This document shows, in pieces, positions 1 to 64,000 of a DNA stretch of 64,000 nt. The DNA is from an uncultured Planctomycetota bacterium (GTDB taxonomy: Bacteria > Planctomycetota > Planctomycetia > Isosphaerales > Isosphaeraceae). The stretch is taken from contig CAWJTV010000047.1 in NCBI GenBank assembly GCA_963845755.1, forward strand, positions 1 through 64,000. Reading direction: 5' to 3'. Position 1 is the stretch's first letter; the number at the start of each line of letters is the position of its first letter. The notes under the pieces are model-generated. The model ran no database searches. It was not told the DNA's origin and saw only the letters and a list, made by a program, of their open reading frames with translations. The position numbers and the translations under genes are program-made.

Positions 1-313
1 TAACTTGGCCTTGGGCAGCAACCCCATCGGATCCCGATTCGCGATCCAGATTCCCGAAGGGGAATGATCCGGGAATCGGGAATCTCGAATCCGGAACTCG
101 GAATCCCCAGATGCGCGCGGGGCAAGGGGATATTACGGAAGAAGACTCTATCAGAGTACTGATTGACAGGCTTGGAACTCGTCGGCATGGTGGGCACAGA
201 TCAGGCGTTCGGCCGTCTTGACATGGTCTTCAGCCAGGGGGCATGAACGTTGCGGAATGCGGACGACGGGGATCGTAGCGTCGCGCGTCAGCCGAATCTC
301 GTCAAGGATCTGT

Positions 314-436
314 TCAGGCAGTTCGGAGAGGGACAGGAACCGGGTTGTCCGGGTCGAGCATCTGGAGGCAGTCCATCATCACCTGGTAGCCGGTAATGGA
401 ACCGCTCTCGTACATCTCGATCAATCTACTGATCAT
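314..436 (-). CDS. Small translationally coupled hypothetical protein (MISRLIEMYESG...), probably frameshifted and extending further
   Basis: ATG at 436 overlaps the stop of the upstream gene. Confidence 0.3.
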   Translation of the reverse strand: MISRLIEMYESGSITGYQVMMDCLQMLDPDNPVPVPLRTA

Positions 437-902
437 TTCCCCTCTTCTCTCATGCGTACGACCAGGGTATCTGCATAATCCCACGCTTGCCAGTGGAAGT
501 TCCCTGGGTTGTCCGGGCTGGTTTCGGCCTCCCATTTCTCAATCGAAGCACCCTCCGCGAAGCTCGAACGTAGCATCTCGAGTTCGAACAGTCATGGCCG
601 ATGACGGCCACGATCGCCTCGTCACTCGCCAGGATGTCCTTGCGGATCAAGAACGGGATCCTCCCGGTCTTCTTGTGGAAGAACCAGGACCAATCGATGA
701 TCGTTCCTTCAAATTCCCGGAACGTCGTGGTCTTGGCCGTCGTACTCTCGTCCAGGTAGTTGTACTCGTCTACTGAGAATTGTACATAACTGGGGATGTC
801 TACGCCCCAACTCCTCGCGATCTCGCACGCCTCATCGATCGTCCTGGTTGCTCCATCAGGATTTGGCCGCCATCCGAAACGCGGGGCTGCTCCAGAGATC
901 AT
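433..902 (-). CDS. Cassette hypothetical protein, possible metallo-toxin-like domain (frameshifted near 590)
   Basis: ORF 450..902. A one-base correction near 590 gives ...VAVIGHELFELEML...NFHWQAWDYADTLVVRMREEGK*, whose stop overlaps (ATGA) the next start at 436. Confidence 0.45.
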
Positions 903-1066
903 GTTCGCCTCATGCCTGGCCGCGATGTAACTGCAGTTCGCATGCGAACCATGGGACGGCCCCCATTGACGTCCTTATCATGGTTTTCCAGCATACCATG
1001 GTCACCTGCCCGTTGGAAGGCACGGAGCCGTACCATCGGTGAGGCTCCGCGTCATGCTATCGAGAC

Positions 1067-1165
1067 GCCTAACGCAAAGCTCAGCGGCCCGTCCCGCCGA
1101 GCAACCAGCCTCGATTCTACCACAAAGCACCGCGGCGGCCCGGGTCCGCTGAAGCCCGGTTAGAC
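1067..1165 (-). other. attC site 1 (long variant, 99 bp)
   Basis: Minus strand GTCTAAC...GTTAGGC with imperfect inverted arms (CAGCGGACCCG/CGGGCCGCTG). Confidence 0.85.
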
Positions 1166-1411
1166 CGATCCGGGGGAGCCATCCTGATCGGAGTGGGCCA
1201 CCCGATGGAGGCCGGCATCGATGCCGTCGCGGCGATTACCCTCGATCGCCAAGTGCAAGGGTACCACGATCACCAGCGAGGCGATGAGAAAGCCCGCGAC
1301 CGCGCCTTGATCGTCGGGATTTGCAGCGAATAGGCCCAGGATGATACCCACGATGGCTATCAGGGCCATTGCCCTAAGGATCGTAAGACGATTCCTCTGT
1401 TGGTGTGGCAT
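1160..1411 (-). CDS. Cassette small membrane protein (83 aa)
   Basis: MPHQQRNRL... with two hydrophobic segments; TAA stop lies in the R'' box of attC1. Confidence 0.6.
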   Translation of the reverse strand: MPHQQRNRLTILRAMALIAIVGIILGLFAANPDDQGAVAGFLIASLVIVVPLHLAIEGNRRDGIDAGLHRVAHSDQDGSPGSV

Positions 1412-1423
1412 GGAATTTCGGCC

Positions 1424-1482
1424 GCCTAACGAAAAGTTCAGCGGCCCGCCGCAGGCGGGTCCGCTGCATCGCCTTGTTAGAA
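1424..1482 (-). other. attC site 2
   Basis: TTCTAAC...GTTAGGC, 59 bp, palindromic core shared with the other attC sites. Confidence 0.9.
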
Positions 1483-1917
1483 GGGCATCGAGGTCGTCAG
1501 CGACTTGGCCATGTGGTAGTGCACATGACCGGTCGGGAAGCCATCGAGTTGCCCGTAGACCCGGTAGCCATGCCCCTCGTAGAAGCCGCGCCCCTGAAAG
1601 TCGAAGGTGCCGAGCAGCGCGCCGGTGCACCCCTGCGATGCCGCCGTCTGCTCGGCCTCCTGCAGCAGGCGGCTCCCGAGGCCCCGGCTGCGCAAGGGCT
1701 CGGCCACCCACAGCGCATCGATGATGAGCCAGCCCCAGGCCTGAGCCGCCAGCAGTCCACCGACAACCGAGCCATCCGGCGCCGGCGCGATCCAGGAGAG
1801 CCGGCCGTAGGCCCGGGGCCCGGCGTCCGGCGGGTCGCCCCGGGCGATGCCGAGATGGATCGCCCCCTCCTCCTCCGGGCTCGGCGCCTCCGCGTGCGAG
1901 ATCGAATACTCGCCCAT
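1477..1917 (-). CDS. GNAT-family N-acetyltransferase cassette
   Basis: LWVAEPLRSRGLGSRLL acetyl-CoA motif, TFDFQGRGFYE; stop in R'' of attC2. Confidence 0.85.
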   Translation of the reverse strand: MGEYSISHAEAPSPEEEGAIHLGIARGDPPDAGPRAYGRLSWIAPAPDGSVVGGLLAAQAWGWLIIDALWVAEPLRSRGLGSRLLQEAEQTAASQGCTGALLGTFDFQGRGFYEGHGYRVYGQLDGFPTGHVHYHMAKSLTTSMPF

Positions 1918-1961
1918 GCCACCACCTCCGCCGATCGAGCGCCCGGGTCACGATCCTCGCC

Positions 1962-2018
1962 AGCTAACGACCAAGTTCAGCGGCGGCCGAAGGCCATCCG
2001 GTGCAACGCCTCGTTAGA
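1962..2018 (-). other. attC site 3 (R'' box interrupted by IS110 copy 1)
   Basis: Plus strand AGCTAAC...CGTTAGA followed directly by the IS left end. Confidence 0.8.
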
Positions 2019-3796
2019 TACTATGTCCGGAGCGACCGGGCAGAAAAACGGTGAGCCGCTGACGGTAAGCTCCTCAGAAGAGGTCTTTCACCAAATCCCT
2101 CTCAACCACGGAGTCTCACCATGTCAGCGACCCACGACCTTCATCCTATCACCACCGGCTCGAACACGCTCTACCTCGCGTTCGAACTCGGCTGGACCTC
2201 CTGGAACCTCGCCTTCACCACCGCCATGGCCCGGAAGCCGCGGCTCCGCACCATCCCCGCTCGCGATCTCGATGCCCTTCAGCGCGAGATCCTCTGCGCA
2301 AGGCACCGCTTCGCCCTCCCCGACGACGCCTCTGTTCTCTCCTGCTACGAGGCCGGCCGCGACGGCTTCTGGCTCCATCGCGATCTCCAACACCACGCCA
2401 TCACCAACTGCGTCGTCAACGCCGCCCGCATCGAGGTCAATCGCCGCGCCCGCCGCGCCAAGAGCGATCGGCTCGACGTCGGCAAGCTCTTGACCATGTT
2501 GATCCGTTATCACGGCGGCGAGCACAAGCTCTGGAGCATCGTCCGCATCCCCACCCCCGACGATGAGGACCGCCGTCAGCCCCACCGCGAGCTGATCGCT
2601 GTCAAGGGCCAGCGCACCGAGCACTCCCATCGCATCAAGGGACTCCTCGCCAATCTCGGCCTTGACGTTGTGGTCGATGACCCGTTGCCGGAACGCCTCG
2701 GCCAGCTTCGCCAGTGGGACGGGAGGCCGGTCCCGGCCGAGCTGAGTGCCCGCATCGTCCGCGAGTGCGACCGCTGGACCTGGTCGACCGCCAGGCGCCG
2801 ACCTGGAGAACGCCCAGCGGCGAGCGTTCCGCGACGACGCGACGGCCGACGTCGAGACGCTGCGGCTGCTGCTGAACCTCAAGGCGATCGGTCCGATGAG
2901 CGCGACGCGGTTCGTCCGCGAGTTCTTCGGCTGGCGGCAGATCCAGAACCGCCGCGAGCTGGCGAGCCTCGCCGGTTTGGCCCCGACGCCGTACGCCAGT
3001 GGCGACAGTCAGCGCGAGCAAGGGATCAGCAAGGCGGGCAATCGCCGTCTGCGGTGGATGGCGGTGGAGATCGCCTGGGGCTGGCTGCACTGGCAGCCCC
3101 ACAGCGCCTTGAGCCAGTGGTATCAGCGTCGGTTCGGCGAGGGCAACGCGCGGCGCGCAAGGTGGGGATTGTGGCCCTGGCCCGCAAGTTATTGATTGCG
3201 CTGTGGCGATACCTGGAACAGGGCGAGGTGCCCGAGGGGGCGGAATTCACGCCGTGGGAGAAGAAGCTCAACGGCCGACTGCCTGCATCAGCAAAGGTCG
3301 AATGACCACTGAATTTGTTCATGTAATAACATTATTACTAAAATGAAACCAGGGGCCTTGAGGGAAGAATCACGAGCGTACCGGGCTGGAGGGGGCGACC
3401 GGGCGAGCACGTCTGGTTGGCGGCAGCCGACCGTTTGTTAGATGGGTTTGTCCCACACCTGGCTTCGGAGTCGTCCGCGGACGAACAGAGTAACGGGTGC
3501 TCGGTCCCTTAAGTGAGGATCGACACGGAGAGAAGGTGGTCGCGGCCTCCTGGCAGGCGCAACGCGCGTGACGAAGCCACCAGCCGCCGTCTCGGGAGTT
3601 CGTCGGCAAGGGCAAGGAGTGTGCCGATCGCAGGACCACCGACGTTGTCTGGAGAACGAGAAACAGCGTGTGTCCTGGCTCCCCGCAAACGGGGAGCCAG
3701 GACACACGCTGTCGGACTCGGAGCGATCGCTGTCCGCGCCCCGCGGGACGCCCAGAAAAAATCAGTCGGGGGGCTTGACTTCAGCGGGTTCATAGA
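2019..3796 (+). mobile_element. IS110-family element, copy 1, inserted in attC
   Basis: Near-identical to 4798-6579; AGA at both junctions; about 490 bp non-coding right end. Confidence 0.9.
2121..3305 (+). CDS. IS110-family (DEDD) transposase, frameshifted
   Basis: LAFELG, CYEAGRDGFWLHR, AKSDRLD, GLAPTPYASG, GISKAGN, ALARKL motifs; indels near 2780-2800 and 3160. Confidence 0.9.
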   Translation: MSATHDLHPITTGSNTLYLAFELGWTSWNLAFTTAMARKPRLRTIPARDLDALQREILCARHRFALPDDASVLSCYEAGRDGFWLHRDLQHHAITNCVVNAARIEVNRRARRAKSDRLDVGKLLTMLIRYHGGEHKLWSIVRIPTPDDEDRRQPHRELIAVKGQRTEHSHRIKGLLANLGLDVVVDDPLPERLGQLRQWDGRPVPAELSARIVRECDRWTWSTARRRPGERPAASVPRRRDGRRRDAAAAAEPQGDRSDERDAVRPRVLRLAADPEPPRAGEPRRFGPDAVRQWRQSARARDQQGGQSPSAVDGGGDRLGLAALAAPQRLEPVVSASVRRGQRAARKVGIVALARKLLIALWRYLEQGEVPEGAEFTPWEKKLNGRLPASAKVE

Positions 3797-4038
3797 AGAA
3801 CCCTTCCGCCCACCCGCCGGGTACAACACCCGCACTGGGTTGACAAGGACATGGCGAGACCTCGGCGACACACGGATCGCGGCCATGGCGCCATCACCGT
3901 CAACTCGGGAGACAGCATCCAAGACTCGGGGAAGGGCCAGAAGCGACGACGCTTCGCCGAAGCGTTCGCCGGACACCACGGCCAATTCGATTCGGCCGCC
4001 TTTCGCCCAGCATACTCGATCGCCTGTTCGGGGCTCAT
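3797..4038 (-). CDS. Cassette hypothetical protein (MSPEQAIEYAG...), frameshifted
   Basis: ATG at 4038; runs toward the R'' of attC3, which the IS has displaced. Confidence 0.35.
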
Positions 4039-4079
4039 GGTCGGAAGGCCGACTGACAAGGATGAGAGAACGACCTCAG

Positions 4080-4464
4080 TTACCACAACAACCGGACTGG
4101 ATACTGGACGAATAGACGATCCCGCCGAGATCAATTCCGCCCCCTCCACGATGGCTTGGGCTATCAACAACCGATCGAACGGGTCCTTATGGATGGGCGG
4201 TAGCCCCTCGAGCGCCAGCGAGTGCGGCGATGTCACGGGCAGGACCTGAAGACCGTTCGCCTGCTGCTGGGCGACGATATCGGGCAAGGGAACGCGCACA
4301 CTCAACTTGCCGAGCTGGGCCTTGATCAGGATCTCCCAGACGCTGACGACGCTCAGCCACACAGAGTTGGCGGGGTCGCGGAGAGCCGCCAACGCCACGG
4401 CCGAGAGCTGTGCCGGGTTGCTATCCCACCAGATAAAGGTATGGGTGTCGAGTAGCAGCCTCAT
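4080..4464 (-). CDS. vapC: PIN-domain (VapC-like) toxin
   Basis: MRLLLDTHTFIWW...HKDPFDRLLIAQA; true C-terminus DRLFVQYPVRLLW* (stop at 4080) after a frameshift. Confidence 0.85.
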
Positions 4465-4691
4465 GGCTGACCGATCCAGAAGTCATCCGGCAACGGCACG
4501 TCGAAGTCCGGGGCCGCCTGGATCGCACCGGCGTGGAGTCCCGCAACGCGCGGGCTTGCTCCTCCGCACGGGACAATCCGTGCGCGCGGAGTCGCGCCGT
4601 CAGTCAGGATCACTTCGCCGCCCGAAGCCGCCACCGCCAGTGCCTCCTCAAGTCGAGCCGGCAACTCCCGGATGTCGATGGTCGTAATCAT
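4461..4691 (-). CDS. Antitoxin (Phd/YefM-like with a DFDxPLPDDF tail)
   Basis: 76 aa, overlaps the toxin start; TATAAT -10 box at 4715-4720 upstream. Confidence 0.8.
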   Translation of the reverse strand: MITTIDIRELPARLEEALAVAASGGEVILTDGATPRARIVPCGGASPRVAGLHAGAIQAAPDFDVPLPDDFWIGQP

Positions 4692-4739
4692 TCGCCAGCC
4701 TCCTTTTGGCAGGCATTATACGCGAGCGCAGGCGCCGTC

Positions 4740-4797
4740 GTCTAACGACAAGTTCAGCGGCCCGCCGCAGGCGGGTCCGCTGGATCGCTTCGTGAGA
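4740..4797 (-). other. attC site 4 (R'' box interrupted by IS110 copy 2)
   Basis: Plus strand GTCTAAC...CGTGAGA followed by the IS left end. Confidence 0.85.
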
Positions 4798-6579
4798 TAC
4801 TATGTCCGGAGCGACCGGGCTGAAAACGGTGAGCCGCCGACGGTAAGCTCCTCAGAAGAGGTCTTTCGCCAAATCCCTCTCAACCTCGGAGTCTTACCAT
4901 GTCAGCGACCCACGACCTTCATCCTACCACCACCGGCTCGAACACGCTCTACCTCGCCTTCGACCTCGGCTGGACGTCCTGGAACCTCGCCTTCACCACC
5001 GCCATGGCCCAGAAGCCGCGGCTCCGCACTATCCCCGCTCGCGATCTCGAAGGTCTCCAGCGCGAGATCCTCCTCGCAAGGCACCGCTTCGCCCTCCCCG
5101 ACGACGCCTCTGTTCTCTCCTGCTACGAGGCCGGCCGCGACGGCTTCTGGCTCCATCGCGATCTCCAACACCACGCCATCACCAACTGCGTCGTCGACGC
5201 CGCCAGCATCGAGGTCAATCGCCGCGCTCGCTGCGCCAAGAGCGATCGGCTCGACGTCGGCAAGCTCTTGACCATGTTGATCCGTTATCACGGCGGCGAG
5301 CACAAGCTCTGGAGCGTCGTCCGCATCCCCACCCCCGACGATGAGGACCGCCGCCAGCCCCACCGCGAGCTGATCGCCGTCAAGGGCCAGCGCACCGAGC
5401 ACTCCAATCGCATCAAGGGACTCCTCGCCAATCTCGGCCTTGACGTCGTGGTCGATGACCAGTTGCCGGAACGTCTCGGCCAACTTCGCCAATGGGACGG
5501 GAGGCCGGTCCCGGCCGAGCTGAGTGCCCGCATCCTCCGCGAGTTCGACCGCTGGACACTGGTGGACCGCCAGGCGCGCGACCTGGAGAACGCCCAGCGG
5601 CGAGCGTTCCGCGACGACGCGACGGCTGACGTCGAGAAGCTGCGGCTGCTGCTGAACCTCAAGGCGATCGGTCCGATGAGCGCGACGCTGTTCGTCCGCG
5701 AGTTCTTCGGCTGGCGGCAGATCCAGAACCGCCGCGAGCTGGCGAGCCTCGCCGGTTTGGCCCCGACGCCGTACGCCAGCGGCGACAGTCAGCGCGAGCA
5801 AGGGATCAGCAAGGCGGGCAATCGCCGTCTGCGGTGGATGGCGGTGGAGATCGCCTGGGGCTGGCTGCACTGGCAGCCCAATAGCGCCTTGAGCCAGTGG
5901 TATCAGCGTCGGTTCGGCGAGGGCAACGCGCGGGCGCGGAAGATGGGGATTGTGGCCCTGGCCCGCAAGTTGTTGATCGCGCTGTGGCGATACCTGGAGA
6001 CAGGGCGAGGTGCCCGAGGGGGCGGAATTCACGCCGTGGGAGAAGAAGCTCAACGGCCGACTGCCTGCATCAGCAAAGGTCGGATGATCACTAAATTTGT
6101 TCATGTAATAACATTATTACTAACATGAAACCGGGGGCCTTGAGGGAAGAATCACGAGCGTACCGGGCTGGAGGGGGCGACCGGGCGAGCACGCTGGTCG
6201 GCGGCAGCCGACCGTGAGTTAGATGGGTTTGTCCCCACACCTGGCTTCGGAGTCGTCCGCGGACGAACAGAGTAACGGGTGCTCGGTCCCTTGAAGTGAG
6301 GATCGACACGGAGAGAAGGTGGTCGCGGACTCCTGGCAGGCGCGACGTGCGTGACGAAGCCACCAGCCGCCGTCTCGGGAGTTCGTCGGCAAGGGCAAGG
6401 AGTGTGCCGATCGCAGGACCACCGACGTTGTCTGGAGAACGAGAAACAGCGTGTGTCCTGGCTCCCCGCAAACGGGGAGCCAGGACACACGCTGTCGGAC
6501 TCGGAGCGATCGCTGTCCGCGCCCCGCAGGGCGCCCAGAAAAAATTAGTCGGGGGCCTTGACCTCAGCGTCTTCATAGA
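4798..6579 (+). mobile_element. IS110-family element, copy 2, inserted in attC
   Basis: Ends AGA|TACTATG ... TTCATAGA|; homologous to copy 1. Confidence 0.9.
4899..6087 (+). CDS. IS110-family transposase
   Basis: Same motifs as copy 1; single indel near 6000. Confidence 0.9.
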
Positions 6580-6644
6580 AGGCAGTAGCGGTACCCCGGG
6601 GGCCGGATGTAGAACGGCTCGTGCATCTGGCGCCCCCTCCTTCG

Positions 6645-9056
6645 GTCGGGTAAGGAGGTGAGGTTGCCCTCACCCCCTCCCCTCAGAACCGTACGTGCGC
6701 CTTGCGACGCATACGGCTCAAGCCTTCTCGAACGCCCCTCGCGGGACACAGCCCAGTCCGCCAGCCTTCCTCTTGCCGTGGATCTGCCGATGGCAGTGGG
6801 CGTGCAACAACTCCAAGTTGTCGTACGTCTCACCGCCGCCTCGATTGCGCCAGATCCGATGATGAATGTGCCAGGGTTCGTCTTCGGCCTGAAGAGGCTG
6901 CCCGCACATCACACATCGACCCCCTTGTCCCTTCCAGAGATACTCGATCCGGCCTCGACCTGCCAGGGTGTGCGTCAGCTTCCAGGCCGACCTCTCCTCC
7001 AGGTAGAGCTCCCACTCCGGATCGTAGGGGTTGGCCGCACTCCGGATCTTCCTCCACCGCAGGACCTTGACCCCGGCCGCTTTCATCAGCCGGATCCGTC
7101 CGCCGAGCCCGTGCTGTCACGGATTGTGCCCGTGAAGACCCAGTCTCGGTGGCCCTCGCGCTGGAAGTATTTCCTCTTGATCCACTTCCAGTTCTTCTCG
7201 GGATGGCGTCGGCGACACCATCTCATCAGCTTCCGGAAGATCCGATCGTCCACCGCATGGAAGATGCGCTTGCTGACCGCATAACGGTGGTACATGGTCC
7301 AGCCCTTGATCTGTTGATTCAAGCGCCGGATTAAGTCGCCCGCCGTCTTGCCGCCCGAGTCGTCGATCGTCGCCTGGATCTTGGCCAGGAACGTCTTGAT
7401 GCTCCGCTTCGATGGCTTGATCAAGACCTTGCCATTAGGGAAGCGTCGCACCGCCTGTCCCAGGAAATCGAAGCCGTCCTCAAGATGGGTGATCCTGGTC
7501 TTCTCGTGGGAGAGTTCGAGACCCCGCTTTCGTAAGAAGTGTTCCACGAGGGGCTGGACTTCACCTCGCAGGAGGACCCTTGATGTGCCGGTAATGATGA
7601 AGTCATCCGCATATCGGACCAGATGGACCTTGCCTCCCGCACGCCGTCGGCGTGTGTTGCTGAAGCGCCGCTCCAGCAACTCTTGCAACCCATCCAGGGC
7701 CCGGTTCGCCAGCGCGGGGGAGACGATCCCCCCTTGAGGTGTGCCTTCCGTGGTGGCGAACAGGACGTGCTTCTCCAGGAACCCGGCCTTCAGCCACTTC
7801 CGGAGCACCTCCTTGTCCATGGGGATATGGTCGATCAACCAACGATGGCTGATCCGATCAAAGCAGGCTTTGATATCCCCCTCCAAGATCCAGCTCGGAC
7901 CGGGCGGACCCCTGAGGATCTTGTGACACTCATCCAGGGCATCGGCACAGCAGCGTTCCAGTCGAAAGCCGTAGGAATGGCCGTCGGCGAGGGACTCTGC
8001 GATGGGATCGAGGCCCAGCAGGTAGAGGGCCTGCATGGCTCGATCGGCCATGGTAGGAATCCCTAAACCACGTCGCTGGCCGTTGCTCTTGGGAATGTAA
8101 ACCCTGCGGAGCGGTTGCGGCCGATAGCCGTGCCGACGCAGGGTGCTGAAGGCCGCCGACTTGACCTCCGGCGTGTTCCAGAGGATTCCGTCCACGCCGG
8201 GGGTCCGCGCACCCGAATTACTGACGACTCGCAAGATGGCCAGAGCCCGGCCACTGTACGAGTGGGTGAGCAGGTAGACCAGGGCTTTGGCTTTGTTCCA
8301 CCTGCCCTCCCGGACTGCCTTTACGATACGCGCCTGGAGCCGACGGACCGTGCGCCAGACTTTCTTCCAGGAAATGGAATTCCAGTCGGGCGCATGGCCG
8401 GGGACCGCACCAACAGGCGTTGCCGCCTGTGCCTTATCTGCTTTGCCCCCTGAGTCAGTTGGCCGAGGTTCTCTCGTAACGGAAGACCCGGGGGAAGTCG
8501 GCTCCCTTTCGGGCGGGGTGATGTCGCCTGTCGGCTCAACCCCTATCCGACCGGTTAGTGGCCGGCGTTCGCTTCCTCCCTCGTCCTGTACCCGCCGCCC
8601 CATGGGCTCCTCTTGCGAGTCGCCTACCCTCGCGGGGAGGACGACGGGCTTACCACGTTCCGACGATGTGCCAAGGTGGGGAGGGTCGCCGCTCTTCGCC
8701 GGTGGTACGGCATCTGCGCCAGGGGAGTTAGGAGCCCCCGGACCTGACCACGTGCCCTTTTGGCCCAAGCGTGACAGCATCTTCCGCTTGTTCTCAGTAA
8801 CGACGTTTATCGCGGCTTCACTTTACGTTGACCCGTCCACCCGATCCTGGTCCCCGACCGCGTTGATGCTGGCAGTCGCGGCGTCGGCTCGCGCTCCGGC
8901 CGCCCTCCCGAGGGAGGAGGATACGTTGTGCCGGGGGCTTGGCACCCCTCCGTTGCCGGAGGCGCACTCCCCGGTGGGATACTGCTGGCAGAACAGCAGG
9001 TGCTGTCGCCCTCTCCGAGGTCGCAGCACAGTCACATCGGCGACTTCGTGTCGCAC
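6645..9056 (-). mobile_element. Group II intron copy A
   Basis: 5' end GTGCG, 3' end ...CCTTACCCGAC; domain V GAGCCGTATGCG-GCAA-CGTACGGTTC; RT ORF. Confidence 0.95.
6718..8435 (-). CDS. ltrA: Group II intron RT/maturase with C-terminal HNH endonuclease (frameshift near 7100)
   Basis: NSGARTPGVDG, RGLGIPT, EGDIKACFD, GTPQGG, YADD, CxxC...HIHH...N...H..CH; start uncertain. Confidence 0.9.
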
Positions 9057-9113
9057 CCTAACGCCCAAGATCAGGGGCCCGCGCAGCGGGTCCGCTGCAT
9101 CGCCTCGTTAGAC
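9057..9113 (-). other. attC site 5 (last base of R' displaced by intron A)
   Basis: GTCTAAC...GTTAGG|intron|C. Confidence 0.9.
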
Positions 9114-9886
9114 ATGAATTCCGGCTGGCGCCGTTCCAGAACGATGATCCTCAGTTGCTCGACTGTAAGCATCGGTTTGCTTCTGTGGATCATTCGGTGA
9201 CAGTTCGAGCAGACGATAGCCAACTCGCTCAGCCGAGTCTTGTGCCTTTCGGTAAGGCGGGAGAGAGGAGTCCGATGATGGCACTCGGCGAAGCTTTTGC
9301 CCAGAAGACCGTAGACGTGCTCGAAATCGAAGTCACATGATTCGCAAAGCAAGGCACCGGTCCGTTCAAGCACTATCTCCTTCTTTCGGCGTACCGCTCG
9401 GGATTTCCGCTCCTTCAATCGGTGAAGCCGGAACTGTACGCCCCCTTCCTCGAATCCTTCTAGGTCGGTTGCTGCCAGATCTCGGTAATCGACTGTTGCA
9501 GCGTCTTCAACCAAGAGGTGCAGGCCATGATACTCGCTCACGTCGACCGCCCCGACACGGTGCGAGACGTGAAGCTTGCCGCTCTTCAGCGTGAGGTTCC
9601 ACCGTTGGGAGCCATTGACCTTTGAAGCGGTCATCGTGCCTTCGACAAGGAGATCGCGAACTACCGAGTACGGAACAACAAAGTGGTCCCGCGGGTCGTC
9701 TGAATGCGTCCGGTAGACAACGAGATTCGGTCCCTCGCGACCACGACGCCTGGCTTCTTCGATACGATGGCGCCATGTTCCCAGAAACACCGCGAACCAG
9801 CCGGTGTCGGCGTTCGCCATTACGACGTACTCACCTCGCGATTCGAGGTCTTGTCTCAACAGATCCGCGATACTTGCCGTCTGCAT
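9071..9886 (-). CDS. HNH endonuclease (McrA-like C-terminal domain) cassette
   Basis: CESCDFDF...ECHHRTPL...VCSNCHRMIH. Confidence 0.8.
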   Translation of the reverse strand: MQTASIADLLRQDLESRGEYVVMANADTGWFAVFLGTWRHRIEEARRRGREGPNLVVYRTHSDDPRDHFVVPYSVVRDLLVEGTMTASKVNGSQRWNLTLKSGKLHVSHRVGAVDVSEYHGLHLLVEDAATVDYRDLAATDLEGFEEGGVQFRLHRLKERKSRAVRRKKEIVLERTGALLCESCDFDFEHVYGLLGKSFAECHHRTPLSRLTERHKTRLSELAIVCSNCHRMIHRSKPMLTVEQLRIIVLERRQPEFMSNEAMQRTRCAGP

Positions 9887-9989
9887 TCTTACGACGCCTC
9901 GAGGGTGATTGATGTGGTTAAAGCGCCGCATGAATCCATGCGATTATAGTATTGTATTGTTGACTGCCGGCTCACGCCTCCTCAGACGC

Positions 9990-10175
9990 TCATGGGGGCG
10001 GGATTTGGAGGTCGCGGCAGATCTTCCGAGCCAGGTACTCGTAGATCTCGGTGTGCCGAGGGACGGCCGATGTCGCGTTCGTGGCCGGGTTCACGTAAAT
10101 GCTGTGCTTGCCGCCCTCGCGGAGCAGCCGGCAGCCATGTGCCTGCAGGTGCCTGATGAGGTCGTGGCGCTTCAT
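9990..10175 (-). CDS. hicA: HicA-family toxin
   Basis: REGGKHSIY...VPRHTEI...ICRDL. Confidence 0.9.
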   Translation of the reverse strand: MKRHDLIRHLQAHGCRLLREGGKHSIYVNPATNATSAVPRHTEIYEYLARKICRDLQIPPP

Positions 10176-10390
10176 ACCATCAGCTCGAACGGCTCGCGGG
10201 TCACGGCTTGACCCCGCAGCGACTCCTCGGCGAGTTCACGATTGCTCTCGATGACCAGAGTGACGGCCTCGCGGAGGTTCTCTCGGGCCTCCTCGAGCGT
10301 CGCACCCTGAGTATTGGCCCCGGGCAGCTCCTCGACGAAGGCGACGTAGCCTCCTTCCGGCACCTGGACGAAGACGGCGGTCAATTGCAT
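10172..10390 (-). CDS. hicB: HicB-family antitoxin
   Basis: YVAFVEELPGANTQGATLEEARENLREA; promoter-like TTGTCA-17-CATGAT at 10473-10445. Confidence 0.9.
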   Translation of the reverse strand: MQLTAVFVQVPEGGYVAFVEELPGANTQGATLEEARENLREAVTLVIESNRELAEESLRGQAVTREPFELMV

Positions 10391-10483
10391 TCGGCCCTCC
10401 CGGCCTCGCATGGCGTTGGTTCGGCTGCAGCGAGACCTGCTACCATCATGTCCTCACCGCGCGACGATGACAACAGCGTGGCG

Positions 10484-12898
10484 GTCGGGTAAGGAGGTGA
10501 GGTTGCCCTCACCCCCTCCCCTCAGAACCGTACGTGCGCCTTGCGACGCATACGGCTCAAGCCTTCTCGAACGCCCCTCGCGGGACACAGCCCAGTCCGC
10601 CAGCCTTCCTCTTGCCGTGGATCTGCCGATGGCAGTGGGCGTGCAACAACTCCAAGTTGTCGTACGTCTCACCGCCGCCTCGATTGCGCCAGATCCGATG
10701 ATGAATGTGCCAGGGTTCGTCTTCGGCCTGAAGAGGCTGCCCGCACATCACACATCGACCCCCTTGTCCCTTCCAGAGATACTCGATCCGGCCTCGACCT
10801 GCCAGGGTGTGCGTCAGCTTCCAGGCCGACCTCTCCTCCAGGTAGAGTTCCCACTCCGGATCGTAGGGGTTGGCCGCACTCCGGATCTTCCTCCACCGCA
10901 GGACCTTGACCCCGGCCGCTTTCATCAGCCGGATCGGTCGCGCCGAGCCCGTGCTGTCACGGATTGTGCCCGTGAAGACCCAGTCTCGGTGGCCCTCGCG
11001 CTGGAAGTATTTCCTCTTGATCCACTTCCAGTTCTTCTCGGGATGGCGTCGGCGACACCATCTCATCAGCTTCCGGAAGATCCGATCGTCCACCGCATGG
11101 AAGATGCGCTTACTGACCGCATAACGGTGGTACATGGTCCAGCCCTTGATCTGTTGATTCAAGCGCCGGATCAAGTCGCCCGCCGTCTTGCCGCCCGAGT
11201 CGTCGATCGTCGCCTGGATCTTGGCCAGGAACGTCTTGATGCTCCGCTTCGATGGCTTGATCAAGACCTTGCCATTAGCGGAAGCGTCGCACCGTCTGTC
11301 CCAGGAAATCGAAGCCGTCCTCGAGATGCGTGATCCTGGTCTTCTCGTGGGAGAGTTCGAGACCCCGCTTTCGTAAGAAGTGTTCCACGAGGGGCTGGAC
11401 TTCACCTCGCAGGAGGACCCTTGATGTGCCGGTAATGATGAAGTCATCCGCATATCGGACCAGATGGACCTTGCCTCCCGCACGCCGTCGGCGTGTGTTG
11501 CTGAAGCGCCGCTCCAGCAACTCTTGCAACCCATCCAGGGCCCGGTTCGCCAGCGCGGGGGAGACGATCCCCCCTTGAGGTGTGCCTTCCGTGGTGGCGA
11601 ACAGGACGTGCTTCTCCAGGAACCCGGCCTTCAGCCACTTCCGGAGCACCTCCTTGTCCATGGGGATATGGTCGAGCAACCAACGATGGCTGATCCGATC
11701 AAAGCAGGCTTTGATATCCCCCTCCAAGATCCAGCTCGGACCGGGCGGACCCCTGAGGATCTTGTGACACTCATCCAGGGCATCGGCACAGCAGCGTTCC
11801 AGTCGAAAGCCGTAGGAATGGCCGTCGGCGAGGGTCTCCGCGATGGGATCGAGGCCCAGCAGGTAGAGGGCCTGCATGGCTCGATCGGCCATGGTGGGAA
11901 TCCCTAAACCACGTCGCTGGCCGTTGCTCTTGGGAATGTAAACCCTGCGGAGCGGTTGCGGCCGATAGCCGTGCCGACGCAGGGTGCTGAAGGCCGCCGA
12001 CTTGACCTCCGGCGTGTTCCAGAGGATTCCGTCCACGCCGGGGGTCTGCGCACCCGAATTACTGACGACTCGCAAGATGGCCAGAGCCCGGCCACTGTAC
12101 GAGTGGGTGAGCAGGTAGACCAGGGCTTTGACTTTGTTCCACCTGCCCTCCCGGACTGCCTTCACGATACGCGCCTGGAGCCGACGGACCGTGCGATAGA
12201 CCTTCTTCCAGTAGATGGAATTCCAGTCGGGCGCATGGCCGGGGAGCCGCACCAGCAGGCGTTGCCGCCTGTGACATATCTGCTTTGCCCCCTGAGTCAG
12301 TTGGCCAAGGTTCTCTCGTGACGGAAGACCCGGGGGAAGTCGGCTCCCTTTCGGGCGGGGTGATGTCGCCTGTCGGCTCAACCCCTATCCGACCGGTTAG
12401 TGGCCGGCGTTCGCTTCCTCCCTCGTCCTGTACCCGCCGCCCCATGGGCTCCTCTTGCGAGTCGCCTACCCTCGCGGGGAGGACGACGGGCTTACCACGT
12501 TCCGACGATGTGCCAAGGTGGGGAGGGTCGCCGCTCTTCGCCGGTGGTACGGCATCTGCGCCGGGGGAGTTAGGAGCCCCCGGACCTGACCACGTGCCCT
12601 TTTGGCCCAAGCGTGACAGCATCTTCCGCTTGTTCTCAGTAACGACGTTTATCGCGGCTTCACTTTACGTTGACCCGTCCACCCGATCCTGGTCCCCGAC
12701 CGCGTTGATGCTGGCAGTCGCGGCGTCGGCTCGCGCCTCGGCCGCCCTCCCGAGGGAGGAGGATACGTTGTGCCGGGGGCTTGGCACCCCTCCGTTGCCG
12801 GAGGCGCACTTCCCGGTGGGATACTGCTGGCAGAACAGCAGGTGCTGTCGCCCTCTCCGAGGTCGCAGCACAGTCACATCGGCGACTTCGTGTCGCAC
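10484..12898 (-). mobile_element. Group II intron copy B (slightly diverged)
   Basis: Same ends and RNA domains as copy A. Confidence 0.95.
10557..12277 (-). CDS. ltrA: Group II intron RT/maturase/HNH, copy B (frameshifts near 12245 and 11280)
   Basis: ATG at 12277; RT and HNH motifs. Confidence 0.88.
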
Positions 12899-12958
12899 CC
12901 TAACGCCCAAGATCAGCGGCCCGCCGACAGGCGGGTCCGCTGCATCGCCTCGTTAGAC
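12899..12958 (-). other. attC site 6 (intron B in R')
   Basis: GTCTAAC...GTTAGG|intron|C. Confidence 0.9.
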
Positions 12959-12968
12959 CGCCCTTGCC

Positions 12969-13154
12969 TCACGGGTCGGGGACACCGAGCTGACGGCAGA
13001 TGGCCCGGGCGGTCGGGTTGGCGATCTCACGGTGCCGGGGCACGGCCGACCGCCGGCCATTCGCCGGGTTCTCCCAGATGGAGTGGTCCGACCCTTCCCG
13101 GGCCAGCACGCAGCCGTGGGATCGCAGGTGTCGGATCAGGTCCCGCCGGCTCAC
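12969..13154 (-). CDS. hicA: HicA-family toxin
   Basis: REGSDHSIW...VPRHREI...ICRQLG. Confidence 0.9.
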   Translation of the reverse strand: MSRRDLIRHLRSHGCVLAREGSDHSIWENPANGRRSAVPRHREIANPTARAICRQLGVPDP

Positions 13155-13438
13155 GGCACGACCACCCCGGCCGGCCGCACTTCGACGCCCGTGCTCGCCC
13201 GCAGGTGCAGGTGGATCGGCTCCTCAACGTCCGCGTCCGGGTCGGAGAGCGACGGGTCGGGGCGGGGCAGCGGCTCCCCGCGCTCAAGGGCCAACGCCGC
13301 CATGTCGAGCAGGGCGGAGGCGAGCAACCGCCGGGCCTCGGCCAAGTCCGAACCGCAGGTGATCGCCCCCGGGAAGTCCAGGACGTGGGCATGTACCCCG
13401 CCCTCGACGAACTGGTAGGCCGCCTTGTACGTGAGCAT
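13151..13438 (-). CDS. hicB: HicB-family antitoxin
   Basis: MLTYKAAY...DFPGAITCGSDLAEA; promoter-like TTGCTG-17-TAGCAT at 13501-13473. Confidence 0.85.
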   Translation of the reverse strand: MLTYKAAYQFVEGGVHAHVLDFPGAITCGSDLAEARRLLASALLDMAALALERGEPLPRPDPSLSDPDADVEEPIHLHLRASTGVEVRPAGVVVP

Positions 13439-14502
13439 CGGGATGGCCTCGGCCTGACGGAACCACTCCCCTATGCTACACAGTCCGCGGCAGTGCAGCA
13501 ACTCGTCGATCGGCTTCCGGGCTTCCGGCTCACTGCTCGCTGGGTCGGGTAAGGAGGTGAGGTTGCCCTCACCCCCTCCCCTCAGAACCGTACGTGCGCC
13601 TTGCGACGCATACGGCTCAAGCCTTCTCGAACGCCCCTCGCGGGACACAGCCCAGTCCGCCAGCCTTCCTCTTGCCGTGGATCTGCCGATGGCAGTGGGC
13701 GTGCAACAACTCCAAGTTGTCGTACGTCTCACCGCCGCCTCGATTGCGCCAGATCCGATGATGAATGTGCCAGGGTTCGTCTTCGGCCTGAAGAGGCTGC
13801 CCGCACATCACACATCGACCCCCTTGTCCCTTCCAGAGATACTCGATCCGGCCTCGACCTGCCAGGGTGTGCGTCAGCTTCCAGGCCGACCTCTCCTCCA
13901 GGTAGAGCTCCCACTCCGGATCGTAGGGGTTGGTCGCACTCCGGATCTTCCTCCACCGCAGGACCTTGACCCCGGCCGCTTTCATCAGCCGGATCCGTCG
14001 CGCCGAGCCCGTGCTGTCACGGATTGTGCCCGTGAAGACCCAGTCTCGGTGGCCCTCGCGCTGGAAGTATTTCCTCTTGATCCACTTCCAGTTCTTCTCG
14101 GGATGGCGTCGGCGACACCATCTCATCAGCTTCCGGAAGATCCGATCGTCCACCGCATGGAAGATGCGCTTACTGACCGCATAACGGTGGTACATGGTCC
14201 AGCCCTTGATCTGTTGATTCAAGCGCCGGATTAAGTCGCCCGCCGTCTTGCCGCCCGAGTCGTCGATCGTCGCCTGGATCTTGGCCAGGAACGTCTTGAT
14301 GCTCCGCTTCGATGGCTTGATCAAGACCTTGCCATTAGGGAAGCGTCGCACCGCCTGTCCCAGGAAATCGAAGCCGTCCTCAAGATGGGTGATCCTGGTC
14401 TTCTCGTGGGAGAGTTCGAGACCCCGCTTTCGTAAGAAGTGTTCCACGAGGGGCTGGACTTCACCTCGCAGGAGGACCCTTGATGTGCCGGTAATGATGA
14501 AG

Positions 14503-16265
14503 TCATCCGCATATCGGACCAGATGGACCTTGCCTCCCGCACGCCGTCGGCGTGTGTTGCTCAAAGCGCCGCTCCAGCAACTCTTGCAACCCATCCAGGG
14601 CCCGGTTCGCCAGCGCGGGGAGATCACGCCCCCAACAATGTTGCAAAGAACCCTGTTGGGGGCCTCCCTCAAAAGGGGACGGACTGATCCGATACACGAT
14701 GCGGACCTCCTGCTCGTCGATCTCGACCTTCTTCACCAAAGCCCGAACGATCGCCCGTCGCGTGGCCCAGTCCGGCTCTTGCAACTCGTGGGAAACGCGT
14801 CTCGCGAACTCCTCCAACTGGCCGATCACCAGCCGCAGTTCGGCTTCCTGGTTGGCCTCGTCAATCTGCTGCCGACACTCATCCTCCAGTTTGGCCAGGC
14901 GCTGCGCGCTGCCAAGATCCTCGGCTCGAACTCCGACTTGTTAAGTAATCCCTCGCCGTAGGCATCGATCAATCGAGCGATCATCTTTTTTAGATTCGCA
15001 ATCAATTTGTTGAGATGCTTCACCTCGCGGTCTGGGCCTGTCTCCGGCCCGTGCAGCCGCCGTTCGTACTCCACTCGAACCCGTTCGGGCTCGGACAAGA
15101 GATGACGCACATCTTCCCAGACGGCGGCGTCCAAGACATCCGTGCGGACCTGCTTGTTCCAACACAGTCGCTGGCCACCGAAACGATAGGCGTCGGAGCC
15201 GGTGCAGCGGTAGTAGGCGTAGGGGACCTTCCCCTTGGCCGAGGCCCGGCTCACCGGCTTGCCGTAGCAGCCGTAGCCGCACCGTTTGCAGACAACTAAC
15301 CCCTGGAGGAGATAGCGGTCGCCACGGAGCCGTTCGCGCCGGCGTTGCCGGTTCTCCTCGATTTGAGCTTGAACCATCCCGAAGAGTTCCTCGCTCACCA
15401 AACCGGGGACATCGATGAAGATTTGTTCTTGCGTGGATGTATCGACCCGAGAGACAGGACGCCGGGGCTGCTCAGGACGGCCGCGTTGCGGCGCAGCCGC
15501 TTCGGCTTGAGGGCGCCCGCCGCGTCTTGCCGAAACCGGCCGTCCCCTTGTAGGCAGGGTTCCTGAGATACGACCAGATCACCGAGCGGTCCCAGGCCGA
15601 TTTGCCCGTCCGCGTGGGGACGCCGTCGCGTTGCAGACGTCGGCAAACCTCACCGATCGAGCATCGTTCCTGGCCGACCCACCCGAAGATCTTCCGCACG
15701 ATCCGCGCCTCGTCGGCCACGACCTGATAACGCGCCGCGCCGCCGCCCTCATGCTTGCCGATGTAGCGGTAGCCATACGGCGCACCGCTGAGCACGTTGA
15801 CCGAGCCGTGGCGGGCGGCGTACTGCTTGCCTCGGCGACACCGCTCCATGATCTTGGCACGCTCGTATTCAGCGATCATGCCCTGGACCTGCACAAGCAG
15901 GTTCTCTTCGGGTCCGTGACCCGGGGATTGCGCAGGAAGACGACCTCAACGCCGCACCGGGCCAGTTCCTCGAGTATCAAAACCTGGTAGGCATATTTGC
16001 GCGAAAGTCGATCGGGATCGAGAATGTAGAGGCGATCGATGGTCCCAGCAGCGGCCTGGTCCCGAAGTCGTTCGAGGCCCGGGCGGACCAGGGTATCCCC
16101 GGTGTAGCCATCGTCCACAAAGCACAGCTCGGGGGAGCATACCAAGCCGTCGCTCGCGACGCGCTGCCTGATCGCCTCAAGCTGGCTGGCGATCGTGTCC
16201 TCCTTGGACTGTTGGTCCCCGGAGACCCGGCCATAGGTCCCCACACAGAGATCGTGATTGAGCAT
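14503..16265 (-). CDS. Large serine recombinase (resolvase + recombinase + Zn ribbon + coiled coil), frameshifted
   Basis: YGRVSG, DDGYTG, RPGL, DRLSR, AEYER, APYGY, LRNPAYKG, YLLQGLVVCKRCG, YYRC; four ORF pieces. Confidence 0.88.
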
Positions 16266-16640
16266 GGCTGGTCAAGCTCCTCTGGCCTTTGATCGGAGTC
16301 CCTGCATCGTTGTGGTGGCCTGCTCGTTGTCGTGAGATCGCGATCGCGACCGTTCCAGGTGGCGAGAAACGACCGGGATCAAGGCCTGGTATGCCGGCGC
16401 GATCACCTCATCCTGAAACCGGGTGAACTCGAAATGGCGGGTGACGGGAGGGCTCAGGGCTGACCTCCGTTGAGATGTAATCATGTTGACTCATCCTCTC
16501 CAAGACCGCGGCTGTCAGCCTGCCTTGGACGGGGATCGAGCCCGGGCTGCCATCCTTGCCCATACTTCGGTCGGAGCCGCGATCTGGAAATGACAGAGTC
16601 AGGGATCAGGGACAGTTTTGCAACATTGTTGGGGGCGTGA
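14624..16640 (-). mobile_element. Minimal large-serine-recombinase element, 2017 bp, with perfect 24-bp terminal inverted repeats
   Basis: TCACGCCCCCAACAATGTTGCAAA at 14624-14647 and its reverse complement at 16617-16640; flanks rejoin to the RT sequence seen in the other intron copies. Confidence 0.9.
16272..16484 (-). CDS. Small hypothetical protein upstream of the recombinase
   Basis: 70-aa ORF with GAGGA upstream, ending 7 bp before the recombinase ATG. Confidence 0.5.
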   Translation of the reverse strand: MITSQRRSALSPPVTRHFEFTRFQDEVIAPAYQALIPVVSRHLERSRSRSHDNEQATTTMQGLRSKARGA

Positions 16641-17973
16641 CGATCCCCCCTTGAGGTGTGCCTTCCGTGGTGGCGAACAGGACGTGCTTCTCCAGGAACC
16701 CGGCCTTCAGCCACTTCCGGAGCACCTCCTTGTCCATGGGGATATGGTCGATCAACCAACGATGGCTGATCCGATCAAAGCAGGCTTTGATATCCCCCTC
16801 CAAGATCCAGCTCGGACCGGGCGGACCCCTGAGGATCTTGTGACACTCATCCAGGGCATCGGCACAGCAGCGTTCCAGTCGAAAGCCGTAGGAATGGCCG
16901 TCGGCGAGGGACTCTGCGATGGGATCGAGGCCCAGCAGGTAGAGGGCCTGCATGGCTCGATCGGCCATGGTAGGAATCCCTAAACCACGTCGCTGGCCGT
17001 TGCTCTTGGGAATGTAAACCCTGCGGAGCGGTTGCGGCCGATAGCCGTGCCGACGCAGGGTGCTGAAGGCCGCCGACTTGACCTCCGGCGTGTTCCAGAG
17101 GATTCCGTCCACGCCGGGGGTCCTGCGCACCCGAATTACTGACGACTCGCAAGATGGCCAGAGCCCGGCCACTGTACGAGTGGGTGAGCAGGTAGACCAG
17201 GGCTTTGGCTTTGTTCCACCTGCCCTCCCGGACTGCCTTTACGATACGCGCCTGGAGCCGACGGACCGTGCGCCAGACTTTCTTCCAGGAAATGGAATTC
17301 CAGTCGGGCGCGTGGCCGGGGACCGCACCAACAGGCGTTGCCGCCTGTGCCTTATCTGCTTTGCCCCCTGAGTCAGTTGGCCGAGGTTCTCTCGTAACGG
17401 AAGACCCGGGGGAAGTCGGCTCCCTTTCGGGCGGGGTGATGTCGCCTGTCGGCTCAACCCCTATCCGACCGGTTAGTGGCCGGCGTTCGCTTCCTCCCTC
17501 GTCCTGTACCCGCCGCCCCATGGGCTCCTCTTGCGAGTCGCCTACCCTCGCGGGGAGGACGACGGGCTTACCACGTTCCGCCGATGTGCCAAGTGGGGAG
17601 GGTCGCCGCTCTTCGCCGGTGGTACGGCATCTGCGCCGGGGGAGTTAGGAGCCCCCGGACCTGACCACGTGCCCTTTTGGCCCAAGCGTGACAGCATCTT
17701 CCGCTTGTTCTCAGTAACGACGTTTATCGCGGCTTCACTTTACGTTGACCCGTCCACCCGATCCTGGTCCCCGACCGCGTTGATGCTGGCAGTCGCGGCG
17801 TCGGCTCGCGCTCCGGCCGCCCTCCCGAGGGAGGAGGATACGTTGTGCCGGGGGCTTGGCACCCCTCCGTTGCCGGAGGCGCACTCCCCGGTGGGATACT
17901 GCTGGCAGAACAGCAGGTGCTGTCGCCCTCTCCGAGGTCGCAGCACAGTCACATCGGCGACTTCGTGTCGCAC

Positions 17974-20386
17974 GTCGGGTAAGGAGGTGAGGTTGCCCTC
18001 ACCCCCTCCCCTCAGAACCGTACGTGCGCCTTGCGACGCATACGGCTCAAGCCTTCTCGAACGCCCCTCGCGGGACACAGCCCAGTCCGCCAGCCTTCCT
18101 CTTGCCGTGGATCTGCCGATGGCAGTGGGCGTGCAACAACTCCAAGTTGTCGTACGTCTCACCGCCGCCTCGATTGCGCCAGATCCGATGATGAATGTGC
18201 CAGGGTTCGTCTTCGGCCTGAAGAGGCTGCCCGCACATCACACATCGACCCCCTTGTCCCTTCCAGAGATACTCGATCCGGCCTCGACCTGCCAGGGTGT
18301 GCGTCAGCTTCCAGGCCGACCTCTCCTCCAGGTAGAGCTCCCACTCCGGATCGTAGGGGTTGGCCGCACTCCGGATCTTCCTCCACCGCAGGACCTTGAC
18401 CCCGGCCGCTTTCATCAGCCGGATCCGTCGCGCCGAGCCCGTGCTGTCACGGATTGTGCCCGTGAAGACCCAGTCTCGGTGGCCCTCGCGCTGGAAGTAT
18501 TTCCTCTTGATCCACTTCCAGTTCTTCTCGGGATGGCGTCGGCGACACCATCTCATCAGCTTCCGGAAGATCCGATCGTCCACCGCATGGAAGATGCGCT
18601 TACTGACCGCATAACGGTGGTACATGGTCCAGCCCTTGATCTGTTGATTCAAGCGCCGGATTAAGTCGCCCGCCGTCTTGCCGCCCGAGTCGTCGATCGT
18701 CGCCTGGATCTTGGCCAGGAACGTCTTGATGCTCCGCTTCGATGGCTTGATCAAGACCTTGCCATTAGGGAAGCGTCGCACCGCCTGTCCCAGGAAATCG
18801 AAGCCGTCCTCAAGATGGGTGATCCTGGTCTTCTCGTGGGAGAGTTCGAGACCCCGCTTTCGTAAGAAGTGTTCCACGAGGGGCTGGACTTCACCTCGCA
18901 GGAGGACCCTTGATGTGCCGGTAATGATGAAGTCATCCGCATATCGGACCAGATGGACCTTGCCTCCCGCACGCCGTCGGCGTGTGTTGCTGAAGCGCCG
19001 CTCCAGCAACTCTTGCAACCCATCCAGGGCCCGGTTCGCCAGCGCGGGGGAGACGATCCCCCCTTGAGGTGTGCCTTCCGTGGTGGCGAACAGGACGTGC
19101 TTCTCCAGGAACCCGGCCTTCAGCCACTTCCGGAGCACCTCCTTGTCCATGGGGATATGGTCGATCAACCAACGATGGCTGATCCGATCAAAGCAGGCTT
19201 TGATATCCCCCTCCAAGATCCAGCTCGGACCGGGCGGACCCCTGAGGATCTTGTGACACTCATCCAGGGCATCGGCACAGCAGCGTTCCAGTCGAAAGCC
19301 GTAGGAATGGCCGTCGGCGAGGGACTCTGCGATGGGATCGAGGCCCAGCAGGTAGAGGGCCTGCATGGCTCGATCGGCCATGGTAGGAATCCCTAAACCA
19401 CGTCGCTGGCCGTTGCTCTTGGGAATGTAAACCCTGCGGAGCGGTTGCGGCCGATAGCCGTGCCGACGCAGGGTGCTGAAGGCCGCCGACTTGACCTCCG
19501 GCGTGTTCCAGAGGATTCCGTCCACGCCGGGGGTCCGCGCACCCGAATTACTGACGACTCGCAAGATGGCCAGAGCCCGGCCACTGTACGAGTGGGTGAG
19601 CAGGTAGACCAGGGCTTTGGCTTTGTTCCACCTGCCCTCCCGGACTGCCTTTACGATACGCGCCTGGAGCCGACGGACCGTGCGCCAGACTTTCTTCCAG
19701 GAAATGGAATTCCAGTCGGGCGCGTGGCCGGGGACCGCACCAACAGGCGTTGCCGCCTGTGCCTTATCTGCTTTGCCCCCTGAGTCAGTTGGCCGAGGTT
19801 CTCTCGTAACGGAAGACCCGGGGGAAGTCGGCTCCCTTTCGGGCGGGGTGATGTCGCCTGTCGGCTCAACCCCTATCCGACCGGTTAGTGGCCGGCGTTC
19901 GCTTCCTCCCTCGTCCTGTACCCGCCGCCCCATGGGCTCCTCTTGCGAGTCGCCTACCCTCGCGGGGAGGACGACGGGCTTACCACGTTCCGACGATGTG
20001 CCAAGGTGGGGAGGGTCGCCGCTCTTCGCCGGTGGTACGGCATCTGCGCCAGGGGAGTTAGGAGCCCCCGGACCTGACCACGTGCCCTTTTGGCCCAAGC
20101 GTGACAGCATCTTCCGCTTGTTCTCAGTAACGACGTTTATCGCGGCTTCACTTTACGTTGACCCGTCCACCCGATCCTGGTCCCCGACCGCGTTGATGCT
20201 GGCAGTCGCGGCGTCGGCTCGCGCTCCGGCCGCCCTCCCGAGGGAGGAGGATACGTTGTGCCGGGGGCTTGGCACCCCTCCGTTGCCGGAGGCGCACTCC
20301 CCGGTGGGATACTGCTGGCAGAACAGCAGGTGCTGTCGCCCTCTCCGAGGTCGCAGCACAGTCACATCGGCGACTTCGTGTCGCAC
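17974..20386 (-). mobile_element. Group II intron copy D (uninterrupted), abutting copy C
   Basis: Minus-strand junction ...TTACCCGAC|GTGCGACAC... with no intervening base. Confidence 0.95.
18047..19765 (-). CDS. ltrA: Group II intron RT/maturase/HNH, continuous reading frame
   Basis: Unbroken ORF (open upstream to 20110) with all RT motifs, thumb and HNH; start uncertain. Confidence 0.92.
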   Translation of the reverse strand, partial: KAQAATPVGAVPGHAPDWNSISWKKVWRTVRRLQARIVKAVREGRWNKAKALVYLLTHSYSGRALAILRVVSNSGARTPGVDGILWNTPEVKSAAFSTLRRHGYRPQPLRRVYIPKSNGQRRGLGIPTMADRAMQALYLLGLDPIAESLADGHSYGFRLERCCADALDECHKILRGPPGPSWILEGDIKACFDRISHRWLIDHIPMDKEVLRKWLKAGFLEKHVLFATTEGTPQGGIVSPALANRALDGLQELLERRFSNTRRRRAGGKVHLVRYADDFIITGTSRVLLRGEVQPLVEHFLRKRGLELSHEKTRITHLEDGFDFLGQAVRRFPNGKVLIKPSKRSIKTFLAKIQATIDDSGGKTAGDLIRRLNQQIKGWTMYHRYAVSKRIFHAVDDRIFRKLMRWCRRRHPEKNWKWIKRKYFQREGHRDWVFTGTIRDSTGSARRIRLMKAAGVKVLRWRKIRSAANPYDPEWELYLEERSAWKLTHTLAGRGRIEYLWKGQGGRCVMCGQPLQAEDEPWHIHHRIWRNRGGGETYDNLELLHAHCHRQIHGKRKAGGLGCVPRGAFEKA

Positions 20387-20443
20387 CCTAACGCCCAAAT
20401 TCAGCGGCCCGCGCAGCGGGTCCGCTGCAATGCCTCGTTAGGA
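20387..20443 (-). other. attC site 7 (tandem introns D+C in R')
   Basis: TCCTAAC...GTTAGG|intron D|intron C|C. Confidence 0.9.
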
Positions 20444-20944
20444 CGTCCCCCGGCATGCCAGTTTGACTTCGGCCAGCACCCAAGACGCGAACGGCTTCGA
20501 CGCAGGATTCCCCGGTGTAACGGCCGTGACCTCGACCACCAGCGGAGTGCAGAGCCAAGCTTGATACGGCGCGGGCGGCCGCACACCGCCCGGATCGTGA
20601 TCCGCCGCGCAAAGCTCCTCCAGCTTCGTCGCCTCGAACTCCACGCCCTGGCGGAAGCGAGTGATGACGGCGAACGGACCATCGCCGTCGGCCATCGGCA
20701 CGTATGCGGCTTCGTCCATATGACGGGCCATCGCCGTGTCCCTGTAGAGAATCAGATGCCCTTCGCCGTCGGGCAGTCGCTCTCGCGGGACCTCCGTGAC
20801 CAGCTCGGGGGCGGACGGCGGCCCGTCGAAGCCACCGACCAGCGCACTCGGCCAGCGGGTGAGAATGGATGCCATGACGCGGGCGAACACCTCCCGCGGC
20901 GGGGTGAAGGTGAAAACGACCGAATCCCAGCCGGTGATCTCCAC
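20438..20944 (-). CDS. Cassette hypothetical protein (168 aa)
   Basis: Fills the space between attC7 and attC8; stop in R''. Confidence 0.7.
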   Translation of the reverse strand: MEITGWDSVVFTFTPPREVFARVMASILTRWPSALVGGFDGPPSAPELVTEVPRERLPDGEGHLILYRDTAMARHMDEAAYVPMADGDGPFAVITRFRQGVEFEATKLEELCAADHDPGGVRPPAPYQAWLCTPLVVEVTAVTPGNPASKPFASWVLAEVKLACRGTS

Positions 20945-20961
20945 CTCAAGCGCCCTCCGCG

Positions 20962-21019
20962 GCCTAACGCCTAAATTCAGCGGCCCGCGCTGCGGGTCCG
21001 CTGCAATGCTTCGTTAGAC
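20962..21019 (-). other. attC site 8
   Basis: GTCTAAC...GTTAGGC. Confidence 0.9.
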
Positions 21020-22268
21020 CGTTCCCTGTGATACTCAAGGAGCTTTTCAGCAGGCTGATCATGCGGATCACGCGGGAGCCGAATCTTACGCCCGTCAAAC
21101 TCGGCATAGTTCGAAGCCGCAAGCACTGGGTCAACAATAATGGTCATCGTCGCTGTATCGACGGTGAGAAGGCCCAGGTCGAAAAGAGTGTGTAGATCGG
21201 TGCGGAGAAGAAGCCCGTTTCGCACGTGGTTGGTCGCCGGCCCTTGATACGGGATAATATGTGCTGCCTCCAAGACCTGTTCCACGGTACAGCCAGAGAA
21301 GCAACAGCTCGAATCATATGCACGGAGTAGCGCTTCGCGAAACTCCGATTGGCCCCGGCGCTGAACGATGAGAGCGAGGTTCCGGGCGCGCTCATCGTCG
21401 ATTACCTGCGGATCGAACGGCAATACAGGGCTTCCGGCCTCGTCGCCAGCGAGTGAATTGCGATCGTCGTCCGGACTAATCGCGTCGATGTATTCCACGA
21501 CGGCGAGCTCATGCCGGGCGATGCTCCGGTGGTCGGGTGCAATGCCGAGCCTCAAGACTTGATCGAGGTACGTCCGATGGGCATGCCGGATCTCGTTCCA
21601 CTCGCCGAGAGTATCCATCCGGGGTGTGTAATACCCATTTCGGGATGGGGTACGTCGATAACGCGGGTACGATTGTTCGTCCCATCGCCAAGACACCAGG
21701 CGCGACCAGTCAACAGCCTGGACATCGGGATCGGTCGTGACCCAAACCCTGTCGGATTCCAGAGTCAGAACGATAAGCCTCCCAGCGAACAGGCGCAGTG
21801 CTTTCCCTTGAAGTGGACGAGGCTCCATTCTGGCTTCCGACTGCGAATGTACCGGAGCGACTCCGCAAAAATAGAAAACATAGTCCTGCGAACGTCGGGA
21901 TCCGACGTGATCGCGTCTAGCTTCTGCGCGATGGTCAACGTCGTGGATTGGGAGTCTGCGAGTCGGTTGAACGGGGAGATCGAACGTTCCAGGTACAGCC
22001 GCAACTCCTCAGCCACGAGCTCACGCAGGTCCTCCCCGTCTCCAGTGAAGTCGAATACGCCCTCCTTCCCGAGTCGTGAGGAGACGGCAAGCTTTAACCT
22101 GGTTGTCGCGTGGCGGCTGGAGCGTGCGGCGCGGAGGATTCGATTGGAACCCGGCCCCCGGCGGGGTGGGCCGGCGAAGAAGGCCCAGCCGTCGGGATTT
22201 GAACGAGGCTCCGCAATGAGATCCGGGTACTCCATCGCTAGAAAATCGCGAATCTCATCCGGCGTCAT
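20977..22268 (-). CDS. HNH endonuclease cassette with unknown N-terminal region (frameshift near 21790)
   Basis: RRGQSEFREALL...CCFSG...LEAAHI...NGLLLRTDLHTLFD; ORFs 21765..22268 and 20977..21828 overlap. Confidence 0.8.
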
Positions 22269-22299
22269 TGGATCGCCCTCAGAGGTCGAGTTCTGAGCC

Positions 22300-22359
22300 G
22301 CCTAACGCTAAAGATCAGCGGCCCGCCGTCGGCGGGTCCGCTGCATCGCCTTGTTAGAC
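22300..22359 (-). other. attC site 9
   Basis: GTCTAAC...GTTAGGC. Confidence 0.9.
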
Positions 22360-22413
22360 GTCGGGACTGCCGCGGTAAGGCGAAGCGACCGGTCGAGATC
22401 CGCGACGGGTCCG

Positions 22414-22878
22414 CTACTTGCCGCAGGTGTCAAGAATCGAGAGCAACTCATCAGAATACCACTCCCGATGCCTCTTGAAGAAGTCTCTCACGGCCGGGCT
22501 GCCATCGTATGTGCTACGGATAAATCGTCGCCATGTATCCCACTGCTGACCGGGGAGGTTCCCCCTTTGTAAAGCAAGATGCTCGAGAAAATTCGCGATA
22601 GCCTCACTCGCATATAATATAAACACTCGATTAGGATGATCCTCTTCGAGTTCTTTGCCGCCGTAGAAATAATCGTAGGTCTCAGGTTTCTCAGCGAGGA
22701 ATCGAAGTAGCTCGAGGCTCTGATCGCACAACCTGCCGTTCGTCTCGCCCCAAACGGCCTCGCGCACCTTCTTGATCTGGATGTAGACCGCATACAACCC
22801 GACCGCGGTTACGACCAACGATCCGACTGCTGCGACAGCCATTGTGACATCTGCCCAGGTCGGATTCACGCGACACAT
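22414..22878 (-). CDS. Cassette hypothetical protein with N-terminal TM helix
   Basis: ORF between attC9 and attC10. Confidence 0.7.
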   Translation of the reverse strand: MCRVNPTWADVTMAVAAVGSLVVTAVGLYAVYIQIKKVREAVWGETNGRLCDQSLELLRFLAEKPETYDYFYGGKELEEDHPNRVFILYASEAIANFLEHLALQRGNLPGQQWDTWRRFIRSTYDGSPAVRDFFKRHREWYSDELLSILDTCGK

Positions 22879-22917
22879 CTCCAAACCAGCTACGTCAACG
22901 GAGTCTTCGTCTTCGCC

Positions 22918-22975
22918 GCCTAACGCCAAGGTTCAGCGGCCCGCGCCGCGGGTCCGCTGCAACCGCAGGTTAGGC
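22918..22975 (-). other. attC site 10
   Basis: GCCTAAC...GTTAGGC. Confidence 0.9.
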
Positions 22976-23023
22976 GTCCGTGACCCGACGGACGGCCATT
23001 GCCTGCGGACTCCAAATGGCGAC

Positions 23024-23311
23024 CTACTTTTTGAGCGTCTTAATCGAACCACTCCCGAAGACTTCGAGGGTGCCGCTCGGCTTGAGAATGAGGTGGTTCG
23101 CCCGCACCTCGGTCCCGCCGACATCTCCAAGCCTAACTCCACCCCCGCGAACTTCAATCGTGCCATCTCGATGGATCGTGACCGCGCCGAACATAGAAAC
23201 GGAGCGATCCGGTCCCCTCGCAGGCGGCATGAGGTAGACGAGCAACACGGCTGAAAGGGCGACGACAGCCATCATCGTGCTCAACTTGTATCGGAAGCGG
23301 AATCTGAGCAT
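23024..23311 (-). CDS. First-position cassette, small exported/membrane hypothetical protein
   Basis: MLRFRFRYKLSTMMAVVALSAVLL... planctomycete-like N-terminus. Confidence 0.55.
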   Translation of the reverse strand: MLRFRFRYKLSTMMAVVALSAVLLVYLMPPARGPDRSVSMFGAVTIHRDGTIEVRGGGVRLGDVGGTEVRANHLILKPSGTLEVFGSGSIKTLKK

Positions 23312-23480
23312 GTGAGCCCTCCATGAATCGACCAGCCCGGACGGATTGATTCGGAGACTACGCTCGCCGGGCTGAACCGTCAAGGGAGAGCAGATGGACT
23401 CCTTCGTCATCCGAGCAAGGTCTCGCGAGCGTCCCGATGGGGTGTAGGCATGGGGAACCGGCGCGGCCCGGCCCCCCGCC

Positions 23481-23500
23481 ACCTAACCATTGTTTCGAAG
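23481..23500 (-). other. attI-like site
   Basis: Minus strand CTTCGAAACAATGGTTAGGT: GTTRRRY core preceded by AAACAA and no R'' palindrome, between the first cassette and the intI relic. Confidence 0.7.
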
Positions 23501-23558
23501 CCCGCATGGGCGTCTTTTTTCCCGCCCTCATGGGCGTATAATACGGATCACTGGATTG

Positions 23559-23587
23559 ATTATGATCGAGAAAGACCGCATTTGCAA
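23559..23587 (-). promoter_or_regulatory. Candidate cassette promoter Pc
   Basis: TTGCAA-17 bp-CATAAT pointing toward attI; a plus-strand TATAAT at 23537-23542 may serve intI. Confidence 0.55.
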
Positions 23588-23628
23588 CAAGACCTTCCAA
23601 GGTTTATCCAGACCAAACGCGACGAGAT

Positions 23629-23829
23629 AAGACGCCCACCTTGCTCGACCGAGTCCGTGAAGTTGTCTGGAAGTTGCATTACAGCATTCGCACGAGGGTT
23701 GCCTACCTCCAGTGGATCAAGCGGCTCATCCTCGTTCATGGCGAGCGGCGTCTTCTCGAAGTGGGCGAAGGCGAGTTCGAAGACTCCCTGAGCCATCGGG
23801 CGTCCGAGGGAAACGTCGCGGCCTCGACG
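23629..23829 (+). pseudogene. intI: Integron integrase N-terminal relic
   Basis: LLDRVREVVWKLHYSIRTRVAYLQWIKRLILVHG...LSHRASEGNVAAST matches the IntI N-terminal SAM-like domain; similarity stops before the catalytic domain. Confidence 0.8.
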
Positions 23830-23849
23830 GTATGCCGACCACCAAGAGG

Positions 23850-24340
23850 CGGGCCGAAGCGGTGGAGAATCGACGATGCGCCGCGGGGGGTGAGCGTTTT
23901 CCTTTGCGCCCTCACGCGACGGGGCCGGTGAATTCGACGGCGGTGTGCCGGGCGATGTCGATCACGTTGGACGGGCCGTGGCCGTGCTGCCGCGAACCCA
24001 GGTGGTTCGGATTTCCTGAACCTCGCGTCGGATCCGAGCACTCGGATCGACGAAATACGACAACGCCGCTTCAGCGCCGCTCCCGGATGATGGCTTCCGA
24101 CGAAGGCTCGCCCACGATGGGGATAGGCGGATCGCCCGGGTCGTCTTCGTCGATGTCCACGCGGGATCGGGGAGGCGGGTGATGAGGCCGCGCGCCATCA
24201 GCGGCCGGGGGAGTTCCTCGATGGAACGCGGCTGATCTTGGGGCTGGACCGACCGGGCACGTTTGACGCGCTGGCCGGACGGCTTCTTCGGCTTGACGAA
24301 GCTCCCGCATCGGCTCCAGCGACCGGGCCTTGAGATCGAG
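23850..24340 (-). pseudogene. Degenerate antitoxin plus PIN toxin pair
   Basis: ...PIPIVGEPSSEAIIRERR* followed by SYFVDPSARIRREVQEIRTTWVRG, which resembles a VapC N-terminus. Confidence 0.45.
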
Positions 24341-24651
24341 GCGTTCGGTCGGGCCTTCTCCCATCTCAAGGCGGCAGGACCCGGTTCCTCGGGGCACGGT
24401 TGTCATCGCGGTTTTTTTGGGCCTTCCCAGACCTCCCACGCTTCGATGTAACCCTGGACTTACCATCGCGTTGCAATGAATGATCCCCGTGCTCCCCCGT
24501 CGGAAAACTGTGACATGTAACAATTTTTATGCAACTGGGAACGCGCATGTGCGGATCGTAAGGGTAAGAGGCGGTGGCGACACCCGAAGCGATCAAACGG
24601 GTGTCGCCCCGGGGACGACTGCCGTTGCATCCACACCAGGGTCAGAGCACC

Positions 24652-26250
24652 ATGACCACCACCATGACCCCGCCCAGGTCCGATCGGGCCGAGATCAACC
24701 GCCGCAATGCCCAGAAGAGCACCGGACCCCGGACCCCCGAGGGCAAGAACCGCTCGCGGTTCAACGCCGTGAAACACGGCATGACCGCCAGGACTCTCGT
24801 CTTGCCCGGCGAGGATCCCGACGCGCTTCAAGAGCGGCTCGACTCCTGGATCGGCAACCTCCAGCCTCAGAACGACGTCGAGCAGTTCCTGGTCGAGCAG
24901 GCCGTGCAGTCCTCCTGGAAGCTGGATCGGGCCGATCGCGCCGAGGTCGCCCGATTCTCCCACATCATCGAAACGCTGCCGGTCCTGGAGGCGAACCGTC
25001 AGCAGGAAGAGGCCGCCGCGCTGGGCCGTCGGCTCTTCAGCGATCGCAATGGATCGGGAAGCATCAAGCTTCAGAGCCAGATCCTCGAAGCCCTGCTCCC
25101 GGGCCGCAAGTCCCAGACCTCCCGGCCCCTCGACGTCCTGGATCACGCCGGGGCCATCGTCCGCCGGCTCGAATCCACCGGTCCCGGCTGCCAGTGGATG
25201 CTCGACCGCTGGATCGAGCTCCGCGCGATCCTCGACCAGGGCCAGACCTGGCCGTCGATCGAGAAGTCCAGGGCGATCCGCCTGCTGGGGAAACCGCCGC
25301 TGAACCTGACGGCCGAGGAGTGGGAAAACCACTGCGAGCGCCGGCGGGCCAACCCTCATCCGGAGATCGACGGGTACCTGACGCGCAAGCTGGACCGGCA
25401 GTTGGTCGAGGGGCTGGCGCAGGACCAGGCGGCGACGATCGAGGAGCTGCGGAGCGTCGCCGAGCAGGCGATCGCGCGGCTGGAACCGCTGACCGCCGAG
25501 CATCGCCGGCGGGCCGAGGCGGATGTGGCCCGGCAAGCGGACCTCCTGTCGTTCGACACCAGCACCGAGGGAGAGCGGCTGCGCCGGTACCAGTTCTCGT
25601 GCAGCCGGTCGCTGTTCCGGAGCCTCGACACCCTCCTCAAGGTCCGCCGATCCAGCCGGGTATCGGGCAGTGGCGCAGGAACCTTCAGCGAGGAGGCCGC
25701 GGTGACGGAAACCGAACGGAGCGAACTCGGGAACGATTGCACCGCGGAGACCGGAGAGTTCGCCGAGACGAAATCCGAGAGAGGAGAGAACGAGTGTGAT
25801 CCGGTCGTGGAGTCAGGCGGAATCGTCGCGGACGCGACCGAACGCGAATCGAGTCCCGATCGGGAGAATCCGCAAAACGAAGCCATGTCGTCGCCGGTCG
25901 ATCTTGAGAAACTCCGAGAGGAACCCTCGGCCCCGCAGGTTGAGGACATTGCTCGTCGCCGCCTGCCGTTCGTCCGTGCCCTGATCTCTGCGACGATGCT
26001 CGTCCTTCTCTTCGGTGCTGCGGTCCGGAGCCATCGCGATTCGCAGACCGAACCCACGAACTCCCCTGTCGACCGCGCAAATTCACAAATCGAACCCACA
26101 GCGGCGCCCCATCGGGCGATTGGCGGCGACGCGGACGGCGCCGACGAGCCGCCCCGAGTGCCGCCGCGGCCGACCTGGCGAGATGACGGGTGTTCGGCGC
26201 GTGTTGTCGGCACGGACGAGCTGCATGACGCGGAGCGACTTGCCTTTCGG
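24652..26250 (+). CDS. Planctomycete-type hypothetical protein (NRRNAQKSTGPRTPEGK...NAVKHG family)
   Basis: Characteristic N-terminal motif and low-complexity C-terminus; 3' end uncertain. Confidence 0.6.
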
Positions 26251-26391
26251 GCGGAAGCGGACCAGGCTCTCTTGGGACCAGCCGCGACAAACCCCTTGCG
26301 CAAGGAGGGCGGTGATTGGTTAAGATGGCGAGGTCTTCAAGACCGGCTCCGTCGATCCGGAGTTAACGATCATCCCGTGGTGCGGAAAGCC

Positions 26392-27648
26392 ATGTCGAAT
26401 GCCTGCAAGTATGTCATCGTGATCCCCGATGGTGCGGCTGACGAGCCATTCGAGGGGCTGGGGGGAAAGACGGCGCTTCAGGCGGCGTCGATACCAGAGA
26501 TGGATCGCGTGGCGCGCGAAGGGATCGTCGGCCGGTCGCGGAACGTGCCCGACCGGTTCCTGCCTGCGAGCGACGTCGCGACTCTCAGCCTACTGGGTTA
26601 CGACCCCGAACGTTACTACACCGGCCGGGCACCGCTCGAGGCCGCGGCCATGGGGATCGATCTGGGTCCCCACGACTGGGCGATTCGATGCAACCTGATG
26701 ACCATTCAGGACGGCCGGCTGACCGACTTCACGGCCGGTCACATCACCAGCCCCGAGGGTCGCGAACTGATCGAGGCGCTTCAGGCCGAGGTTGCCCGTC
26801 CGGGAATTGAGTTCCACGCGGGCGTGAGTTACCGCAACCTCTTGATCTATCGCGGACAGGCCGACGATTCGCCATTCAACAACGAGACGGTGACCGACCC
26901 GCCGCACGACTATCCTGACCAACCCGCCGACGAGCACACGTCCCCGCGGACCCGGCTCGGCCATCCTCAACGATCTGATGAACCGCGCGGCACCAATTCT
27001 CGCCGGGCACGCGATCAACCAGGCCCGGATCGCGGCGGGGAAGCACCGGCCAACGCGACCTGGCTCTGGGGGCAGGGCAGGGCACTCTCCTTTCCGAAAT
27101 TCGCCGACCTTCATGGACTGCGCGGGGCGATCATCTCGGCGGTCAACCTGGTGCGAGGCGTGGGGGTTCTGGCCGGCTGGACGCGTATCGATGTGCCCGG
27201 AGCGACCGGTTACCTCGATACCGACTACGCCGCCAAGGGCCGCGCCGCCATCGAGGCACTGCGGGATTATGACATCGTCTGCGTCCACGTCGAGGCGCCG
27301 GACGAAGCCAGCCACGAAGGACGCGCCGACGCCAAGGTCGAGGCCATCGAGCGGATTGACCACGCGGTCGTCGGGCCGGTCCATGACGCCCTGAAGTCTT
27401 ATGGCCGGTGGCGGATGGTGATCTCGCCCGATCACTCCACCCTGTTGCGAACCCTCGCCCACGACCGCGCGCCGGTCGCCTGGGCCATGGCCGGGACGGG
27501 TTTGCCCGCCACGGGTAAGTCGTACGACGAGTTCGCGGCCCGAGGCCCCGGATCCCCTTCCTTTGAACAGGGGTACCGCATGATGCAGTCCTTCCTCGAT
27601 CTGGATTGGGACGGGAGGACGGGGCGAATTCCGTCTGCGAAATCGTAG
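26392..27648 (+). CDS. Cofactor-independent phosphoglycerate mutase (ApgM-like)
   Basis: KYVIVIPDGAADEP, SDVATLSLLGYDP, YTGRAPLEAA, HVEAPDEASH, SPDHST. Confidence 0.88.
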   Translation: MSNACKYVIVIPDGAADEPFEGLGGKTALQAASIPEMDRVAREGIVGRSRNVPDRFLPASDVATLSLLGYDPERYYTGRAPLEAAAMGIDLGPHDWAIRCNLMTIQDGRLTDFTAGHITSPEGRELIEALQAEVARPGIEFHAGVSYRNLLIYRGQADDSPFNNETVTDPPHDYPDQPADEHTSPRTRLGHPQRSDEPRGTNSRRARDQPGPDRGGEAPANATWLWGQGRALSFPKFADLHGLRGAIISAVNLVRGVGVLAGWTRIDVPGATGYLDTDYAAKGRAAIEALRDYDIVCVHVEAPDEASHEGRADAKVEAIERIDHAVVGPVHDALKSYGRWRMVISPDHSTLLRTLAHDRAPVAWAMAGTGLPATGKSYDEFAARGPGSPSFEQGYRMMQSFLDLDWDGRTGRIPSAKS

Positions 27649-27703
27649 GTCAGGCTTTCGAGCCTGACACGCAGGAGAGTCAGGCTCGAAAGCCTGACCT
27701 ACG
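27644..27703. repeat. REP-like doublet (GTAG-headed palindromes), perfect 25-bp inverted repeat
   Basis: CGTAGGTCAGGCTTTCGAGCCTGAC-10 nt-GTCAGGCTCGAAAGCCTGACCTACG. Confidence 0.75.
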
Positions 27704-27736
27704 TTGCATTCTTCGTTGACGGGGTAATCTCAGGGA

Positions 27737-29531
27737 GTGACGACCTTGCCTTTGCTCGTTCAGAAATTCGGTGGGACCAGTGTGGCGGATTCGGACAAGA
27801 TCCTGGCCGCGGCCCGTCGCGCGATCCAGGCGCACGCACGCGGGGAGCAAGTCCTGGTCGTAGTCTCGGCCCGAGGTCACACGACCGACGAGTTGATCGC
27901 ACTGGCCAAGGAGATCACGGAGACCCCACCGGCCCGCGAGATGGATATGCTGCTCTCGACCGGCGAGCAGGTCAGCGTCGCCCTGATGGCGATGGCCATC
28001 GAGAGCCTGGGCGTACCGGCGATCAGCTTCACGGGTGCCCAGATCGGCCTGGTCACGGACAGCTTCCACACCAAGGCCCGCATCCGGGACATCTCCACCG
28101 ACCGGATGGTCCAGGCCCTGAACGAAGGGAAGATCGTCATCGTGGCGGGCTTCCAGGGGGTGGACGAGCATTACAATATCACGACGCTCGGGCGTGGCGG
28201 TTCCGACACGACGGCAGTCGCCCTGGCCGCCGTCCTCGGCGCCGGGGGATGCGAGATCTATACCGACGTCGATGGGGTTTACACGACCGACCCGCGAATC
28301 GTGCCGGAGGCGCGCAAGATCGACCGGATCAGCTATGACGAGATGCTCGAGCTGGCCAGCCTGGGCGCCGGCGTGATGCACTCCCGGTCCATCGAGTTTG
28401 CCAAGAAGTACGGTGTGCCGATCCACGTGCGAAGCTCATTCTCGGACGCGCCCGGGACGTGGATCGTGGGTGAGGAGGATGCGCGCCGGCTGGGCGTCGC
28501 GGTCACCGGGGCGGCCCTGGCCAAGGACGAGGCCCGGATCACCCTCCTGGGCGTCCCCGACCGACCGGGTGTGGTCCATTCGGTGTTCCGCACGATCGCC
28601 GCGCGGAATATCGTCGTGGACATGATCGTCCAGAACGTCTCCACCGGCGGGGCGACCGAGGTCAGCTTCACGGTAGCCAAGGGCGACCTGGCCGAGACGC
28701 TCCGCACGGCCGAGGCCGCCGCCGGGGAGATCGGCGCCTCGGGCGTCACCCACGACGCCGAAGTCGCCAAGGTCTCGGTCGTCGGGATCGGGATGCGCAC
28801 CCACACCGGCGTGGCCACCGCCATGTTCGAGGCGCTCGCTGCCGCAGGGATCAACCTCCAGATGATCACGACCAGCGAGATCAAGATCAGCGTGCTCCTC
28901 GATCGCGGCTCGGCCGTGGCCGCCTTGCGTGCCGTTCACAAGGCATTCCAGCTCGATCAGCTCAACGCCGGTTCGAAGCCCTTCGTCCCCTCGTCCGCCG
29001 TCTCGCGCGTCAGGAAGCCAGCTCCGCTGGCCGAGCCGGACGCCGGCGCCGGCGAGCTCGAAGATGCGCGGGATGGAAGACCTCGTCATCGACGACGTCG
29101 AGCTCGACGACTCCCAGGCCAGGATCTCCCTGTTCCACGTCCCCGACCGGCCCGGTTATGCCGCGCGCGTCTTCCGCTCGATCGCCGACGCCGGTGTCTT
29201 CGTCGACATGATCGTCCAGAACGTCGGGATCGCCGGGGATTCGGTCCTGTCGTTCACCGTGCCGAGGGATGCTTCCAGCCGGGCCGTCGACGCAGTCCAC
29301 GCTGCCGGCGTGAGCGACGTTTCCGTCGAGCCGGCCATGGCCAAGCTCTCGGTGATCGGCGTCGGGATGCGCACCCACACCGGCGCCGCCGCCCGCACGT
29401 TCGCCGCGCTCGCCGAGCGTGGGATCAACGTCAACCTCATCAACACCAGCGAGGTGCGCATCAACATCGGTACGGACGTCGCACGCGGCCGTGAGGGGTT
29501 CGAATGCCTCAGGCGAGCCTTCGTCCTCTGA
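27737..29531 (+). CDS. lysC: Aspartate kinase with four ACT domains (frameshift near 29060)
   Basis: VQKFGGTSV, TTLGRGGSDTTA, YTDVDGV; duplicated ACT pairs. Confidence 0.92.
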
Positions 29532-29534
29532 TCG

Positions 29535-30941
29535 GTGTCCTCGGTAACGTCCAGCGTGTTATCCTCGGGAATCCGGGTCGGCCGCGCGAAGTTCGGCGTT
29601 CCGCTCATCGGCGGCCGATCGACCAGGAAGGAAGAGCGAATCGTCGCGCGAGAAAAGGTGGTTCTGGCTTACAGCGGCGGTCTCGACACGTCGGTGGCCG
29701 TCAAATGGATCGACGAGACCTACGGCATGGATGTGATCGCCTACACCTGCGACCTGGGCCAGGGGCAGGACATCGAGGCGATCCGCCAGAAGGCGTTGCG
29801 GACCGGCGCGATCGACGCGATCGCCGAGGATGCGCGCAACCTGTTCGTGGACTACTTCGTCTTTCCCTCGCTGGCGGCCGGAGCGTTGTACGAAGGGAAG
29901 TACCCGCTGGCGACGGCGCTGGGCCGTCCGCTGATCGCCCAGCTCATGGTGCGGGTCGCGCGGGAGCACGGGGCGGCGGCCGTCGCGCACGGCTGCACCG
30001 GCAAGGGGAACGATCAGGTCCGCTTCGACGTCACCTTCCAGACGCTCGCGCCGGAGCTGAAGATCATCGCCCCGGTCCGCGAGTGGAAGTGGACGCGCAC
30101 CCAGGAGCTCGAGTTCGCCGCGAAACATGCGATCGAGGTCGAGGCGACCAAGAAGTCGATCTTCAGCACCGATCAGAACCTCTGGGGCCGGTCGATCGAG
30201 GCCGGGATCCTCGAAGATCCCTGGGTCGAGCCGCCGCCGGAAACGTTCCAGTGGACCACCGACCCGCGGCTGTCTCCGGATCAGCCCGAGGAACTCGAGA
30301 TCACGTTCGATCGCGGCAAGCCCGTGGCCCTGGACGGCCGCGAGACCGACGGCGTCGACCTGATCCTTGCGCTCAACCAGCTCGGGGGCAAGCATGGGAT
30401 CGGGCGGATCGATCACATCGAGAATCGCCTGGTCGGCATCAAGTCGCGCGAGATCTACGAGGCCCCGGCGGCCATCCTGCTCCACGAGGCCCATCGCGAG
30501 CTGGAGTTCCTCACGTTGTCGAAGGAGTCGCTCCGCTTCAAGACGTCCGTGAGCCAGGCCTACGCCGACCTGATCTATAACGGTCTGTGGTTCAGCCAGC
30601 TCCACCAGGACTTGATGGCGTTCACCGTCTCGAATCAGCAGTTCGTCTCGGGCACGGTGCGGCTCAAGCTCTTCAAGGGGCACGCGCAGGTCGTGGGCCG
30701 CAAGAGCGAGCACAGCCTGTACCGTCATGAGCTGGCGACCTACGAGGAAGGGGATCAATACGACTCGTCGGCCGCAATGGGATTCATCAAGATCCACGGG
30801 CTGGGCCAGACCACGCAGGCCAAGCACCAGTTGCTGCGGGGTGAGGCCGGCCATCGCCTGGAGCTCCCCAGCATCATCCCGCCGACCCGCTCGGGCCCGG
30901 TTCCGGATCCGGCCAAGGCACCCGAGAAACCGTCGTCCTGA
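29535..30941 (+). CDS. argG: Argininosuccinate synthase (true start probably near 29640)
   Basis: VVLAYSGGLDTS, HGCTGKGNDQVRF, ENRLVGIKSRE. Confidence 0.95.
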   Translation: MSSVTSSVLSSGIRVGRAKFGVPLIGGRSTRKEERIVAREKVVLAYSGGLDTSVAVKWIDETYGMDVIAYTCDLGQGQDIEAIRQKALRTGAIDAIAEDARNLFVDYFVFPSLAAGALYEGKYPLATALGRPLIAQLMVRVAREHGAAAVAHGCTGKGNDQVRFDVTFQTLAPELKIIAPVREWKWTRTQELEFAAKHAIEVEATKKSIFSTDQNLWGRSIEAGILEDPWVEPPPETFQWTTDPRLSPDQPEELEITFDRGKPVALDGRETDGVDLILALNQLGGKHGIGRIDHIENRLVGIKSREIYEAPAAILLHEAHRELEFLTLSKESLRFKTSVSQAYADLIYNGLWFSQLHQDLMAFTVSNQQFVSGTVRLKLFKGHAQVVGRKSEHSLYRHELATYEEGDQYDSSAAMGFIKIHGLGQTTQAKHQLLRGEAGHRLELPSIIPPTRSGPVPDPAKAPEKPSS

Positions 30942-31117
30942 TGACGCGTGCATGATCGCGTCCAGCAGGGGCCTTTAACAAGTGCGCGGTGTTTGGTAGC
31001 ATGTTCAGTTCGACTCCCGACAGCGGGCCCCCAACGGCCGGTCGGCACGAGTCCTGTGGTTGAAGCAATGCGGACCGTCCGTCCGCGGGTTGGAGAGGGT
31101 CTGGGAGAGATGCAGGC

Positions 31118-32456
31118 ATGCCCGAAATGATGACCACCGACGTTCGAGCGATCATGGACCGCTCCCCCTTCGACGTCGCCGCGGTGGCCGACCTCCGCGA
31201 AGTCCTCAATCGCGATCCATCCCGGTATCGAACGCTGCGCGAGGCGGTGGCGAACATCAAGGATCGCGAAAGGAAAGAGAAAGAGTCCAAGCCTGAGGCG
31301 CATCTCCGCCTGGGCGTCGGCGAGGTGCTGCTGGGCCGCTACAATTCCGGCCTCGAGCACCTCAAGAAGGCCGGCGAAGTGGGGATGGCCTACTATTTCC
31401 GCGGGATCGCCCTGGAGAACCGTCAGGACTTCGAGCCGGCTGCCGCGGCGTTCGCCCAGGCCGTCAAGCTCGGCTACGATCCGCGAAGCTCCGAGCTGCA
31501 CCGCGCCGGAGCCTTGCGACGCTCCGGCCACATCGAGGAGGCCAAGAAGATCCTGGCCAATCACGAGAAACTCAGCGGTTCCTCCGCCGAATTCCACTTC
31601 CAGAGCGGCTGCGTGCTCGCCGTCGACGGAGAGCTGGCCGAGGCGGCCGCGGAATTCGAGAAGGCCCTGGCGCTCGACAGGGAACACAACGGTGCCCTGT
31701 TCGAGCTCGCCTACATCAACGACCTGCACGGCAATGACGAGCTGGCCGTCGAGTATTACCGCCGATGCACCGAGCGTCCTCCCGTGCCGCTGGCCGCCTG
31801 GGTCAACCTCGGGATCCTCTATGAGGATGAGATGCGGTTCCGTGAGGCCGAACAGTGTTACCGACAGGTCCTCACCCATGAGCCCAGTCACCCCCGAGCC
31901 CGGTTGTTCGTCAAGGATTGTCAGGCCAGCAAGGGGATGTACTACGACGAGGAAGCCGAGCGGGGCTACACGGTCCTCAAGCAGCTCCATGAGATCCCGG
32001 TCACCGATTTCGAGCTTTCGGTCCGGAGCCGAAACTGCCTGCGGAAGATGAACATCCGCACGCTCGGCGACCTGACCCGCACCACCGAAGCCGCGCTGCC
32101 TCTCGAGCAAGAACTTCGGCGAAACCTCCCTGGCCGAGATCAAGGAGATGATGCAAGCCAAGGGCTTGCGGTTGGGTATGGCCCTGGAGGGGAGCGAGCG
32201 CGGCGCCGATCATCGGATCGAGCCGCCCCAGGAAGTCGCGCCGGAGATGCAGGCCATGATGGCCCGGCCGATCGGCGAGCTCAACCTGTCCGTTCGCGCC
32301 CGGAAATGCATGAGCAAACTGAACATCCAGACCCTGGGCGACCTGCTCAAACACACCGGCGACGAGCTGCTGGAATGCAAGAACTTCGGCATCACCTCAT
32401 TGAACGAGGTCCGAGACAAACTCACCTCGATGAACCTGAAGCTCAAGAATGACTGA
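31118..32456 (+). CDS. TPR protein with two RNA polymerase alpha-CTD domains (frameshift near 32100)
   Basis: TPR repeats; FELSVRSRNCLRKMNI...KNFGETSL and LNLSVRARKCM...KNFGITSL. Confidence 0.85.
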
Positions 32457-32522
32457 TCGAGTGGCCAGTCGCAAGCGGACGGTGGCTCGTGAAAGTCAAC
32501 TGCCGCCTCGGACCATCAGCCG

Positions 32523-33704
32523 TTGATCCACCGGGTTCCAGGACACTGCCAATTGGCCATAGCCATCGACCACCCGGCTGGATCGACGACGCGGCGAGGG
32601 ATCCGGTTCACGGCCACGGCCCATGATCCGGGCTCGTCCGCGCGCGTCGGCCTGCTAGAGACCCGGCACGGCGCGCTGGAGACTCCGGCGTTCATGCCGG
32701 TCGGGACTCAGGCGACGGTCAAGGGGATAACGCCCGACCAGCTTCACGACACGGGGAGCCGCATGATTCTGGCCAATACGTTTCACCTGGCATTGCGGCC
32801 GGGTGAGGACGTCGTTGCCTCGATCGGAGGACTTCATCAATTCATGGGCTGGGACGGTCCCATCCTGACCGACTCGGGCGGGTTCCAGGTCTTCAGCCTG
32901 TCGGCCCGTAACCGGATCTCCGACGAAGGCGTCACCTTCCGGTCGCATATCGATGGACGACTGCTGGAACTCACCCCGGAGCGGGCCGTTCGGATCCAGG
33001 AGTTGCTCGGCGCGGACGTGGCGATGTGCCTCGACCACTGCCCGTCCCTGCCGTCCTCCCCGGCAACGATCGCCGAAGCCGTCTGCCGGACGATCGCATG
33101 GGCGAGGCGATGCAAGGAGGCCCACACTCGACCGGACCAGGCGCTCTTCGGGATCGTTCAGGGGGGTTCCCACGCGGATCTTCGCGCCGAATGTGCCGAG
33201 GCCCTGCTGGCCATGGAGTTTGACGGCTACGCCGTAGGCGGTGTCAGCGTGGGCGAGGGACGTGACGAAGTTCGCCAGGCACTGGACGTGACGACGCATC
33301 TGCTCCCGGCCGACCGTCCCCGCTACCTGATGGGAGTCGGCCGGCCGCAGGACATCCTCGACGCGGTGGCCACGGGGATCGACCTCTTTGACTGCGTCAT
33401 GCCGACGCGGAACGGCCGGAATGCAACCTGCTTCACGGATGCAGGTTGGGTGAAACTCCGCAATGCCGCGCACCGCTGCGACTCCCGGCCGATCGAGGAG
33501 TCGTGCGATTGCCTCGCCTGCCGCTCGTTCAGTCGGTCCTATCTGAGACATCTCTTCCTGGCGAAGGAGATGCTCGGTCCGATCCTGGCGTCCATTCATA
33601 ACCTGAGATACCTTCACCGGCTGACCCAGCGGATCCGCGAGGCGATCTCGGCAGGTCGATTTGTCCAGTTGCGTTTGGACGTTCTTGAAGCGTTAGGACC
33701 CTAG
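32523..33704 (+). CDS. tgt: tRNA-guanine transglycosylase
   Basis: [34 protein letters not shown], CxCxxC. Confidence 0.95.
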
Positions 33705-33811
33705 ACGTTAGAGTGCAAGAGCAGGGCCCGCCGGTTCGCACCGCGGCATCCCGGTCGAGGGTGAGTTGTTCGATCTTCCTGCAATCGTTCATGATCCGCC
33801 GATCAGTCCCG

Positions 33812-34174
33812 ATGGATTCCGTACCCATGTCCGCATTCCTCATCGACGTGCCGCTGGTCTTCGCCCAGGAGGCGTGGGGCAATACCTGGCTCCCGATCTA
33901 CCTGCTCGGGTTCTTCTTCCTGATCTACTTCATGATCCTCCGTCCCCAGAAGCAGCAGGACCAGAAGCGACGCGCGATGATCGACGCCATGAAGAAGAAC
34001 GACCGGGTCCTGACGACCGGGGGCATCTACGGCACGGTGATCTCGGTCGACGCGAGTCAGGATCGCGTGGTCTTGCGCGTGGACGATGAGAAGGGAGTCA
34101 AGCTCTCGTTCACGAGGGCGAGCGTGGCCCGGGTGATCGAGCCGACGCCCGACAAACCCGCTGAATCGACATAG
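33812..34174 (+). CDS. yajC: Preprotein translocase subunit YajC
   Basis: YFMILRPQKQ, DRVLTTGGIYG; tgt-yajC-secD synteny. Confidence 0.92.
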   Translation: MDSVPMSAFLIDVPLVFAQEAWGNTWLPIYLLGFFFLIYFMILRPQKQQDQKRRAMIDAMKKNDRVLTTGGIYGTVISVDASQDRVVLRVDDEKGVKLSFTRASVARVIEPTPDKPAEST

Positions 34175-34258
34175 TGTTCGGCGAAGACAGGTCGACTCGG
34201 AAGTCTCTTACTGAGAGCTGAACACCGAAAACTAAGGGGCCCGGCAGGAGGGACGAGC

Positions 34259-37200
34259 ATGAAGAAAGATTTCTTGTGGCGGTTTGTCTTGATCGGGGGC
34301 TTTACCCTCGCCGGCTTGGCCGCCATCTGGCCACCCTCGCAGAAACTGAAGCTAGGCATCGACCTATCAGGCGGTACGATCCTGGTCTATGAGGTCGAAA
34401 GCGCAAACTTGCCGCCGGGCTTCAACATGGACGAGCTGGTCTCTGCGTCGAAGAAGCGCGCCGATCCCGAAGGGGTGAAGGAGATCCCGATCCGCAAGAT
34501 CGGCGGCACTCGCATCGAGATTATCCTACCGCAGGCGAGCAACGAGGAGGTTGAAGAAGTCAAGAAGATGCTGATCGACGTGGGTGCGCTGGAGTTTCGC
34601 ATCCTCGCCAATCGCAAGCACGACGAGGGGGTCATCGCGCGCGCCCTGGGTCCCGACGGGCTGTCCAAGCCGCCGTCGCGATACATGTGGGCACGACTCG
34701 GCGAGATCTCGACTGGCACGAACCCCACCATGACCGCCGAGACGCTGTCCGACCTTCAACAATCGTGGAAGAAGGACCTGTATGCCGGCACCGAGGTCGT
34801 CTTGAACGGCAAGGACTCGCTGGGGAACGAGTCGAGCGAAGCCGTCAAAGTTCGACGGAACACGACGAACACGTTGTATCTCGACAAGCCGCACCGGCTG
34901 AAGTCGGTGTCATCGTATCGGATCGAGTACAACCCCAGCCGGATCCGCGGGGGTGATCCCAGCCGTCCCGATCCCAGCGACGTGATCATCCGGGAGGACA
35001 AAGTCGGCCCGGGCCGGACGGAGACCCGGATCCTCTGCAACCTCGATCGTGAAGGCCAGGTGGTGACCGGCAAGTTCCTGCGGCAGGTCCGACCCGACTA
35101 CGACGATCGGCTCCAGCCTGCGGTCCGGTTCGAGTTCAACCGCGAGGGGCGCGCAAGTTCGGCACGCTCACCCGCCAGCACATCCCCGAGGAAGGGGACA
35201 AATTCAAGTATCAACTGGCGATTCTGCTCGACTCGCTGGTCATGTCCGCACCCGTGATCAACTCCGAGATTCGCGACTCTGGAATCATCGAAGGGGGACC
35301 GCAAGGCTTCAAGGCCAAGGAGGTCGAGCACCTGATCAACGTGCTCCGGGCGGGCAGCCTGCCGGCCAGCCTGAAACCGGACCCGCTCCAGGAAGAGAAG
35401 GTCGGTCCCACCCTCGGCGAGGACACGATCGCCAAGGGAATCCGCGCGATCTGGGTCTCGATGCTCGTCGTGCCCATCTTCATGCTGGTCTACTATCGGT
35501 TCGCCGGCCTGGTGGCGACCATCGCCCTGGTGGTGAACATGATCCTCCTCGTCGGGTCAATGGCTTTCATGCAAGCCACCTTCTCGTTGCCGGGACTGGC
35601 CGGACTGGCGCTGACGATCGGCATGGCCGTGGATGCCAACGTGCTGGTGTTCGAGCGAATGCGAGAGGAGAAGGAGCGCGGCGCCAGCCTGGCCCAGCAG
35701 ATTCGCAATGGTTTCAACCGGGCCTGGATCACGATCTTCGACTCGCACGTCACCAATTTCCTCGCCGCCGTCGTGCTCTACATGGTCGGGACCGAGGAAG
35801 TCAAGGGCTTCGCGCTGACCATGATGATCGGCATGGCCTGGAACCTATTCACGGCCGTCTTCATGTCGCGCGTCATCTTCGAGTTCTGCTACTCGAGGGG
35901 CTGGCTCAAGCAGGTGACGATGCTCAAGTTGATGGACAAGACGAACTTCGACTTCATCGGCCCTCGATATATCTGCATGGCCGGCTCGCTGATCTTGATC
36001 GTCCTGGGCCTCTTCGCCACCTACTGGCGCGGCATGTCGATGTTCAATATCGATTTCACCGGAGGGACGCTGGTCACGATCCGCCTGAACGCGAGCGATC
36101 CGAGCGTTCAGGCGCTCTGCCGGCTCCGAATCCAAGCTCGCAGAGATGGTCCGCCAGAAGGCGAGCAGCCTGCCCGACGTGACGGTCGAGAGCCTTCGGG
36201 TGAGCAAGGAACAGAACCAGCCACGGTTCAACATCCGCACGACCGATCAGAATACCGAGCATGTTAAGCAAATGATCCTCGATGCGTTCGGCCCGAGCCT
36301 GGCCCGGGTCGAGATGACCGCACGCGAGGGCAAGCCGATCACGGCGGCTGCCGCACCGCCATCGGGCGAAGCGGCCAAAACGGCCGCTGCGCCGACCACG
36401 CGTTTCGCGGGCGGACGCGAGTACCAGCTCGACTTTAACACCAAGGAGTTCAACAGTACGGAGTCCCCCGCGGACGTCGTTGCGGCCGAGTTCGTCAAGG
36501 TCCTCAAACAGGCCAATATCGCCAATCCGGAGACGCGCTTCGAGATCAAGCCCGCCCCGGCCATCGTCGAAACGGCCGAGTCCAAGAGCGTGGACACGGC
36601 CCCGGCCGCCACGCGGCTGATCCTCCGCACCGACCTCGAGCCGGACGGCGCCAAGGTGCAGATCGACAAGCTCAAGGACTCGCTGGCCAACAACCGCGAC
36701 CTCTTGTTCGAACGGATCGGGAACTTCGGCGGGACCGTCGCCGCCGAGACCCGGACGCTGGCGCTCTACGCCACCGTGGCGAGCTGGCTGATCATCATCG
36801 CCTATCTCTGGTGGCGATTCCACTCGTTCACTTATGGCTTCGCGGCGGTCCTCGCCGTGGTCCACGACGTCTTGATCACGCTCGGCGTCATCGCCGTCAG
36901 TTACTGGATGGCGATGATCCCCGGGCTGAGCACCTTGCTCCAGATCGACCAGTTCAAGATCGACCTGCCGATCGTCGCGGCTTTCCTCACGCTGATCGGT
37001 TTCTCCACCAACGATACGGTCGTGATCTTCGACCGAATCCGAGAGATCAAGGGCAAGACGCCGCACCTGACCAATAAGATGGTCAACGACGCGATCAACC
37101 AGACGCTCAGCCGGACGATCCTCACGTCGTTCACCGCGTGGGTGGTCGTGGTCATCCTCTACTTCTTCGGCGGTGAAGGTCTGCACGGCTTCGCCTTCGC

Positions 37201-37375
37201 CCTGGTTGTCGGATTCCTGAGCGGGACCTACAGCACGGTCTATATCGCGACGCCGATCCTGATCGACTTCGTGGCGACCAAGACTCCTCCGCCCACGGCC
37301 AAGTCCGGCAAGCAACTGGCCTCGGCGCAGGACGTGAACTTGCCCGCTTTCCGTGGTGGGGAACGGGAAGGCTGA
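34259..37375 (+). CDS. secDF: Fused SecD/SecF (frameshifts near 35150 and 36130)
   Basis: LGIDLSGG, VGPTLG, GMAVDANVLVFER, IDFTGG, GFSTNDTVVIFDRIRE. Confidence 0.92.
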
Positions 37376-37436
37376 AGGCTGAGTCAACGCTGGCTGGGTC
37401 TGACTCAACCTTCAACCTTCAACCTTCTAGGGGAAA

Positions 37437-38309
37437 TCAGCGGAGGACCTGTCCGCCGAAGAGCCTGAGTCGTTCTCGACCGTCGTCGATGCAGAGGGCT
37501 CCATCCGCGTCGATCCCGCAGCCTCGTCCCGTCACGATCCGTCCGCCGACATCGACGTTTACCCAATGATCGCGGAGCAGGTCGAGTTGATTCCATCGAG
37601 ATGAAATTGACGGATTATTATTCACCAAGCATGTAAGAACTTTATTGAAATGTCGGAGGATAATTGACAGCGCCTGCGGGATGATCGACTCGTCGAGCGA
37701 CCGGTCGTGCATCGCGGCAAGGCCGATGGCCATCGTGCGGATGTCGGCCGGCGCGCCCTCGAACCGGGTCAATACGTTAAGTCCGACGCCGATCAGGAGA
37801 CGGTGACCGCCCTCGGTCTCGATCCGTTCGGGCAGGATGCCGCCGAGCTTCCGGCCGCGGACCTCGAGATCATTCGGCCATCGAATCCCTAGGGATGGCA
37901 AGCCGAAGCCCAGTCCCTCGAGCGCGTCGATGACGGCGACGGCTGTCGCCAGGGCCAGCTTTGGTTCCGATTCAACCCTCAGGCCGTGGGCGGTCGGATC
38001 GATCGCGAGGGTAAAGGTCAAGCTCCCCGCGTCCGACCACCACGAATGATCTCCGCGTCCGCGTCCGCGGGTCTGGCGCTTCGCCCAGACGGCCAACGGA
38101 AGCTCGACGTCCTCCTCGCGAACCAATCCCGCCGCGTGATCGCTGGTCGATTCAAGCTCGTCGTAGGTGAGGAGCGTCCTCACGAACGGACAGTCGTCGG
38201 TTCGACCCGCGCCGGCAGCACACATGAAGGAAACCCAGTTCGACTCGGGATCCACGTAAGGCGAGACTCGAACTCGCGGCGACAACGCAGCGAAGCACGC
38301 TTTACTCAC
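37437..38309 (-). CDS. birA: Biotin--protein ligase
   Basis: QTRGRGR, RWPNDL, KLGGIL. Confidence 0.88.
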   Translation of the reverse strand: MSKACFAALSPRVRVSPYVDPESNWVSFMCAAGAGRTDDCPFVRTLLTYDELESTSDHAAGLVREEDVELPLAVWAKRQTRGRGRGDHSWWSDAGSLTFTLAIDPTAHGLRVESEPKLALATAVAVIDALEGLGFGLPSLGIRWPNDLEVRGRKLGGILPERIETEGGHRLLIGVGLNVLTRFEGAPADIRTMAIGLAAMHDRSLDESIIPQALSIILRHFNKVLTCLVNNNPSISSRWNQLDLLRDHWVNVDVGGRIVTGRGCGIDADGALCIDDGRERLRLFGGQVLR

Positions 38310-41300
38310 CGCTCAACCGCAGCAGCAGTTCCCCGGTCTTGACCTGATGACCGACCACGGCGAGCACCTCGGCGACGCGTCCGGGACGTTCCGCATAGAT
38401 CGTCGTTTCCATCTTCATCGCTTCGATGGAGAGCAGTTTCTGGCCCTTGCGCACCGGGTCGCCGACCGAGACGGCCACGCCGACGACCAGTCCTGGCAGG
38501 GGGGCTCCGACCTGGTTGGGATCGGCGGGATCGGCCCTCGGCGTTTCGCGCACCGAGGAAGCCAGGGATCGATCGGCCACCTCGACCTCTCGCGGCTGGC
38601 CGTTGAGCTCGAAGAAGACTGTACACTTGCCATCCGCGTGCGGCTCGCCGATGGCGAGCAGCTTGACGATGAGCGTCTTTCCTGGCTCGATTTCGACCGG
38701 ATGCTCGACGCCGGGGTCTGGTCCGAAGAAGAAGATCGAGGTCGGCAGTATCGACGTGTCGGAATACGTCCGTTCGTGCGCGGCCAGATCGGGGAAGACG
38801 CGGGGATAGAGGAGGTAACTCGAAAGCGTCGCGCTCCTCCGCCGGTCGGCCGAGCAGCGAAGATGCCTTCTCTCGCGCCGCATCGATGTCGGCGGCCGGC
38901 AGGTTGGCACCCGGTCGATCGGTGAGCGGCGGACGCGCCCTTGAGCACCCGCGCCTGGAGGGCCGCGGGGAAGCCGCCCGGCGGCTGGCCGAGCCGTCCC
39001 TCGACGAACTCCACCACGCTCTCCGGAAACGCAAACTCGCGCTGCTCGTCGAAGATGTCCTCGGGCAGCAGGTTGTTCGCCACCAGGAATAGCGCCATGT
39101 CCCCCACGACCTTCGAGCTCGGCGTCACCTTGATGATGTCGCCGAACAGGAGATTGACCTGGGAATAAGCCGCGCAAACTTCAAGCCACCGCGCGGCCAA
39201 TCCGAGCGCCTTGGCCTGCTGGTAGAGGTTCGAGTACTGGCCGCCGGGCATCTCCAGATCGTACAGGTCGGCCGACGGAGAACGCGGGCCCGACTCGAAC
39301 GGTGCATAGAGGGTCCGGACCTCCTCCCAGTACCGGCTGATCGCGATGAGGGCCCTCGAATCGAGGCCCGACTCGCGAGGGGTGAATCGGAGCGACTCGA
39401 CCAGCGCGTTCAAGCTGGGCTGCGACGTCAGGCACGCCATGGATGCCACGGCGCCGTCGGCGATGTCCAGGCCGACGTCCGAGCCGCGCAGGACGCTCGC
39501 CGCCTGTGCGCCGCCGATGTCGTGCGTGTGGAAGTGGATCGGAACGCCGACCTCCTCGCGCAACGTCTTGATCAGGCGCTCCGCGGCCGCCGGCTTGCAG
39601 AGGCCGGCCATATCCTTGATCGCGATCAAGTTCGCCCCGCGCTTCTCCAGTTCCCTGGCCAGTCCGACGTAGTACGCCAGATTGTACTTGGGCCGTCCGG
39701 GATCGAGGATGTCGCCCGTATAACAGATCGCCGCTTCGCACAGGGCGCCGGCCTCGCGTACCGCATCCAGCGAGAGGGCCATGTTCGGCAGCCAGTTGAG
39801 CGAGTCGAAGACGCGGAACAAGTCGATCCCAGCGGCGGCCGCTTCCTTCACGAACGACTTGACGACGTTATCCGGATAGCTCGTGTAGCCCACCGCGTTC
39901 GAGCCGCGGAGCAACATCTGGAAGAGAATATTGGGGATCTTCTCGCGGAGCTGCACCAGGCGCTCCCACGGGTCCTCTTTCAGGAACCGCATGGCCGTAT
40001 CAAACGTCGCACCGCCCCACATCTCGATGGAGAACAAGCCCGGGCAGAGCCGGGCGTAAGCCTCGGCAATGCGGAGCATGTCGCGCGTCCGGACGCGGGT
40101 CGCCAGCAGCGACTGATGCGCATCGCGGAAGGTCGTGTCCGTGAGGAACAGCGGAGTCTGCTCGCGGACCCATCGCGAGAAGCCCTCCGCGCCCATCTCG
40201 AGGAACCGTTGACGCAAGCCCGGCGGTGGTCCGGCGAGGGGATCCAGCCGGGGAGGGACTGGTTCGGCCGGCGCGGTGTACCCTTCGGGCCGCGTGACGC
40301 CCGGGAAATCCGTTGATCGTGACCTCGGCCGCGTAACTCAGCAGCTTCGTGGCCCGATCCTGACGGACTGGGAACCGGAACAGCTCAGGTGTCTCGTCGA
40401 GGAACCGTGTCGTACAGTCGCCGGCCAGGAAGACCGGGTGCGTCACCACATTGAGCAGGAATGGCACGTTCGTCTTGACCCCGCGCACCCGGAATTCCTG
40501 GAGCGCCCGCTCCTGCCGGCGGGTGGCGTCGATGAATCGACGACCATATGAGCTGATCTTTACAAGGAGAGAATCATAGAAGGGTGTGATGATCGCACCG
40601 GTATTGGCCGGACCGCCATCCGTCCGGATCCCCATCCCGCCCACCGTGCGATAGTGCGTGATCCGCCCGTAGTCGGGCGTGAACCGATTCTCGGGATCCT
40701 CGGTCGTGACCCGGCATTGCAAGGCGAAGCCCTGGACTTGCACGGAGTCTTGGCCCGGCAGATCGATCTCGGGGTCCGAGAGCGGCTCGCCCCGGGCGAT
40801 CAAGACCTGGCTCTTGATCAAGTCGACGCCCGTGACGATCTCGGTGACGGTGTGCTCGACCTGGATGCGCGGGTTGACCTCGATGAAGTAGAAGGCGCCG
40901 GTGTCCACGTCGACCAGGAACTCGACGGTCCCCGCGTTGTCGTACCGGACGTGCCGGCCGATCCGGACAGCCGCCTCGCAGATCGCTTGCCGGATCGTCG
41001 CGTCGAGGTTGGGCGACGGTGCAATCTCGATGATCTTCTGATGTCGGCGCTGGATCGAGCAATCGCGTTCGTGGAGATGGACGAGATTGCCGTGGCGGTC
41101 GCCGAGGATCTGGACCTCGATATGCTTGGCACGGCGGAGGAATTTCTCGATGAACACGTCGGGCACGCCGAAGGCGGCGCCGGCCTCGCGGCGGGCCTGG
41201 TCGAGTGCCGCATCGAGCGCATCGGCCGCCTCGACGACCCGCATGCCCCGCCCGCCGCCGCCCATCGACGCCTTGACGATGACGGGGTACCCCAGTGACT

Positions 41301-41745
41301 GGGCCAGGGCGTGGGCCTCGGGACCGGGAAGCACCGGTGCATCGCTTCCCGACAGGACGGGGATGCCCGCCTCCCGGGCGAGCTTCCGCGCCGCCACCTT
41401 GTCTCCCAGGAGGTCGAGCAGCTCGGCGCGGGGCCCGACGAAGACGATCCCGGCCCGTCCGCAGGCCCGGGCGAACTCCGCGTTCTCCGAAAGGAAGCCA
41501 TAGCCCGGATGGATCGCGTTGACCGACTTCTCCTTGGCCAGCTTGACGATCGCCCCGACATTCAAGTAGCTCCGAATCGGCTCGCCGGGCTGGCCCACCT
41601 CGTACGCTTCATCGGCCTTGAGCCGATGCGTCGCGAATCGGTCCTCGTGCGAATAGATCGCCACCGTCCGGATGCCCAGCTCGTGCGCCGAGCGGAAAAC
41701 CCGGATCGCGATCTCGCCACGATTGGCTGCCATCAACTTGTTCAT
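38302..41745 (-). CDS. pyc: Pyruvate carboxylase (frameshifted)
   Basis: ANRGEIA, HPGYGFLSE, RDAHQSLLATR, HFHTHD, EAMKME. Confidence 0.95.
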
Positions 41746-41836
41746 TTCAGCCTTCAGTGTTGTAAAGTGCTCTGCGAGCACGGAATCTGCACCCCAGGAC
41801 CGATCGGTGCTCGCAGAGCACCCTACCGAGCACTGC

Positions 41837-42808
41837 TCAGAGTTCCTCCTCCTCGGCCTCGACCGGGTTTTCCAGGATCCCGATCGGCTCGATCGATGCG
41901 ACGACACGATCGCCGGGCTTGAGATAGGTCCCGGTGGCCGAGCCGACGCCCGAGGGTGTGCCGGTGGCGATCACGTCACCCGGCTGGAGCGTGAGCAGGT
42001 GCGACACGAACGACACGACCGCCGCGACCGGGAAGACCATTTCCGCAGTCGAGGCATCCTGCTTGACCTGCCCGCTGACGCTCAGTTTGATGGGGAGTGC
42101 CTGGGGATCCGGGACCATGTCGGCGGACAGGATGCACGGGCCCATCGGACAGAACGAGTCGTGCCACTTCCCGTGCATCCAGTCGAAGAACTTATCGCGC
42201 TCGCGCGGCTTGCGGTCGGGATTGGGCTTGTATGAGCGGTCACTGATGTCGTTGACGATCGTGTAGCCCGCAATGCAGCCCATCGCCTCGTCCTCATCGA
42301 CGTGCCGGCATCGTCGTCCCATGACGACGCCCAGCTCGCACTCCCAATCGATGTGGTCCGGCGAGACGCGCGGGATGATGATCGGATCGCCGGGGCGGGT
42401 CAGCGTGGTGCTGGGCGGTTTCATGAAGACATAGGGAAACGTCTCCTGGCGCTCGGCGACCGTACCGCCGCGCTCGGCGACGTGCTTCGCGTAGTTCCCC
42501 GCGAGCAGCAGCACCTTCGGCGGGTTGGCGATGGGGACCAGGAGTCGCACTTCCGACACGGGAATCAACAGCTCGTCCCGTCCCTCGTCGTCGAGCTTTT
42601 CCACCCAGAGAAACAGCTCTCGGGCGGCCTCGTAGGAGATCCCATCCGGCGGAAGCAGGTCGAGCGGGTCCTCGGTCGAAGGCAGGAGCAGCTCGATGTC
42701 GTTATCGCGACTGTAGGCTTCCGCCGCTTGGTCGATGGGGATCACGTAGGTGTCCATGTAGAATCCGGTCAAGACCATCTCATCGAATGCAAAACGACAG
42801 ACCCTCAT
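41837..42808 (-). CDS. Fumarylacetoacetate hydrolase family protein
   Basis: FMKPPS, DWECELGVV, NDISDR, PGDVIATGTPSGVG. Confidence 0.9.
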   Translation of the reverse strand: MRVCRFAFDEMVLTGFYMDTYVIPIDQAAEAYSRDNDIELLLPSTEDPLDLLPPDGISYEAARELFLWVEKLDDEGRDELLIPVSEVRLLVPIANPPKVLLLAGNYAKHVAERGGTVAERQETFPYVFMKPPSTTLTRPGDPIIIPRVSPDHIDWECELGVVMGRRCRHVDEDEAMGCIAGYTIVNDISDRSYKPNPDRKPRERDKFFDWMHGKWHDSFCPMGPCILSADMVPDPQALPIKLSVSGQVKQDASTAEMVFPVAAVVSFVSHLLTLQPGDVIATGTPSGVGSATGTYLKPGDRVVASIEPIGILENPVEAEEEEL

Positions 42809-42916
42809 CGCGACGCTCCTCACTCCACTCGAGTTTCACCCGCCCGCCCCCCTGGTAAGGGAGGGTTGGAGCGGGAAGGCTGAAGGCTGAAGGCTGAAGG
42901 CGGAATCGGCGAGCCT

Positions 42917-44317
42917 CTATCCTGACATACCCGGCGGACCGCGTCGAGCAACTGCGGCTCCTGTTCCCGTGCGATCGTGCGCACGTCGAAGTGGACGAGT
43001 CCCTTCTGGACTCGTGCGATGACCGGAGGATCCCCTGCGCCGCAAGGCCCTCGCCCAGGCGGATGCCGACCCAGGACTCTGGTGAGTCGGAAATGGCGAG
43101 GAAACCGCGACGACCGCCGTCTGGATCGGCCGGACAGGTGAGCTACCGCCGCCGATGGACGACTCGGAGGTTGACGGCACGGCGTTCAGGCCCAACTGGT
43201 CGCGGAAGGCGGCCGCGAGTGCTTCGGCCCGCGCGGTCAAGACCGGTAGCGGAGTCACGATCATGGTCCAGAGCGGAATGCGCTCGACGGCGTGGTCGGG
43301 GTCCATCGCCAGTCGTAAGGTCGCCTCCAGCGCCGCCAGTGTCATCTTGTCGACGCGCAAGGCGCGCATCAAGGGGTCAACCTCGATCCGCCCGATCGCC
43401 TCGCGCGTCCCGACCATGATCCCGCACTGGGGACCGCCGAGCAACTTGTCCCCGGAGAAGAGCACGAGGTCGGCACCGACGGCGAGGCTTTCGGCAGCCG
43501 TCGGCTCGTCTTCGATCCCGGGAGGACAGCCTGGCCCGAGTGCTCCGGAGCCGATGTCGTCGATCGCCCAGATCCCATGGGCGTGCGCCAGTTGAACCAG
43601 GTCCGGGAGCGGGGCATCCTCGGTGAACCCGAGGATCCGGAAATTGCTGCGATGCACGCGCAGGATCGCGGCCGTCCCGGGGCCGATCGCCCGTCGGTAG
43701 TCCGAGAGCCGGGTCTTATTCGTGGTCCCGACCTCGCGGAGCCGGGCGCCCGAGACCTCGAAGATCTCGGGCAGTCGGAAGCTCCCGCCGATCTCGACGA
43801 GCTGGCCGCGCGAAACGATCACCTCGCGACCGTCGGCCAGCGCACGCAAGGCCATGACCGTCGCGCCGGCGTTGTTGTTCACGACCGTCGCCGCCTCGGC
43901 GCCGGTCAGCTCGCGCAGCAAGCCGGAAATCCCCGAGGTTCGCCGACCCCTCGTGCCGTCGTCGAGATCTAGCTCGAGGTTGCAGTAGCCCGATCCCGCC
44001 TCCGCCACCGCCGCTACTGCCTCCGCCGCCAGCGGCGCCCGTCCTAGCCCCGTATGGAGCAGTACACCCGTCGCGTTGATCACGGGACGAAGCAGCGCCC
44101 GCTCCTGCTCCAGGATCTCTCGGGATCGTCGCGCCACGCTGGTTAAATCGGACTCGATCGACCTCCCCTCACTCAAGCCCCTTCGAACGTCCTCCATCGC
44201 CCGACGCACCGCGCGGCGCACAGCAACACGGCCACGCACATGCGTGGGCTCGACCAGCAGCTCGTGATCCAGCACCGCATTGACCGGCGGCAACCTTCGA
44301 CGAGCATCATCCGCCAC
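42917..44317 (-). CDS. selA: L-seryl-tRNA(Sec) selenium transferase
   Basis: INATGVLLHTGLGRAP, VNNNAGA, EIGGSFR, FSGDKLLGGPQ, RALRVDK. Confidence 0.93.
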   Translation of the reverse strand: MADDARRRLPPVNAVLDHELLVEPTHVRGRVAVRRAVRRAMEDVRRGLSEGRSIESDLTSVARRSREILEQERALLRPVINATGVLLHTGLGRAPLAAEAVAAVAEAGSGYCNLELDLDDGTRGRRTSGISGLLRELTGAEAATVVNNNAGATVMALRALADGREVIVSRGQLVEIGGSFRLPEIFEVSGARLREVGTTNKTRLSDYRRAIGPGTAAILRVHRSNFRILGFTEDAPLPDLVQLAHAHGIWAIDDIGSGALGPGCPPGIEDEPTAAESLAVGADLVLFSGDKLLGGPQCGIMVGTREAIGRIEVDPLMRALRVDKMTLAALEATLRLAMDPDHAVERIPLWTMIVTPLPVLTARAEALAAAFRDQLGLNAVPSTSESSIGGGSSPVRPIQTAVVAVSSPFPTHQSPGSASAWARALRRRGSSGHRTSPEGTRPLRRAHDRTGTGAAVARRGPPGMSG

Positions 44318-44430
44318 GAATCACCACCTCCGGGAAGGGCGTCGTAGCAGCAGGTGGCAAGTGGCGAGCCACTTGCCACTCGCGACGCCACTCCGAGCCA
44401 TCTTAATGATCTCTAGCCGGCTCCACAAGT

Positions 44431-45801
44431 TCATAGATCATCAAGAGTTGTGAATTTGTGCTTCGAAGTCGGCCACTCCTCCTCGACGCCCCACCAGAAG
44501 GCGGCCCCTGCGGCCACGATCAATCCGGCAATCCCGAGGCTGAGCCGCCAGCCCAGATCGGCGCCATGGTGCTCGGTAAAGAACAGGCTCAGGAGCGGAG
44601 TGAGCTAAGGCGACAAGGTCCCGCCCGCGTTGCCGCCGGTATTCATCAGCCCGGCCGCCGTTCCGCCGAAAGGACTACCCAGCTCGACGACCGAGGTCCA
44701 GAAGCCCGCCTCGCACAGACCGAGTAACCCGGCCGAAACGGTGAACGCCAGAAGTGTCATCCTGGGCCCCGATCCGAGCAATCCCAGTTCGAACACGACG
44801 CCACTGGCGATCATCCCCACGACCGGAATCAGCATTCTCCGCGCTCGCGGCGAGAAGGTCACCGGCACGCGGCTCGAGAGCCACCCACCGCTGAGCATGC
44901 CGACTCCCATGGCCAGCGTGATGATCGTCGAGTAGCCACGCGCCACATGAGCGTCTTGCTGCTGGATCGTCTTGAAGTAGTAACCGACCCAGTAGAAGAA
45001 CAGGTACTGGAAGTAGCCGTATGCGGCGTAGCTCAGGGTCAGACAAACCACGCTCCGGCGTCGGAGGACCGGCAAGAGGGCCGACGGGTTGAATCTGGCC
45101 CGCGAGGACGCACCGACGGAATCCGCCTGTTCGCTCGCCTGCCGCGTGCCGTACGTCCAGACCAGCGCGACGATGAAGGTCACGCCGCCGGAGATCACGA
45201 AGGCGAACGGCCAGTCGAAGAGGTCGATCAACGTCCCGAAGACCAGATAGGTCAACGCGATTCCCAGACAAGCGGCGAATGTCACCATTCCATTCGCCAT
45301 CGCTCGGGACTGCGGCGGCAGAGTTTCGAAGACCATCCGCGCCGAGCCCGGATGGAGCGGCGCATTGGTTAGTCCGAGCAACGAACGAATGACGATGAGC
45401 CCCAACCATACCGACATCGCCCCACTGGCCAGCAATCCGACCGCCCCCGTGAATGCGACGAACACCGTCGAGCCGAAACACAGCACCATGAGCGCGGTTC
45501 GCGGCCCGAAACGGTCGATGAACCAACCGCCGGGCAGCATCGCCAGAGTATAGAATAAGAGGAACGCCGAGTAGACCATCCCCATCCGGTCGGCCGGTAC
45601 TCCATATCGGGGAATGATCCACTCGTCGCCGGCCACGGAGATGCCGATCCGGTTGAAGTGACCGGTGGCCACGACCATCATGAGTAAGGGGACTGTTCTA
45701 CGCAGGTTGGAACCGATGGCGAATGATGTGCACACACGGGAATCCCAGGTGGCATGAACGAAACGAAAGATCGCGCTTCGTTCCCCTCGATCAAGGCTCA
45801 C
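44431..45801 (-). CDS. MFS transporter (ACS-like), frameshift near 44605; start uncertain
   Basis: GWFIDRFGPR motif, many TM segments, GLMNTGGNAGG. Confidence 0.85.
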
Positions 45802-46149
45802 GAGTCCTCGTCGACCTTACGCGGAAAATTCGGTGGCGGCAAGGGTGTCCACATCGTTGTTCTGGGAAACCCCAGTGATTGTGTTTTCAATCAAGACCCC
45901 TCTGGCCTGACTTTGATCGAGGAGAGGGTGGATGTAAGCCGAAAGCCTCGTCGCTACGAAGAGGAGCGACTCGCAGCTGATCTAATCTCGCGGCACAGAC
46001 GTTTCACGTATTCGGCGAGTTCGCTTTGAACTCCCTGGCTCAATATCTCAAGCCAGGTCGTCCACCTCAAACCAGGTCTGCGAAGTGAAATGTCCGCATC
46101 CGGGGCAATCACCGAACGGATGGGACTTATGTGCCCCCCCACAGAAGCT

Positions 46150-46537
46150 TTCCATCGTCAACCGTCTTTTTCGGGCTCGGCCGAGTCTTCCAGGACGAGC
46201 TTCAAACTCACCCCGAGGGGCTCGATATAACGGTACAAGGTCTCGAGGGTTGGGTTCAGAGTCCAACCATTCTCCAGCCGGCTGATCGCCGCACGAGTTA
46301 GACCGGTGCGCTCGGAGAGGTCCGTCAAACTCAGTCCCCGGCCTGGCGCAGCTCTCGGAGGCGGACTGCCAGGGCTCGCAGTTCGATATACTGCGCCTGA
46401 GGAACCAGCTCATCCAGCTCGCCTCTGTCGATCAACTCGTCGGGGCCGGGGCGTTCGGTCCGCGCCCGATCCCGAATCGCCGTGATCGCGGCTTGCTGAT
46501 CCGCCGAGAGCGCGGGCTTGTCGTGCGTTTTGCTCAT
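46150..46537 (-). CDS. HTH antitoxin-like protein (frameshifted)
   Basis: LRELRQ then LSLTDLSERTGLTRAAISRLENG...NPTLETL in the next frame. Confidence 0.65.
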
Positions 46538-46848
46538 CTTTGCCTCCCTTGGGGCCGCGGGACTTCGTAGGCCGTGATCGGGTAGATTGTCCGGGGATCG
46601 TCGCCGACTTCCTCCCAGATCACCGTGATGTATTTCCCGGTCAACGTCTCACCGAAGGCTTCTGGTCGGCCGGATGATCGACTCCGCCCTGTCCGGGTCC
46701 GCGGGTCATGGAGAACGTCTTCGACCTCCTCGACTGTGACACCATGCTCGGCGATGTGCTGAACATTTCCGTCCGGGTCGTCGTCCAGATCCCAGATGAT
46801 CTCCGCGTCGATCACTTCTTGCCTCCCATGAAGATCCCTCGGTTGCAT
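46534..46848 (-). CDS. BrnT/RelE-like toxin
   Basis: IIWD...NVQHIAEHGVTVEEVEDVL...IYPITAY; overlaps the HTH gene start. Confidence 0.65.
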   Translation of the reverse strand: MQPRDLHGRQEVIDAEIIWDLDDDPDGNVQHIAEHGVTVEEVEDVLHDPRTRTGRSRSSGRPEAFGETLTGKYITVIWEEVGDDPRTIYPITAYEVPRPQGRQR

Positions 46849-47254
46849 TGTAACGAAATATCGAGAGCGTGTCGATCGCGTCGGACCCAGAAAGAAGGAC
46901 TTGTTTCGGCCCTGGTCTTACAGCAATCCAGCGAACCGCCGCCAGATCCCTGAATCGCCGCGTTCTCCAACGCGGCCCGAGGGATCGATCCGCCTGGCAA
47001 TGCTCGGATGCCCTCGATGGTTTGCCGACCGTGACGCGGATGAGGCTCGGGACAAGGCCGCCACCGAGTGGCCGGCCTGTGTGATCCGAGCCAGACCCCG
47101 ATCGGGGAAGCACTGGTCGGATATCCCTCGAGACGGTTCGACTTACGCCAGGACTCTTTCTTGCGGCTGGGCCGCGCTCTGACCAATTGTGGCTACCCGA
47201 GACGGATGCGCATCCCACCGAGGCCCGTGTTTCTCAGGAACCGGTGCAGCCGCC

Positions 47255-49705
47255 TCAGCCGCGTGCGACACCGAAGTGGCTCAGGACGTTCTGCAAGAGC
47301 CCGGCCCACTTCGGATCGGCCACGAGAGTCGAGCCGGCGTTGATCGAGCCAGCGTGAAAGACGCAGCCTCCGCCGGGACGCTCCCAGTAGATCATCTCGG
47401 CCGCGATCGAGATCCCCGGGGCCTTCCCGAGCGGGACCGGCCGCTGGAAGTAATCCCAGGCGAATGCGATCTTGCGGGCATCGGCGAACCCCTCGGCCAG
47501 CAGCGTCATTCCCGCGGGATCCTCGGTGGGCTGCGCGCCTCCGCCCGGAGGAGGATCGACGAGGAACTTCGCGATCGTCGAGACGCGCGCGTCGCCTTCG
47601 TGGCCAATCGGCTGCGGTAGGGGGAGGCCGGGTGTGCCGCCGAAGGCGTCGCCCTCGCGAAGTTTCAGATCATTCGGCCGGCGATAGAGGAAGTGATCGG
47701 GATTGCGGACCTTGTAAGGGCCGACTCCCGGTGTGCCCACACCGACGAGCGAGAAGTATTCCAGGCCGAACAGCCGCCAGGCCGGGAACCCGCACTCGCG
47801 CCACATCCCGCCGCGCCGGCCGTCGTGGCTGTGCCACATTTCCCCGCGTCGGTCGACGCGCACCTGAGTTCCAGGCGCATCCCCTTTTCGACACTCGATG
47901 ATCGAGGCATCGGCGTTGAACGAGACACGCCAGAACGCCGTGTTTCCCGAGAGGACAATCGCATTCCCGCCCCGATCCAGGTATCGACTCACCGCATTCA
48001 TCGCCTCGAGCGACCAGTATTCGCTGTGACCGACGACGAACAACACGCGGTAGCCGTCGAGGATGTGAGGATCGAGGTGCAAATCCGTATCGCTCAGGAC
48101 GTCGTAGTCGTACCCCTGCGTCTCCAGCCAGACTTGCGTGTGCCGATCTTGCCGGCAGAGGTGACTGTAATCCCAGGCATCGGGACCCATCAGCGTGTAG
48201 GGGCCCACGATCGGCCAGGGCATCCGGAAACCCATCTGATACGTCCCCTGCCCGGCGCGATGGGGGCGATAGAAGCCGAACGCCGGTGGATCGCCGGGGC
48301 TGTTGTCGAATCCATTGTTCCCGATCGACCTCTTGACCCCATTCCAGGTCGGGCTGAACGGCGTCGCCGCATACGCCTTCCAGGTGTTGGTCGAGCAGAG
48401 GAAAGCGATGGGCGCCTTGGGTCGCGCAGCCGCCTTCCGCACGATGAATACCGTGTGATAGAGCCGCTCCTCGCCGTCGAGCCGAAAACGCATACGGCCG
48501 ACATAGACGCCAGAACGCGCCTCGCCGGGCAGGCGATATTCGTGGCTGACGTTCCATCGGCAATCGAAGAGATCGTCGGACGCCAGCCGCAGGCCGTGGC
48601 CTCGGCGGGGGTCGTTCGCGGGATCATAGGTTCCGAACCGTGGCACATCCGCATCGAGACCGGGGCCGCCGATCATCCAGGTCGCCCCGATTGATGATCC
48701 GAGCGTGCCGACCGTGAGGACCGGCGTCCGCCGCACGCTCGCCCCGTTCCTCCGCCAGCGGCCAGCAGGCCAGAAGCCCAGGTCCAGTTGGAAGGGAGAG
48801 TACCCGGGAGGCGTGTCGGGCCTCGATCTCGGCGGGCGACAGCGCCCGGCCGTAGATCGTCGGCATGGCCAGATCCGCGTCGAGGAATTCCGAGGCGACT
48901 CCGTCCTGAGCTGCCGCTCCGATGCGCAGACTCGCGGCCCCGGGCCGCACGGAGCCGGAGATACTTCCAACTGCCAACCTCTCGACCATCGACCCAGACC
49001 TGCTTGACGGCCCCATCGAATCGGGCCACCACATGATGCCATCGGTTGGAGAGCACCGAGCTGGGCGTGTTGTCCGGAAAGGACTTCAGTCCTTGAGGAT
49101 TCACTTCCATCAGCACACATCGCGGTTTCGTGACGTGGAGGTTCTCCGCGACATAGGCCCCGCCATCGCCCAGATAAAAACCGAGCGAGCCGTCTTCGTT
49201 CACGAACAAGCCGAGGCCGCAGTGCGTTCGGCTTGTCGAACTGAGTGACGATCGCCTGCCGCCCGATCGTGCGCCATCGGCGGATCCAGACTTCGACCGT
49301 CAGCGCCGGCAACAAAGTTGCAGAGTCCAGCGGTTTCTCGGCCACCAGGTAAGAGCCGGGATGGATTGGCTGAAGTGACGCGCGTGAGGGGCCGAACGAG
49401 TGCAGGACTTCGTCGTGCGCCGGGCCGTCAACATCGGGGCCCAGGCGGCAGACTTGAAGCTCGTAGGGATAGGAACTGCTCACGTGAAAACGGACGACGT
49501 CTCCAGCCGCGACGCTCACGCGATCGGTATAGGCGTGGATGCCCGGGACGGTCACGGGCCGATGCGAGGGGAAGGCCGCCAGCTCCGGTTTGGAGTTCTC
49601 CGCTCCGGCCTGATCGCCGGCATGACTCTCGGTCGTCACGAAGGCCGAGGAAACCAGGGTGCATCCGGTGGCAGCCAGGAATTCACGTCGGGTCGGATCG
49701 GTCAT
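47255..49705 (-). CDS. N,N-dimethylformamidase beta-subunit-like protein with LamG domain and Tat signal (frameshifted)
   Basis: TRREFL, TNTWKAY, GHSEYWS, SGNTAFWRV, WHHVV LamG motif. Confidence 0.75.
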   Translation of the reverse strand: MTDPTRREFLAATGCTLVSSAFVTTESHAGDQAGAENSKPELAAFPSHRPVTVPGIHAYTDRVSVAAGDVVRFHVSSSYPYELQVCRLGPDVDGPAHDEVLHSFGPSRASLQPIHPGSYLVAEKPLDSATLLPALTVEVWIRRWRTIGRQAIVTQFDKPNALRPRLVRERRRLARFLSGRWRGLCRGEPPRHETAMCADGSESSRTEVLSGQHAQLGALQPMASCGGPIRWGRQAGLGRWSRGWQLEVSPAPCGPGPRVCASERQLRTESPRNSSTRIWPCRRSTAGRCRPPRSRPDTPPGYSPFQLDLGFWPAGRWRRNGASVRRTPVLTVGTLGSSIGATWMIGGPGLDADVPRFGTYDPANDPRRGHGLRLASDDLFDCRWNVSHEYRLPGEARSGVYVGRMRFRLDGEERLYHTVFIVRKAAARPKAPIAFLCSTNTWKAYAATPFSPTWNGVKRSIGNNGFDNSPGDPPAFGFYRPHRAGQGTYQMGFRMPWPIVGPYTLMGPDAWDYSHLCRQDRHTQVWLETQGYDYDVLSDTDLHLDPHILDGYRVLFVVGHSEYWSLEAMNAVSRYLDRGGNAIVLSGNTAFWRVSFNADASIIECRKGDAPGTQVRVDRRGEMWHSHDGRRGGMWRECGFPAWRLFGLEYFSLVGVGTPGVGPYKVRNPDHFLYRRPNDLKLREGDAFGGTPGLPLPQPIGHEGDARVSTIAKFLVDPPPGGGAQPTEDPAGMTLLAEGFADARKIAFAWDYFQRPVPLGKAPGISIAAEMIYWERPGGGCVFHAGSINAGSTLVADPKWAGLLQNVLSHFGVARG

Positions 49706-49799
49706 GTTGAGACTTTCAAGAGAGATGGCCCGTGAGTATCGATGAAGCTGAAAACGGGGATAAGTCCCGAAAAAGGCCGAGGGCATTAGCAACTGCTAG

Positions 49800-50223
49800 C
49801 CTGGATTCCCATGGAGGCAGATTGGGCTAACATTTGTTGCCGCATGATTGGAAAAAAGCCCGCGATACTCAGCTTTTCGCCTCGGAACTGGTTATGCTCC
49901 TCCAAGAGTTAAAGGTGGGTCTCCCACTAAGTTAACTTGATCACCATGGATGATATGTTCGTCGATCGAATCTCACTTCCTCCTGGAAAACAAGGGGTTC
50001 TTGCGACAAATCTATCGAATTCACCACAGTGGATGCATTGAGTTGACACCGTGGATGCTCTTTTTTCAGTTTACGGATCACCTAACATCGAGAGAGGCGT
50101 TTCGATGAGCCGTTTCAAGCCAGAACCACTTGAAATCCAGGGGAAAACCCACTTCGACGAATTTTGCTTCGTTTATGGATTGCGTCGTAGCCTACCCCGT
50201 TTTTGCCTCCATGGGAATCCAGG
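49800..50223. mobile_element. MITE-like non-autonomous element (IS1380-like ends)
   Basis: Perfect 20-bp TIR CCTGGATTCCCATGGAGGCA, CTAG on both flanks, AT-rich non-coding interior. Confidence 0.7.
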
Positions 50224-50239
50224 CTAGGTATAGACCGGC

Positions 50240-50602
50240 TCATGACTTTAGCGTGTAGCCGAAGAGGTTGACGAACGCTACGAACGCGAAGTAACCCACG
50301 AACAACGGGCTTACCCCCAAGAGCAAGCCTAAGATCCCCTTGGCCACATCGCGACCACTCAGGAGAGCACGTATCGCAGCAGGCCAGGCCAGCAGGAGCG
50401 TGAAGGCGGCGATCACCAGTAGCAAGAAGGGGAAGTGCATGGGCCGGATGGCCGATCCGGGCGGTGCAGACAAGACGGTCGCTGCATTCAGGAAAGCCAG
50501 CACATTTCCGATCAAGCTCCTTCGAAGGGCAACACGTCCGGCATCGATCGCGGGCCTTCGTTTCATCGCTACGCCACCCTCGTCTGAAAGCTCGGAGCAC
50601 AA
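50240..50602 (-). CDS. Small membrane hypothetical protein
   Basis: Three hydrophobic segments. Confidence 0.5.
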   Translation of the reverse strand: MCSELSDEGGVAMKRRPAIDAGRVALRRSLIGNVLAFLNAATVLSAPPGSAIRPMHFPFLLLVIAAFTLLLAWPAAIRALLSGRDVAKGILGLLLGVSPLFVGYFAFVAFVNLFGYTLKS

Positions 50603-50717
50603 GTCCGCTTATACGTCGAGTTCGGGCGAAAAGCTGGGCGAAACAGTCTGATACCGGCCCTGTCGTACCGGAAAAAATCGTCGTGTAATGATCTTATTCC
50701 AGTTTTCTGTTCCATCG

Positions 50718-52145
50718 CTACTTGCGGGCTAGGATCCCCTCGACGATCTCACCGTGCACGTCGGTCAGGCGGAACTCGCGGCCGGCAAATCGATAAGTCA
50801 GCCGCTTGTGATCGAGCCCCAGCAAGTGCAGTACCGTGGCATGGAGATCATGGACATGGACTTTCCCCTCGACGGCGTAGTATCCGTAATCGTCGGTCTT
50901 GCCCCAGGCGATTCCCGGTTTGACGCCGCCTCCGGCCAGCCACATCGTGTAACCATGGGGATTGTGGTCCCGTCCGTCGGTCCCCTCACAGGTCGGAGTT
51001 CGACCGAACTCGCCGCCCCAGATCACCAGCGTATCATCCCAGAGTCCACGTTGCCTGAGGTCCGTTAACAGCCCCGCGATCGGCTGATCGATGGCGTGCG
51101 CCAGGTCGGTGTGGTTCGACTTCAGGTTGTTGTGAGCATCCCAACCACTGGAGTTGCACTGGACGAACCGGACCCCCCGCTCCGACAACCGTCGTGCCAG
51201 CAGGCACTGGGTCCCGAAGTCGGCCGTGGTGGGATCGTCCAGGCCGTACAGGCGTTGGGTCGCTCGCGTCTCCCCCGCGATGTCCTGCATTTCCGGGGCC
51301 TCGGATTGCAGGCGGAAGGCCAGCTCGAACGACGCGATGCGGGCCTCGAGCTCGTCGTCAGGTCCTCGGGCTGCCGACTGGCGCCGATCCATCTCCGCGA
51401 TCAGGTCGAGCTCGAGCCGTTGCAGGTCTCGCCGCGCGGAGCCGTCGCCGATGAACGGAATCCGGGCCTCCTGGGGCTTGAGTCCGGCATGGCCGAGCCT
51501 CGTCCCCTGGTAGGCGGCAGGGAGGAATCCCGAGCCGAAGTTGTTCGCCCCGCCCTGCGAGAGGTCCTGGCAAATCGTGACATATCCCGGAAAGTTCTGG
51601 TTCTCGCTCCCGAGTCCGTAGGTGATCCAGGAACCCATGCTGGGCCGGACGAACGTATCGCTGCCGGTATGCCATTCGAGCACGGCACCGCCATGTCGCG
51701 AATTGGAGCAGTGCATCCCATTGATGACGCACAGGTCATCAGCTCGGCGTGACAGGCAAGGGAAGAGTGAGCTGATCCAGAGCCCGCTATCGCCATGCTG
51801 GCGGAATGAGAAGGGCGAACCTACGAGATTGCCCATGCGATTGGGGAACGACACCACCCGCGGGCGTTGCTCCGGCGCAAGCGGGCGACCGGTATCGCGC
51901 GCCAGCAAAGGCTTGGGGTCGAAGGTATCCAGATGTGATGGACCGCCAAACATGAAGAGCATGATGATACGCTTCACCTTCGGCCCGAAATGAGTCGGCC
52001 TCGGTGCGAGGGGATTGGCCGCGCTCGACTCTTCCGCCAGCATCGCCGATAGGGCCAGTCCGCCGAATCCGGCGCCGAGCTGCGCCAGCCATTGCCGTCG
52101 GGACAGCAGGCGTTCGCGCCGGGAACAACAGGAGTGAAGCGTCAT
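50718..52145 (-). CDS. DUF1501 family protein
   Basis: SRRQWL, FMFGGPSHLDTFDPKP, WGGEFGRTP, GRDHN, HVHDLHAT. Confidence 0.92.
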   Translation of the reverse strand: MTLHSCCSRRERLLSRRQWLAQLGAGFGGLALSAMLAEESSAANPLAPRPTHFGPKVKRIIMLFMFGGPSHLDTFDPKPLLARDTGRPLAPEQRPRVVSFPNRMGNLVGSPFSFRQHGDSGLWISSLFPCLSRRADDLCVINGMHCSNSRHGGAVLEWHTGSDTFVRPSMGSWITYGLGSENQNFPGYVTICQDLSQGGANNFGSGFLPAAYQGTRLGHAGLKPQEARIPFIGDGSARRDLQRLELDLIAEMDRRQSAARGPDDELEARIASFELAFRLQSEAPEMQDIAGETRATQRLYGLDDPTTADFGTQCLLARRLSERGVRFVQCNSSGWDAHNNLKSNHTDLAHAIDQPIAGLLTDLRQRGLWDDTLVIWGGEFGRTPTCEGTDGRDHNPHGYTMWLAGGGVKPGIAWGKTDDYGYYAVEGKVHVHDLHATVLHLLGLDHKRLTYRFAGREFRLTDVHGEIVEGILARK

Positions 52146-52161
52146 CGGCGGCCTCCCGACC

Positions 52162-54666
52162 TCAATCGACATACACGAATTCATTGGAAGACAGCAAGGC
52201 CCGACAGAGTCCTTGCCAGGCGAGGCGCCAACGTCGTTCCGGGCTTTCACCGGTGAGTGACGCTGCGGATTGATATCGGTCGAGGAACGATTCCCATTCC
52301 GACACCTCCTCCGGCCTGGCAGGCCGGCCGAAGATACGCTGGCAGGTTCGCTGGAGGCGGTCTCGGTCGCTCAAGCCCGGGTCATTTAGCAGGGAATCGG
52401 CCAGGCTCTCGCAAGTGCATCCCACGATCGGGCTATTCATCATGAACAACGCCTGCGATGCGACCGTCGTCGAGGCGCGGTCGCCATTCAGGACCGCCGG
52501 ATCGGGAAAGTCGAAGGCCTGGAACACGTCGTAAAGGGCGCTGCGGAGGACAGGGAGGTAGACACTCCGCCGGGTCGATAGATAGAGCCTGGGATCGCGT
52601 CCGACTCCGGTGACGGAGAGGTCTTGAAACGGCACGGACGCCAGCAACGTCCCGCCCATCGTCGTGTCCAGTTGACCGCTCACGGCCAGGATCGCGTCGC
52701 GAAGCTCCTCGGCCGCCATTCGTCGGCGAGGCATGCGCCAGAGCAGCCGGTTCTCCGGATCGATCTGGGCCGCTCGTTCATTCCACGCCGTGCTCATCTG
52801 GTAGGCCCGGGACATGAGCATCCGCTTGTGGAGCGTCTTCAACAACCAGCCGTCGGAGACGAATTGATTGGCCAACCAATCCAGGAGCTCCGGGTGTGAG
52901 GGCAGCTCGCCCAGCTTGCCGAAATTGTCGACCGAGCGGACCAGTCCCTTGCCGAAATGCCAGCGCCAGACGCGATTCACGATGACCCGCGCCGTGAGCG
53001 GATTCTGCGGGCTCGTCAGCCATCGTGCCAGCTCGAGCCGGCCGCTGTGTCTGGAGGGCAGGGAGGTCTGGTGGACGCCCGCGAGGATCGTCGGCAATCG
53101 CCGCGCGACGACCGGTCCACGCGTCAGGTGATTGCCGCGCAGGAAGACCGCGAGGTCTCCGACCTTTCCTTCGGCAACCGCCATGGCCTTGGGGATCGAC
53201 GCATATTCCTTCTTGGCCTCGTCCAGCAGGGTGCCATGGGCGGCGCGCTCGTCGGCCGTCATCGCGTTCGTATTCCCATTGACGAGCGCATTATCGTGCC
53301 GGTCGATGATCTGTTCGAGGTCCTCGAGGCGGAGCATGGCCCTGGAAGCGCCCAGCGCCGTCGTGTTCCACTTGGAATCGACGCGGTGGGAGAGCATCGT
53401 CTGCGTGCTCTGGAAGATCCCGGCCATCGCGTAGTAGTCGCTCATCGCCAGTGGGTCGAACTTATGATCGTGGCAACGCGCACAGCCCATCGTCAGGCCG
53501 AGGAAGACCCGGCAGGTCGTGTCGAGCTGTTCATCGACGATGTCCATCCTCTGCTTCACGGGATCATCTTCGGCCAGCATCTTCGGCCCGATCGCCAGGA
53601 ACCCGGTTGCGACGATCAACGCATCACGACGGGACGGCTCCGATTCCGCCAGCAAGTCGCCTGCGATCTGTTCTTCGAGGAACCGGTTGAACGGCTTGTC
53701 GGAGTTGATTGAGGCGATGACATAATCGCGATAGCGCCAGGCGTCGGAGTAGGCGAGGTTGTCGTCCATTCCATTGGAGTCGGCGTATCGGGCGACGTCC
53801 AGCCAATGTCTGCCCCAGCGTTCTCCATATCGCGGAGAGGCGAGCAACCGGTCCACGACGCGTTCGAAGTCCTGGGCAGAATCATCGGTCAAGAACGCGT
53901 CCATTTCTCCCGAGGACGGCGGGATTCCCAGGAGATCGAGCGTGGCGCGCCGGAGGAGCTTCCGCTTGTCTGCGGGCGGAGCCGGACGCAGACCGGCCGC
54001 CTCGAGCCGCGCCAGGATGAAGCGGTCGATGGGGGATCGGGGCCATTCCCGATCGACGACCATCGGCGGAGTCGGGGCCCGCGGGATCTGGAACGCCCAG
54101 CATTGCCGCGCCGGCTCGTTCCATTCGGGGAGGCTTTCCGCGGTCGAGGTCGGTGCGGGACCCTTCGCCGAAGCCGGCCAGGGCGCCCCCATCTTCACCC
54201 AGGCGACCAGGGCATCGATCTCTCGCTGAACCAGTTTCTGTTTCGGCGGCATCGACACCTCGCCCTCGTGACGGACGGCGAGGATCAGCAGACTCTGATC
54301 AGGCTCCCCTCGAACAATCGCCGGGCCGGAGACACCTCCGCTCAGGAGCGATTCCAAGGAGTCGATGCGCAGTTTGGCCTTGCCTTCGCCCGATTCCGGA
54401 CCGTGGCAGCGATAGCACTGCTCGACCAGGATCGGACGAACCTTGCTTTCGAAGAACGCAATGCTGGTCTCGCCTGCGGGGGCTCCCGTCAATCGATTCT
54501 TTGGCGCAACCGCTTCCTGGCCGGCCGACTGGCACGCCAGGGCAATGGGGAGTACGAGAATGGCGTGTGGGCGCTTGCCGATCATGCCTATCATTAGACC
54601 CATCATCCATCCCGCCGGCAATAAGCCGATTGGCCAGAGACAGCCGCTCGATTTCGAAGCACGCAC
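52162..54666 (-). CDS. Planctomycete cytochrome c / DUF1549 / DUF1553 (PSD1) protein
   Basis: CYRCH, YGERWGRHWLD, CARCHDHK, NPLTARVIVNRVW, HPELLDWLA. Confidence 0.92.
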   Translation of the reverse strand: MRASKSSGCLWPIGLLPAGWMMGLMIGMIGKRPHAILVLPIALACQSAGQEAVAPKNRLTGAPAGETSIAFFESKVRPILVEQCYRCHGPESGEGKAKLRIDSLESLLSGGVSGPAIVRGEPDQSLLILAVRHEGEVSMPPKQKLVQREIDALVAWVKMGAPWPASAKGPAPTSTAESLPEWNEPARQCWAFQIPRAPTPPMVVDREWPRSPIDRFILARLEAAGLRPAPPADKRKLLRRATLDLLGIPPSSGEMDAFLTDDSAQDFERVVDRLLASPRYGERWGRHWLDVARYADSNGMDDNLAYSDAWRYRDYVIASINSDKPFNRFLEEQIAGDLLAESEPSRRDALIVATGFLAIGPKMLAEDDPVKQRMDIVDEQLDTTCRVFLGLTMGCARCHDHKFDPLAMSDYYAMAGIFQSTQTMLSHRVDSKWNTTALGASRAMLRLEDLEQIIDRHDNALVNGNTNAMTADERAAHGTLLDEAKKEYASIPKAMAVAEGKVGDLAVFLRGNHLTRGPVVARRLPTILAGVHQTSLPSRHSGRLELARWLTSPQNPLTARVIVNRVWRWHFGKGLVRSVDNFGKLGELPSHPELLDWLANQFVSDGWLLKTLHKRMLMSRAYQMSTAWNERAAQIDPENRLLWRMPRRRMAAEELRDAILAVSGQLDTTMGGTLLASVPFQDLSVTGVGRDPRLYLSTRRSVYLPVLRSALYDVFQAFDFPDPAVLNGDRASTTVASQALFMMNSPIVGCTCESLADSLLNDPGLSDRDRLQRTCQRIFGRPARPEEVSEWESFLDRYQSAASLTGESPERRWRLAWQGLCRALLSSNEFVYVD

Positions 54667-54992
54667 CTTCGAATCTCTATGGCCTAAAATAAAGTTTTTG
54701 GATAACCTAAAAATCGACAGTCAAACGACCGATTTTACAGAGCAGGCCACAGGGATCGCGCTTGCTCGAATACCCGTTCGATCGAGCGCGGTTTGCCTTC
54801 GATAACGATCGAGGAATGAGGGACGAGAGGGGATGGGCGGGGCCGCTCTCCCGCCGGCCCTTCACGGCCGGCTCCTCTCTCAGAGATTCGGCCGCATTTC
54901 CCGCGACGAACCGCCTTACCGCTCGATCCTCGATGAGTGGCTCACCTTGGCAGATGGACCCGACCCTCCGGTTTCCAAGGAGTGACCCAATC

Positions 54993-56114
54993 ATGACGAC
55001 CGCCACGTTGGTGGACACAGGACGAGCCCACGTTGCTCACCGACCCCGTTCTCGGAAACGGCGAGGTCTACGCTGGCTTTGGCTGCCGACGTTCGTCGTG
55101 GCGACCGGCGGGTTGTGGGTGGTCCTTCGGGCACCGGCACGGTCCTCGTCGCCGACTCAACCCGTCAGACTGCGTGCGGTACCGCTTGGCGTCAGCGCGT
55201 TGGGCCGCCTGGCCCCCGAGGGCGAGGTGATCGCGGTGGTGCCCGGTAGCGTAGCCGATGGCGCCCGTGTCGATCGGCTCCTGGTTGCGGTCGGGGATCG
55301 CGTGACGGCTGGTCAGGTGATGACGATCCTGGATCCTCACCGGCGTCGCGTGGCCGCAGTGCGCCAGGCACAAGCCCAGGTCGAGGTCGCCAGGGCCAAA
55401 CTTGCCCAGGCGCAAGCCGGTCCGAAACCCGACGATGTGCGGGTCCAGGAGGCGCTGATCGAGCGGAACCACGCCGAATTCCGGGCGGCCGAACGGGACC
55501 TCGGTCGTGCGTCGTTTCTCTTGAAGAAGTCGGCGAGCTCACGACAGGAGTTCGACGATCAGAGCCTGAAGTATGAACAGGCGCGGGAGTCGCTCACCCA
55601 GGCCCAGGCGCAACTCGGGGCGATCAAGGCCATCCGTCCGGTCGATGTCAAGGTCGCCGAGGCCGAGCTCGCCCAGGCCCAGGCCGGACTGGAGTTGGCC
55701 CAGGCGGACCTGGAAGCCTCGGAGCTCCGATCGCCCAGCTCCGGACGGGTCTTACGAATTCACACCCGGCCTGGTGAACGCGTGGGGGATACGGGCCTCC
55801 TGGAATTGGGCAACATCGACGTCATGCAAGCCGTTGCCGAGGTCTACGAACAGGATGTGCTCCGAGTGCACGTAGGGAATGTGGTCCAGGTCCGCGTCCC
55901 CAGCGTGGGCGCAGAGATGTCGGGACGAGTCGTCGGCAAGGACCTGGTCGTCGGACGCAAGGTCATCTTCAATAACGACCCGGTCGCCGACACCGATGCG
56001 CGAGTTGTGGAGGTTCGCATCCGCCTTTCCCCGCAGGATAGCCTCAAGGTCGCCGGGTTATCCAACGCCCGTGCCGATGTCGTGATCGATGTGAACGGGA
56101 GTGCCGAGCAATGA
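54993..56114 (+). CDS. HlyD/DevB-like membrane fusion protein
   Basis: VSALGRLAP, coiled coil, AEVYE, DARVVEVRI. Confidence 0.85.
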   Translation: MTTATLVDTGRAHVAHRPRSRKRRGLRWLWLPTFVVATGGLWVVLRAPARSSSPTQPVRLRAVPLGVSALGRLAPEGEVIAVVPGSVADGARVDRLLVAVGDRVTAGQVMTILDPHRRRVAAVRQAQAQVEVARAKLAQAQAGPKPDDVRVQEALIERNHAEFRAAERDLGRASFLLKKSASSRQEFDDQSLKYEQARESLTQAQAQLGAIKAIRPVDVKVAEAELAQAQAGLELAQADLEASELRSPSSGRVLRIHTRPGERVGDTGLLELGNIDVMQAVAEVYEQDVLRVHVGNVVQVRVPSVGAEMSGRVVGKDLVVGRKVIFNNDPVADTDARVVEVRIRLSPQDSLKVAGLSNARADVVIDVNGSAEQ

Positions 56115-57270
56115 TTGCGTTTCAAAACCTGCCAGTCGCCTGGTTACAGCTCAGCCACGGTCGGACGAAGCTGCTGGCCGCCGTCGTGGGAATCGTCTTC
56201 GCCGACCTGTTGATGTGGATGCAGCTCGGCTTCCTCGACGCGGCACTGGCCAGCTCGACGTCCGTCTACGGAAAACTGCGCGGCGAACTGGTCGCGATCC
56301 ATCCGCGGTCGTACGAGATTAATGGCATGGAGCCATTTGCGCGCCGGCTGCTGGCGCGGCGCATGGGCATCCGGAGGTCCGCTCGCTCGCCCCCCTCTCC
56401 ACCGGTATGGCCCGCTGGAAGGATCCGTGGACCGGGGATAAGCGGCCCTTGTTCGTATACGGTATCGTGCCGTATGCGCCGGCGATCTCAGGCACAGGGG
56501 TGTCGGAGTCGTCGGGAAAACTCTACGCCGCCGATACGTGCCTCTTCGACCTCCGGGGCCGCCCGGAGTTCCGCAAGGCCGCAGCCGAGGCCGAGGCCGG
56601 CCAGAACCTGGTGGCTGAGGTGAACGGGCGGCGGATCTGGGTGGTCGGAACAACCACGATCGGCGCCAGCTTCGCCGTGGATGGCAACCTCGTTACCAGC
56701 GATGCCAACTTCCAACGCCTGTTCCCTGGCCGATCTTCCGGCTCGATCGACGTTGGTGTGATCGGGCTGACCTCGGGGGCCGACACCCAGCAGGTCAAGG
56801 CCGAGCTCCAGCAACTCTTCGGCAGGGATCTCCTCGTCCTGACGATCGAGGAGTTCGCCAATCGCGCCAAGGACTTCATCCTGCGCTCCCGGCCGATCAC
56901 GTTCATCTTCTCTTTGGGTGCGCTGGTCGGCTTCCTCGTCGGCTTCGCCATCGTCTACCAGGTACTGTTCACGGACGTGAGCAGCCATCTGCCTCATTAT
57001 GCCACGCTCAAGGCCATAGGCTACCCGGACCGGTCGCTGCAACGCATCGTCCTCAATGAGGCGTTGATCTTGTCGATGCTGGGCTATGTCCCAGGGGTGG
57101 CATTCGCCTGGGCCCTCTACGCCTTCACGGTGAAGGCGACCAATTTGCCGATGCGGATCTCGCTCGAACGCGGCGCCCTCATCTTTGGGCTCACCGTGGT
57201 GATGTGCAGCCTATCGGGATTGCTGGCAATGCGCAAGCTCCGCCAGGCCGATCCGGCGGACGTATTCTGA
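56111..57270 (+). CDS. DevC-like ABC permease (frameshifted near 56360-56400)
   Basis: VAWLQL, FADLLMWMQLGF, YATLKAIGY, ADPADVF. Confidence 0.85.
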
Positions 57271-57284
57271 AACAGGAGGTTGGG

Positions 57285-58034
57285 ATGGAACTCGCCTTTC
57301 AGAAATCGCGGACGACGCCGGTCCAATGGGGCCGATCTCGGGACAGCGAGCCGGTCGTGCGAATTCGCGGGTTCGATTTCTCCTACCACGATAGCGGCCT
57401 GCGGAACCAGGTGCTCTTCGACATCAACCTGGACCTCTGGCCGGGAGAGGTTGTGCTCCTGACCGGGCCGTCTGGATGCGGCAAGACCACCCTGCTGACC
57501 CTGATCGGCGGCCTGCGCACCGTCGAGACCGGGGAGCTTACCGTGCTGGAACACGCGCTGCACGACTGCGACCCCGACGAGCTGGTCGAGGTCCGGCGTC
57601 GGATCGGATTCGTCTTCCAGTTGCACAACCTCCTCGAGTTCCTGACGGCGCGACAGAACGTCCAGATGGCCTTGCAACTGCACCCCGAATGGACGCGCGG
57701 GGAGTGGGAGACACGTGCCGTGCGCATGTTGGAGGAGGTCGGGCTGGGCCCCTGGCGGGATGCCTTTCCGGCCCATCTCTCGGGCGGACAGAAACAGCGC
57801 GTCTCGATCGCCCGCGCCCTGGCAAGCGATCCCTGCCTGGTGCTGGCCGATGAGCCGACCTCGGCGCTGGACGGCCAGACCGGCCGCGAGGTCGTCGAGC
57901 TCCTCATGCGACTGGCCCGCGAACGGGGCTGTCCGATTCTGATGGTGACTCACGACAACCGGATCGCGGATGTGGCCGACCGGGTCATCGCGATGGAAGA
58001 CGGCCGGATCGTCGAACATGAAGGCCGATCGTAG
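57285..58034 (+). CDS. DevA-like ABC ATPase
   Basis: GPSGCGKTT, LSGGQKQR, DEPT, VTHD. Confidence 0.9.
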   Translation: MELAFQKSRTTPVQWGRSRDSEPVVRIRGFDFSYHDSGLRNQVLFDINLDLWPGEVVLLTGPSGCGKTTLLTLIGGLRTVETGELTVLEHALHDCDPDELVEVRRRIGFVFQLHNLLEFLTARQNVQMALQLHPEWTRGEWETRAVRMLEEVGLGPWRDAFPAHLSGGQKQRVSIARALASDPCLVLADEPTSALDGQTGREVVELLMRLARERGCPILMVTHDNRIADVADRVIAMEDGRIVEHEGRS

Positions 58035-58099
58035 CGGCCCGGGTCGTCAGATCCTCCCGATGCCATGAGCGGCAAAACAAGGCCGTGATCCGGGTCGCG

Positions 58100-59718
58100 T
58101 CAATTCTCCTCCAGGGCGGCATCCGGGTCGAGATGGGGCTCGAGACCGTTGAGGAGGGCCTTGAGCCGTTCGGCCGCACGGCGCGGGCTTGTAGCCTGGA
58201 CCACGGCACTGCTGACGGCGATCCGCCGGGCGCCGGCCTCGACGACACGGCCGACGTTTTCCTCGCGGATCCCGCCGATGGCGAACCAGGGCAGGGACGT
58301 CGATTCGGCGGCGTGCTGAACGTACGACAGCCCGGCGAGCTCGGGCTCGGAGAACTCCTTGGTGGGGCTGGGGAAGACCGGACCGACGCCCAGGTAGCTG
58401 GCGCCGCCCAGTACGGCGGCGTCGAGCTGCTCGCGGTCGTGGGTCGAGACGCCGACGTGTGCCGCCGCGCCCAGGACCCGGCGCACGTCGCGGACCGAGA
58501 CATCATCCTGGCCGACGTGGACGCCGTCGCAGCCGGCCAGCCGGGCGAGGTCCGCGCGGTCGTTCATGATCAGCGGGATGCGCGCCTCGGCCGTGACGAT
58601 CCGGACTTCCCGCGCGGCGCAGCCGTTCGCGGTCCGGCACGCCCTTCTCGCGGTACTGGATCACATCGGCACCGCCGGCAATCGCTTCTTCCACGACCCA
58701 CCTCACGTCGCCGAGCGTTGGCAGGCCGCCGACGAGGACCATTAACTGGGCATCGCCCAGCACCCGCTGCGCGGCGACTGCGGTCATCGTCAGCTTCTCG
58801 ACGGTGTAAACGTCGTAGCGCAGGACTTCGAACCGCCCGGCCAGCCAGACGTCCACCAGCTTGCTATATTCTTCGAGCGATCGCAGGGCCTCGGCGATCC
58901 GCTTGAAGTTCGCGGCCAGAACGGCGCGAGGGTTCTCGCGGATCCTTTCGGATCGCGTCATGATGTGCGTGCCGACGTCTTCCCGGGTGTCTGCGCGCGT
59001 CGATCAGGAGGCAGGTATCCAGCCCGCGCTCGGCCTCGGCCAGCCGATGGCGGATCTCCTTGAGGCGCCGCGTCAGGCCCGGATCGTCGAGTGCGAAACG
59101 GACGTAATCCTCGACGACGCGCAGGCCTTCGCGTGCCCGATTGGCCGAGGCGTCGAGAATCCGGGCCAGGTCGACACCGCCGGGTTCGGCCAGATCCAGC
59201 GGGGGAATCTCCTCGGCCATCGGAATTGGCGACGATTCGATCACGACGACATCAGCCAGGCGATCGAGCAACGCCTCGGAATCCAGGCCGGTGACTCGGA
59301 GCAGCTCGGCGGCCTCGTCGCAGGCCGAGATCAGCCCGGCCAGGAGATGCTCGGTACCGACCTCGCGCCGGCGATCGAGTCCGCGCGCCTGGGCCATGGC
59401 CTCGCCCAGGACCAATCGCAAGTCCGACGATTGCGCGAGCCGCGCCGGCCGCTCCGGATCGCTCGGCCAGCCGGATTCCACCGGCTCGATTTCCGAGAGC
59501 ATCTCGCTCAACTCCAGCCCCAGGGCCGCCCAGAGCCGGCTCGTCTCCAGACCGAACTCGGCCATGAGCTCCGCGGCCCGGCTCTCGGTCTCGAGGGTCA
59601 GAGCAGCCAGTAAGTCCAGCGGTTCGACCAGTTTCGAACCGCGACGACACGCGACTCGCTCGGCTCTCGTCAAGGCGCGCTCTGCACCGGCAGTGTACGA
59701 TTCCAACATCAGGACCAT
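58100..59718 (-). CDS. thiE: Clp N-terminal domain fused to thiamine-phosphate synthase (frameshifted)
   Basis: Clp-N repeats (GTEHLLAGL); RILDASANRAREGLRVVED; QYREK, NDRAD, GVHVGQDD, FAIGGI. Confidence 0.85.
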
Positions 59719-59903
59719 GACTCCTTCGTAACACGCCAGATCCGGCGGATCCTCGGATTGGCCGTCTCGATCGCGGCACGACCCAACGGCTCCCGACTTC
59801 CGCCATCTTGAAATTCTCGAGCCACCGTACCATCATTTAAGTAGATTCGCTCAGCAACTTTCGTCTGGAGTCCTCGCACGCGATCAGCCTCCATTCAACC
59901 CGA

Positions 59904-60587
59904 GTGCATCGCGGCGACTCGATAGACTGTATCTTCCCGCCCTCACTGCCTCACGCACAAGGAACCCCCACCGTGTTCGATCGGTCGCTCCTCTTGACCT
60001 CGTTCGGCGCCCTGACGGCGCTCCTGATCCTCGCTCCGCTGTCTGTGTTCTCCGCCGACGACCCCGCCAAGAAGCCGGCCTCCGTCCTGGATTTTCACGT
60101 CAAGGATATCGACGGTAAGGACGTGGACCTGGCCAATTACCGGGGCAAAGTCCTCCTGATCGTCAACACCGCCAGCCAGTGCGGCTTCACTCCCCAGTAT
60201 AAGGACCTGGAGGCGATCTACGAGAAGTATAAGGAACAGGGCTTCGAAGTCCTCGCCTTCCCGGCCAACGAGTTCGGCTCCCAGGAACCTGGCGACAATC
60301 CACAGATCAAGGAGTTTTGTTCCACGAAGTACAAGGTCAGCTTTCCCCTGTTCTCGAAGATCGTCGTTGATGGCCGCGAGACCCACCCCCTCTACCAGTT
60401 CCTCACGAACAAGGAAAGTGACCCCAAATTCGCCGGCAAGATCCGCTGGAATTTCACCAAGTTTCTCGTGAACCGGAAGGGAGAAATCGTCGATCGCTTC
60501 AAACCGGACGATAATCCTTCGACCAAGAAGATCACCGGGGCGGTCGAAAGGCGCTGGCGGAAAAGTAAGCGCAACCATCTTGCATGA
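59904..60587 (+). CDS. Glutathione peroxidase family protein
   Basis: VNTASQCGFT, FPANEFGSQEPG, WNFTKFL. Confidence 0.92.
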   Translation: MHRGDSIDCIFPPSLPHAQGTPTVFDRSLLLTSFGALTALLILAPLSVFSADDPAKKPASVLDFHVKDIDGKDVDLANYRGKVLLIVNTASQCGFTPQYKDLEAIYEKYKEQGFEVLAFPANEFGSQEPGDNPQIKEFCSTKYKVSFPLFSKIVVDGRETHPLYQFLTNKESDPKFAGKIRWNFTKFLVNRKGEIVDRFKPDDNPSTKKITGAVERRWRKSKRNHLA

Positions 60588-61054
60588 GTGCCTTCACACG
60601 GGGCGAGGCCGACTCGCGGTCTGGTCATACAAAGACCGGCTGAGATCGGCCTTGGCCCCGTTTATATTGGAGGAACGAAACGACGGAACTCCGGAACTCG
60701 AAACCGGTATTTCCCATCCGAGCCGTTATGCCGCATGATGACTTCGAGGGGCTCACGCGATCCGATCTTGGAGATATGCCTTGGCGGCAGTCTGGCTGGT
60801 GCTGGCGCTTTCGGGCCGGTGGCGGCCGGAAAAATCGTGGATCGACCGGCTTGGCCGAGTCCTCGGGGTGATTTGGATCCTGATCACGGTCCTGGCAGCA
60901 TTGCCTGTGTGAACGACCACAGGGTCGCTGAGTTGGACACGTTCGGCGTTCGACTCTCAGCATGAGAGCGGCCCGGGATCGGCTCTCGATCCGAGTTGTT
61001 CCCATGGCATCAATCCGAGACGGATGCCTGTGCTGAAACCTTCGGCGCTCACGC

Positions 61055-63100
61055 TCATTCCTGCCGCTCGGTGACCATCGCGACTGGTGCCGAGGACGGG
61101 TGAGTGACGACGGGCGGACGGACGGCCGAGTGGGGCGGCCGGGCTGGCAGGCGGATGAGGAACCGCGAGCCCAAACCCGGCTGGGACTCAACCTCGATGG
61201 TGCCGCCATGCGATGCGATGATTCCGTAGCTGATCGCCAGCCCGAGTCCTGTCCCCTGTCCGATCGGCTTGGTGGTGAAGAACGGCTCGAAGATCCGGCT
61301 ACGGACCGTCGGATCGATGCCGTGCCCGTCGTCCGCGACCGACAGGTCAACCCCGCCGCAGGTCCCGGCGCGTGTACTCACCCGCACCGTCCCACCAGGG
61401 TTGCAGGCGTCCACGCCATTGGAAACCAGGTTGAGCACGACCTGGTTGATCTTAGCGGGATAACAGCAGATCGCCGGCAGGGGCGCCAGATCCTCGATCA
61501 GGGTGACGCCCCGCGCGGCGGCGTGACTCTGGAGGATCCAGAGCGTCGGCCCGACGCTTTGATTGATGTCGGCTTCCTTCAGCTCGGCCTCGTCGAGCCG
61601 GGCGAAATCCCGGAGGTCCTTGACGATCTGCTGGATCCGCCTGAGACCCTCGCGCGATCGTGTCATCAGCGCGGGGACATGCTCCAGCACATAAGTCAGG
61701 TCCATCTGGTCGGCGAGCTCGCGAATGCGGGTCGATAACCCGTGCTGGTGCTGCTCCAGGGTCCCTTCGGCTTCCTGATAGAGACGGATCAGGTTGTGGA
61801 GCTGGCCGACATCGCGCTGCAATACCGCGACGTTGTTGGTGACGAAGGCCAGAGGATTGTTGATCTCGTGGGCCACTCCGGCGACGACCTGGCCCAGGGA
61901 CGAGAGACGCTCGGATTGCACGAGCTGAGCCTCGGCGCGCTTGAGGTCCTCGTGTGCGGCCTGGAGCTCCTCGTGCGCGATCCGCACGGATGCCGCCGTC
62001 CGCGCGAGCTCTTCGGCCGATGCCTGCAACTGACCATGACGTTCTTCCAGCAGCGTCTTGGCCTGGATGAGCTCGCGGGTCCGATCGAGGACGCGACTCT
62101 CGAGCCGCTCGTTGGCGCGGCGCAGCTCCTCTTCGGCTCGTTCGAGCTGGCCGCCGATCCGCCCGGCGAACATGGCGCACAGGAAGGCCGCGATCACCAC
62201 CGCGATCGCCACGGAGCCGAAAGACGCGATCGCCATCCACGAGCGCGGCGCGAGCCAGGCCATCGACAGCGTCAGCCAGTCAGAGACCAGAACGAGTGCC
62301 ACGGTGAACGGGAGGAAGGCGCGAAGCAGCCTGGCACGGATCGAAGAGCCCACCATTTCCCTCAGCGGCGTGGCGGCCGGCCCCGCGGCCCCGACCACGC
62401 CGATGCCCAGCAGCAAAAAACCGACTGCCGTGTTCAAGGCCATCGGAATCAGCGGACCTCCGTAGAGCAGCGGAGCCGCATAGGCGTAGCCCATGACGAA
62501 GATCGTCCCCGAGGTCGCGACCACCAACCCACCGACCCCCGCACGATCTCTCGCGACGGCCCCTCCGGAGCAGGCCAACATCAGGACGGACATGCTCGCG
62601 ACTTCGAACGTCAATGCCGTGAAGAGTGCCATCTTGCCGACCGGGGCCAGGCCGAGTCGTTCGACCGGCGTCCTGAAGAACCAGGTGTTGACTTCGATCG
62701 CGAATGGTAAGACATATTCGGCCAGTCGCAAGCCCGCCAGCATCGCGACGATCATCACAAGTGCGGCGGCGTATCGCGAGCGGATCCGGCCGTTCGAAGG
62801 ACCGGGGAGCGCCACCAGAGCGAAGCCCATCAGCATGAAGGCGATTGCCGTGTTCGGGGCCATCGGAATGAACTGGGGATGGATTCCCGCCAGGGCGCGT
62901 TGCTGGGTGAGCCAGCCGACAAGTGCCAGCAGTCCGATGACGGCGACCGCCAGCCCCGATCCTGTCTTTAGCCTTGTCCAGACGAGTTGGGACACTTCGG
63001 GATCCCCCATCATGACCTGCTTGGCCGCCAGGCATCGGCCGAGGACCTTGAGATCATACGATGAGTGTGATCTGAGCCCGATGGGCTTCGCAAGATTCAA
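61055..63100 (-). CDS. Membrane sensor histidine kinase
   Basis: [34 protein letters not shown]. Confidence 0.92.
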
Positions 63101-63110
63101 CGGAGTCGTA

Positions 63111-64000
63111 CTAACGGTCCTCCGGATTGCTGACCGTAGCGGGCGGCTCGCGGCCTGGCGGGCGGATGCCGGGGGTCACGTCGCCTTCCGTGGGGATCGT
63201 GGGATCGTCGTAGAGCCGCAGGTATCGGTAATAAACTTCCAGCGTTAGCGCGGCGAGCGTCGTGCAGTAGATCCGGCCGCCCTTGGAGCCGTAAAGGCTC
63301 TCATCGGGGTCCCAGCTCCCGGTCTGGTGGCCCGAGGTGGCGCTGGAGGTTGACGATCCGGTCGCGGATGCGGTTGTTCCACCGGGTCCAGGGTTCGCCG
63401 CCATGCTGATAGAGCGCCAGCGTCGCATAATACCAGTAATAGATGTTCGTCGGCCCGCGGTCCGAATCGTTGCGAAGCAGGAACTCGGCGGCCTCGGCAC
63501 TGGCCGGTCCGGGCCCACCGACGCCCAGGAACTGGCGGCAGACCCAGGCCTCGGCGGTCATCGTGGGCGTGACCGGCTCGCCGGGCTGATAGCGCGCCAG
63601 GCCGCTGGACTGTCCCGAGGCCACCTTCTCCAGCCAGAGCAGCGTGCCGCGGCGGACCGACGCCTCGTTGGGGATCGGGATCCCGACCTCCTTGGCCGAC
63701 TTCAATCCCATGACGACCCAGCCGAGGATGCTCGTGTCGCCGACCGGGTGCGCCGGAGCATAGCGCCACGCGAGGCCATCCTTGGCCCGGGCGCGGACCA
63801 CGAACGCGACGGCCCGCGTGGCGGCCTCGCGAAGCCGCGAGTCGCCCGTCAAGGCGTAGCCTTCGCAGAGGGCCAGGGTCGCCATCGCGTGGCAGTACAT
63901 CCCGACAACCCGGCTTCGTCCGCGCAGATCGCCGTCGGGCTTCTGCTCGGACATGAGGAAGTCGAGCCCCTTTCCCACGGTCTCCGAGTATCGTCCCTGC
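63111..64000 (-). CDS. Prenyltransferase/squalene oxidase repeat protein (partial, frameshifted)
   Basis: MYCHAMATLAL, WRY, YYWYYAT, GSWDP, LEVYYRY. Confidence 0.8.

Follow-up and report, generated by a model that had tools for sequence, protein, structure and literature searches.

The Locus

The window, which is the whole stretch of 64,000 nucleotides that was analysed (contig CAWJTV010000047.1 of an uncultured planctomycete, assembly GCA_963845755.1), carries two copies of an insertion sequence (IS) in attC sites of an integron array. The features are the following, with coordinates given as positions in the window.

1962..2019, − strand: attC occupied by IS copy 1; R′ at 1962-1968, R″ at 2013-2019, rebuilt from GTT and the AGAT of the IS end
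2016..3796, + strand: IS copy 1, 1,781 bp including the left AG core copy; right core AG at 3797-3798
2121..3305, + strand: transposase gene of copy 1, with three single-base gaps relative to copy 2
3393..3540, + strand: predicted bridge/seek RNA core of copy 1; the right target guide (3405-3414) comes first, then the inner hairpin and the left target guide (3435-3441, TTGTT-AG), with donor guides around 3487-3493 and 3528-3535
3774..3780, + strand: −35-like TTGACT near the right end of copy 1 (in copy 2 TTGACC near 6558)
3797..4739, − strand: cassette body between the copies, with a small antitoxin-like ORF, a PIN-domain ORF, and further sequence
4740..4798, − strand: attC occupied by IS copy 2; R″ at 4792-4798, GTG replacing GTT
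4795..6579, + strand: IS copy 2, 1,785 bp; right core AG at 6580-6581
4899..6087 (end approximate), + strand: transposase gene of copy 2, with D22, E77, D116, D119, and S294 present
6175..6323, + strand: predicted bridge/seek RNA core of copy 2, with target guides at 6187-6195 (right) and 6216-6222 (left, GAGTT-AG) and donor guides around 6269-6275 and 6311-6318
6645..9056, − strand: group II intron with reverse transcriptase, maturase, and HNH-type C-terminus, located after GTTAGG of an attC R′ box on the cassette strand
23641..23829, + strand: integron integrase remnant that covers model positions 1-63 of 315, located at the array head and facing away from the array

The two IS copies are 96.1% identical. 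Both lie on the + strand, in antisense to the − strand cassette genes, and occupy corresponding positions in two attC sites, as a first-pass annotation of this DNA had described. The junctions read GTTAGA-TACTATG (left) and CATAGA-AGAAC (right) in copy 1 and GTGAGA-TACTATG and CATAGA-AGGCA in copy 2, exactly as given there. Its naming of the box as R″ is borne out by the adjoining 8-nt L″ box, by the cassette ORFs ending there, and by the orientation of the intI remnant. The only full intI left in the genome is located on contig C3.

As assembled, the transposase genes of both copies are frameshifted. The gaps in copy 1, near 2780, 2799, and 3152, leave the central part of the protein out of frame and reflect either decay or long-read error. 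Copy 2 has one additional base near 6000, by which only the tail is shifted; contigs from three of four soil sequencing runs lack one base near this position.

Element Ends and Insertion Point

The termini of the element are AGATACT-ATG...CAT-AGA, that is, 7 and 3 nt extend beyond the terminal ATG/CAT, and there is no target duplication, a trait of the IS1111 group. As a pattern, the ends read AGAT[A/G]C[T/C]ATG and CATAGA. A further IS1111-group trait is the non-coding stretch of about 490 nt downstream of the transposase gene, versus about 105 nt upstream of it. The terminal repeat comprises CTATG/CATAG only (5 bp); sub-terminal inverted repeats of 11-13 bp are absent, with 4 of 10 bases inside ATG/CAT matching when read from the sequence. 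For the IS1111 group, the length of these repeats is given as 7-17 (PMC11208160).

The core shared by donor and target is AG, and the unoccupied target is GTT↓AG-R (the arrow marking the cut). With this core, the empty sites are inferred to be GTTAGAAC (R″ TTCTAAC) and GTGAGGCA (R″ GCCTCAC). They replace GTTAGAAGAAC and GTGAGAAGGCA, which followed from the 3-nt AGA boundary of the first-pass annotation; among 71 loci, 8 have an IS-free target copy that agrees with AG, and none has one that agrees with AGA. Since the empty site is GTT↓AG-R, the boxes restored earlier were 3 nt too long. TTCTAAC was right by coincidence, while TTCTCAC has to be read as GCCTCAC. That outermost bases of R″ are exchanged holds true, with one or two bases concerned, not always one, and the attC is indeed left nearly whole.

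Among the distinct right junctions of the clade, 119 of 122 continue with AG, which was not demanded by the search pattern. Position 6 of R″ equals that of the cassette's own R′ in 6/7 genome copies with AG and in 2/7 with AGA, against a baseline of 23/35, with copy 2 traced across the intron by eye. An additional A at the junction, considered for three AA flanks, suits the frame of one copy and breaks that of another. None of the seven flanking cassette ends had an IS-free allele in the genome, and the 190 nt of the copy-1 cassette closest to the junction had no match in any other of 121 genomes of the order.

Transposase and Family Placement

The transposase matches NF033542 (IS110 family) with 159.5 bits at a cut-off of 140, and its C-terminal part matches PF02371 (Transposase_20 domain); the Pfam N-terminal model gave no match at E 0.001. 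Conserved residues are D/E22, E77, D116, D119, and S294, presumably the catalytic residues. By these sequence features, the element belongs to the IS110 family in the broad ISfinder sense. Distant structural relatives in the PDB are IS621 and ISCro4. In a tree with 13 reference rows and long branches, a quick run that gave long-branch warnings, the transposase branches with ISSso6, the nearest named row (26% identical), and apart from IS4321 and the ISKpn4 group. The clade spans 45-90% identity and many phyla; in a profile search across the phylum, 4 of 401 genomes matched at E 1e-60.

The motif E-A-G-x-D-G-F-W is common to the element and the ISfinder “DGFW” elements ISAzs35, ISMno20, ISRel9, ISMno25, and ISGdi7 (phylogeny table, PMC11208160); next-closest is the group of ISSso6, ISEc45, and ISPye17. 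No report of attC targeting by these five was found in print, where no paper naming them turned up, and the motif is missing from the source data of PMC11187229.

Predicted Guide RNA

The first-pass annotation had stated that IS110-family targeting is RNA-guided, and this is supported by predicted guides that covary with their targets. The non-coding RNA would hold guides for both target strands and for the donor. The left guide agrees with the left flank at 4.54 of 5 positions (shuffled, 1.87 ± 0.21; 26 distinct guides from 49 loci) and the right guide with the right flank at 3.64 of 5 (shuffled, 1.84 ± 0.15; 45 of 58), with nulls that ignore relatedness. The donor guide is GCAT in 12/12 elements with the left end AGATGC and in 2/28 with AGATAC. 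A sister element (L003, 81% identical), nested among GTT-guided elements, pairs a TATTC guide with a TATTC target.

In the consensus fold, both target guides are placed within one internal loop, with compensatory pairs in 8 of 41; the single-sequence fold was no better than that of shuffles (z −0.84). The right target guide lies directly before the inner hairpin; its initial placement, some 81 nt upstream of the left one, was wrong.

IS621, which is also assigned to the IS110 family (NF033542), reportedly targets REP, versus attC for the element described here. The element also differs from IS621 in its downstream RNA, reversed guide order, and AG core. Both have in common a two-loop logic in which target as well as donor are read by a left and a right guide around a 2-nt core (PMC11208160).

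Occurrence at attC Sites

All five intact left ends in the genome directly follow attC GTT or GTG, so that the specificity for attC R″ claimed earlier holds within this genome. Sites in attC context constitute 50 of 1,593 GTTAG[AG] words; the concentration at attC is more than chance. Together with a relic on C5, these ends represent R″ insertions in four separate arrays. A diverged left-end stub on C36 lies outside attC. In relatives L001, L005, L142, and L334 the same R″ site is occupied, while close relatives with GTT-type guides are found at non-attC sites (L002, L004, L230, L191, L332, and L333). For relatives in Chloroflexota and in metagenome contigs, the apparent insertion point is GTT↓AG of R′, with the top strand as target. 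For distant homologues, two automatic attC scorers proved too crude, the second also passing 31 of 400 random GTTAG[AG] sites, and sites were therefore judged by eye and ORF direction.

Occupied sites match the guides of the genome at 5-6.5 of 10, and 21,200 non-attC sites score at least 5 in our own scoring. The predicted guides by themselves cannot account for the attC specificity; since they are too short and too loosely matched for picking attC alone, another factor would have to contribute, which might be the fold of attC, the accessibility of the strand, or the loss of insertions elsewhere. Trapping of copies at poorly matched sites was unsupported (right-flank scores 2.4 versus 2.9, p 0.18). 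No second match between the RNA region and attC was found beyond chance 7-8-mers, and no consistent strand signal emerged from the GC skew near the arrays.

The Neighbouring Intron

An EBS1-like CCUAAC in a hairpin loop of the intron (8727-8732) matches the R′ site, and 6/7 intron 5′ ends lie at R′ on the top strand. As with the IIB1 intron UHB.I2 (PMC7923331), insertion is just past attC in the cassette direction. IIC-attC introns insert into the attC bottom strand (PMC3001079); by position, the intron at this locus is on the other strand. IS and intron read the same conserved GTTAG word at opposite ends of a symmetric site.

Alternative Explanations

A 3-nt AGA core, with GTTAGA↓AG-R as target, would agree with the AGA present at both junctions and with a free attC at 1426-1480 that reads GTTAGAAG; an extra AGA occurs at some right junctions (L337; one of two ends in L350), and such events may happen. 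This register is nevertheless highly improbable given the empty-site test. It would also require AA after GTTAG in 7/7 copies, which is seen in 1/51 free sites, and the donor guide reads AGAAG, a string found only in the AG-core circle. Only slightly better are the prospects of an ordinary member of the IS1111-attC group (ISKpn4, ISPst6, ISPa21, ISPa25), or of an element that took over their guide RNA like ISPa25. Such a member would likewise be an RNA-guided DEDD recombinase with a 3′ non-coding region, the 7 + 3 nt extensions, and the top-strand guide ahead of the bottom-strand guide, as in IS1111 (PMC11187229); antisense insertion into the R″-side half of attC is as described for the group (PMC3001079). 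However, the transposase is 20-24% identical to ISKpn4/ISPst6-type transposases over 155-206 aa, with seven of eight reference proteins matched at E < 0.01, and forms a separate branch (within the group, ISKpn4 shares 86% with ISPst6; the value for ISPa25 is 46%), the terminal repeat is restricted to the 5 bp mentioned above, and the RNA scaffold is common to the element and non-attC relatives of its own clade. By eye, the guides differ from those of the ISKpn4 seekRNA. The cut points lie 9 nt apart: in ISKpn4/ISPst6-type loci, the source of the known cut point, left junctions read TTGA[AG]↓ in 14/17 and lie modally 6 nt before GTT (57/124), and the cut at the L″/spacer edge separates R″ from L″, whereas the element cuts inside R″ and rebuilds it. 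In the comparison of phylogeny and insertion point that the first-pass annotation had proposed, thus, neither subgroup nor cut point matches. Low identity, missing long sub-terminal repeats, and a displaced cut argue for an independent route to attC.

A more serious competitor, though still clearly the less probable account, keeps the RNA-guided mechanism and differs on the source of specificity. The IS would be loosely GTT↓AG-specific without true attC preference, and it would pile up in arrays because an insertion there restores the site at little cost, others being purged or located in unassembled regions. The poor guide match at occupied sites, the relatives at non-attC sites, the 88% completeness of the genome, and the single full intI, by which arrays may be under little selection, speak for this. 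On the other side stand the R″ insertions in four arrays versus thousands of equal sites, many of them presumably intergenic, and the GTTAG of R′, which scores 6.7 versus 7.1 for R″ yet is used by the IS in 0/58 attC. That IS and intron divided attC between them by competition or co-evolution is unlikely. Their use of R″ and R′, respectively, stands as first annotated, with the IS on the bottom strand (5/5) and the intron on the top strand; partitioning as a relationship does not stand. None of 58 attC carries both (5 with IS, 6 with intron), which is uninformative because about 0.5 would be expected by chance. Moreover, sister IS lineages appear to use R′, and the choice of either follows from the guide or EBS1 that it carries.

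Proposed Insertion Pathway

Very probably, this is a bridge/seek-RNA-guided IS110 element whose transposase lineage is unrelated to that of the described IS1111-attC group and which was retargeted to attC through a change of its guide. As the junctions show, recombination uses the 2-nt AG core common to donor and target. According to covariation, the predicted 3′ RNA contains the right target guide, a hairpin, the left target guide, and two donor guides, with the top-strand guide in first place. In analogy to work on IS621 and ISEc11, the element would circularise to give the joint CATAGA-AG-ATACTATG, in which the −35-like box and GATACT of the left end, 17 nt apart in the predicted circle, may form a promoter. 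The transposase-RNA complex would then insert the circle at NNGTT↓AG-R of the attC bottom strand, the guide setting the cut point. Since the left end starts with AGAT, the junction reads GTTAGAT, which is a consensus R″ box, leaving attC whole and the IS inside the cassette between gene and attC. Eventually, IntI would still be able to use the occupied site, and the IS would move with the cassette.

Tentatively, a wider reading may be considered, in which one AG-core IS110 lineage is pre-adapted to integrons, is carried as IntI-moved cargo, and reads the attC fold; because its left end restores GTTAGAT, it would have been retargeted repeatedly to GTT↓AG of attC. This would imply use of R″ in planctomycetes and of R′ in Chloroflexota-like hosts, with a working site always kept, and reading of folded or single-stranded attC in addition to the 7-nt guide match.

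An RNA-guided IS at attC is, as a principle, already published. The present lineage indicates that such elements reached integron attC at least twice, with a site-preserving cut here versus a site-splitting cut in the described group. With its unusually readable ends and guides, the clade would constitute a natural set of reprogrammed AG-core bridge recombinases, and the discrepancy between guide match and actual specificity would allow a direct test for an influence of target DNA structure on IS110 recombinases.

Among the sequencing runs listed as containing this DNA (best share 0.17), none was of RNA. Among the contig joints of the four soil sequencing runs, neither a circle joint nor an empty-site joint was found; contigs from two separate runs (records 11 and 25) span an attC-IS left junction.

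Integron setting

The host, an uncultured planctomycete with a genome of 14.3 Mb and 64% GC, carries a full intI on contig C3 and additional cassette arrays on C3, C18, C39 and C41; a pattern search returned 58 attC sites genome-wide. The attC boxes are named R', R'' and L'' in the usual way, and IntI crosses over at G|TT of R'. The window, which is the start of contig C47, contains the following features.

1 to ~23,500, genes on the - strand: cassette array with short attC sites
2016-3796, +: IS copy 1
3790-4691: cassette, PIN toxin-antitoxin-like pair
4795-6579, +: IS copy 2
6645-9056, -: group II intron
9071-9931: cassette, HNH nuclease (Pfam)
10172-10411: cassette, second HNH-like ORF (by eye)
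20977-21828: cassette, HicB-like protein
23641-23829, +: intI remnant (integron integrase)

Several reading frames in the four annotated cassettes appear shifted.

Insertion point and element boundaries

The two IS copies share 96.1% identity and are inserted on the + strand, antisense to the cassettes, at one common point of two attC sites. This arrangement, described in the first-pass annotation, is confirmed by the junctions and by the intact left ends in the genome, five of five of which are preceded by attC GTT or GTG. The left junction, GTTAGAT, is a consensus R'' box, and both IS-carrying attC sites are predicted to fold end to end. Five further near copies are found, three on C39 (one being the right 357 bp only) and two on C18 (both internally deleted, one lacking the left end), while C5 has a relic and C36 a match of 54 bp to the left end. 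The C5 relic is likewise preceded by an attC; occurrence outside attC, which would have counted against attC targeting, is confined to the C36 stub. Right ends read CATAGA-AG-[A/G] in 7/7. The word GTTAG[AG] occurs 1,593 times in the genome, 50 times in attC context.

The junction text is compatible either with the AGA core originally proposed or with an AG core and an element starting AGATACT and ending AGA. Among 184 homologue loci, of which 108 gave a left end and 131 a right end by pattern, the bases preceding the left end vary freely, while AG, which the search pattern did not require, continues 119 of 122 distinct right junctions. A nearby IS-free target copy fits the AG core in eight of the 71 loci with both ends, and the AGA core in none. 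At position 6, the restored R'' and the R' of the same cassette have the same base in six of seven copies with AG and in two of seven with AGA (baseline 23/35; copy 2 read across the intron by eye). The AGA core was rejected on the latter two counts; AG right junctions, IS-free targets and R'/R'' agreement place the predicted target cut at GTT|AG and the elements at 2016-3796 and 4795-6579, in keeping with the 7 + 3 nt terminal rule of PMC11187229.

The attC at 1426-1480 is the sole free site with GTTAGAAG; this may be an AGA left behind by an earlier excision, or just where the GNAT gene ends. One or two extra AGA stand between element and core at the right junctions of homologue loci L337 (3562), L350 (254 and 2396) and L287, which suggests occasional shifted-register events.

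The transposase gene of copy 1 has three single-base gaps, and that of copy 2 has a single additional base close to 6000 that is absent from the contigs of three of four sequencing runs; either long-read error or decay may account for these differences. A ~166-bp internal deletion common to both C18 copies (L139, 80436-85028) takes the transposase end and the first RNA stem and keeps a second guide version. Past the guide RNA, the 3' region holds a 50-bp near-perfect palindrome (3659-3712 in copy 1, 6443-6495 in copy 2); relatives have other palindromes there, L003 with an additional 270-bp insert.

Predicted guide RNA

A conserved block 3' of the transposase comprises a stem, a right target guide ending in C[T/G], an inner hairpin, CCG, a left target guide ending in AG, the closing stem and two donor guides. 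Over the five bases before AG, the left guide matches its flank at 4.54/5 (26 distinct guides, 49 loci with usable flank) versus 1.87 for shuffles (maximum 2.69 in 5,000), kinship being ignored; the right guide reaches 3.64/5 versus 1.84 (45 distinct guides, 58 loci; L247 and rows without a clean short hairpin left out), again under a null that ignores relatedness. Such covariation of predicted guides with targets agrees with the earlier proposal that the IS would be RNA-guided. The right donor guide covaries with the A/G difference at the left end (12/12 vs 2/28). The genome contains two guide versions plus one mixed copy. The top-strand guide comes first, as in the IS1111 order of PMC11187229. 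No expression of the block was observed among the sequencing runs listed.

On our own 10-point score of guide-target match, the five occupied sites score 5-6.5, and 21,200 non-attC sites in the genome reach 5 and 4,496 reach 6.5. The mean is 7.1 for free R'' sites and 6.7 for R' sites, no R' in this genome being occupied by an IS. Because thousands of non-attC sites match equally and R' is unused, a further determinant, or selection, would be needed beyond the guide match. AA follows GTTAG in 3/7 occupied versus 1/53 free sites (p 0.004, post hoc).

Transposase lineage and target range

The transposase passes NF033542, which upholds its assignment to the IS110 family, and its closest named relatives are Planctomycetota; its residue roles follow those of IS621. 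A quick 111-row tree was restricted to loci having both a left end and an open frame of at least 300 aa. In it the window's clade accounts for 96 rows and groups first with two alphaproteobacterial proteins (41-44%), next with ISSso6 (26%), the branches being long. ISfinder names within the wider clade, among the matches listed, are ISAzs35, ISMno20, ISRel9, ISMno25 and ISGdi7 (table of PMC11208160).

Loci of the ISKpn4/ISPst6 type, the described IS1111-attC group, were collected via a right-end motif from the supplement of PMC11187229; the N-terminus of one collected protein matches the published ISKpn4 sequence. Their transposases share only 20-24% identity over 155-206 aa with the window's and form their own branch. 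Their left junctions are cut after TTGAA or TTGAG in 14/17, modally 6 nt before GTT of R'' (57/124); this point is 9 nt away from the cut of the window elements, and R'' is therefore parted from L''. According to PMC11187229, the ISKpn4 site is also used by ISPst6 and ISPa25. Within the scope of ISKpn4, ISPst6 and ISPa25, the window elements thus match no described IS1111-attC subgroup with the same insertion point, a possibility the first-pass annotation had raised. A literature search, with subscription papers and preprint supplements outside its scope, found attC-targeting elements in the IS1111-attC group alone. That the elements are real and of an independent lineage, with a different, site-preserving cut point and a readable guide RNA, is well supported.

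The same R'' site is used by L001, L005 and L142 (90% aa) and by L334 (74% nt), L330 and L331 being left out of this tally as their junctions duplicate counted ones. L002, L004, L230, L191, L332 and L333 are not at attC, and most other clade members target short repeats. L003, nested among GTT-guided elements, has TATTC as both guide and target. On separate branches (54-60% identity), L159, L163, L245, L251, L282 and L285 lie at GTT|AG of attC-like sites; by eye, we read them as R' insertions on the top strand, a classification that left out L269, L279, L295 and L298. Same-strand genes end before the site or start just after the IS in 5/6 of these loci.

In a contig labelled Kocuria marina, an attC carries L065, an element of the ISKpn4/ISPst6 type nested among pseudomonad sequences, through either transfer or contamination. 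L301-L311 (G351:C1 487863-495937) comprise five tandem copies of a 44%-identical transposase spaced ~1.75 kb apart.

Group II introns

Seven near-identical intron 5' ends occur in the genome. Six are preceded, on the cassette strand, by GTTAG[GA] of an attC R', the seventh by another intron copy; a hairpin loop at intron position 325 contains CCUAAC. PMC7923331 describes a IIB1 intron likewise placed just after attC in cassette direction. The picture of a partition, with the IS at R'' and the intron at R', stands as a description and is unsupported as a process; none of the 58 attC sites carries both, as expected by chance.

Just 65 bp (6580-6644) separate IS copy 2 from the intron. They hold a ribosome-binding-like site followed by ATG and 15 codons, and would represent a very small cassette or a deleted one, flanked by a parasite on either side. 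A serine-recombinase element, whose Recombinase and Zn-ribbon domains lie at 14826-16265, interrupts another intron copy (13544-17973), and a further intron copy is inserted exactly at the 5' boundary of the split intron (17973/17974), giving a tandem or twin intron. A second, related family (82% at the 5' end) is found on C13, C14, C24, C38, C43 and C45, where its insertions, mostly close to contig ends, follow another conserved word, one that ends in CCCGCACT..TGATG.

Follow-up and report, generated by a model that had tools for sequence, protein, structure and literature searches.

A chloroplast-like (IIB1-type) intron very probably carries exon-binding sequences (EBS) matched to the right end of its host's own attC repeats, and the sequences strongly suggest that it copies itself into attC sites by RNA-DNA base pairing in the cassette direction, in a host that would be a soil bacterium. 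In reviews, attC homing appears as the speciality of one lineage of class C introns that lacks the endonuclease (En) and reads a bottom-strand DNA hairpin (PMC4424553; PMC3001079).

Intron copies and the attC sites they occupy

The window, i.e., the whole 64,000-nt stretch of DNA analysed, holds four intron copies, all on the minus strand, together with occupied and unoccupied attC sites.

6645-9056, minus strand: intron copy A (2412 nt), which lacks one base and whose reading frame is disrupted ahead of the HNH part
10484-12898, minus strand: intron copy B, 2415 nt, 99% identity, protein frame broken (369, 357 and 201 codons)
13544-17973, minus strand: intron copy C, 4430 nt, downstream member of a tandem, interrupted, matching intron positions 1-1341 and 1338-2413
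17974-20386, minus strand: intron copy D, 2413 nt and intact, lying upstream in the tandem, with a 701-codon open frame
9057-9116, minus strand: attC holding copy A (nhmmer, 62.7 bits)
12899-12958, minus strand: attC holding copy B (nhmmer, 59.5 bits)
20387-20443, minus strand: attC holding copies D and C, R' core GTTAGG ending at 20387 (nhmmer, 63.3 bits)
20962-21019, minus strand: unoccupied attC ending in GTTAGGC (folded sites and nhmmer)
1424-1482, 1964-2018, 4742-4797, 22300-22359 and 22918-22975: further unoccupied attCs (folded sites and nhmmer)

All copies match the Rfam models RF02012 (group-II-D1D4-7; 8850-9000, 12692-12842, 17767-17917 and 20180-20330; 103-105 bits against a gathering cut-off of 34 bits) and RF00029 (D5/D6; 6645-6721, 10484-10560, 13544-13620 and 17974-18050; 61.8 bits each against 40 bits) on the minus strand. 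D5 comprises 34 nt with an AGC triad. The D1-D4 and D5/D6 ribozyme domains, the ends and an RT with a maturase domain are those of a group II intron. Every copy runs from GTGCG to CCCGAC (GUGCG...AC, conforming to 5' GUGYG and 3' AY), and these ends are exactly fixed because they are defined by intron-free paralogue sites and by the tandem junction (...CCCGAC|GTGCG... at 17974/17973), where copies D and C lie head to tail. Some relatives start with TTGCG. Copy D is identical across 2413 nt to a copy at C41:27937-30349; for copy A, contigs from runs X1 and X11 have an additional G behind 7100.

The 5' exons finish with ...GGGCGTTAGG at 9057, 12899 and 20387, and the 3' exons begin with C at 6644, 10483 and 13543, so that on the cassette strand each occupied R' box reads GTTAGG|intron|C. 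The preliminary description had listed three such sites (9057/6644, 12899/10483 and 20387/13543); the split stands at all of them, but the third holds two introns in tandem, which brings the copies to four. The entry site of the tandem copy had G at +1 instead of C. The folded sites of the window are imperfect palindromes of ~57-61 nt between RYYYAAC and GTTRRRY, and nhmmer finds 97 attC-like repeats with such ends in the 14.27-Mb genome.

Cassette open reading frames and the R''->R' direction of the attC sites lie on the minus strand like the introns and diverge from an integrase remnant, which bears out the cassette-sense orientation previously proposed.

23641-23829, plus strand: intI remnant, N-terminal 63 residues (TIGR02249 positions 1-63, E 5.5e-9; Pfam Phage_int_SAM_4, 1e-10)

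Elsewhere in the genome, an integrase scores 484.9 bits with TIGR02249 (cut-off 265) at C3:161245-162186; attC repeats of this array begin ~450 bp from the integrase, and the second attC-like repeat contains an intron copy.

The intron-encoded protein and intron class

18047-20110, minus strand: intron-encoded protein frame of copy D, 687 aa counted from the first ATG (Pfam and PDB matches)

The true start is probably further inside this frame, as homology to the TeI4h RT begins only at residue 123. The protein contains RVT_N (1.7e-27), RVT_1 (1.4e-35), GIIM (4.9e-23) and, at residues 623-668, HNH (1.3e-10) domains of Pfam, and an RT motif YADD; the C-terminal HNH domain and the RT0 region, which reads SNSGARTPGVDG, are both as first described. 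Its nearest solved relative is the RT of TeI4h (PDB 6me0_C; 602 bits, E 1.2e-179, query residues 123-670, i.e., 548 residues), whereas IIC RTs reach 105-136 bits and LtrA 126 bits, with all IIC and IIA proteins at or below 136 bits; this comparison is confined to PDB neighbours, among which no solved RT represents classes A, B, D, E or F. Mohr (2010; PMC2882425) describes the T. elongatus introns, including TeI4h, as subclass IIB1 and places the CL lineage under IIB. An En (HNH) domain, present here as in IIB/CL introns, is absent from classes C-F (Zimmerly and Semper, 2015; PMC4424553). Judged by its sequence against PDB neighbours, this mobile group II intron is thus most likely of the chloroplast-like (IIB1) type, which agrees with the earlier placement in a chloroplast-like/IIB lineage rather than in IIC.

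Exon-binding sequences

20057-20062 (copy D), 8727-8732 (A), 12569-12574 (B) and 17644-17649 (C), minus strand: EBS1 CCUAAC, intron positions 325-330
20123-20127 (D), 8793-8797 (A), 12635-12639 (B) and 17710-17714 (C), minus strand: EBS2 CUGAG, in an unpaired stretch between two helices
20024 (D), 8694 (A), 12536 (B) and 17611 (C), minus strand: EBS3, G363, complementary to the +1 exon base

The loop that had been singled out as the complement of GTTAGG was located in all four copies. Folding of domain I, which the preliminary description had proposed as a check, places CCUAAC in the terminal loop of a 7-bp D1 hairpin (CCGGGGG-CUCCUAACU-CCCCUGG) and G363 in an internal loop. Several pair types occur at five of the seven positions of the EBS1 stem, reflecting compensatory changes, and RNAalifold reports double changes in 15 of 46 pairs. 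Across 16 different EBS1 sequences, the six loop bases covary with the hexamer that precedes the insertion point: among 29 distinct combinations of flank and hairpin, all six bases pair in 21 and at least five in 26, compared with complete pairing in 21 of 766 mismatched controls. Compensated cases include an attC site in which EBS1 UCUAAC faces GTTAGA (L099) and a paralogous family of the same genome in which CAUCGA accompanies a UCGAUG flank; two sites (GTTAGA in C41 and GTTGGG in G069) show a mismatch at -1 or a wobble. The intron tree was computed with the EBS columns left unmasked.

EBS2 pairs with exon positions -13..-9 (CUUGG) through three Watson-Crick and two G-U pairs, as expected from the EBS2-IBS2 interaction of IIB introns. 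In this register, at least four of five bases are paired in 19 of 23 combinations of element and flank (95 of 486 mismatched controls), and all five in 11 of 23 (15 of 486 controls). The pairing is weak in the studied intron, owing to the two G-U pairs; L092 pairs at two of five positions, and a CTTGA site has one pair fewer. G363 is the sole alignment column complementary to +1 in at least 15 of 17 elements (the value being 16 of 17), and belongs to a 4-nt internal loop flanked by two helices with compensatory changes. The bases flanking EBS1 are constant (CU...U) regardless of the +1 base; the 3' exon is read by the EBS3 of a D1 internal loop, as in IIB introns, and not by a delta base beside EBS1. 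EBS2 and EBS3 are thus found where a IIB intron should carry them.

Occupation of attC sites across genomes

The genome contains seven intron copies at six attC sites (the tandem accounting for two) and one ORF-less relative at another attC, so that 7 of the 97 attC-like repeats are occupied, all at the same base of the repeat. The association with attC is not due to chance, because all six intron sites and the site of the ORF-less relative share this base. An identical junction is found in three related Planctomycetota genomes and in a soil contig (L120). The ORF-less relatives measure 860 nt and have the same or a compensated EBS1. The wider intron family lies mostly outside attC, which the preliminary description would have counted against attC targeting; but the EBS1 sequences of the members there are different ones, each complementary to the flank at its own site, and therefore support the reading of targets by EBS1 rather than refuting it.

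Copies might instead have spread as cassette passengers, through integron integrase activity or segmental duplication, the EBS1 match being a remnant of one old insertion. As the intron begins five bases past the integrase crossover, it would indeed move with the downstream cassette, and the six cassette arrays of the genome have cassettes in common. However, all downstream exons and all upstream cassettes differ among the six sites, two of the downstream cassettes have intron-free paralogues (C18:79074 and C39:452004), a GTTAGA site in another genus holds an ORF-less relative whose EBS1 is UCUAAC, and the junctions of the three other genomes (G069, G070 and G071) are at unrelated cassettes, all of which makes passive spread very improbable.

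Targeting by base pairing must also be weighed against a need for the folded single-stranded attC hairpin, as in IIC-attC introns, with base pairing insufficient alone. This idea has been raised for the intron UHB.I2 (Sonbol and Siam, 2021; PMC7923331), and would suit the finding that 247 of the genome's 293 GTTAGGC motifs fall outside attC, where no intron copy traced by its 5' end lies. Adding IBS2, however, already limits the motif to attC: all four unoccupied matches to YTTGGNNGTTAGGC are within attC, perfect targets that are still free. Moreover, relatives with other EBS1 and EBS2 sequences home to flanks with nothing but the paired bases in common, L120 occupies a partial attC whose left half is unrecognisable, and a folded top strand would presumably pair R' with R'' and hide R' from EBS1. 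A hairpin requirement is thus considered unlikely.

Finally, the elements could be dead relics, and the pattern a product of past events only. Copies A, B and C are broken, and two metatranscriptome runs yielded intron pieces at 90-99% similarity only, with no exon joint. Against this, three of the seven genome copies are 99.96-100% identical and retain intact 701-codon frames, the intact copy D sits ahead of the broken copy C, and site A is intron-less in a soil metagenome: a contig from run X2 joins 6644 to 9057, omitting exactly 2412 nt (a single contig, depth 2.78, its shorter side spanning 36 nt, from a run labelled 'DNA?', the DNA label being guessed). A complete loss of present activity is accordingly rated as quite improbable.

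Proposed mechanism

In the favoured reading, targeting by base pairing, the RNA-protein particle would read the cassette (top) strand through three pairings: EBS2 CUGAG with CUUGG at -13..-9, in the spacer ahead of R', EBS1 CCUAAC with GUUAGG at -6..-1, the opening hexamer of the R' core, and the EBS3 G with C at +1, the seventh R' base. By analogy with known IIB introns, the intron would reverse-splice between GTTAGG and C, the HNH domain would cut the other strand, and the RT would copy the intron in by target-primed reverse transcription; splicing from the Pc-driven array transcript may be expected on the same grounds, and might leave the insertion almost silent, as the preliminary description had supposed. 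A second copy could enter the intact GTTAGG ahead of a resident one, giving rise to tandems, and the ORF-less 860-nt relatives presumably use the protein in trans. With its entry point five bases beyond the integrase crossover (G|TT) on the 3' side, the intron forms the first part of the downstream cassette.

It is conceivable, if rather doubtful, that intron lineage and integron have co-evolved, the integron serving the lineage as harbour and vehicle. Since insertion just 3' of the crossover leaves GTTAGG intact, an occupied attC may still recombine, the integrase moving intron and cassette as a unit between arrays or replicons, and recombination of an attC-resident with an ectopic copy could put an attC end before a new gene, which, if true, would be a route to new cassettes.

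Relation to known systems

IIC-attC introns (S.ma.I2 and relatives) likewise settle specifically in integron attC sites. They form a monophyletic subset of class C without En (Leon et al., 2010; PMC3001079; PMC4424553) and enter the bottom strand of attC, antisense to cassette transcription (PMC3001079). The studied intron differs in being apparently of CL/IIB type with an HNH domain, and in its insertion in the top strand at R', in cassette sense, with a 6-nt EBS1 pairing in addition to EBS2 and EBS3. Membership in IIC-attC was rejected given the HNH domain, the scores of IIC RTs (105-136 bits versus 602 for TeI4h) and the sense orientation rather than bottom-strand insertion.

The statement in the preliminary description that known attC introns are IIC and antisense holds for the main lineage, but misses two cases in PMC7923331: a single sense-oriented IIC intron cited there from an Enterobacter cloacae integron, and UHB.I2, a IIB1 intron with a CL1 protein from a cassette array of a soda-lake metagenome (Sonbol and Siam, 2021). 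UHB.I2 has the same RNA and protein class, follows the cassette orientation and lies directly after an attC. Known as one copy from a single contig, it has odd ends (UUGCG..GU), although TTGCG starts also occur among relatives of the present intron, and no EBS3 bulge was found in it; the flanks of its homologues are reported as unconserved, and no claim was made that EBS1 reads the R' core. Compared by description, the present intron has seven copies at six sites, relatives in three other genomes and three pairings backed by covariation. In the literature searched, UHB.I2 is the one single-copy precedent, with no description of the mechanism.

The T. elongatus family (TeI4h and TeI3c; PMC2882425; PDB 6me0), also IIB1 and source of the nearest solved protein (602 bits), has multiplied within one genome via changes in EBS and includes ORF-less members mobilised in trans. 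In contrast to the present intron, it targets diverse chromosomal sites and not the recombination site of another mobile system.

A second, unrelated lineage thus in all likelihood uses ordinary EBS/IBS pairing to reach attC, inserting in the opposite strand and in sense orientation, as judged from sequence. This attC-homing IIB intron exists in many copies, is accompanied by ORF-less satellites and compensated variants, and has relatives in several genomes. If correct, retroelements with different mechanisms have invaded the recombination sites of integrons on at least two occasions, the intron may modify cassette expression and the function of attC in large environmental integrons, and a natural series of retargeted IIB1 introns is available.

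A serine-recombinase element within copy C

14621-16632: 2-kb insert in copy C (2012 bp), interrupting the RT coding region

The insert has inverted ends and located junctions, and encodes a frameshifted large serine recombinase, with the Pfam domains Resolvase, Recombinase and Zn_ribbon_recom distributed across three ORF pieces. Six copies of the element are present genome-wide.

Four intron copies at three attC sites

The preliminary description reported three occupied attC sites on this DNA; the observation is real and its reading is right in essentials, but the number of introns must be raised to four. In the window, Rfam models at gathering score give four matches to RF02012 (D1-D4, 103-105 bits) and four to RF00029 (D5/D6, 61.8 bits), every one of them on the minus strand. 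As the repeats and their flanks show, these matches belong to copies of one element reading GTGCG...CCCGAC (family F1, copies A-D):

6645-9056, minus: copy A, 2412 nt, one base short
10484-12898, minus: copy B, 2415 nt, broken in several places
13544-17973, minus: copy C, 4430 nt, interrupted at intron position ~1338 by a 2012-bp element
17974-20386, minus: copy D, 2413 nt, with a 701-codon open frame

Copies D and C form a head-to-tail tandem, so the third site contains two introns, and their junction (...CCCGAC/GTGCG...) fixes both intron ends to the base. A second such tandem lies on metagenome contig L119, where the 3' end of an intron resembling the sister family, F2, is immediately followed by an intron whose exon-binding sequence (EBS1) is CCGAAC.

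Intron protein and class

The frame at 18047-20110 (minus) matches the Pfam domains RVT_N (1.7e-27), RVT_1 (1.4e-35), GIIM (4.9e-23) and HNH (1.3e-10). The RT0 motif SNSGARTPGVDG, the CxxC and the HNH histidines are seen in the PDB alignment of the protein, and YADD can be read from its sequence. The TeI4h maturase/reverse transcriptase (6me0_C) scores highest of all PDB chains, with 602 bits (E 1.2e-179) over query residues 123-670, against 105-136 bits for the reverse transcriptases (RTs) of IIC introns and 126 bits for LtrA. The Thermosynechococcus elongatus introns, including TeI4h, form subclass IIB1 near EcI5, and the CL lineage is placed under IIB, according to Mohr et al. (2010; PMC2882425); the En domain is described as absent from all class C, D, E and F introns by Zimmerly and Semper (2015; PMC4424553). 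The claim of an HNH-bearing intron outside class IIC is thus upheld, and the nearest PDB proteins together with the En domain make CL/IIB1 the most likely assignment.

The integron and the orientation of the introns

The targets are 57-61-nt imperfect palindromes on the minus strand of the window, bounded by RYYYAAC and GTTRRRY. A profile built from seven of these palindromes detects one family of 97 attC-like repeats in the 14.27-Mb source genome (G000), arranged in six arrays with four singles besides (contigs are denoted C plus number, C47 being that of the window):

C39: 31
C41: 23
C18: 15
C47: 9
C3: 8
C34: 7

A single full integron integrase exceeds the family cut-off (C3:161245-162186; TIGR02249, 484.9 bits, cut-off 265); on its divergent side, ~450 bp separate it from the first attC. 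Integrase fragments adjoin several arrays (C39:444197, C41:17824, C18:75908 and window position 23641). Further features of the window are:

4899-6128, plus: IS110-family transposase gene within the cassette array (Pfam Transposase_20, 4.7e-16)
9071-9931, minus: HNH-type nuclease cassette (Pfam HNH, 7.4e-6)
20977-21828, minus: HNH-type nuclease cassette (Pfam HNH_2, 2.5e-15)
23641-23829, plus: partial integrase (partial TIGR02249 match; Pfam Phage_int_SAM_4)

The minus strand carries cassette ORFs such as those at 9071-9931 and 20977-21828, as well as the R''-to-R' direction of the attC sites. Since the introns lie on this same strand, they are in cassette-sense orientation, as first proposed, downstream of where Pc would be.

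Occupied and empty sites

The source genome holds seven F1 copies: A-D, two more on C41 (22422-24834 and 27937-30349) and one on C3 (155845-160277). In six of the seven, the intron lies directly 3' of the GTTAGG of an attC (GTTAGA in one of them), and the next base after it is C; the remaining one, copy C, follows copy D. An ORF-less relative of 862 nt, 77% identical (F3; C41:16110-16971), occupies the same base of another attC. In all, 7 of the 97 attC-like repeats are occupied. The downstream exons all differ, and intron-free paralogues, in which attC runs straight into the same sequence, exist for at least two downstream cassettes. One of these (C18:79074) reads GTTAGA followed by CGGTGGGGCAATG, and the other (C39:452004) GTTAGC followed by CGGCCTGCATTCC. 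In the latter case the same cassette is seen empty as GTTAGC/C and occupied, at C41:22421, as GTTAGG/intron/C; the difference at -1 could reflect allelic variation at the first bases of the cassette.

Twenty sequencing runs share words with positions 6200-9500, and four were compared in detail. In a soil run labelled 'DNA?' (X2), one contig of depth 2.78 joins 6644 to 9057, its two arms being 184 and 36 nt long; the stretch left out is exactly 2412 nt and has ends GT..AC. Such a joint corresponds precisely to site A without its intron. A DNA run would mean that the insertion is a natural polymorphism, an RNA run that the joint represents the spliced exon. Two metatranscriptome runs (X11, X19) contain intron pieces 90-99% similar, with neither flanks nor an exon joint.

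Recognition of the site by EBS1, EBS2 and EBS3

Relatives were collected from genomes of the same order (matches in 20 of 121, the source genome among them; up to four scored matches per genome; 20 full regions), from GTDB genomes (27 loci) and from JGI metagenomes (34 loci). For the counts, the EBS1 hairpin was located by a structure-based search and EBS2 by a last-match anchor. Among 44 elements whose 5' end could be recognised, 36 have the hairpin, the search giving none in loci L107, L115, L123, L040, L128, L117, L037 and L126. Its 7-bp stem keeps its pairing despite changes (GGGGG/CCCCU, GGAUG/CAUCC, AUGGGU/GCCCAU). After removal of duplicates, 29 combinations of flank and hairpin remain, in which 16 different sequences of EBS1 are represented. 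Counting Watson-Crick and G-U pairs, 21 of the 29 match over all six positions and 26 over at least five; in mismatched controls, six of six is reached by 21 of 766. The sole total miss is the tandem copy in L119, whose flank is another intron. A compensated pair also occurs among attC-homing elements: F3 has CCUAAC at GTTAGG, and its relative L099, in genome G071, has UCUAAC at GTTAGA. The suggestion that the CCTAAC loop is EBS1 and pairs with GTTAGG is therefore borne out both by these counts and by its terminal position on folding.

F2, 81% identical to F1, has a homologous hairpin whose loop, CAUCGA, is the complement of UCGAUG; in the source genome it follows TCTCCCGCACTYTYGATG, precedes the base A, and is not in attC. 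Its copies (C13:328696-331085, C45:64868-67258 and fragments; loci L112 and L124) always stand after the ~20-nt GGYTCTYCCGCACTYTYGATG, in unrelated surroundings and in soil metagenomes too.

EBS2 comprises five bases located two bases ahead of CAAGC (CUGAG, intron positions 260-264, in F1), with its exon partner at -13 to -9. Leaving out L119 (tandem) and L130 (no anchor), 11 of 23 combinations pair at five of five positions and 19 at four or more (controls, 15/486 and 95/486, respectively). At attC sites, F3 forms five Watson-Crick pairs with CUUGG, located in the spacer that precedes R', and F1 forms three plus two G-U pairs. EBS3 is G363, the sole alignment column complementary to the first 3' exon base (+1) in at least 15 of 17 elements (16/17, as G-C, A-T and T-A); this test leaves out copy D, whose 3' flank is copy C.

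When 12 sequences are folded with RNAalifold, EBS1 falls in a terminal loop, EBS2 is unpaired, and G363 occupies an internal loop of 4 nt flanked by two helices, both of which show double changes; in the whole fold, 15 of 46 pairs do. As modelled, this layout is the IIB arrangement. A delta pairing of the IIA type is made less likely by the bases beside EBS1, which do not track the +1 base.

Possible sufficiency of sequence for attC targeting

GTTAGGC occurs 293 times in the source genome on both strands, 46 times inside attC intervals (including complements of GCCTAAC-type R'' boxes) and 247 times outside; none of the 247 has an intron copy traceable by its 5' end. When IBS2, the exon partner of EBS2, is added (YTTGGNNGTTAGGC), all four remaining matches lie in attC, unoccupied. 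Because the extended motif is restricted to attC, the three pairings can in principle account for confinement to these sites without recognition of the hairpin, in agreement with the proposal of targeting by sequence. Single-stranded or folded DNA might still play a helping role. That the folded attC hairpin is a required part of the target is considered improbable. By analogy with known IIB introns, the mechanism is most probably ordinary IIB retrohoming; what sets this case apart is which site is targeted, on which strand, in which orientation and on what scale.

Relatives in other genomes

The same junction is found at four other places:

L092, genome G069 (identical to contig L035, from an uncultured Planctomycetota MAG): 91% identical in DNA; GTTGGG/intron/C
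L093, genome G070: at GTTAGG; 3' exon T in L038
L099, genome G071: ORF-less
L120, soil contig: right half of attC alone recognisable

In the homologue survey, the wider family lies mostly outside attC, and the site of each member fits its own EBS1. In a tree built from the first 640 nt of 25 elements, EBS columns included, there are three clades. Two contain attC-homing members, in both cases alongside members homing elsewhere; starred branches force at least two target changes, and the parsimony count is three. These changes indicate that attC targeting has been gained or lost more than once. Candidate attC sites are also seen at L139 (GTTAAA, with EBS1 UUUAAC) and L036 (GTTAGA), where the folded flanks give no clear attC either way. 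Third-clade relatives (L070, L074, L078, L086, L087, L105, L107) begin with TTGCG, not GTGCG. ORF-less mini-introns of ~860 nt (F3; L097, L098, L099, L100, L110) retain D1-D3 and D5-D6; they are seen in five genomes and show four or more target specificities, attC accounting for two, and are presumably mobilised in trans.

Known introns at attC sites

Full-text searches on group II introns at attC sites or in integrons yielded one relevant precedent (Sonbol and Siam, 2021; PMC7923331), and no report of a group II intron joining integron and Planctomycetes. The statement that known attC introns are IIC and antisense holds for the IIC-attC introns, described by Leon et al. (2010; PMC3001079) as a monophyletic subset of class C that inserts into the bottom strand, antisense to transcription, whereas the present intron is cassette-sense. 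It fails for two cases in PMC7923331: a sense-oriented IIC intron in an Enterobacter cloacae attC, cited there, and UHB.I2, a single IIB1/CL1 intron in cassette orientation immediately 3' of attC. As described there, UHB.I2 has ends UUGCG..GU and homologues with unconserved flanks; its 5' end matches the TTGCG start of the third-clade relatives, and it lacks an EBS3 bulge, unlike the present intron, with G363 in an internal loop.

Serine-recombinase elements inside the introns

The element inside copy C (14621-16632, 2012 bp, delimited by BLAST coordinates and junction sequences) has inverted ends of ~23 bp (TCACGCCCCCAACAATGTTGCAA...) and carries a gene for a large serine recombinase (Resolvase, Recombinase, Zn_ribbon). 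Other copies in the source genome are:

C3:156925-158938
C16:2845-4854
C24:270-2285
C6:31937-33956
C22:796-2825

None of the six copies has an unbroken recombinase frame. Four have inserted at one and the same point in the RT genes of two group II intron families, within the codons for PQGG(I/V)xSP, and the other two in TPQGG-like sequence elsewhere; both orientations are found. The element resembles a parasite with a specific target site in intron RT genes. Introns L093/L038 (G070:C15, ~1414556-1417288), L096 and L111 (G071) are interrupted at position ~1001, in sequence coding for an RT motif. A nested intron was considered for these loci and rejected, as Rfam detects no second intron and the inserts encode serine recombinases: each is not the element of copy C but another, ~2.7 kb long, whose large serine recombinase (517 aa, identified by Pfam) is intact.

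What the first reader, a model, noticed from the sequence alone, without database searches (positions are those of the whole stretch)
17960..17990. Seamless head-to-tail tandem of two group II introns in one attC
Seen: the 3' end of intron D (...TTACCCGAC) joins the 5' end of intron C (GTGCGAC...) at 17974/17973 with no exon base between them. Inference: D retrohomed into the 5'-exon/intron junction of an already occupied site, since IBS1 is retained and the +1 base is G instead of C. Splicing of D would regenerate exon-intron C for a second splicing step. The intact newcomer sits beside the copy whose RT is disrupted and could supply its maturase in trans. Repeated homing could build intron stacks.
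Basis: partly seen in the sequence, partly recalled or inferred. Interest (0 to 1): 0.8.

Follow-up and report, generated by a model that had tools for sequence, protein, structure and literature searches.

The report
Natural side-by-side group II introns
A self-splicing jumping intron appears to have re-inserted directly in front of an older copy of itself at an integron recombination site, an event already seen in the laboratory, but here without the base pair that was thought to be needed.

Summary
Observation confirmed. Intron D (20386-17974) ends CCCGAC and intron C (17973-13544) starts GTGCG, with no base between. Both are copies of a IIB, CL1-like RT-X-En intron that homes inside the R' box of attC sites (GTTAGG|C). 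C is split by a 2-kb serine-recombinase element. Best reading (0.6): D retrohomed into the retained 5'-exon/intron junction. Such tandems are published from lab assays (PMC4075523, PMC12584367), which explain them by EBS3 = C or U pairing with the intron's first G. Here EBS3 is G (column pairs with +1 in 14 of 14 controls), so the junction is a G·G mismatch, which blocked homing for RmInt1. Natural junctions recur: 41 of 53 GTDB loci examined are real, and 7 of 22 CL1-type junctions have a non-pairing EBS3. The reads laid neither confirm nor refute the junction. The 'intact newcomer supplies maturase' idea is doubtful: D has AAG where relatives have the ATG start. Verdict: new variant of a known kind.

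The parts
20387..20443 (-). attC site (R'' TCCTAAC 20443-20437 ... R' GTTAGG 20392-20387; the last R' base C is displaced to 13543). It forms the 5' exon: IBS1 20392-20387, IBS2 about 20399-20394
   Evidence: bottom strand still folds as a hairpin after insertion, z = -4.0
17974..20386 (-). Intron D, 2413 nt, group IIB (CL1-like), identical to copy C41:30349-27937
20057..20062 (-). EBS1 of D (CCTAAC) in the Id3 hairpin loop; delta = T20063; EBS2 about 20094-20089
   Evidence: 6/6 pairs with GTTAGG; loop covaries with the exon in relatives
20024..20024 (-). EBS3 of D = G (same base in C at 17611); pairs with +1 C, mismatched with the G of intron C
   Evidence: this column pairs with +1 in 14 of 14 control introns, next-best column 9 of 14
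18047..19765 (-). IEP reading frame of D: RVT_N, RVT_1 (YADD), GIIM, HNH; no frameshift, but AAG at the position of the start ATG (19765-19763)
17974..18050 (-). Domains V and VI of D
   Evidence: Rfam RF00029, 61.8 bits
17973..17974 (-). Head-to-tail junction CCCGAC|GTGCG, no exon base
13544..17973 (-). Intron C, 4430 nt: same intron, split in the RT PQGG codons
14624..16638 (-). Large-serine-recombinase element with terminal inverted repeats, inserted in intron C; its frameshifts are probably assembly errors
   Evidence: X1 contigs show one extra base at 14903, 15490, 15520, 15922
12899..13543 (-). 3' exon: rest of the cassette that carries the tandem, HicB-like (13438-13151) + HicA (13154-12969) and its attC (about 12957-12899)
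   Evidence: HicA above cut-off; UPF0150-like hit below cut-off
10484..12898 (-). Intron B: sister copy, 98.8% identical, the only copy with SD + ATG; two single-base insertions
6645..9056 (-). Intron A: sister copy in another attC

Best explanation
The intron recognises its DNA target almost wholly through the 5' exon: EBS1/EBS2 pair with the R' end of attC sites, and the 3' side is a different cassette at each site. Insertion therefore leaves IBS1/IBS2 intact and changes only the 3' side, to GTGCG. C inserted first and picked up the recombinase element before or after arriving. A second RNP of the current D/C41a type then reverse-spliced at the attC|C junction despite an EBS3(G)·IBS3(G) mismatch and was copied by target-primed reverse transcription. 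Shown: geometry, EBS1/EBS3 identities, sequence relationships. Inferred: order of events, retrohoming as the route, and splicing (removal of D restores exon|C exactly; one-step removal of D+C using C's D5/D6 and the proper +1 C is also possible). The tandem lies downstream of the G|TT crossover of attC, so it would travel with the hicBA cassette (inference from the known attC crossover point).
For: EBS1 pairs 6/6 with the attC exon and at most 1/6 with D's end. The seven 3' exons share only +1 C (7/7) and +2 G (6/7). D is identical to C41a; C has private changes and shares allele 336C with B and C3. The route is demonstrated for two IIB introns in the lab (PMC12584367; PMC4075523). Natural junctions between non-identical introns, which repeat collapse cannot make, include L003, L010/L023, L092, L104 (93.5%, EBS3 G) and L088 (91.8%, two ORF-less relatives of this lineage, upstream EBS3 A). 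With 15-35 well-matched attC sites and 8 insertions, 0.8-1.9 re-hits are expected if +1 were ignored; 1 is seen.
Against: For RmInt1 (also EBS3 G, IBS3 C) no mobility was detected into a +1G target (in a delta-delta' compensated mutant), and 88 of 88 selected targets were Watson-Crick at EBS3/IBS3. TeI3c homing also depends substantially on this pair (figure values not visible). No read spans the junction. The assembly has single-base indel errors, so the few D/C differences may partly be noise, and alleles 336/663 show all four combinations. D-type copies lack the usual start codon, so the source of RT is unclear. Junctions are rare elsewhere: 0 of 22 pattern-matching intron ends in 150 same-phylum genomes.
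Confidence: 0.6

Rival explanations
1. A circular DNA copy of the intron (cDNA of an intron circle, 3' end joined to 5' end) recombined with the resident copy by homology. This gives a head-to-tail pair with no need for EBS3 pairing.
For: It explains the G·G mismatch at no cost. Several short-read contigs elsewhere are single intron units that wrap end to start (L007, L093, L095), as circles or collapsed tandems would. Excision of group II introns as circles is known (recalled).
Against: The crossover would have to fall before position 336 of 2413 to leave C's alleles and the recombinase element in the downstream copy, if those alleles are real. It does not explain junctions between introns of low similarity such as L003 or L092.
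Confidence: 0.13
2. Double insertion in one event: the RT jumped end to end from one intron RNA to another during cDNA synthesis, or a composite D+C lariat spliced from a tandem elsewhere homed as one unit.
For: It needs only the downstream copy's correct +1 C. Template switching by group II RTs is known (recalled).
Against: D and C differ, and C carries a 2-kb insertion, which points to different ages or donors. No second tandem exists in the assembly to act as donor.
Confidence: 0.12
3. Assembly artefact: the junction is misplaced or created at a multi-copy repeat.
For: The genome is an 88%-complete, 49-contig assembly with indel errors. Seven near-identical copies exist. No spanning read was found.
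Against: The junction is base-perfect and unique. The repeat run to bridge (2386 nt) is no longer than at the single copies, which were resolved with distinct flanks. The recombinase element in C is inverted relative to the C3 copy, so C is not a misplaced C3. The same junction type occurs in at least 41 other loci.
Confidence: 0.1

Closest known systems
Tandem integration of the IIB1 intron EcKTE56.groEL (PMC12584367; parts 1 and 3 of 8 and passages read)
   Same: Same junction (CCGAC|GTGCG), second copy placed between 5' exon and first copy; 4.2% of WT and 22.4% of dORF insertions. A natural groEL-type tandem (L009, 3023 nt x2, EBS3 U) turned up.
   Different: Laboratory over-expression; explained by an EBS3(U)·G wobble. 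Here the tandem is natural, EBS3 is G, and the target is attC.
Tandem insertions of retargeted RmInt1 (PMC4075523; passages read)
   Same: Re-insertion at the occupied site in front of the first G of the resident intron.
   Different: Engineered EBS3 = C giving a Watson-Crick pair; En-minus intron. The same paper found only Watson-Crick EBS3/IBS3 in 88 selected targets.
UHB.I2, a IIB1/CL1 intron directly after an attC (PMC7923331; parts 1-3 of 7 read)
   Same: IIB1/CL1 intron in an integron array, next to attC, same orientation as the cassettes, TA cassettes nearby.
   Different: One En-minus copy with atypical ends and no EBS3 bulge; attC targeting not shown. Here EBS1 reads the R' box, 7 attC sites are occupied, the IEP has En, and a tandem exists.
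Group IIC-attC introns (as described in PMC7923331, PMC4424553)
   Same: Use attC sites as a repeated target.
   Different: Class C, bottom strand, opposite orientation, TTGT/T at R'', hairpin-guided; none of this holds here.
Bacterial/archaeal twintrons (T. elongatus TeI3/TeI4, Methanosarcina nested arrays; passages of PMC2882425, PMC4424553) and side-by-side group I introns of fungal mitochondria (passages of PMC8393795)
   Same: Several introns at one locus, giving a perpetual homing site; ratchet-type splicing was proposed for the group I tandems.
   Different: Twintrons are nested; here neither intron interrupts the other. The fungal tandems are group I.

Membership tests
Group IIB intron (CL1/IIB1) | GUGYG...AY ends and D5/D6 | tested here: met
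   GTGCG...CCCGAC; RF00029 and RF02012 above gathering score
Group IIB intron (CL1/IIB1) | EBS1, EBS2 and a separate EBS3 pairing with +1 | tested here: met
   EBS1 6/6, EBS2 5/6; EBS3 column 14 of 14
Group IIB intron (CL1/IIB1) | IEP with RT (YADD), X and En domains | tested here: met
   Pfam RVT_N, RVT_1, GIIM, HNH; TIGR04416 above cut-off
Group IIB intron (CL1/IIB1) | IEP falls in the CL1 clade | tested here: inconclusive
   No tree built. Best PDB match 6ME0, 603 bits versus 137 or less for the other six; that 6ME0 is a CL1 protein is recalled
Group IIB intron (CL1/IIB1) | Self-splicing and mobility of D | not testable with these tools
   No RNA data laid; start codon is AAG
Published tandem insertions (RmInt1, EcKTE56.groEL) | Seamless junction, incoming copy upstream, IBS1/IBS2 retained | tested here: met
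   order inferred
Published tandem insertions (RmInt1, EcKTE56.groEL) | EBS3 (C or U) can pair with the first G of the resident intron | tested here: not met
   EBS3 = G at 20024
IIC-attC introns | Insertion in the attC bottom strand, opposite to the cassettes, at TTGT/T | tested here: not met
   7 of 7 occupied sites are on the cassette strand at GTTAGR|C
Twintron | One intron nested inside another | tested here: not met
   D ends exactly where C starts
Integron cassette array | attC sites flanking cassettes | tested here: met
   100 profile hits, 68 extended to a full GTTRRN end; hairpin fold
Integron cassette array | Integron integrase | tested here: inconclusive
   None among the 43 tyrosine-recombinase matches lies on this contig, but the array runs to the contig end; a TIGR02249 integrase lies beside the C3 array

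The most novel reading that the evidence does not exclude
In natural IIB introns the single EBS3-IBS3 pair is a leaky form of 'homing immunity'. Lineages that read their target from the 5' exon alone, such as this attC-R' lineage, re-home into occupied sites even with purine·G mismatches, so occupied attC sites become growing intron stacks that ride on gene cassettes and shelter non-autonomous copies (start-less, ORF-less or recombinase-broken). Short-read assemblies collapse most of them, so they are undercounted.
Probability: 0.3. Interest if true: 0.65.

Novelty: new variant of a known kind. Interest (0 to 1): 0.45.

Why it matters
It shows that a by-product of targetron experiments happens in nature. 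It questions the published rule that tandem insertion needs EBS3 to pair with G, and it gives a simple test of how strong homing immunity of IIB introns is. It also strengthens the thin evidence that a non-class-C lineage targets attC sites, here by base pairing with the R' box on the cassette strand. Practical consequences: predicting unwanted multimer insertions of targetrons, and annotating intron loci that pipelines and short-read assemblers collapse. It is not a new kind of element and no host function is implied.

Tried and rejected
Read support: one search listed 20 runs, one holding half the words; four were laid. All are shallow contigs and no listed piece bridges 17974/17973, so this is neither for nor against. 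C homing behind D was rejected: EBS1 pairs at most 1/6 with D's end. Unequal crossover between separate copies, or cassette shuffling by IntI, was rejected by reasoning: both would carry exon sequence between the copies. The 7/7 C at +1 was dropped as evidence of EBS3 selection because 51 of 61 unoccupied attC sites also have C. SNPs gave only a weak order of events (four-gamete pattern at 336/663, indel noise). The promoter scan found 1 site versus 1.9 expected by chance: no information. Relatives: 10 of 61 genomes had a match to D's 5' part; of the 24 non-G000 loci fetched only L066 (ORF-less, same genus) sat in an attC. The search for the 3'-end-targeting intron in 121 genomes of one family found it only in the centre genome. 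Earlier-finding look-ups by place, words and sequence gave nothing. Dropped rows: L024 (duplicate of L023). In one search: L007 and L035 merged with L027, L097 with L019; L086, L089, L090, L094, L098 and L103 left out (upstream EBS3 not in the contig or not aligned); for L093 and L100 EBS3 was read from the downstream copy of a contig that wraps identically. Literature: nine searches found no report of natural head-to-tail group II tandems in bacterial genomes. The library lacks most subscription journals, older yeast and Podospora work on intron dimers is only recalled, and no supplements were read (those of PMC12584367 may bear on natural tandems). PMC8637638, PMC8919778, PMC13026550 and PMC13190283 (passages only) held nothing relevant.

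Full report
Setting. The window is the first 64 kb of contig C47 of an unnamed 14.27-Mb, 49-contig genome (88% complete). Positions 1-23000 hold an integron cassette array on the minus strand. A profile built from the window's attC sites gives 100 hits on several contigs, 68 extendable to a full R' end. An integron integrase (TIGR02249, 485 bits) lies beside the array on C3; no tyrosine-recombinase match lies on C47. The assembly has single-base indel errors: contigs of run X1 supply one extra base at four places in the recombinase gene.

The observation. Four copies of one group II intron lie in the window (A 9056-6645, B 12898-10484, C 17973-13544, D 20386-17974) and three more on C41 and C3. 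D's last base abuts C's first base: CCCGAC|GTGCG. The junction 40-mer is unique, and the longest repeated run to be bridged is 2386 nt, as at the single copies. The recombinase element in C is inverted relative to the one in the C3 copy, so C is not a misplaced C3. Reads do not decide the matter.

The intron. Its protein has RVT_N, RT, maturase and HNH domains and is far closer to PDB 6ME0 (603 bits) than to the six other matches, which fits CL1/IIB1 (label recalled; no tree built). All 7 occupied attC sites, including one holding an ORF-less 862-nt relative, have the intron at GTTAGR|C, inside R', on the cassette strand. This is not the IIC-attC pattern. EBS1 is CCTAAC in the Id3 loop and pairs 6/6 with GTTAGG; 6 of 7 occupied and 29 of 61 unoccupied sites match it perfectly. 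In relatives the loop changes with the exon, for example CATCGA with TCGATG and, in a same-genus genome, GCTCAC with GTTAGC. EBS3 was located by covariation: one alignment column pairs with the +1 base in 14 of 14 control introns (9 Watson-Crick, 5 wobble), the next best of 300 columns in 9. I first spotted this column by eye on an overlapping set, so the test is not fully independent. In D and C it is G. The 3' exons share only +1 C and mostly +2 G, and +1 C is simply the attC consensus (51 of 61 unoccupied sites).

How the tandem most likely formed. After C inserted, the 5' exon was unchanged and the new +1 was G. EBS1 cannot pair with D's 3' end, so if homing made the junction, D came second and landed in front. 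D is identical to C41a; C has private changes and the recombinase element, which agrees, although noise weakens this. With 15-35 well-matched sites and 8 insertions, 0.8-1.9 re-hits are expected if +1 is ignored. One observed case fits anything from no discrimination to a few per cent efficiency, and the finding was selected for being odd. Rivals that avoid the mismatch are recombination with a circular intron DNA (crossover confined to the first 335 nt), a double insertion in one event, and misassembly.

What is known. Tandem insertion is in print from two laboratory systems. For EcKTE56.groEL the authors call CCGACGTGCG diagnostic, report 4.2% and 22.4% tandems, and explain them by an EBS3(U)·G wobble (PMC12584367). 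For retargeted RmInt1, tandems were ascribed to EBS3(C) pairing with the first G, and all 88 selected targets were Watson-Crick at this pair (PMC4075523). For RmInt1 with EBS3 G, a +1G target gave no detectable mobility, while a +1A exon left splicing at 98% (PMC3123198). So D would probably splice, but by those rules should not have homed here. A CL1 intron directly after an attC in cassette orientation was reported once (PMC7923331). Nine searches found no description of natural bacterial tandems (listed under Tried and rejected).

How general. A pattern for domain V/VI followed directly by GTGYG found 54 loci in one genome each of 185,579 species. Of 53 examined, 41 loci (42 of 54 junctions) have an intron start downstream by Rfam or self-similarity. 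By my tally, 14 junctions join starts at least 99% alike and 28 do not. The 28 comprise 8 with a downstream ORF-less intron whose EBS1 (GTCGAG) is complementary to the upstream intron's end, 7 with a downstream D1D4-3-type intron (class C, recalled) behind domain VI, and 13 others. The first two groups probably arise by a different route, with the newcomer downstream. A CL1-biased scan of metagenomes gave 22 more loci. Among 22 CL1-type junctions with a readable EBS3, 9 have U, 6 C, 4 A and 3 G: 15 fit the published rule and 7 do not. The exceptions include non-identical pairs L104 (93.5%, G), L046 (94.6% over 129 nt, A) and L088 (91.8%, A), the last being two ORF-less relatives (85-90% to the C41 ORF-less copy) whose EBS1 loops resemble the R' box complement; its 5' exon is not in the contig. 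Many of these are short-read contigs in which a collapsed tandem and a circle look alike. Three units in a row occur at L023. Junctions are uncommon: 0 of 22 pattern-matching ends in 150 same-phylum genomes, 14 of them in one genome.

Maturase in trans. D's frame is open for 572 codons, but the codon at the start position is AAG in D, C, A, C41a, C41b and C3, whereas B and the 80%-identical family have ATG behind a Shine-Dalgarno-like run. An in-frame ATG at intron position 454 has only 3 nt after an SD-like run and lies in the ribozyme part. D may thus be non-autonomous, and C41a and C41b are just as uninterrupted. Precise excision of the recombinase element could in principle restore C's frame (inference; not tested).

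Verdict. The feature is very probably real and works like the published tandem insertions, but it fails their defining base pair. It is a new variant of a known kind: natural, at attC, and mismatched at EBS3. Interest 0.45.

Noticed in passing
L011, L015, L018, L020, L033, L034, L042, L050 (Bacteroidota genomes): A ~620-nt ORF-less group II intron whose EBS1 loop is GTCGAG, the exact complement of the last six bases of the intron in front of it (CTCGAC) and of its own end: an intron that appears to home to the 3' end of other introns. A partial copy (L148) sits behind CTACTCGAT. Not found in 120 further genomes of one family; searches showed no description. Possibly more novel than the finding itself.
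   Followed up: partly
L005, L016, L021, L025, L026, L039, L044: A D1D4-3-type (class C, recalled) intron sits directly behind domain VI of another intron; the D6 hairpin may act like a terminator or attC hairpin.
   Followed up: partly
L009: Natural tandem of a groEL stop-codon intron (3023 nt x2, EBS3 U), the wild counterpart of the experiment in PMC12584367.
   Followed up: partly
window 14624-16638; also G000 C3, C6, C16, C22, C24: Serine-recombinase element with terminal inverted repeats at the PQGG/PQGS codons of RT genes at six sites, in both orientations; already reported by earlier agents for other copies.
   Followed up: partly
window about 2020-3800 and 4800-6580: Two IS110-family elements next to the R'' end of attC sites, transposase opposite to the cassettes; resembles the IS1111-attC group (recalled).
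   Followed up: no
window 19765-19763 and sister copies: Six of seven copies have AAG instead of the start ATG yet spread recently; only copy B keeps ATG.
   Followed up: partly
G000:C41:16971-16110; L066; L088: ORF-less ~800-860-nt relatives with R'-like EBS1 loops; two are seen in attC sites (this genome and a same-genus genome).
   Followed up: partly
L003, L011, L015, L018, L020, L042, L050 flanks: The exons around these Bacteroidota pairs look like attC-type repeats (a GTT motif 6-8 nt into the 3' exon).
   Followed up: no
window 9990-10400, 12969-13438, 4080-4690: Several toxin-antitoxin-like cassettes in the array; two introns sit at the head of hicBA-like cassettes (only the 12969-13438 pair was scanned).
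   Followed up: no
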